Origin: Eledone cirrhosa
Lineage: Eukaryota
Direction: 5' to 3'
DNA: 64,000 nt
NCBI GenBank assembly: GCA_964016885.1
Contig: OZ024740.1
Location: 302,436,001-302,500,000, forward strand
The position numbers were made by a program, and so were the translations under genes. Below the pieces are notes generated by a model. The model saw nothing but the letters and a program-made list of their open reading frames with translations. It did not search any database and was not told the origin of the DNA. Below, piece by piece: positions 1-64,000 of this stretch; positions within the stretch are counted from its first letter, which is position 1, and the number at the start of each line of letters is the position of its first letter.

Positions 1-1684
1 CATCTAATTCAGTATATCTTAACACAGACAATATGCAAACATTTAAGTTATATATTACTTAGCATCTGTAAGCGTTAGATAGCGTACAACTACATGAATA
101 CACCAAAGAGTTGAAGTTTTAAAGGATTAAAGAACTGAGGATAGAATTTAGTTGTTGGAGTGGTCGTTGGCTCACCCCTCTTCATGTATGCTTATGTATT
201 TTAGTCCGAGTTATTTGGAGCATACAATTTATCTGTCTTTCATCACGCTATTTGTATTTCCTAATGTAGACTAACCTCTATTGTCTCTGCTTTGTTCTCA
301 AGTCTGGCAAATATATCTCAATTGTCTTTTACTATCACTTGTCTGTTGCGTTCCATTACAGCAACTGTTTTTGTTGTAGTTGCTGTTTCGATTTATTTTC
401 TTTTTGAACGCTGTCGTTATTGTTATTATTATTCGTCTGTTTACTTTCTGTTTGAATTGATTCATCATATATTTCTTATTTCCATTTTGCTCTTTCCCAT
501 TTATGTGTATCTTTTCATCTCGGTTGGTAACGTCCCTCAGCAAATATTTCCACATCTTCTTCATCCATTATTGCTGTCATTATTCTAGGATATATTGATT
601 GATTCGTTTGTTTCTTGCTTGTTATATACACAAGCTATATTTGCTGGTTTATGATGTATTCTTAGTTCTCGGTCTAGCTACTTGTATTTCATTCTGATTT
701 ACACTCCTACATAGCTTATACTCCACTGTGAAATCTACTTAACTCATATTCTCGCTTTTCCATACATTCTGATATATTCCAATTTACTAAAGCAAGATGG
801 CGTAAACTTCTCTCACTCTACTACTCATTCAGTCAACGCTAATCTCTCGCTATTATCAAATGCCTTATATTAAATATTCACCACTAATCTTCAATGTATG
901 TTTACATCTACTTCATTATAATTCAATTAAAACATATTTCACCAAATTCTTTACTTCCCTTATTATAGCCATCCTACAATCATAGTAACTTACTTTTAAA
1001 TAATTCATTCTAAAATCTGTTTTAGTCTGAACTCTACTGAGATCTTTGAACCGAACATATATTTTAAATAACTTATACTTGGTGAAGACTAAATCCTACG
1101 GAAAATAGCAACGGTTGGCGTCGGAAAATAAAAAAACGATTTCATATATTTATTTCTTATTCTTAGAAATGTTTCTTCCTCGATGCGTCCGAAAATATCT
1201 TTACTTACATTGCAAGTACTCATTTATATTTCGTTCTACAATTTACCTGCCATCCTTTACCGTTTATTTCATTCAGAAGTGAATCCACACCTCACAATCC
1301 ATTTATATTAATATCGACATTGGTGTATCTTACGGTTTCATCTTAAACCTACTTGAACCTACTAGATTTTGCTGGCTTACCAGGTCGTTAATGAACCGAG
1401 GCGTATATTATGTTTGACAATCGCTGAATTTAGAGTTATATTTTACTAAAATCTAATTCAGTTACGCATGGAAATAAACTTTTAAACACCGAATACTGAG
1501 TTACCTAATGAACATTGATTTTTATCAACACAATTCCATACTGGGTTTCTACATATGCTTGACTTGAACTTCACTCCAAATTAGATTTCAACATGGCTGA
1601 ACTGCTAATACTGAGCATTAGAATGAACACTGGGCTTATTGTACCTCACTCTGATTTATTGAATTCTAAACATTGCTAATATAT

Positions 1685-2140
1685 CTTCTTCTTCTTCTTT
1701 TTCTTTTTCTTTTCCTTTTCATTTTATTTTTATTTTTTCCTTCTTCCTTTATCTTACCCTTTTCCTTTTCCTTTTCTTCTTCTTTTCTTTTCCTTTTTCT
1801 TTTTTCTTTCTTTTTCTTTTCTTCTTCTTCTTCTTCTTCTTCTTTTTCTTCTTCTTCTTCGTCTGTTATTTTTCTCTTCTTTTTTTTTCTTCTTTTTCAT
1901 CTTTGTCTATTTTTGTTTTCTGTTTTCCCTTTTCTTTTTCTTTTTCTTTTTTCTTTTTTCTTTTTTCTTTTTTCTTTTTTCTTTTTTCTTTTTTCTTTTT
2001 TCTTTTTTCTTTTTTCCTTTTTTCTTTATACTTTTTCTTCTTCTTCGTCCACTTATTCCTGAAAGGGTCATGAGGGAACAGATCTCAAACACTCCTTCCA
2101 GAAGATCCTATTAAAAGCAACCATCTCCAACTTCCGTAGG
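1685..2140 (-). mobile_element. RTE-type LINE 3' end with a decayed (GAA)n tail
   Basis: 2046-2135 is homologous to 2527-2610 (CCACTTAT.CCTGAAAG...CTCAAACACTC..TCCAG). 1685-2045 is a degenerate (TTC)/T-rich tract in the tail position. Confidence 0.55.
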
Positions 2141-2387
2141 TTATTTTGTACTCATTAATTAAGTTTTGTTGCAGTGAGATATTAGGCACCCATTTTATGT
2201 CACAGATGTACAGAACATATATGTGAGAACATTGGTATAAAAGTTTACAGATGTGAGACGTTAAGGACTGGTCTCAATGGAATTGATCTGTTCTATAAAA
2301 ATATATAAAGCTCGCTAATCAATCAAACCTACATTTAATACATTAAAATATTATCAAGCAAGATACGCTCTTCGCAATCGGTTGATT

Positions 2388-2830
2388 CTTCTTCTTCTTC
2401 TTCTTCTTCTTCTTCTTCTTCTTCTTCTTCTTCTTCTTCTTCTTCTTCTTCTTCTTCTTCTTCTTCTTCTTCTTCTTCTTCTTCTTCTTCTTCTTCTTCT
2501 TCTTCTTCTTCTTCTTCTTCTTCTTCCTCGGCCACTTATACCTGAAAGTGGCCGAGACCTCAAACACTCTTTCCAGCAGGTCCTGTTAAAATCAACGCTC
2601 TCCAACGCTCGGTGGATCCGCAAGGGTGACCAGTCGAGCTTATAGGTATTATCCAACCATCTTGCTCCGTGTGTTGTCCATAAAATCTGTCCAGCAATCT
2701 TGAGACATTCTAATCACATCACCTGCTCGTAGTATTGGAGTTGTGATCTCTCAATTTGTAGAAGTAGCGGCTCTAGCTGAAGCGATCCCCTGATCTGCAA
2801 ACTATGCACTTTGTGGAGTAACGTTACTTC
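2388..2830 (-). mobile_element. RTE-type LINE 3' fragment with (GAA)n tail
   Basis: Perfect (TTC)n at 2388-2526. The adjacent sequence resembles the 3' region of the RTE copy at 31104-31400 (shared AACCATCTTGCTC; R-W-x-D type C-terminal peptide on the minus strand). Confidence 0.65.
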
Positions 2831-4639
2831 GAGTTACTTCGATTTGGGGAGATTAAGAATTTTGGGATTCTACAGTGGCGTCATGCTTGGGTTTGGGTGT
2901 AGTTCTTAATTCCAAATTTGAGTTTAAGTATTTCGCTTTAGAAGCTCGTGGTTTCCAGTTATAACTTACTATGAGCCCACTTAGTCAAGTGTTCTCAACT
3001 GTAGGCCTGAATTCAGCAATACACAGTGAGTTAAATATGCGTGTCTCTGTTACTCTGTTTGCGTTTGAGTTTGTATTTTTGTGTTAAGTTCTGGTTCAAC
3101 AAATAGAGATCGCTAAAATAAGTACCAAACCTGGACAATTTATACTATGGGGTTGTTATGACCAGCTCAATCTCTTTATGATGGGCCAGCAGCATGGACA
3201 ATATCTAATGACTGAAGCAGGTACAGAGAAATAAAGTATAATACAAATATATGTGTGTGTGTTATAAGATTTTCACTGGAAGAACCACATTTAAAAATCA
3301 TCAACTGACTGATTTGTAATTCTTCAGTCATCGATAATTTGTTCCTCTCCTCGGTCTCTCTTATCCGATCTTCTGCACTAGTAAGCTGTATATCCATGAC
3401 TACCTACTCAAAACATCTACATTATTCAAATACGTCTGCTCAACATTTAGCCTGACGCTGAAAGTCATGGACTACATACGTTTCTATACCATTTCTCAGG
3501 AGAATTTCAACTATTAATCGTTTCCTCCATTCCTATCTTTCCAGTATGAACTTAATCGTGCAAACATTCAAGCTGAACATTAAATACGTTTGGCTCTACA
3601 GTCTAGGAGAGCCTTTAATATTCAAGTTTTCCTGAAACTAATACCAACACATCAGCAAGAATCACAATGCTTTCAATAATTAAAGAAAATAAATTCATAC
3701 GAAACAATATTTGATAAGAATGTTGATGCCATGTGAATGTGATGACGTCAAATTTTATGACATCGGCTCTTAATGCCATATGGCCTGATGACATCTCCTT
3801 CTCGACTTTTGAAAATATGTTGCTTTGGTAACATCACTTCTGATGAGATATAGATTTAATGACATCACTTTTGACAACATAAGGATATTAAGGATATTCT
3901 GTAAAAATTAGAAATGACATATTAAAACGACTTACTTCGTAGGTGAGAAGTAATGCAATATATTGTTATAGGGGCAAAATAAAACATTTCTTAATTTTCT
4001 GTGTATGCCATTTGGAGGAAATTAATTCTGTGAGTTTAACTGAAAATGTAATAGAACTTTGACACTGCAACTAATACAGTTAAAACATCGTGTAAGATTA
4101 CAATTCTCTTGGAGAAATTTTCTTTTATTTTTGTTCATATAGGTAATGGCTTGCTTTTTATTTTTAAAAAGAATGCCTGTGGTTTTTATCCTTTATTACA
4201 CATATATAATTTTACAATGTGCCACTCGACAATTATTACAGAGTATTTATGACAACATATTATGAAGTAAATACTTTCTTCTTGCCGGCGGCAACTCAGC
4301 TTTGCGTTTAACCTCTGTAATATAACATTCGATATTTTTTATGAATGGGATTATTCTGGATTCACTAAGTGATGAATGGGATGTAGTAACCATTGGAGGA
4401 ACATACAGAAAGATATTAGCATCATTAAAACACCAGTAAGTTAAGATAAACCTATCTCACCGTTTAGAACAAAAGAAAACTTAATAATAGCTGATACTGA
4501 AAACATATTTGGAGCTTGGAAGACCATGACGTATGGACACCGCTGACGAAATATGTAGAATAAGGGGAGGGGACAAGATACCAGTTAGGTAATACAAAAC
4601 TATCCTTAATAAAGGAGAAAATGAATACTCACTTGTAGG

Positions 4640-5480
4640 ACACAAATCCTGGCAACTAAGCCACTATTCGTTATTTGCCAGGCGGAGACGAAGCAATGTG
4701 AGTCATTCATAAACTGATGTGTGCAGCGTTTTAAAATCATTCTTTTCGATTGTTCAGTACGAGCGTCGGGCGGTTATAACAGTGGCCTGTTTCAGCAACT
4801 ACCTCGTCGACAGGATTTGACTATCCATGGAAGGGACAATGCATAGCGAAGGGTCGACACCAATTGCTAACATAAGTGAGGTGGGCAGCTCTACGAGATG
4901 ATGCACCTGTCCTTGTTTGGATATGTAACCAAACGAAATTGACGAGTTTATGACAAACATTTGCGAGTTTATAACAGACGTATTCCCAAACTGGCATCAT
5001 AATGGGTGGTATAGTTCGCAGTACCGTTTGCCGGGGACTAGTATCGCTGCAGGAAATTACGTCAACGGAACCGTGATGGATAATTTTCGGTCCACGCAGG
5101 GTTTAAGATATTGGCCAAGCTATTTGCAAAGAGTCGGTGCTTGTTATTTGTGGTCAACTCAGGGAAATGCAAACGACACCTTCTACCTCAAGCGTGGTGA
5201 CTTAGAAACTATGCTTTCGGTGTTCTCTGAATAATTTGGATATTATTCAATGGGGTAGATCATGCCTTTGAGTAAGCCTTCATATATCATGGACGTAGCA
5301 TTGCCGAAAGTTTAATGCTTCACAAATATTTTATCAGGAGTTCGATACCACTGAGCGGCATTTGGGGGTAAATGTAATTTAGGGTAACCGCGGTCGACTC
5401 ATTCATTGAGAGTGAAACTTGTTAGTCAGAAGCAGTTCGGAAGACCGTTGGAAGACTCTTACTCAATGTAAGAATCTCAC
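4640..5480 (+). pseudogene. Heavily degraded Gypsy-like integrase remnant (tentative)
   Basis: Scattered motifs in mixed frames, in integrase order: a C-x-x-C-like segment (~4715), PW (~4826), AVP (~5019), TT-x-FY-x-Q-like (~5172), then MLSVF. Many frameshifts. Confidence 0.35.
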
Positions 5481-6210
5481 TGATAAATAGGTTATATGTA
5501 CACGGGTCTGTAGAATGCGCAAACACGTTTATTCCGTTAACAAAGTGTTTCTTTGATCGAAGAAATGGAATGTTCATCGTTATAAGCAATGGAGGCCCTA
5601 TACATTCTATTTATTTGTAATTTTGATTTCATTCTGAGGGGAATTACAAAGCAGAGAGAAATAGACGATAGGATCGTTAACACAACATTCCATGTAGCGG
5701 CTCACGAAATTGAAGATTTGAACAAATATAATTCCTGCATATATGTATACCGAATATACAAACCATTCCCTTACTCTTGATATCTTCTATCATCATCTCT
5801 ATATCCCACTCTATTTTGCTCTCTTTCTTGCTCTCAACAATTCCAGTAAAATGAAATGCGTACAACTGGGTTTTCTTTACTTCGTGTCTTATCTCCAATC
5901 TGTTGTCTTTGCTTCAGTTGAAGAAGATAAATTACTGTAATGTAAAGTGACTAGCGACATAATAATTTAGCTTCCTACCTGGTATAGGTATTGATCGATC
6001 GCTCCAGGTGTCAGGAGTAAATCAGCTTTTGCCAAACACGACAAACAACAACGACCAGCATAGTATAGCATGTATACAGTACTACATACACTTCCAATAT
6101 CTGATTTTCGCTACGTTTCTAATAGTATATCTAGATTTTTAGTCTTGATCACTGCTTGCTTCGTCTTCCACATACTACATACAAATTCGACAAAACATGC
6201 TCTCGAGTCT

Positions 6211-6303
6211 GTATGTATGTATGTATGTATGTATGTATGTATGTATGTATGTATGTATGTATGTATGTATGTATGTATGTATGTATGTATGTATGTATGT
6301 ATG

Positions 6304-6334
<31 letters not shown>

Positions 6335-6371
6335 GTATGTATGTATGTATGTATGTATGTATGTATGTATG
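6211..6371. repeat. (TATG)n microsatellite
   Basis: Direct reading. Confidence 0.97.
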
Positions 6372-7010
6372 TGCGTAAGGAAGTATATATGTATCTATTA
6401 TTTCTCTCTTTATTTTAAACAAACATGTGAACGCACTTATGGTTATGATTATATACATACTCACACACATATATGTATAATATATATATGTATGTCTCTA
6501 TTTTTCTCATTCTCTCTGTCTCTCTCTCACTCTCTCACTCTCTCTCTCACTCTCTCTCTCTCATTATGTATATATATAGATAGATAGATGGATAGAGAGA
6601 TAGAGAGATACATAGATATATCGGGTTAATTTGTGAGTGTGCATGCATGTATGTATGCAGTGGCGGACTGGCCAGGTTGCCAGGTTGCCAGATTATCCAA
6701 GGGAAGGTGGGACCCATGTGGCACACGGTAGCATTGCACGGCCCACTATAGAGGCCAATGCTTTCCTTTAAAAAAATACCTGAAGTCTAAGAGAAACAAT
6801 GATTTTTTAACAGATAAAACAATTAAGGAGCGGGGGAAATGAAGTGCAACAGAAATGAGACATTGATAAAAGGTTAAACTATAATCTAGATAGAAGAGAA
6901 ACAAAACGAGGATGTAGTTTATGGAAGACCCAAATGGTATAGAAGTCAACCTTAAGTAGGGGCAATGACTCTAAGAAAGAGAAGAAAGACACCACATTTT
7001 GAAATATGTT

Positions 7011-7292
7011 TATAAGTATGAATTTTCATATGATATTCGTAGCTGTCACAGTGGACTAGAGGTAGGGACCGGAGTCGGTGGAGGTCTTGGGTTCAATCCT
7101 GGTCGAGAGGTGCATGTAATCTTTTTTCAGTTTTTTATTTTACATCCCATAGAAACAAACTGAAAAGGTTTACATGGAACCGTACTCCCGACCAGGATCG
7201 AACTTCATACAAGGACCACCACCGTCTATGATTCCTCCAACTAAGCCGCCGAGACAGCTACAACGACATAATGAAAATTCATAATTATAAGC
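7011..7292. repeat. Inverted pair of tRNA-like (Pol III) units
   Basis: Arms 7011-7137 and 7153-7292 are diverged reverse complements. Each has an A-box-like and a B-box motif (GGTTCAATCC / AGTTCGATCC) followed by a T-run. Confidence 0.6.
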
Positions 7293-7621
7293 CTACTTAT
7301 AAAATCAAAGTTAAAAAGTGGTAGTGGTGTCGTTCATGGCTTTCCTAGAGCTATTAGTCATATTTATTCCAGGGATCCGCATTAGCATTGCAGGGCCGCT
7401 GAAGTCTAAGAGAAAGAATAAATATTTTGTTTAATAAATAAAACAATTAAGCAAATAATTTGGTCAACCAATTCCACAGGGAATGAATAGAAACCAAAAT
7501 ATATGATAGTGCAAGTAGCTGAAACAAGTGGTTGTACATTCTATTAGGTCTAAACCTTAGTGTATTGATTTATGCATGCAAACTTACATATATGGACACA
7601 AACATATATATATATATATAT

Positions 7622-7723
<102 letters not shown>

Positions 7724-7887
7724 ATATTTATATATATATATATATACAATGTCAATTAGATCCCTAGAGAGTTTTGTGCAAGTTGAAAACATGTTATGTA
7801 TGCATATATATAAATCTATAAATATACATGTACACGCACACATGTACACACAATTCCATATATATATGTATGTATGCATATATATAT

Positions 7888-8483
7888 GTCAGGCCACCAG
7901 TTAGTGCTACTGGTAACATGTATTCCAGTACAACCCGTCTCATGGTCAGGTCGTTGGCGACTAAACTGGCAACCAATGTTTCTTGGTGAGGAGGGTGACT
8001 TTGGACATCCTGCAGGACAAAAAACAAAACCTGTCAAAGGGCAAAGGAGCTCTTAAGAGTCAATGGCCATCCAAAATCACCGGCAGAGATGACCCCTTAG
8101 CCTTTGTCAAGGAAGAATTCTAGGAGAAGGAATACTCTGATACCTGCAATCCTGATGGTATCCAATGATGTTGACTTGTTCTTCTTTTTGGTAAATATCA
8201 TCTTGGTTAAGAGAGTGGGACTGGCTTTGTGCAGTGCCTTTGCTCACTATAAAAGCTTCACGGCACATGCATTGCTTTATATCTGGAGATCTCTCTGCAC
8301 TTGTCGTCACATGATACCATGGGCCCAGCACTATGTGTCAATAATTGTCACAAGTGTAGTGTTTGTACCAGAGTTTTCAAGTCGCTGGCTGGACTAAAAT
8401 GTCACTCGTTCAGCGCATCGGTAGGGGTTCTCCTACATGGATATAAAGTAGTGGCCGTACTCGAAGACGAGTTGGCAGCCACC
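7888..8483 (+). mobile_element. RTE (BovB-like) LINE 3' fragment in (TA)n
   Basis: Frameshifted RL-WSG..., MFLGE...GQK and C-terminal zinc knuckle HKCSVCTRVFKSLAGLKCH. A second copy lies at 46218-46630. Confidence 0.65.
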
Positions 8484-8697
8484 ATATATATATATATATA
8501 TATTGAGTGTGAAAGACCAAAGGTCATTATTGAAAGTCTCTGGATATCGCAAAATACACATTTCTTAGTGGAGAAGGTAACATATTTTTCCGCAAAAATT
8601 CGATTGCACTGTTTTGTTTTCATCTATGTATTTTTTTTTAAATGCTATCCTGGCAACAAATAATTTTAGACACACTCCGACACTCTATCTATATATA

Positions 8698-8882
8698 ATT
8701 GTTTCTACTTTAGGCACAAGGCCAGCAATTACCCAGTGCATTACTGGTACTTTATTCTATCGACCCCGTAAGGATAAAAGGTAAAGTCAACCTCGGCGGG
8801 ATTTGAACTCAGATCGTAAAGGGACGTAACTATGCTGGAAAGCATGGCGGCCGACCCTCTACCGATACTGCCAATCCACCGC
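8698..8882 (-). mobile_element. tRNA-derived SINE (Nin/Deu-like central domain)
   Basis: Minus strand reads B-box GAGTTCAAATCC followed by GCCGAGGTTGACTTTACC...GGGGTCGATAGAATAAAGTACCAGT. Four further copies occur in the window. Confidence 0.8.
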
Positions 8883-9404
8883 TATATATAATGCCAATCA
8901 TTGTAAGTTTGAATCTAACTGACATGCAAAAACATATATATATGATAAGGTAAGTCCAAATCATTATAGATTCAAATATCACAAAGAGGAGGAAAGAGAG
9001 ATAGGGTTGGGCGGCGGTGAAAAATGATGTGCAACAGAAATGAGACCTTGATTACAGGTTACAGTATGGTCTAGATAGATGAGAAACAAAACGAGGATGT
9101 AGTTTATGGAGGACCCAAATGATTTAGAAGTCGAACTTATATAGGTGCAATAACATTAAGAAGGACTTGAACGTGACCACATCATTTTGTATTAAAGGTA
9201 GGTTTATAAGTATAAATTTTCATACAATATTTGTAGCTGGCTTAGTGGTTTCCTAGAGCTATTAGTCATATTTATTGCAGGGACCCGCATTAGTTATATT
9301 TAGGGTCGACTTGTCAATCGTCTGGCCCTTTGGCAACATTATTCCTATGAGTGTTTAACTGTTGAATTAATTTAATTTGATTGTTTTAACAAACATATAA
9401 TATA

Positions 9405-9844
9405 TATTAAATAGAAAACATGAATGGAATAGCAACATTACAACTTACAATTAAGGACAAAATGAAAACACACGCACACATAGAACAAACAACCAACCAG
9501 TAACATGTAAATAAACAAATAAATAAACAAATATAAACAAACACAGACACCCGGATGTAACACATGCGTAAACTAAGCACACAACGCACACAAAAACAAG
9601 ATGGCGTAGGACAGAACAAAGGAGAGGCACAAAAACAAAGAAAAGAATCCCGAGTCACTGAAGAGGTGACAGAATGTGTGACAAAAGAACTTTGACAATA
9701 TATGAACAATCGTCTGGTTGAGGAACCAACCAACCAACGGGAAATTTATAAATTCTTAAATTTATAAATTTAATTTATAATAAATTGAGGTGAAAGCAAC
9801 TGGTGTGTGTGTTTCTTATTGGCCACATGACCCTCCCAAAGCAT

Positions 9845-9850
<6 letters not shown>
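9405..9850 (+). mobile_element. PLE family 1, 3' fragment (ORF end + pLTR with degenerate HHR 9654-9696)
   Basis: Near-identical to 14787-15220; ends ATGACCCTCCCAAAGCATAACAA then (TA)n. The HHR GAAA is mutated to AAAA. Confidence 0.85.
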
Positions 9851-9903
<53 letters not shown>

Positions 9904-10040
9904 GGTTTGAGGTTCACCACTGATTAGAGCTGGTCAATTCCGCATGGTCAATCTTAATGTAATAATAAGGAGAGTACTCAACGTAAAGCAGTTCAACCGT
10001 CTTTGTTTTTGTAGTTGGTGGTGCTAGTACGGAGTTAACT

Positions 10041-10303
10041 ATTATAATTAAATGACAGGAGGCTGGACTTGTGTAAATCCTTGAAAGGTTTATTATACTA
10101 TGATCATTTCAATGACCGGGTTCCGTATGAATCCGGTGATATCATCAGATATTCGAAATATAATAAATTAATGTAATAGATAAAATCCATGGGGCTGAAA
10201 ATCGATCACCGGATTCATACGGAACACGGTCATTGAAATGATCATAGTATAATAAACCTTTCATGGATTTACACAAGTCCAGCCTCCTGTCATTTCATTA
10301 TAA
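10041..10303. repeat. ~100-bp inverted repeat carrying a type I HHR (10095-10152, minus strand); PLE pLTR remnant
   Basis: Arms 10041-10140 and 10204-10303. Minus strand: ATAT CTGATGA (stem II) GAAA TGATCA TA GTAT, with palindromic stem III. Confidence 0.75.
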
Positions 10304-10345
10304 CATTATAACATTATATATATATATGTATATATGAAAAAGTTT

Positions 10346-10414
10346 GTCCTCATCAGTGGCCATCCAACCGTCGTAGGCATTTCGTCGCATTAAAGGCCAT
10401 ATACCTCAGGTTGG
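10346..10414 (-). ncRNA. Rearranged (non-circularly permuted, pseudoknotted) hammerhead ribozyme, copy A1
   Basis: CCAACC UGA GGUAU A^UGGCC UUUAAUGCGA C GAA AUGCC UAC GA C GGUUGG AU GGCCA CUGAUGA G. Stems covary with copy B. Confidence 0.7.
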
Positions 10415-10967
10415 TGCGAGCAACGGCTAAAAAAAAGTCGTTGAGACACGTAAATAAGGGGGACGCTAGGGTAAACGAACAAAATGGTTTAAGCAGCAGA
10501 AAGTGATGAAGAAGGAAACAAGTCCCAGATTTCTATGAATATAAATTCGGTGGAATCGTGAACGAGAGAATAAAGACCATCAAACCTGGTTGAAATGTGA
10601 GCAAGGAAGGAATTTCGCACAGGTCTAACGGGAGGAAGAAGGGGTCTGGTCTGCGAATTCGGTAAACATAAGTTCTGTGCAGTCGCAGACGAGAGAGAGA
10701 GAGAAAAAAATTCCTACCGGCTTGGCCAAGTGTCCGCGAGAAAAGGATTATGGACAGGTCAAACGGGAAGAAAGGGGAGGAGGAGAGGTAGTGACAGAGA
10801 GTGAGTGAGTGAAAGGTGAGGAAGAGGCTAACAGAGAGAGAGACTACTAGAAAGGGTAAAGACACAAAGACCGAAACAGACTGGTGGCAGCGGAGGAAAA
10901 AATATATGTGTAAATATGATAATAATGGAGCTGCGGCGCTGCAAATGGGTTACGTATGAAAAGGTTT

Positions 10968-11036
10968 GTCCTCATCAGTGGCCATCCAACCGTCGTAGGC
11001 ATTTCGTCGCATTAAAGGCCATATACCTCAGATTGG
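10968..11036 (-). ncRNA. Rearranged hammerhead ribozyme, copy A2
   Basis: Same as A1 except CCAAUC, which keeps pairing with GGUUGG through a U-G wobble. Confidence 0.7.
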
Positions 11037-11154
11037 TGCGAGCAACGGCTAAAAAAAATGTCGTTGGGACACGTAAACAAGGGGGACGCTAGGGTAAACG
11101 AACAAAATAGTTTAAGCAGCAGAAAGTGATGAAGAAGGAAATATATATATATAT

Positions 11155-11593
11155 ATATGTATGTATGTATGTATACGTACATACATATATGTATACAGAC
11201 GTACAGTAGCATATATATATATATATATATACATATATACATACAGGTACACATACATATATGCACGCATCAGTTTAGCGGTATGCCTGACCGGTATGCC
11301 TGACCGATTTAACTCACTCAATATGCAAATTAGGCTGCTCAGCCGTTAATTTTCATAAGGAAAGTATATACTTTCTAACGTTCAACTATCTGGCAGATGG
11401 GTATACGGTGCTGATGATAGCTAACAAGCTTGAAACTAGTACATCGTTCCTGTGTCAGTGTTGAACAAAAAGGTGACGTGGTTGCCTTAACACCGTATGG
11501 CATAAATTCAGCTGTTCAGTTTGTTTACAAACGAACAAAGCAGCGTTATAATAAGCGTCCGCTAAACTGATGCGTGCATATATGTATGTGTAC

Positions 11594-11648
<55 letters not shown>

Positions 11649-12083
11649 TGCTACTGTACGTCTGTATACATATATGTATGTACGTATACATACATACTTA
11701 CATTTAAGTAAGTGCCATACTAAGAGTGAGAAATGAAATTTCGTTTTCATTTTATTTCAACTTATCGTTTTCGGTATGCCTGACCGATTTAACTCACTCA
11801 ATATGCAAATTAGGCTGCTCAGCCGTTAATTTTCATAAGGAAAGTATCTACTTTCGAACGTTCAACCATCTGGCAGATGGGTATACGGTGCTGATTATAG
11901 CTAACAAGCTTGAAACTAGTACATCGTTCCTGTGTCAGTGTTGAACAAAAAGGTGACGTGGTTGCCTTAACACCGTATGGCATAAATTCAGGCTGTTCAG
12001 TTTGTTGACAAACGAACAAAGCGGCGTTATAATAAGCGTCCGCTAAACTGATGCGTGCATATATGTATGTGTACCTGTATGTA

Positions 12084-12163
<80 letters not shown>

Positions 12164-12280
12164 TGCTACTGTACGTCTGTATACATATATGTATGTACGT
12201 ATACATACATACTTACATTTAAGTAAGTGCCATACTAAGAGTGAGAAATGAAATTTCGTTTTCATTTTATTTCAACTTAT
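11155..12280 (+). mobile_element. Non-coding ~480-bp tandem element with minimal type I HHR and an inverted 5' piece (retrozyme / non-autonomous PLE-like)
   Basis: Unit 11293-11772 is repeated at 11773-12280. 11155-11280 is the reverse complement of ~11559-11697. Partial copies occur at ~37150-37420 and ~46760-46965. Confidence 0.75.
11406..11446 (+). ncRNA. Minimal type I hammerhead ribozyme
   Basis: CGGTG CTGATGA TAGCTAACAAGCTT GAAA CTAG TA CATCG: stem I CGGTG/CATCG, palindromic stem III ACTAGT, GUA site. The second unit (11886-11926) has core CTGATTA. Confidence 0.75.
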
Positions 12281-12384
12281 ATATATGTATATATATATAT
12301 GCAGAGGGATATTTATCCAGGCTGAATTTGAACCTTTAAGGTCTGATCCTGGCTATGTTACTATTTATAAAACAAATTTTGTAT

Positions 12385-12439
12385 TTTATCTCATGAGGGC
12401 GTACCAATGTTTTTGTACCCTTGAAATATATGTAATAGA
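12385..12439 (+). ncRNA. Degenerate type I HHR in a pLTR remnant; inverted partial copy at ~12640-12705
   Basis: TTTAT CTCATGA GGGCGTAC...GTACCCTT GAAA TATATG TA ATAGA; G5 is mutated to C. Confidence 0.55.
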
Positions 12440-12483
12440 ATAAATATGGTTTTATAAATATAGCTTCCATTTATTAATATCAT

Positions 12484-12551
<68 letters not shown>

Positions 12552-13375
12552 GGAAAGTTATATTTAAATTGTTGGGTTAACAACGAGTAAATATTTATAA
12601 CTGATATAAAAGCACTCAACAAGTATTTGGAGTATATTTATGATATTAAATAAATGGAAACTATATTTATAAAACCATATTTATTTCATTATATATATTT
12701 CAGGGATATCATATTAACAATATGTTATGCCTTCTTCAGACAGAATACAATATAAACAGTCTTATAAATAAATAGATACGACATACCTTTCAATCGACTT
12801 GCATTTGTGAAGTTGATTTTATATATAAAATAAGGAGTTGACGGACCCACCATATTTATCAATGCCAGGACCGGTTTTATCTCAGGGTACTCAATAGGTA
12901 ATGTAGGATACATTCCCAGAGTATACACATAGTTATTAGCTTCAATATATAAATATACATATACAAACAGTGGTGGACTGGCCAAGTTGCTAGTTTGCAC
13001 AATTGAATGTGGTCCCCAGTGGTCAACAGTAGCATTGCAGGGATCAGCAGTAACATTGCCGGGCCCATTGTATTATTTTACGGGGCAATACTTAGATTTC
13101 AAAAAATATCTGAAGTCTAAGAGAAAGAATAAACCTTTTTCGAAAATAAATAAAACAAATAAGCAAAGCATTTGGGCAACCAATTCCCCATATATATAAA
13201 TATTGTTGTTTCATGATAGTTTGTGACCGAGAAATACAAACTCCGTAACGTGAGCAATTTGCTCCCAACACATACACACGAACTACTAACCAAATTATGT
13301 TTGGTAGCAATGTGTTAAAGACATCTGTCAAATCAATTAGTGGTGAAGATGATGTATATATATATATATATATAT

Positions 13376-15215
13376 TTGTTTAGCAAGATTCTTTATCTGA
13401 AAACGTGTGTTGAAACCGATATTGTTATACTTTGGGAGGGTCATGTTGTCCATACGGACACCCGAAAACCACAATGAACTAAAGAAAATCATTGCACATG
13501 CGGTGGGGGCCAGCATAAAATTAACCCTTAAGGAACATATGTTCAAATTTAATGGAAAAACATATGCTCAAGAAGAAGCAGCAGCCATTGGTGTTAGCAT
13601 TGCAGGCGACATAGCTAACCTATTCATGGTATGGTGGGACAGTAGACTTAAACTTAAACTTAAAGAGCAATTAGAAGACCCCTTAACCCTGATAATGTAC
13701 TCCAGCTACGTTGATGATATAAACATCGTAGTTAAAACACCCCCACTAGAGAACAGTCAGGAATTAGAGAAAAACACAATGGAAAGCAACCAGCAAATAG
13801 CAAACTCCATCCACCAGCGTATTAGAGTTACTATAGACTACCCAAGTAAACACCCCAACCATCGATTACCTGTACTAGACACAGAGCTCTGGTTAGATAC
13901 CATTAATAACAAAAAACAAATCCTCCATTCCCATTATGCCAAATCCATGACTTCCAAATATTTGATCCACCGAAACTCACCTGTTTCGGACCATACCAAA
14001 ATCAACATACTGATTGCGGATTTGGTACGGGTGATGAGAAACGTGTCCCGCATGTGCAACCCCGAAGAACTAGAAATACACTTACAACACTTCATCCACC
14101 GTATGCAGTTCTCTGGTTACAATCAGAGAGATAAAATCAGAGTGTATAGAGGAGCCAGAACCAAATGGGAAAAAATGGTAAATAATGACACAAATGGGAC
14201 CTGCCCCTTGTATAGGAGCAAATTTTCGAATAGAATAGAAAGAACTAGGAATAAGGCTAATAGAATAAATTCATGGTATGATAGCAATAAATACCAGAGT
14301 GTAATGTTCATCGATACAACCCCTAGAGGTGAATTAGCTTACAAATTTAGAAGGGCCCTAGATAAACATAAACTCAATATTAAGATAGTAGAAAGACCAG
14401 GTACCTCCGTAAAAACACTTATTAGCAAGACATACCCTTTTCAAAGACCCCTCTATAGATAAGAAATGTATAACCTGTAAATTAAGCCCCCATATTAACT
14501 GTAAAACTAGAAATGTAGTATATAGCATAAGATGTACTGAAGGACAATGTAGAGACAAAAATATAGTGTACATAGGTGAGACAGCTCGTAGTGTCGGGGA
14601 ATGGATAAATGAACACTGGCGAGACCTTCAAGATAGTAAAGAATCATCTGTACTCTACCAACATGCTAAAATAGAACATAAGGGTAAATTAGAGAACATA
14701 GAAATAAAAATAGAATCTACACACAGAAAAGACGCAATGTTTAGACAAATCACAGAGGCAATAAACATAAAAGAATTACAACCAAAATTAAATAGAAAAC
14801 ATGAGTGGAACAGCAACATCACAACTTACAATTAAGGACAAAATGAAAACACACACGCACATAGAACAAACAACCAACCTGTAACATGTAAATAAACAAA
14901 TAAATAAACGAATATAAACACACACAGACACCCGGATGTGGCGCATGCGCAGACTGAGCACACGATACACACACAGAAACAAGATGGCGTAGGACAGAAC
15001 AAAGGAGAGGCACAAAAACAAAGAAAAGAATCCCCGGTCACTGAAGATGTCACAGAATGTGTCACGAAAGAACTTTGACAATATATAAAGTTGTGGAACC
15101 AACCAACCAACCGGAAATTTATAAATTCCTAAATTTATAAATTTATTATAATAAATTGAAGTGAAAGCAACTGGTGCGTTTGTTTCTTATTGGCAACATG
15201 ACCCTCCCAAAGTAT

Positions 15216-15220
<5 letters not shown>
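13376..15220 (+). mobile_element. Penelope-like element family 1 (Naiad-like), 5'-truncated, with inverted tail piece at 13376-13450
   Basis: RT plus GIY-YIG coding region, pLTR with HHR (15037-15079), (TA)n on both sides. 13376-13450 is the reverse complement of the tail seen at 19382-19458. Confidence 0.92.
13451..14835 (+). pseudogene. PLE reverse transcriptase / GIY-YIG endonuclease (truncated, one frameshift near 14450)
   Basis: FKFNGKTYAQ, AIGVSIAGDIANLFM, YVDD, LPVLD, HFIHRMQFSGY; then C-x2-C...NVVYSIRC...C...YIGETARS...EH...LNRKHEW. Confidence 0.92.
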
Positions 15221-15298
<78 letters not shown>

Positions 15299-15306
<8 letters not shown>

Positions 15307-15865
15307 GAGAAGAAAGAATACTGTGTGGTTGCACATGGGTTACATATTTTAAAAATAGTCCTTCGTCAGTGATTTTCCAACCTTCATTGGTATTTCATCG
15401 CTTTAAAAATCATATACCTCCGGTTGGTGTGAGCAATAGCTACATAAAGCTATTGGGACAAGTAAATCGCGTAAAGCGAGGGAGACAAGTAAACAAACAT
15501 AGAAGGATGATAGCAACGCAAAGATAGGAAAAAACAAGCAACATGAGAATCCGGTCAGCTTAATCTGGGTAGATTTCATGAGCGAGCGTAATACAGACCA
15601 TCCGACGGGAATGAGATGTGAGCAAGAAGAGAACACACTACACGCCAAACGAGAGGAAGAGAGAAGGGGAGAAACAGAGAATGAGTGAGTGGAACTGCGA
15701 GGAAGAGGCCAGTCGAGAGAAAGTGTAACTGACTGAGGGGGCGAAAGAAGGTGAGAGAAACAGAGAGAGCGGGGAAGCAGTAAGAGAGAAACAGACACAC
15801 GCAGCCGAGTAAAATATATATAAAAAACATGAGAAGAAAGAATACTGCGTGGTTGCACATGGGTT

Positions 15866-15870
<5 letters not shown>
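15299..15870 (-). mobile_element. Non-coding retrozyme-like element (subfamily B), 524-bp period, ~45-bp terminal direct repeat
   Basis: AAACATGAGAAGAAAGAATACTG.GTGGTTGCACATGGGTTACA at 15301 and 15825; flanked by (TA)n; homologous to subfamily A around the ribozyme and TGCA.ATGGGTTAC. Confidence 0.72.
15358..15427 (-). ncRNA. Rearranged hammerhead ribozyme, copy B
   Basis: CCAACC GGA GGUAU A^UGAUUUU UAAAGCGA U GAA AUACC AAU GA A GGUUGG AAAAUCA CUGACGA A. Confidence 0.7.
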
Positions 15871-15902
<32 letters not shown>

Positions 15903-15904
<2 letters not shown>

Positions 15905-17412
15905 CGGCGATGAATTACTTTTGCGAGGTTTTTGATATGAAATCGTGTGTCGAAACAAACATTGTTATACTTGGGGAGGGTCATATTTGTGTAATATTGC
16001 CAGAATTAATAACAGAACACACTCACTGTTTGGTTGGTTTTCGCTTTTCGCTTCTGTGTCTTTCATATCGGTAATCTAATTTATTCGGTCCTCAATGTTG
16101 CCATTGACTGACCAAAGGTCAAAAATAATACAGATACAATATAGACACAAACACATATATATAGTTTATCAAAGTTCTTTCGTTGCACATCTGCAACAGA
16201 CGTCAGTGGTGCTATTGTTTCCTCCCGTTACATTGTATTTTCTACGCCATCTTTATTTAGTCTGTTTATATATTTATTTATTTGTTTATTTTATTTTGTC
16301 TTCTTTGCGCATGCGTTTGCGTGTGTGGATAGTGTTTTGTTTGATGTGTGTTCGTGATTGGGTGACTGTGTATTGGTTAATGTATTCTATCTTTACTAGT
16401 GTGTGTTTATATGTGTTTGTTGTTATTGTGCTTGTGTATGTATTTATTTATTTATTTATCTATTTATTTATTTATTTATTTATACTTCTCTTAGGTCAGT
16501 GTTGTTTGTTTGGGTGTTGTTGTTATTCCATTCATTCTTTCTGTTTAGCCTTGGCCTTCTAAGTTCTATTTCTCTGGCCTCTCTGATTTGCCTATCTGCT
16601 GGGTCATTTCTATGTTTAGATATTATTCTAATTTCTATGTTGTCTATGTTACCATCGTGTTGTTGTCTGGCATGTTCGTATAGTACTGACCCGTTTATTC
16701 GTCCTTTTAGTTCCCCCCATTGTTGGTCTATCCTTTCACCTATGCTACGAGCTGTCTCGCCTATGTATGTTGTTGTCATGTTTCTGCAAGTACCCTCTGT
16801 TCATCTTATGCTATAGACTACGTTTCTAGTTTTACAGTTTATCCGGGGGTTTACCTTACATATGATACATTTCCTATTAGTACAGTGGGTTTTCTTAAAA
16901 GGGTAGGTTTTGCTGATCAGGGATTTTATGGTGGTTCCTGGCTTTTCTACCACTTTAATCTTTAAGTGGGTCTTTCTCAGGGCCTTTCTACACTGGTTAG
17001 CTAGTTTCCCTCCAGGGGTAGCGTCCACAAACATGACACTCTGGTATCTCTGGTTGTCGTACCATGAGGTGGCTTTCCCTATCTTATGTCTAGCCCTATC
17101 TAAGCTATTCCATGAATTGCTCCTGTATATGGGAAAATTCCTTTCATGTCCAGTTCTATGAGGGTCTTATACTTCTCCATGGCTCCTTCGTATACTCTGA
17201 CTCTGTCTCTTTGGTTGTAGCCAGAGAACTGCATGCGGTTGATAAAGTGTTGGATGTGTCTTTCCAGTTCTATGAAGGTCTTATACTTCTCCGTATAAAT
17301 TAGATTACCGATATAAAAGACACAGAAGCGAAAAGCGAAAACCAACCAAACAGTGAGTGTATTCTGTTATTAATTCTGGCAATATTACATAAATATGACT
17401 ATTCCCAAGTAT

Positions 17413-17418
<6 letters not shown>
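15903..17418 (-). mobile_element. Penelope-like element family 2, 5'-truncated, with inverted pLTR piece at 17296-17418
   Basis: Minus-strand peptides match 44378-45457 (HFINRMQFSGY, YIGETARS, LNRKNEW) with frameshifts; degenerate HHR at ~16166-16210; (TA)n flanks. Confidence 0.9.
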
Positions 17419-17483
<65 letters not shown>

Positions 17484-17581
17484 CATTTGTATGCTTAATT
17501 AAAAGCATTCTGAAGACCATACGCTATTGTTTTAAAATAGTGACAATGTCACTTATTTAAATTTTCACCAAACAGGGGAGA

Positions 17582-17630
17582 TAAACTGACAGAGCTCTGT
17601 TTCGTACTTTTTGGTATTTATCAAAGCTCA
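17582..17630 (-). ncRNA. Type I HHR, U3-A8 core variant (second copy), in pLTR-like repeat ~17488-17690
   Basis: Minus strand: TGAGCT TTGATAA ATAC CAAAAA GTAC GAAA CAGAGCTCTG TC AGTTTA; homologous to 26268-26455. Confidence 0.6.
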
Positions 17631-17691
17631 CTATTTAATTAAGCATACAGTGTATTGAAAAATACACTATATATACATTCATATATATATG

Positions 17692-17872
17692 GCCAAATTT
17701 GAAATTCCAGCAGTCTCAGAATGAGGAATTTCACAGCGTCACGAAGCGGAAAAGGGAGGCAATCGCGAAACACAAGAAAGTAAAATAATATACACGTGGG
17801 TGAATTTAAATTTTTTCAACAATTTTAACCCTGCGTGTTAAGAACTCAATTACATTTTTAAAAAAATGAATG
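17692..17872. repeat. Unclassified dispersed repeat (second copy ~43432-43622)
   Basis: Shared GCCAAATTTGAAATTCCAGCAGT...AATAATATACACG...AAGAA.TCAAT. Confidence 0.65.
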
Positions 17873-17874
17873 TA

Positions 17875-17946
<72 letters not shown>

Positions 17947-18087
17947 CACACACATATATATAAATATATATTTTTATAGTTGAGACAGGAAACAAAAATC
18001 AAAAAACAACGTGGAAGTGAAGAGGGCAGTACAAATGTTAATATTAGTTTCACGCTTGAGAGTGGGGGGTATATATATATATATATA

Positions 18088-18590
18088 AGTATATCCCGGG
18101 TCAATCGGGGCTGACCACAGTAATTAAGGTACTCATAGCAGAGTATAAATATTTAATATAGAAATGGCTTCTACAGGACTAGAACTAGACAAGCACACAC
18201 ACGCACGCACACATACACACACACATACACACACACACATATATATATACATATATATATTCACTATAGGGGGTTTAACCGTCAATAGGCTGTCTTAATA
18301 TCATTGATATTTGCTGAAATTGTGTGACTAGGCATCACTTCTTGTCATTTACCTATGGTTTAAATTTCATAGAAATCGATGGGAAAATAGTTTCAGCGGG
18401 TTTTTTTCCCCGGGACCCCCCCCCCCTCCCTCCCGGAAACCCTTTGATTAAGATGAAATATACTTATCCAAGTACCCTGGTCAATGTAGTTTCAGATTAT
18501 ATATGGTCATGTGGGTCTATCTCCCAAACTATACAAGGAGTTCGTGAAAAACAATCAAACAGACAGGGACTAAAACTTTATATATATATA
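18088..18590 (+). mobile_element. Possible Helitron/Helentron-type non-autonomous repeat
   Basis: GC-rich 5' hairpin-like segment, internal microsatellite, and end ...CAAACAGACAGGGACTAAAACTTTATATAT reminiscent of DINE-1/HINE-like ends. Resemblance only. Confidence 0.3.
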
Positions 18591-18596
18591 AATATA

Positions 18597-18715
18597 TATT
18601 TATTGCTCTGGTCTTTTTTTAGCCCATGGAGCGCTTGCCAGCAATACTCGGAATTCGCGTTATGTTTCGCTTTTTCTACCCGCCGAAATGCGATTCTCGC
18701 TGAATTTATATTTGT
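18597..18715. repeat. ~120-bp direct repeat (second copy 19597-19715)
   Basis: TATTTATTGCTCTGGTC...GCCCATGGAGCGCTTGCCAGC...CGCCGAAATGCGATTCTCGCTGAATTTATATTTGTAT occurs twice. Confidence 0.85.
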
Positions 18716-19090
18716 ATTAATCTCCCGAGTCTTACAATTAACCTGTTAATAATTCTATTGACAGATTTATTGCATAAGTTTATTTTAAAAACTACCCGTC
18801 GAGAGCTTAATTGATTTGTGATATTTATGCAATTTTTTGTATGGATTTACACATACTGAATTAATTTGCCAAAATCTGGGGTTTTTCGCCTGTGAGTTAC
18901 GCATGTGCTTTTACAAAACACTGTTTCATCCACAACACTGGCGCAGAACAAAGTACCTGTTGATAACGTGATATTCCTCGTTCGATCATTATACCAAAAG
19001 CTTATTGTTTTAAGCAGACAGTGTTATTGATTTAGGTGTCACAGAAACCCTGTACTGGATTTTACCATCAATTCCAAGAGTCCAGGTTTG

Positions 19091-19148
<58 letters not shown>

Positions 19149-19149
19149 A

Positions 19150-19470
19150 CAAACAGAAACAAAATGGCGTATGACAGAACAAAGGAGAGGCACAAAAACA
19201 AAGAAAAGAATCCCCAGTCACTGAAGAGGTCACAGAATGTGTGACGAAAGAACTTTGACAATATATAAACAACTACCTGGTTGTGGAACCAACCAACCAA
19301 CCAGAAATTTATAAATTCCTAAATTTATAAATTTATTATAATAAATTGAAGTGAAAGCAACTGGTGTGTGTGTTTCTTATAGGCAACATGACCCTCCCAA
19401 AGTATAACAATATCGGTTTCAACACACGATTTCAGATAAAGAATCTTGCTATACAAATTCAGAAACGAAA
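19150..19470 (+). mobile_element. PLE family 1 pLTR with extended tail
   Basis: Matches 14970-15220 and continues ~60 bp further (ATCGGTTTCAACACACGATTTCAG...). Confidence 0.85.
19217..19259 (+). ncRNA. Minimal type I hammerhead ribozyme of PLE family 1 (best copy)
   Basis: GTCA CTGAAGA G GTCACA GAATG TGTGAC GAAA GAAC TT TGAC: stem I GTCA/TGAC, 6-bp stem II, very short stem III. Confidence 0.75.
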
Positions 19471-19864
19471 TATATATATATATATATATGAATATGTCAT
19501 TTATTTTGTCTGACCTGTTTAGCTTGACTTCTTTTTTGGCTTAGGTGGTTAATGGCTTCTTGACCGCCTTCTCTGTTTGTATGGCCTTTATAACCTATAT
19601 TTATTGCTCTGGTCCTTTTTAGCCCATGGAGCGCTTGCCAGCATGACATGGAATTTGCGTTACGTTTCGCTTTTTCTACCCGCCGAAATGCGATTCTCGC
19701 TGAATTTATATTTGTATAAATATATATAGATATATAAACAAATAGTAAAAAGTAGTAGAAAATGCTAGAGGGATTTTCTCAGTATAATATCAAAACATTT
19801 ATTTATAAAGTGGGGATTTCCGCATTTAATCGTGATACACACGCACACACACGCACACACACAC

Positions 19865-19914
<50 letters not shown>

Positions 19915-19982
19915 CTATATATATATATATATATATTGAGTGAGTGAGTGTGAAAGACCAAAGGACATTATTGAAAGTCTCC

Positions 19983-20170
19983 AGGGCGGTGGATTGGCAG
20001 TATTGGGAGAGGGTCGGACGCCATGCTTTCCAGCATAGTTACATCCCTTTATGATCTGAGTTCAAATCCAGCCGAGGTTAACTTTGCCTTTCATCCTTAC
20101 AGGGTCGATAAGATAAAGTACCAGTAATGTACTGGATAATTGATGGCTTTGTGCCAAAAATAGAAACAAT
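19983..20170 (+). mobile_element. tRNA-derived SINE (same family as 8698)
   Basis: GGCGGTGGATTGGCAG...GAGTTCAAATCCAGCCGAGGTTAACTTTGCC...GGGTCGATAAGATAAAGTACCAGT. Confidence 0.8.
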
Positions 20171-20810
20171 TATTTATTGGAGAAGGTAAGTATATAATCG
20201 CGTAAAATTTTGATTGCACTGTTTTTTCTCAACTTATGTATTTTTTGAAAATATTATTTTTCCATTAGAAAAATTAAATGATAGCATTCTCAATGTGGGA
20301 CGGCCCCCTTCATCTCCTGGTAACCAGTATTTTTAGACCCAGTCCACCACTCTATGTATGTATGTATCTATATACGTATGTATGTATGCATGTATGTATG
20401 TATACATGCGTGTAATAGTATAATCGAGGGATAAAGAAATATGCAAGTATATGGGCTGTGTTTTCTGAGCTAACGTCGTCTATCCTACCTTCGGGTAGAA
20501 CAAATCTGGTAAATGCAACTGCGTAGACAACCTTTGAAAACCCATTGTAGTGAATGAGGCTGTAATTTATTAACTAAGTTTTGCACACACTCTTTCATGC
20601 CTATTCTATCTGAGTTCTACGTTGAAATATCACCTGTCAGTGGAACACACAGCTAGCGTTTGCGAAAGAAATTAAAAATTTGAGCATGCGTTCACCACGG
20701 GTATATCTGCGCATATGTACAGGCTTCTGCACAAACCACATTGTAATACGTGCACCTGGATGGATGTACCTAGCTATGTTTATATATATATATAACTCAG
20801 TTTTACATTT

Positions 20811-20968
<158 letters not shown>

Positions 20969-21101
20969 GAGAGAGATATCCACGGTAAGTTTTGGGGTCT
21001 TGTCTGCATGAAGAACTCAATGTAATCCATATGTTGAAAATGTTGTAGGTTAAAATAAATCCCGGAAAACAATTAAACATAAAAAGGAAAACAGAGTCAT
21101 G

Positions 21102-21213
21102 ATATAAGTTAAAACAATGAAATAAAAAATCAAGTCATTAGAAATATATTTTACTGCTTTACGAAAGTATATTTCTAATGACTTGATTTTTTATTTCATT
21201 GTTTTAACTTATA
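21102..21213. repeat. ~50-bp fold-back containing a 3' half-HHR
   Basis: ATATAAGTTAAAACAATGAAATAAAAAATCAAGTCATTAGAAATAT and its reverse complement; the right arm starts CGAAA GTATATT TC. Confidence 0.75.
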
Positions 21214-21281
21214 TATATATATATATATATATATATAACAAATGTAAATCTGTGTTTTTCGAAGAATATTTATTAATAATT

Positions 21282-21450
21282 TTTTCTACTTTTGGCACAA
21301 GGCCAGCAATCATCCATTGTATTACTGTTACTTGATTTTACCGACCCGGTAAGGATGAAAGGCAAAGTTAACTTCGGCGGCATTTGAACTCAGATTATAA
21401 AGGGCCATAACTCTAATGCTGCAAAGCATGGCGTACCGATACTACCAATC
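21282..21450 (-). mobile_element. tRNA-derived SINE (same family as 8698)
   Basis: TTTCTACTTTTGGCACAAGGCCAGCAAT...GGCAAAGTTAACTTCGGCGGCATTTGAACTCAG. Confidence 0.8.
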
Positions 21451-21544
21451 CTGATGCTCTTTGATTCGTTTGAAATTAATCAGACAGCCTCTTTAAGCCA
21501 TGTGAGTAGAATGACCCCAAATTCTTGCTCTTGTGTTGCTTATA

Positions 21545-22000
21545 TACAGAAAGGCAGACACTAATGTTTCTGGGTGATTGCCCTTCATCAGTACCGTATA
21601 CTGTTTACCTGCCAATTATCAAAGCTAGGGAAAATACATAATATTGTCTGGAATATACAGTGGCTGCTCGACCTGATTTGCATATTAGGAGACTGCTTGA
21701 TCAGTCAGATCTGCATATTAGCAGACATGCCAGTCAGTTTCATGTATACGAGTGATTAATAGCCGGCTTTGCCATAGTCAAATTAACAAACATTTTGTCG
21801 TTCTCCATGGCTGCATAAAAGAATGTAAATCTGAGTTTTTCGAATATTAATAAAAAAAATATTCGATTCATTTCCAATAATGCAAACAGCGTCTAGAAAA
21901 TATCATATATTTTCACTAGCTCTGACAGTTGGCAGGTAAGAAGTATACTCTACTGATGAAGGGTATCACCCGGAAAAATGTGGGTCTGCCAGTCTGTTTA
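21545..22000. repeat. Diverged inverted repeat with outward-facing HHRs (21553-21595 minus; 21949-21990 plus)
   Basis: Minus: GGTA CTGATGA AGGGCAATCACCCA GAAA CATTAGTG TC TGCC. Plus: TA CTGATGA AGGGTATCACCCG GAAA AATGTGGG TC TGCC. Confidence 0.65.
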
Positions 22001-22116
22001 TATGCCAACACAAGAATACGAATGACGAGGTCATTCTTCTCGCATGGCTTAGAGAGGCTGTTTGCATTATTATAAACGAATCGAATAGTATTATCAATAT
22101 TCTACCATATAGGTAG

Positions 22117-22172
<56 letters not shown>

Positions 22173-22178
<6 letters not shown>

Positions 22179-22340
22179 ATAATAATAAATTTGAAGACTA
22201 AAATCCAAAGAGGGCTCGATAAGCAGAAATATATATCGAATATATAAGAACCCTAGAGCAAATAACAGATTATAGTTTAAGCAAAGAAACGCTGCTTTCA
22301 CTCTTAACGATTTTTGCTTAAACTTTAATCTGTTATTTTA

Positions 22341-22345
<5 letters not shown>
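22173..22345 (-). repeat. Truncated copy of the 40.8/41.7-kb pLTR-like family with short inverted piece
   Basis: TAGTAATAATAATAAATTTGAAGACTAAAATCCAAAGAGGGCTCGATAAG... matches 40839-40985. Confidence 0.8.
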
Positions 22346-22377
<32 letters not shown>

Positions 22378-22419
22378 GAGAGAGAGAGGGGGTAAGGCTG
22401 AGAGAGTGAGAGAGAGAGA

Positions 22420-22494
<75 letters not shown>

Positions 22495-22848
22495 GTAGTT
22501 AATACAATGCATTAAGAGAATAGTAAAAGGCTGAAAACAATATAGGCAATTTAAAGAATTAAAGACGCCATTTCCATCAGCCAAATAAAACCACGGAGAA
22601 ATAATAGGTCAGAAATTCACGAGGCTGAATTGTTGATATAGCAATCCCGTGCATGCGTTTTATAGACACATAGACCAGTGAGGGAAGAACAGTTCGATCA
22701 TTCATTTTGTTTTATTTAACCATCGTATTTTCTCCCATATTCATACCGGCTTTTGAAAATTATCGGTCTTTATTTATAGATATATAGAGAGAGAAAGAGA
22801 GAGAGATGAAGTTGTGATTTAATATTCATTTTATTTAAGATTAAATGT

Positions 22849-22894
22849 TCTTGTCTGATGACCCAGTGTTAGGCGAAATACTAGAGTAACAAGA
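22849..22894 (+). ncRNA. Degenerate type I HHR
   Basis: TCTTGT CTGATGA CCCAGTGTTAGGC GAAA TACTAGAG TA ACAAGA: perfect 6-bp stem I, imperfect stems II and III. Confidence 0.6.
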
Positions 22895-22917
22895 CGCACC
22901 ATCAAGCCTCAATAAAA

Positions 22918-22964
<47 letters not shown>

Positions 22965-22968
<4 letters not shown>

Positions 22969-24268
22969 TATACCATCTTTTGGAAGAAGATTTCTTCTGC
23001 ATCCTCATACTTGAACAGCTCTCTATCTAAAATCTGTAATCTCTGCCTAAATGAAAAATTTACCATTATCTCTAACCTAGATTCTATAATAAATAGACGC
23101 TCAGATTTGTTTTCTATCTGCCTGCATAAATTCCATAGAACTTTTCACAAAGTATACAGTTAATATTCAATTCTTTATCAATTTAGAATCTTTTCTCAAA
23201 GGCACATATACATACATACACCTCTTTAAAATATACCCATCTACCTTACTTTAAAGGGCATTATACACTCTATAATACTCGTTTACTCATTACCCTCATT
23301 CTATCTTCTCGTAAAATAATAACATTTGTTTTTGACATTTTGAATATTCATCCGCAATCATTATTATTTTTTTTTTCTCTCTATCATAAATCTTTTTAAT
23401 CTCAATTTCATCCTTAATTTATTATTATTTTTTTCTCCCCATCAACGAACTCATTATTAATACATATTAACTCATTATTCGCACATATTATCAATTCAAT
23501 ATACAAACTTTAACTTCACATTATTTTTCTCAAATCCTTCTACACACAAACCTTAACAATTTTTCTCTTCGCTAATTTTGAAATTGCCACAATACATACA
23601 TTTCTTCTTTTGACGTTAGAATATTCACCCACAATTATTATTTTTTTCTCTCTATCTTCATACATAATTTCCCTTCGTTAATTTTCAAATTCCTTTAATT
23701 TATGCATTATCCTCCAACGGTTCCCAACCTCTCTATATTAAAACAATATATCTTTTTCTCAGTTATAAAAACTATCTCTTTCTCTCTATCACCCATCTCT
23801 CCCTCTCCACCTTCACTCTCATCTCCTCCCCCTTTTTTCATCCTCCCCCCCCCCTCCCTAAATAAAATATTTTTTCCTCGCACATATCCTCCCTTCGTTA
23901 ATTTTCAAAATTTTTAATTTATACAGTATCTTCCAACGGTTTTCAACCCCTCTATGTAAAAAATATATCTCCTCTCAGTTATAAAAACTATCTCTTTCTC
24001 TCTATCACCCATCTCTCCCTCTCATCTCCTTCCCTTTTCATCCTCCCCCCCCTCTCTAAATAAAATATTTTTCCCAATATCACACATCAATCTAAAACCA
24101 CTTTTCATATGTTGATTTAAAACTGCACTATCCACAAGTGTTTTTTAGCCTTCATATCATGTTCTCCTGTTTTATCTGATGAAAACACAAATATTATTGC
24201 TTGATGATGTTTGTTTTTGAAATGCGCATAATAAAATATATGGAACTCCTTTAACCATCTTTTGATCT

Positions 24269-24275
<7 letters not shown>
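22965..24275 (+). mobile_element. PLE family 4: endonuclease C-terminus + ~1-kb 3' region + HHR, between (TA)n tracts
   Basis: 22975-23163 translates IFWKKISSASSYLNSSLSKICNLCLNEKFTIISNLDSIINRRSDLFSICLHKF...stop, the CxLCLxEK...NxRxxL...CxH signature of a PLE GIY-YIG C-terminus. It has no start codon, so it is absent from the ORF track. Confidence 0.8.
24170..24236 (+). ncRNA. Type I HHR with long stem II
   Basis: TTTTAT CTGATGA AAACACAAATATTATT GCTT GATGATGTTTGTTTTT GAAA TGCGCA TA ATAAAA. Confidence 0.75.
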
Positions 24276-24301
<26 letters not shown>

Positions 24302-24304
<3 letters not shown>

Positions 24305-24477
24305 GAGGGTCATGCTGCAATAAAAACACACGCACCTGTTGGTTTTCACTTCAATTTATTATAAATTTCCGCTTGATTGTTTCAACATTGTCACATATTT
24401 TATAACCTCCTCAGTGATTGATTTCTTATTTTGTGCCCCTCCTTTTTTCTGTCCTTTACCATCTTGTTTTGGTGTGT

Positions 24478-55680: not shown

Positions 55681-55965
55681 CTATTTATTTGCCACGAGGG
55701 CACAAAAGAAGGGGACAAATACACAGAGGGGAGTTTACATAAATGCGAGTAAAGAAAAAAAGGAATAACAATAAAAATAATATAATAATAAAAAGTCCTC
55801 AAAAGGGAGGGGGCGTGTTGGGGATTGCACATACCCCCGAAAAGTGTGCAAGCCTTTTCCCGGGAGGAAGCCCAGAGAGGAGGCGCTCCCCCTTTCCTCT
55901 TCACTTCTTCACCTACAGAACAATGTAGAGAGAAGGCCCATTTACACGAGCCATTCTCGCCTCTT

Positions 55966-58900
55966 TCACCTACCTTTCATAAAACTGCATGGGGCCAAGC
56001 ACTTCTCTCTCCATCCTGATCCTTCTTCCGAAGTGGTATCGGAAGAAGTAACCAGGTGTTGGCCGGAGAGAAAGTCACCCGACCTCAGACCTTTCAGGCG
56101 CGTCCACCACACAACCTCTTTCATCATGGCTATTACGCACAGAAAGACCGCCTCTGCTTCATTTCTGAAGGGAGGAGGCGGCTTGATGTTCACCACGGAC
56201 TCGGAGGCCAATCGAATTGGCGCCACACGCGACAGCAGTCGTTCCACATAGCCCCACAGATCGGCATCGCCCGGGCAGTGTACCAGTGCGTGCGTAACGG
56301 TTTCCTCGTCGCGCACGCATCTGGGACAGATCTTTTTCGCGGGATCCCTGCCCGGAGCCCGTGTCTGTAGAGCTTTTCTCGAACGGGCAGAGCCCCCCGG
56401 TAGCACTGCCAGGCTAGGGACCTCTGGAAGTTGTCCATGGGTCCCGGGCCGAAAGTTCTACCGAACAGGCTGGCCAGTTCGTCCTCCTCCATGCCTAGCG
56501 ACTCTCCAAGGGTGTCGTCGCCCCTGCTAGCCACCAGCCCTCTATAGAATGTCGAGGTGGATTCTCCACTGATAGTCGGGTCCGCTTGCCAGAGAGCCGT
56601 GAGCGCCTGGGCACACTTGGTGTGCCAGTTGCCCAGTTTTCTCGGTCTTTGCTTCACCCAGGATTGCAGCTCGGTGAGCGAGACGAGCTGTGGGAAGGCT
56701 CGCCTCACAAACGGGGCCCACACCGCCTGACCGGGAGGAATACCTGTAGATGCCGTAGCCTCAATGCGTACCTACGCATCAACAGCCACGGCATACCCAG
56801 CCCTCCTTTCGAAGGGTGCTGGCAGCAGATGGATCTCCTCACCATGGGAGGCCGCTTTTTCCAGAGGAACTGGAAGAGCATGCGCTCCATGATGGTGAGC
56901 GTTTCCTTAGGGCAAGGCACGACGGTCAGGCGGTAGTAGATGACGGACGCTATGTAAGCGTTCGCCACCTCCGCCCGACCTGTCAGTGATAGTTTGCACT
57001 TGGCCCACTTCTGGGTCAGCGCAAACACTCTGCTCGTCACCTCGCCCCAATCCTTCTCCACCTGGAAGTCCGGTCCGAACCAAACCCCGAGCAGCTTCAC
57101 CGGGCCCTCCGTCTACCGTCCGACGACACCGTCTAACGGCATCGGTTTGACCCTCCACGTTCCGAGTTGCAAACCGACTGACTTGTCCCGGTTCAGCCTA
57201 GCCCCCGTCAGCCTTTCGTATTCCTCCAGTAGGGTGGCGATCGCCCCGATTTCCGAGGCGTCCGCCACCATTACTGTTACGTCGTCGGCATAGGCTGAGA
57301 CCGCTTTGTGCAATCCCGGTTCCAGTGGTATGCCCCGCAGCAACTCCAACTTCCGCAGCAGTGGCTCGAGAGCCAATACGTACAGAAGGGAGGAAAGGGG
57401 GCACCCCTGCCTGATGGACCGGGTATTTGAAACGGCTCCGAGAGGTAGCCGTTTACTTTAACCCTAGAGCAGACGTTGCCACTGTGCATGGCAGAAATCC
57501 AGCCTCTGAAAACGGGTCCGAAGCCCGCCGCCGCTAGCACCGCATCCAGGTAACCATGGTCGACCCTATCGAACGCCTTAGATTGATCCAAGTTGATCAG
57601 GGCCCCACCAAAGCCGGGCTCGTTCCCAACACTCTCTACGATGTATCGCATGAGGTGGAGGTTGTCGTGAATGGACCTGGACGGGATAGCGCATATCTGC
57701 GCGTCTCCCACCAAGCCACACACCACAAGCGCCAACCTCTTCGCTAACACCTTGGCCAAAATCTGTAACTCTGCATTCAGCAGAGTTATGGGCCTAAAGT
57801 TACTTAAGTCGTCCCCCTTGCTCTCGTCCTTCCTCACTAGCGTGACTACGCCCTTGGTCACAGAACAGGGAATTCTCCCGTTCTGTTGCCAGTTGCAATA
57901 GACAGCCTCGAGGAGTTCGGAGAACAAGACCGGAATAGCTAAATAAAGTCGTATGGTAGACCATCGAGACCCGGAGATTTGCGTCTGCTGCATTGGCTGA
58001 GCGCATCCCCGATTTCAGTGGCTGTGATTGGCCTTTCGCAGCACTCCGCTTCGCCGCTCGAAAGACGCGGTAGACTGTCGAGGTATGGACCAAATTACAC
58101 ATCCCCGTCCGGCCCCCCGCCCCCTCCGAAGAGTCGAGCAAAGTGCTTTTGAAAGGCCTCGCACATCCGCTCAGGTTCAAGGATGACCTGTCCATCCTGG
58201 TCACGCAGAGACCGAATGGTGGATTTAATCCCACTCTTGGCTTCTGTCACGCGGGCCCAGCTAACGGCTTTGGTCCCCTCGTTTCCTAAAGCACGTATTT
58301 TACTTCGGACAACGCAGCCTTCGTGCTTCGCGTCAAAGAACTGGCTCAACGCCGTTCTCGACACTAACACTCTGACCACGCCCCCCCCCCCTCCTAATCG
58401 CCTCTTCTAGTTTATCTGTCAACTCCCTTTCCCTCCTATTTCTATTCGCCGTAACATATCGAACTTACTCTAATCTCTCTCTTTAGAGATACCCACCACC
58501 TGCTGTTGACGATCGCTCCCGTCAACCGCATCTTAACTAAGCTACTAATACGGTTCCTGTAAGCTTCCTTTGCCGGCAAGGAGGAGTTCATCTTCCAGTA
58601 ACCGGGACCCTGTCTATGCGTTCTATCAATGTTGACCACGCAGGTCACTAATTTATGATCTGAATAGCCAACCATGAGCAATTCTGGACAACTAAATACG
58701 TCCCTATCCTTACTCCTAACCAAAAACCTATCTAGGTACTATATAGATTGACCACTGCGGTTTGCCCAGGTCCAGGTTGGCACAGTTGGAAAATCTAGTC
58801 GAAATCTATCGACCAGGTCGAATCGATCGAGTAACCCCTTGAGGCTGCTACACTCCCCTCTATCGGGACATGCCCCTGCATAGTCCCAACGCGCATCTAG

Positions 58901-59326
58901 GATTCCATTCCAGTCCCCCACTAAAAGCAGGGAACGCGACGTTCCTAGAAAAGTCTCCAGACGCTGGAAGAAGTCGGCTCTTTCAGCCCCGAAGGGGGCA
59001 TAAAGACCGACCAGTCTGAAAGCCCCGCCTTCACCACCTCTGACGTCCAGCACCAGTAATCGACCCCCCGGGTCCGAGTGAACAATCTGTACGTCGAGAG
59101 CCAGACGTTTATCCAGCAGTACGGCAACCCCACCCCCGCCTCCGGGTTGACAGAGAGATGCGTGCATCTCAAAGTCATCGAAGGCGGGTGCCAGCCGTCG
59201 CACGCTGCTGATCCGACTCTCGCAAACAACCATCACATCTATACTTCGTGACCTGAGGTCACTTAGAAGCTTTGCTTGCTTCCAAGCTGAGCCCAGACCA
59301 CGCGCATTCAAACAACCAACTCTCAA
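55966..59326 (-). pseudogene. LINE ORF2: AP endonuclease, reverse transcriptase, zinc-binding domain (multiple frameshifts)
   Basis: LNARGL...CES...GVAVLL...LYAP...GDWN...SDH; GPGYWKMN; NFRPITLLN, LDQSKAFDRVDH, AYADD, KLLGVWF, KGGLGMP, CPRC...ETVTHALVHC. Confidence 0.92.
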
Positions 59327-59331
59327 TTGAT

Positions 59332-60608
59332 CTATTTTGGTGTTGAAAGTGAAGAAAGAAAAGCACCTAACTCTCCGGGTTGTGTAATAAACATGGGGTC
59401 GCGTGTCTTGGGTGGAGGGATGTTTTGTGGTGGTGTGGGGGTATCCGAGTGTGGTGGGGTTGGGGTATTTGGAGTTGTGTCAGGGAGAGGGGATGTTATG
59501 GGGAAATATTTCAAGAGGACGCGATTTAACGGTTTTAAACAGGGGGGCTCACGTCCTGTTTAAATTGTTCTTTTAAGGAACGATAAAGGTCCAGAGGGAC
59601 CTTTATCATTTTCAAATGAGTGAAGTTCTCTGTTGAGATAAAGTTTGGCCCTTCGGTCTGCACCAAAGGGCTATTGTTTATTAATTTAAACAGTTTTTTG
59701 TTTTCTTTATTTATATATGTGTATTGTAAAGTCTTTTTTTGTGATGCTGTCAATGTTTCGAATGGGGGAGGCGCAGATTTATTTTTGTTTGTCGAGGGTG
59801 GGGTGTTTTTGGTTGGAGTTGGTGTTTGTGTGTGGGTTATTTGTTGTTGTGGTGTGCTGGGTGTGTGCTTTCGTTTTTTACTTTTAACTTGTCTGAAGGC
59901 TTCTCCTCCTTCTTCTTCAGAAGTTGGGGGAAACTCTTCAGCGCTAGGTGGAAGGGACGTGGTGTCTGGTTGTTTTTTTTGCGGGAGGGGTAGAATTGTT
60001 GCAGTTTTTTTTATTATTTGTTTGGAGTGTGTTTTGTGGTGGTGGTGGTGATGTTTGTGTCGTGCTTGTGGTTGGTGATGATGGTGGTGATTTAATGGAT
60101 GAATTAATGGAAAACATTCCGTTCTCCCCCAAGACTATGTGCTTTTTTGCTTCTGCCAGTTTCTCTCTGGTGGCAGTTAAGTCAATAGGTGTATATGTGA
60201 TTGATTTTTTTGTTGTCTGGGCAAAAGTTGTTTTTGTTGTGTTTGTGTTATTTATGTTGATGCATTCGTTCACATTTTTTTTCCTTTGGGGTTAGACTCC
60301 ATTTTTTCAAAGTCTTCACTTATATTTTCATTATCCGAGAGACTTGTAGTCACAGCTACTACTTCTCTTTCACCTTTGCTGGTGGGTGTGGCGCCGTGAA
60401 AAGTCGAAACGGCATCCATTAATTTTGGCAATTTCTCCGAGTTAATTTTTTTCACATTTTTTTCATTAGGGTTAGGTTCCATTTTTTCAATGTTTCTAAT
60501 AATCATTATTCTTTCAGTAGGGTGGCTTGTTGACTCAGCTACCGTCTCTCCTTCAGTTTGTTTAGTGGGCATGTCATCGTTACCTGTGGTAATGGCTTCC
60601 ATTACCAC
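59332..60608 (-). pseudogene. Putative LINE ORF1 remnant (Thr/Pro/Asn/Lys-rich, broken into four frames)
   Basis: Consecutive minus-strand ORFs directly upstream of ORF2; no recognisable domain. Confidence 0.55.
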
Positions 60609-60880
60609 TAGCGTAGAGACAATTGCAAGATTTTTAGGATGAAAAATTTCACCCCAAGAGGGGTGAAATAAATTAATCCTAATGTCCGAAGACCCAGGCC
60701 AGGGGGTTAATTAACACAATAACGCAAGAATACAGACAAACACTTACTGTTAACACGTAATATCTCCAATAACCGCGGAGCCGATGTGAAGCACGTCTAT
60801 GCCATCCGGAGATAGATAGATAGATAGATAGATAGATAGTTAGACGGATGGACAGGCGAACAGACAGACAGACAGATATA

Positions 60881-61000
<120 letters not shown>

Positions 61001-61254
61001 GAATAAGTAATTGAGTGATGTTGAGAGCTAATTTGCTTTCGTCGTTCCAATACTGAGGGAAAATACTTTATGTAATATTTCTGATATGCCCAGATTGCAA
61101 ATATTAGGAATGTGTTTTCACAGTTACGTTAAAGTGTGCTAAAAATCACCACTACCGTAATGATACTGGCCCTTACAGTGTGGGAGTGGGCTTTATTGCC
61201 TTCAGGGCCCCTAGCACAGGCTGCCACTTATCCCAATTGACAGAATAGAGAAAG

Positions 61255-61560
61255 CCTTGGCCCAGAGGATGCTGAGGGGGATGCTTTCGAATAGCTATTC
61301 CAACTCGTGGGGCTCATACCTGCTGATGCTCAACCCCGGTCCAATAGTCTTGATAAGTAATGAGGAGGTCCGGGGACCAAGAATGCCAGAAGTCTCAATT
61401 GCTAGAAGTTCAACGACAAACCTATCAGAAAGCGGGCGATATGTAGATAGCTGGCGAACTGCGGCTTGTCAGACAGCGAAGGCTGAATGCAGCAGTTTGC
61501 CACTGGAAAATGTATCACCGCCATATACCTGGTTGTCTCTTTGTACAATAAGTAAAAGCA
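61255..61560 (-). pseudogene. CRE-like RLE fragment (third copy)
   Basis: Minus strand DTFSSGKL...LAIETSGILGPR...YEPHELE*LF, homologous to 33950-34200. Confidence 0.65.
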
Positions 61561-61619
61561 TACTCTCCTAAGATTTTATAGCGGTCGAATTCTCTACTAC
61601 GGTTCTTAGATATGCCCTT

Positions 61620-63200
61620 TACTGAATCCAGAATAATGTACTTTAATGTATTTTTCTGCGTCAGGAGTATTAGTTTATAAGACGTTTTACTCAATTACAA
61701 TATTATGCGATTTTAACGCATGGATATTTCTGGTGTATATTGTTAAAGAAAGGACACACATAAATGTGAGCTTGAAGACTAAAAGCTATTCTCTATTATC
61801 TAAGTTTTCTCTGAGAACCTTTTAATCAGTCGATGATGTTTTCACCCAAGTTAAAGACACCACTTTCTCTTTTTTCTCTCATATACAATTTATACGAAAG
61901 GGCAATAAACCGAAATGTTGAATTTTTCCCTCCTCGCACAGAAGATAATCATTTTTCTCAAGTCAAATATAGTATGTTTCATTTTGCTCATCTCTAGACG
62001 CCTTGGATATGCAGCCGAATTGATGTTTGTAATATCATTTTGCTTAAAACCGTCATGGTTTCTTTGCATTTAATACAGCATATAAGCGGTGATTTAGTGA
62101 CCAAATATGTTCTAGTGCACACGTAATCTATACTCATATATGAAGAAGTAAACTAATTTTTAATGCAATAATCAAAAGCGTTTTTATGTTTTGTATTCAA
62201 TTCACTTTTTAGCTTAGGAATTTAAATTCAGAAAAATACATTATAATCCGTTTTACTGCAAAGAATAATATCTTCCATTTTTTGTATAAAACAGAAGATA
62301 TAATACGAACTAATGGAAACGTATTTCGTAAAGTGTAGCAATGTAACGAAATGTTTAGAATTATTATCTGATGTTTGATTTAATGTAAACCGTTAAGGAC
62401 AACAAAAAATGTTAACATCTTGAATCTATGCTAATCTCTTTCGCTCACTGATTGAAATGCATTCTTTTCGTTGAAAACAAACAAATTAATGATTCTCGTA
62501 ATCTCTACAGATTAGATAATGACTATGAACATACTTTTCAACTCAAATGGGAAAATATATTTATGATATCCACAACGGAATAAATAGAATGCACTGAAAC
62601 AGCGTAATAAGAAACGAAATTTGGCTTATGTGGGTTCAAATAGGTGGTGAAATATGTGTAGTTTGTAAAAAGGAATTGGGCAAATATTAATTCCTCTTTA
62701 CGTTTACTTGCTTTTATCCATAAAAACTATAATATATCCGATATACCCCTTTAATATAAAGGTGCATTACTGGATATGTAATATTGTTGCAATTGACACG
62801 TATTATCTATTATTAGTCGGATGCAAGTGCTCACATACTACATTCACAATATTTTTACATACTGAGATTTAGTATCTGTTTTTTCTTTTCTTCCCACGAC
62901 AAATAATTGCAGTTAAAAATAAAAACCCGATAGTAAACTGCAAGAATTGTAAGTAATATAGTAGTCCCTACATTAATTGTCCTTCATTAATACATTGTTA
63001 TTCTTGGAAGTATCTTACACCTATATTTCTAATTTCTCAATCAAGCGTTTTATTTTTCGGTTGGCGTTCTATCTATGACAATCGTTTATATTATGAGGCT
63101 CATATCAACGTATGGCTGCTTGCTTCACAGGCCTGTAAGTCGTAATATCAATGGGGAAAACACTTAATTCTTACAAAGATCAAAATGAGACAATCGTTGA
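61620..63200 (-). pseudogene. Possible ancient hAT (Charlie/SPIN-like) transposase remnant
   Basis: Near 61750-61790 the minus strand gives LLVF-SSHLC-SF, resembling the F.STYLCE..FS motif. Weak. Confidence 0.2.
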
Positions 63201-63734
63201 TTTAGATTTATGAGATCAAATAGTCTGAACACAAAGGTTTTTCAGGGTGGATATGAAAATATAATTCGAATCTTTGTATAGAAATATCTTCTATTTTGGT
63301 GAAATGTACAGTGTAAGATTGATTAATTTAAAACTAATATACTGCTGTATTTTAAGTAAACACACATTTTCTACAAGACATTCGACTTGCTAGCTTTCAA
63401 GAACACTAAATTTGCAAGAAAAAATAGCTTTCACGCATGAATACGACTTAGCCTACACTATATATTTGCTCTCTGTCCTTTGCCATTGACATCAGTAGAT
63501 TGACTGATTACAATCTGTCACGCGTGCTATTGAACTATGGAATCGAGAATGAAATATGTTAAAGGTTCTACGTCAAAATCAATTACTCTCGATTTCAAAG
63601 ATAAGAGTGTGTTACACAGGGTCGAAGAAGCTTATATTTGAAGAACATACAGCCTTATTTGCAAATGATATCATACCTAACAATTACTACATATTGATAA
63701 TGGAATGCAAGAAATTCAAGCTTTTCTAAATTAT

Positions 63735-63940
63735 ATAAACCATTGGCACAAGACCAGCAACATGTCGGGAGTAAAATGTCAATTATATTTATTACGGTAC
63801 TTAACTGGTACATTATTTAACGACCTCGAAAAGATGAAAGGCAATGAAGATCTCAACTAGACTTGAACATAAAATGTAAAAATTCGTAATTAAATACTGC
63901 AAAATATTTTGTCCGACGCTCTCCTGATACTACCAATCTA
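63735..63940 (-). mobile_element. Degenerate tRNA-derived SINE
   Basis: GGCACAAGACCAGCAA...ACTGGTAC...CGACCTCGAAAAGATGAAAGGCAA...CTTGAAC...CCGACGCTCT..GATACTACCAATC. Confidence 0.7.
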
Positions 63941-64000
63941 CAGTTTTATAGAATAAAGTAATAATACCATTTTGCAATTCGCATATATTTTCGAAATGAA

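Follow-up and report, generated by a model that had tools for sequence, protein, structure and literature searches.

A (TA)n-inserted, non-coding repeat family of Eledone cirrhosa with a predicted hammerhead in rare strand order, likely copied by PLE machinery

The genome of Eledone cirrhosa (3.0 Gb and rich in (TA)n) harbours a non-coding repeat family with thousands of copies inserted in (TA)n, two fixed 3′ ends and variable 5′ ends. The family is likely copied by a PLE endonuclease and RT from a self-cut monomer RNA that is predicted to be circular, a reading to which we assign a probability of about 0.72. The cutting is attributed to a predicted self-cleaving hammerhead whose parts stand in a rare, knotted order. 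The first-pass annotation of the window, by which we mean the whole 64,000-nt stretch analysed here, had proposed a retroelement family that codes for no protein, carries a ribozyme, inserts in (TA)n and is moved, perhaps, by the machinery of PLEs, and this proposal is supported. Some of the reasoning behind it has to be replaced, as described below. The features on which the analysis is built are collected in Table 1.

Table 1. Features of the two retrozyme copies and of the neighbouring PLE, in window coordinates.
Feature	Position	Strand	Basis and remarks
Copy of subfamily A (622-nt monomer, 1.3 units)	10333..11141	-	Self-comparison
3′ end of A copy	10333-10336		Fixed +67 site, joined to (TA)n
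5′ end of A copy	11141		Unit position 504, a truncation point
Upstream type-SGC-order hammerhead of A	10961..11079	-	Covariance model; predicted cut 11022/11021 (AUA), by analogy
Downstream type-SGC-order hammerhead of A	10339..10456	-	Covariance model; predicted cut 10400/10399, by analogy
Predicted 622-nt monomer, candidate circle	10400..11021	-	Deduced from the two ribozyme positions
GTAACCCAT.TGCA motif	10940..10953	-	Within the ~53-nt "tail" that separates the two fixed 3′ sites
Copy of subfamily B (524-nt monomer, 1.1 units)	15290..15870	-	Self-comparison
Ends of B copy			3′: long site (+114 to +123), running into (TA)n; 5′: truncation at unit position 69
Single type-SGC-order hammerhead of B	15351..15468	-	Covariance model; predicted cut 15413/15412
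5′-truncated Neptune-like PLE ending at (TA)n	13401..15219	+	Candidate mobiliser family, separate from the retrozyme

Self-comparison of the window gives subfamily A a period of 622 bp with a 187-nt terminal repeat (96.8% identity) and subfamily B (15299–15870 in this comparison) a period of 524 bp with a repeat of 45–55 nt, while around the ribozyme the two are 71–76% identical. The annotated unit numbers and periods are borne out by these values, as is the presence of a ribozyme in each terminal repeat of A; B carries one. These three are the only strong covariance-model matches in the window, and all lie on the minus strand. The GTAACCCAT.TGCA motif that the two copies had been said to share about 20 nt downstream of the ribozyme is present 18–19 nt behind CTGAYGA, and is a candidate RT-binding signal. 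The interior of the ribozyme strand is indeed rich in pyrimidines (69–73% in six of six subfamily units), and none of these six units has a conserved reading frame, the longest ATG frames being 51–115 aa and unlike between subfamilies. Rfam did not place a hammerhead at A or B among the matches listed (the best 150 of 286), which were mostly (TA)n artefacts. Both copies lie within (TA)n, B adjoining a PLE end and A lying ~480 nt from one, so the annotated setting stands for both, but not as a specific feature of the family: a Neptune end occurs in 13 of 101 retrozyme loci and in 3 of 20 control loci of an unrelated (TA)n-inserted element, and at such similar rates closeness to PLE ends is nonspecific.

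On the minus strand, the blocks of the ribozyme core run from the cleavage strand through the GAAA strand to the CUGAYGA strand (S-G-C). Stem II is reduced to at most 1 bp, with 10.1–11.1 a standard pair in 19 of 40 aligned rows (the A rows of this alignment are offset by one column at the 3′ end) and A-A or C-A in whole subfamilies. In the covariation model, an upstream GUCC pairs with the GGAC that follows the core and an upstream UCGC with the GCGA that precedes GAAA, with a hairpin sitting between these pairings on the upstream side. The two stem II strands are predicted by this model to pair with the upstream strand in a four-way junction. CCAACC/GGUUGG joins stem III to stem I via a 3-nt bulge with tandem GA/AG, which is kept in 36–40 of the 40 rows at the four positions. 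We take this bulge to be a kink-turn-like motif, located between stem III and the outer helix; one diverged clade has UA on its short strand.

Across the 40 sequences, 95.1% of 1319 cells are paired and 17 of 33 pairs show two-sided changes. None of 500 shuffles reached the score of the structure model, a test that is inflated by the relatedness of the sequences, and slid controls gave 26–45%. Two-sided changes are seen in four of the six pairs of stem I, and stem III varies in diverged families. The UCGC/GCGA helix shows a two-sided change in just one of its four pairs among the 40 sequences, with further support from the diverged families, a comparison in which 5 of 35 rows lack the anchor. 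A full stem I (6/6) is found in 27 of 44 matches from the genome itself versus 0 of the 66 that this pattern retrieved elsewhere. The latter (60 in metagenomes and 6 in viral contigs, three of them with 5/6) were set aside as chance matches.

The core pattern has 10,090 matches in the genome (5032 + 5058) against none on either strand in a reversed control, so the ribozyme core is not a product of chance. DNA searches returned 3160 first-look candidates for A and 4487 for B, and among the 40 scored in each case the full-unit matches were 95–98% identical for A and 91–95% for B; A copies differ from their own majority sequence by 0–2.7%. A looser pattern, built to leave out sequences with the main stem III, gave 637 matches versus 24 in the control and uncovers diverged families, with some false matches from a palindromic repeat among them. 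Tandem spacings in the sampled subfamilies are 515–644 nt, and the copies are spread over many contigs in short arrays. The family is, as is typical of non-LTR retrozymes, a dispersed and tandem non-coding unit of a few hundred nucleotides, with one hammerhead motif per unit whose activity is predicted. The diverged SGC families (L225-L254) include one without the upstream hairpin, in look nearest to the published Naiad end.

The ends of the copies were mapped on the ribozyme strand, counting positions from the predicted cut. Of the 63 arms in family A, 31 terminate at +67 and 29 at +115 to +124, and the other three are an internal fragment, a filter artefact and an end at +84; the long site accounts for 27 of the 29 arms in family B. 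Both fixed 3′ sites (+67 and ~+120) join (TA)n, and since both sit on internal TATA-like stretches, microhomology with the target may help priming. The 5′ ends of A are scattered over unit positions 1–576, the few at position 1–2 being alignment splits. This polarity marks the ribozyme strand as the template strand. It also replaces the annotated idea of different, permuted start points, because the A copy of the window ends at +67 and the B copy at the homologous +120 site, both of which are used in family A; the apparent permutation is one fixed end combined with truncation. In the sampled A and B loci, it is the 5′ side that varies. Nor is the terminal redundancy uniformly short, with arms of 0.12–2.78 units in A and up to 3.76 in B, lengths that are biased upward because 30 of the 48 A loci were best full-unit matches and two more were chosen as long arrays. 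The locus sample as a whole favours long copies with an intact ribozyme, and three duplicate B loci were removed from it.

Inverted pairs occur at 14 of 48 A loci and 1 of 27 B loci. At 13 of the 14 inverted A loci there is one arm at each fixed site, which is the "tail" signature of PLEs. The copies combine 5′ truncation, fixed 3′ ends, a tail at one end and an inverted 5′-truncated arm, the features expected of a non-autonomous PLE. Other inverted structures are present nearby. At 9990–10330 of the window, a nested inverted duplication ends at (TA)n beside the 3′ end of A, and similar inverted flanks occur at 11141–11700 and in locus L004; breakage of the hairpin type at (TA)n may lie behind these structures. 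Long inverted arms are also found in a (TA)n-rich array of 6.3 kb at 36717–43054.

The form of the template can be approached through the junctions between units. Across the cut, 101 of 107 unit junctions are seamless (GGTATA), in a set retrieved with a pattern that favours intact junctions. An excess of 5′ stops at the cut was not found in family A, where a small, raw count gave three TA-joined 5′ ends versus five at a control TATAT site with equal microhomology, and a DNA footprint of cleavage at 5′ junctions is not supported by these numbers. Derived variants are held in common within an array more often than between loci (per 100 sites, 0.51 vs 0.07 in A and 0.93 vs 0.29 in B), an excess of about sevenfold in A and threefold in B. 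As cDNA would start 67–120 nt behind the cut, a linear cut monomer would yield short copies ending at the cut. The copies instead pass through the cut without a pile-up and extend to 3.8 units, which makes a circular template likely. Seamless junctions, multi-unit arms and shared variants fit rolling-circle copying, which would also account for the continued renewal of tandems by subfamilies. These observations are compatible with uncut multimers too, and the variants held in common within an array could also stem from the multimeric transcript of a single locus. On balance, we lean toward ligation of the monomer at the cut into a circle as the somewhat more probable course. The circle had originally been proposed from permuted starts and short redundancy, grounds that do not hold, and it is now favoured through seamless read-through of the cut.

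In the mechanism that we propose, a tandem copy would be transcribed and two knotted hammerheads would cut out a monomer of 515–644 nt, whose ends would be ligated at the cut. A PLE protein would bind near the tail motif, nick (TA)n and prime cDNA internally at +67 or ~+120. Priming of both target strands, using one site each, would create an inverted pair. The RT would travel around the template and stop at variable points, leaving arms of 0.1 to 3.8 units, and arms with two ribozymes could seed new monomers.

It is less likely, yet a serious alternative, that the family is mobilised by a PLE from an uncut linear multimeric or read-through transcript, with the fold serving mainly in RT binding or being protein-assisted, and with no circle at all. 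A PLE RT preferred unprocessed RNA in vitro in the experiments drawn from PMC11167929, and the lack of clustered 5′ ends at the cut, the weak 10.1–11.1 pair and the poor self-pairing of the monomer (z of −1.67 and −1.25) all agree with this account. On the other hand, 5′ truncation alone would shorten arrays with time, and yet tandems are homogeneous in several subfamilies, each with a unit length of its own. The core and stems are also kept in diverged families, though the pattern that retrieved these families itself required the core.

A second alternative concerns the ribozyme rather than the template, and holds that it is a domain-swapped dimer between units or molecules, with canonical strand order in trans instead of a knotted monomer. 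PLE hammerheads have been reported to cleave as dimers, and tandem units would provide two sets of strands. We consider this improbable here, given that type-SGC monomers cleave in cis in the results available from PMC10085705, that the covarying outer helices close locally within ~105 nt, and that many copies have a single ribozyme.

As to the source of the enzymes, the most likely current driver is the young Neptune-like family, at about even odds. The copy in the window contains the C-terminal part of an RT, a Cys linker and a GIY-YIG-type C-terminus, together with a canonical-order hammerhead core near 15041. Pfam gave no match on fragments of this copy, and the clade name rests on domain order and linker as described in the portions of PMC8557442 used here. 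The family has 4460 candidates, and its best matches are 92–97% identical, comparable to the 95–98% of A; one copy retains a 736-aa open RT-to-endonuclease stretch. Among 42 Neptune-like ends, 17 are at a short site and 23 lie 46–66 nt further on, while for the other two no TA tract was near enough; in one inverted pair, one arm stops at the short site and the other at the long one. The earlier suggestion that the co-located PLE is the mobiliser gains from this agreement in age, (TA)n target and two-site ends, which makes the Neptune-like PLE fit as driver, but it loses from a tail without significant similarity and from an adjacency that is not enriched. Similarity between the tail of the retrozyme and six tails of PLEs and other hammerhead repeats was not significant (in the best of 36 comparisons, 13 of 300 shuffles did as well). 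The few direct junctions with other elements indicate no single partner, with 6 of 52 non-TA, non-self flanks matching a small library. Two further Neptune-like copies (L274 and L280) have a long Asn/Thr/His-rich N-terminal region before the RT.

The ancestry of the ribozyme may be a different matter from its present mobilisation. In the 3′ ends of Naiad_Obim and Naiad_Ovul (PMC8557442 supplement), the same helices can be recognised by eye ~120 nt before the terminus, which suggests that the retrozyme ribozyme descends from a Naiad 3′ end. Naiad as the present driver conflicts with the ages involved, as cephalopod Naiads are described in the consulted parts of PMC8557442 as long inactivated and the A copies are young. 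A search for young Naiads with two exact motifs gave no match for the first, the Naiad ribozyme motif, and two for the second. One of these two seems to be unrelated; the other, at L266:1950-2700, is a heavily degraded, stop-ridden remnant of a Naiad-like endonuclease. When longer relatives of the endonuclease were sought at the protein level, there was one match.

These Naiad ends bear on a further alternative, under which the copies would be pLTRs or 3′ ends that have come loose from a coding PLE such as Naiad and are not mobilised alone. The annotation had named this outcome as one that would count against it. The published Naiad 3′ end does share the fold, but none of the copies studied is a pLTR belonging to a coding PLE. 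The units close on themselves at 515–644 nt, and at 30 diverged-pattern loci there is no RT frame upstream on the ribozyme strand beyond unrelated neighbours. The absence of the Naiad ribozyme motif, with a stop-ridden remnant as the only Naiad found, also contrasts with A copies so close to their majority sequence. This account is therefore very unlikely, and for families A and B largely refuted. A satellite or minisatellite expanded by DNA-level recombination would account for the tandem arrays, but it is contradicted by the polarity of the ends, and the spread over many contigs, the shortness of the arrays and the paired inversions make it scarcely credible.

We can join the copying of a circle by a PLE with the Naiad ancestry in a more ambitious and only tentative reading, in which a hammerhead that is active in cutting and non-circularly permuted, its stem II replaced by a four-way junction and its stem III bearing a kink-turn, would have come from Naiad, escaped as a circular-RNA retrozyme and now borrow the RT of a different PLE clade. 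If this joint reading is true, the inverted insertions would show two target strands primed at two different fixed sites of a circular template, and the origin of tandems, tails and inversions in PLEs could be read from them directly.

Several other hammerhead repeats occupy (TA)n around the family. A short repeat between (TA)n tracts (11265–11575 and 11770–12050 of the window) has a canonical-order hammerhead core near 11411 with the octamer ATGCAAAT upstream of the core, and a related-looking element at 48220–48590 gives a sub-threshold match to Rfam HH9 (37.7 bits). A separate (TA)n-ended repeat with a canonical CTGATGAAGGAC..GTCCGAAA core (L205-L224) has 6,259 matches, and the C block of several SGC subfamilies is identical to its first 12 nt. 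One idea is that a canonical-order element beginning with the same CTGATGAAGGAC may have supplied the SGC C block. At L131:3140-6085 (duplicated in L132), an arm of the SGC retrozyme is joined at its 5′ side, with no intervening (TA)n, to part of the canonical-core repeat in inverted orientation, which continues into a PLE RT-endonuclease region; possibly, a single insertion event copied three RNAs.

If our interpretation is right, a ribozyme topology known solely from environmental RNA is placed in an animal genome, at ~10,000 copies. Such a scaffold would escape searches based on stem II, and would explain why a hammerhead seemed to be absent from Naiads. A short non-coding unit with two exact 3′ ends would also be a compact substrate for the study of PLE partial tandems, tails, inversions and the circle intermediate.

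We searched the literature on type-SGC ribozymes, on octopus or Naiad with hammerhead, and on kink-turn or permutation with retrotransposon, and found no description of this element; the S-G-C hammerhead scaffold is undescribed in the literature so covered, with most subscription journals outside the scope. The nearest ribozymes are the type-SGC hammerheads (HRIMA-1 and variants), whose cleavage has been validated and which, in the sections of PMC10085705 at hand, come from metatranscriptomes and not from the genomes of known organisms. They share with our element the S-G-C order, all core motifs, pseudoknots of stems I and III, and an extra helix beside stem I, but have a stem II of 5–6 bp (PMC10085705 supplement) where ours has at most 1 bp.

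In their mode of insertion, the copies resemble PLEs, whose hallmarks are a tail at one end and inverted 5′-truncated copies (PMC8557442, in part). With these, and with non-autonomous Chlamys such as MRC1, they share 5′ truncation, partial tandems, an inverted arm, a one-end tail and a microsatellite target. The tail is 30–40 there versus ~53 nt here, and the element has no ORF; the 3′ ends of non-autonomous Chlamys are similar to those of their partners, whereas the tail of this element showed no significant similarity to that of the young PLE. In vitro, an Anolis PLE used two internal RT start sites downstream of the hammerhead, matching the end map presented here, and extended both target strands; it acted mainly on uncut RNA and did not require cleavage (excerpts of PMC11167929). 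Naiad PLEs are alike in their (TA)n target and, by eye, in the S-G-C fold near the 3′ end (PMC8557442 supplement), but differ in primary sequence, and are reported in the available text of PMC8557442 to be without canonical hammerheads.

Among retrozymes, the plant LTR type is defined by fixed LTRs, a type III hammerhead, a PBS, a PPT and a 4-bp TSD; the present copies differ in having variable 5′ ends, variable redundancy and a hammerhead that is not type III. Non-LTR animal retrozymes have been proposed to be non-autonomous derivatives of PLEs (PMC7229834; 10.64898/2026.07.22.740005, both in part). Like our element, they occur as dispersed non-coding monomers and short tandems with one hammerhead per unit and low GC. 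In the parts of these sources that we draw on, they have a type I hammerhead, as against the S-G-C order, and invertebrate monomers of ~150–450 nt, as against 515–644 nt; the circles described are highly self-paired (PMC7229834), unlike the monomers of this element. One of nine tested Xenopus retrozyme dimers cleaved in vitro (10.64898/2026.07.22.740005). A strict (TA)n target and two defined 3′ ends set the present element further apart, and its circle is so far a prediction. Judged from its sequence, this repeat is one that works like a non-LTR retrozyme but stands outside the type-I class as described in those sources.
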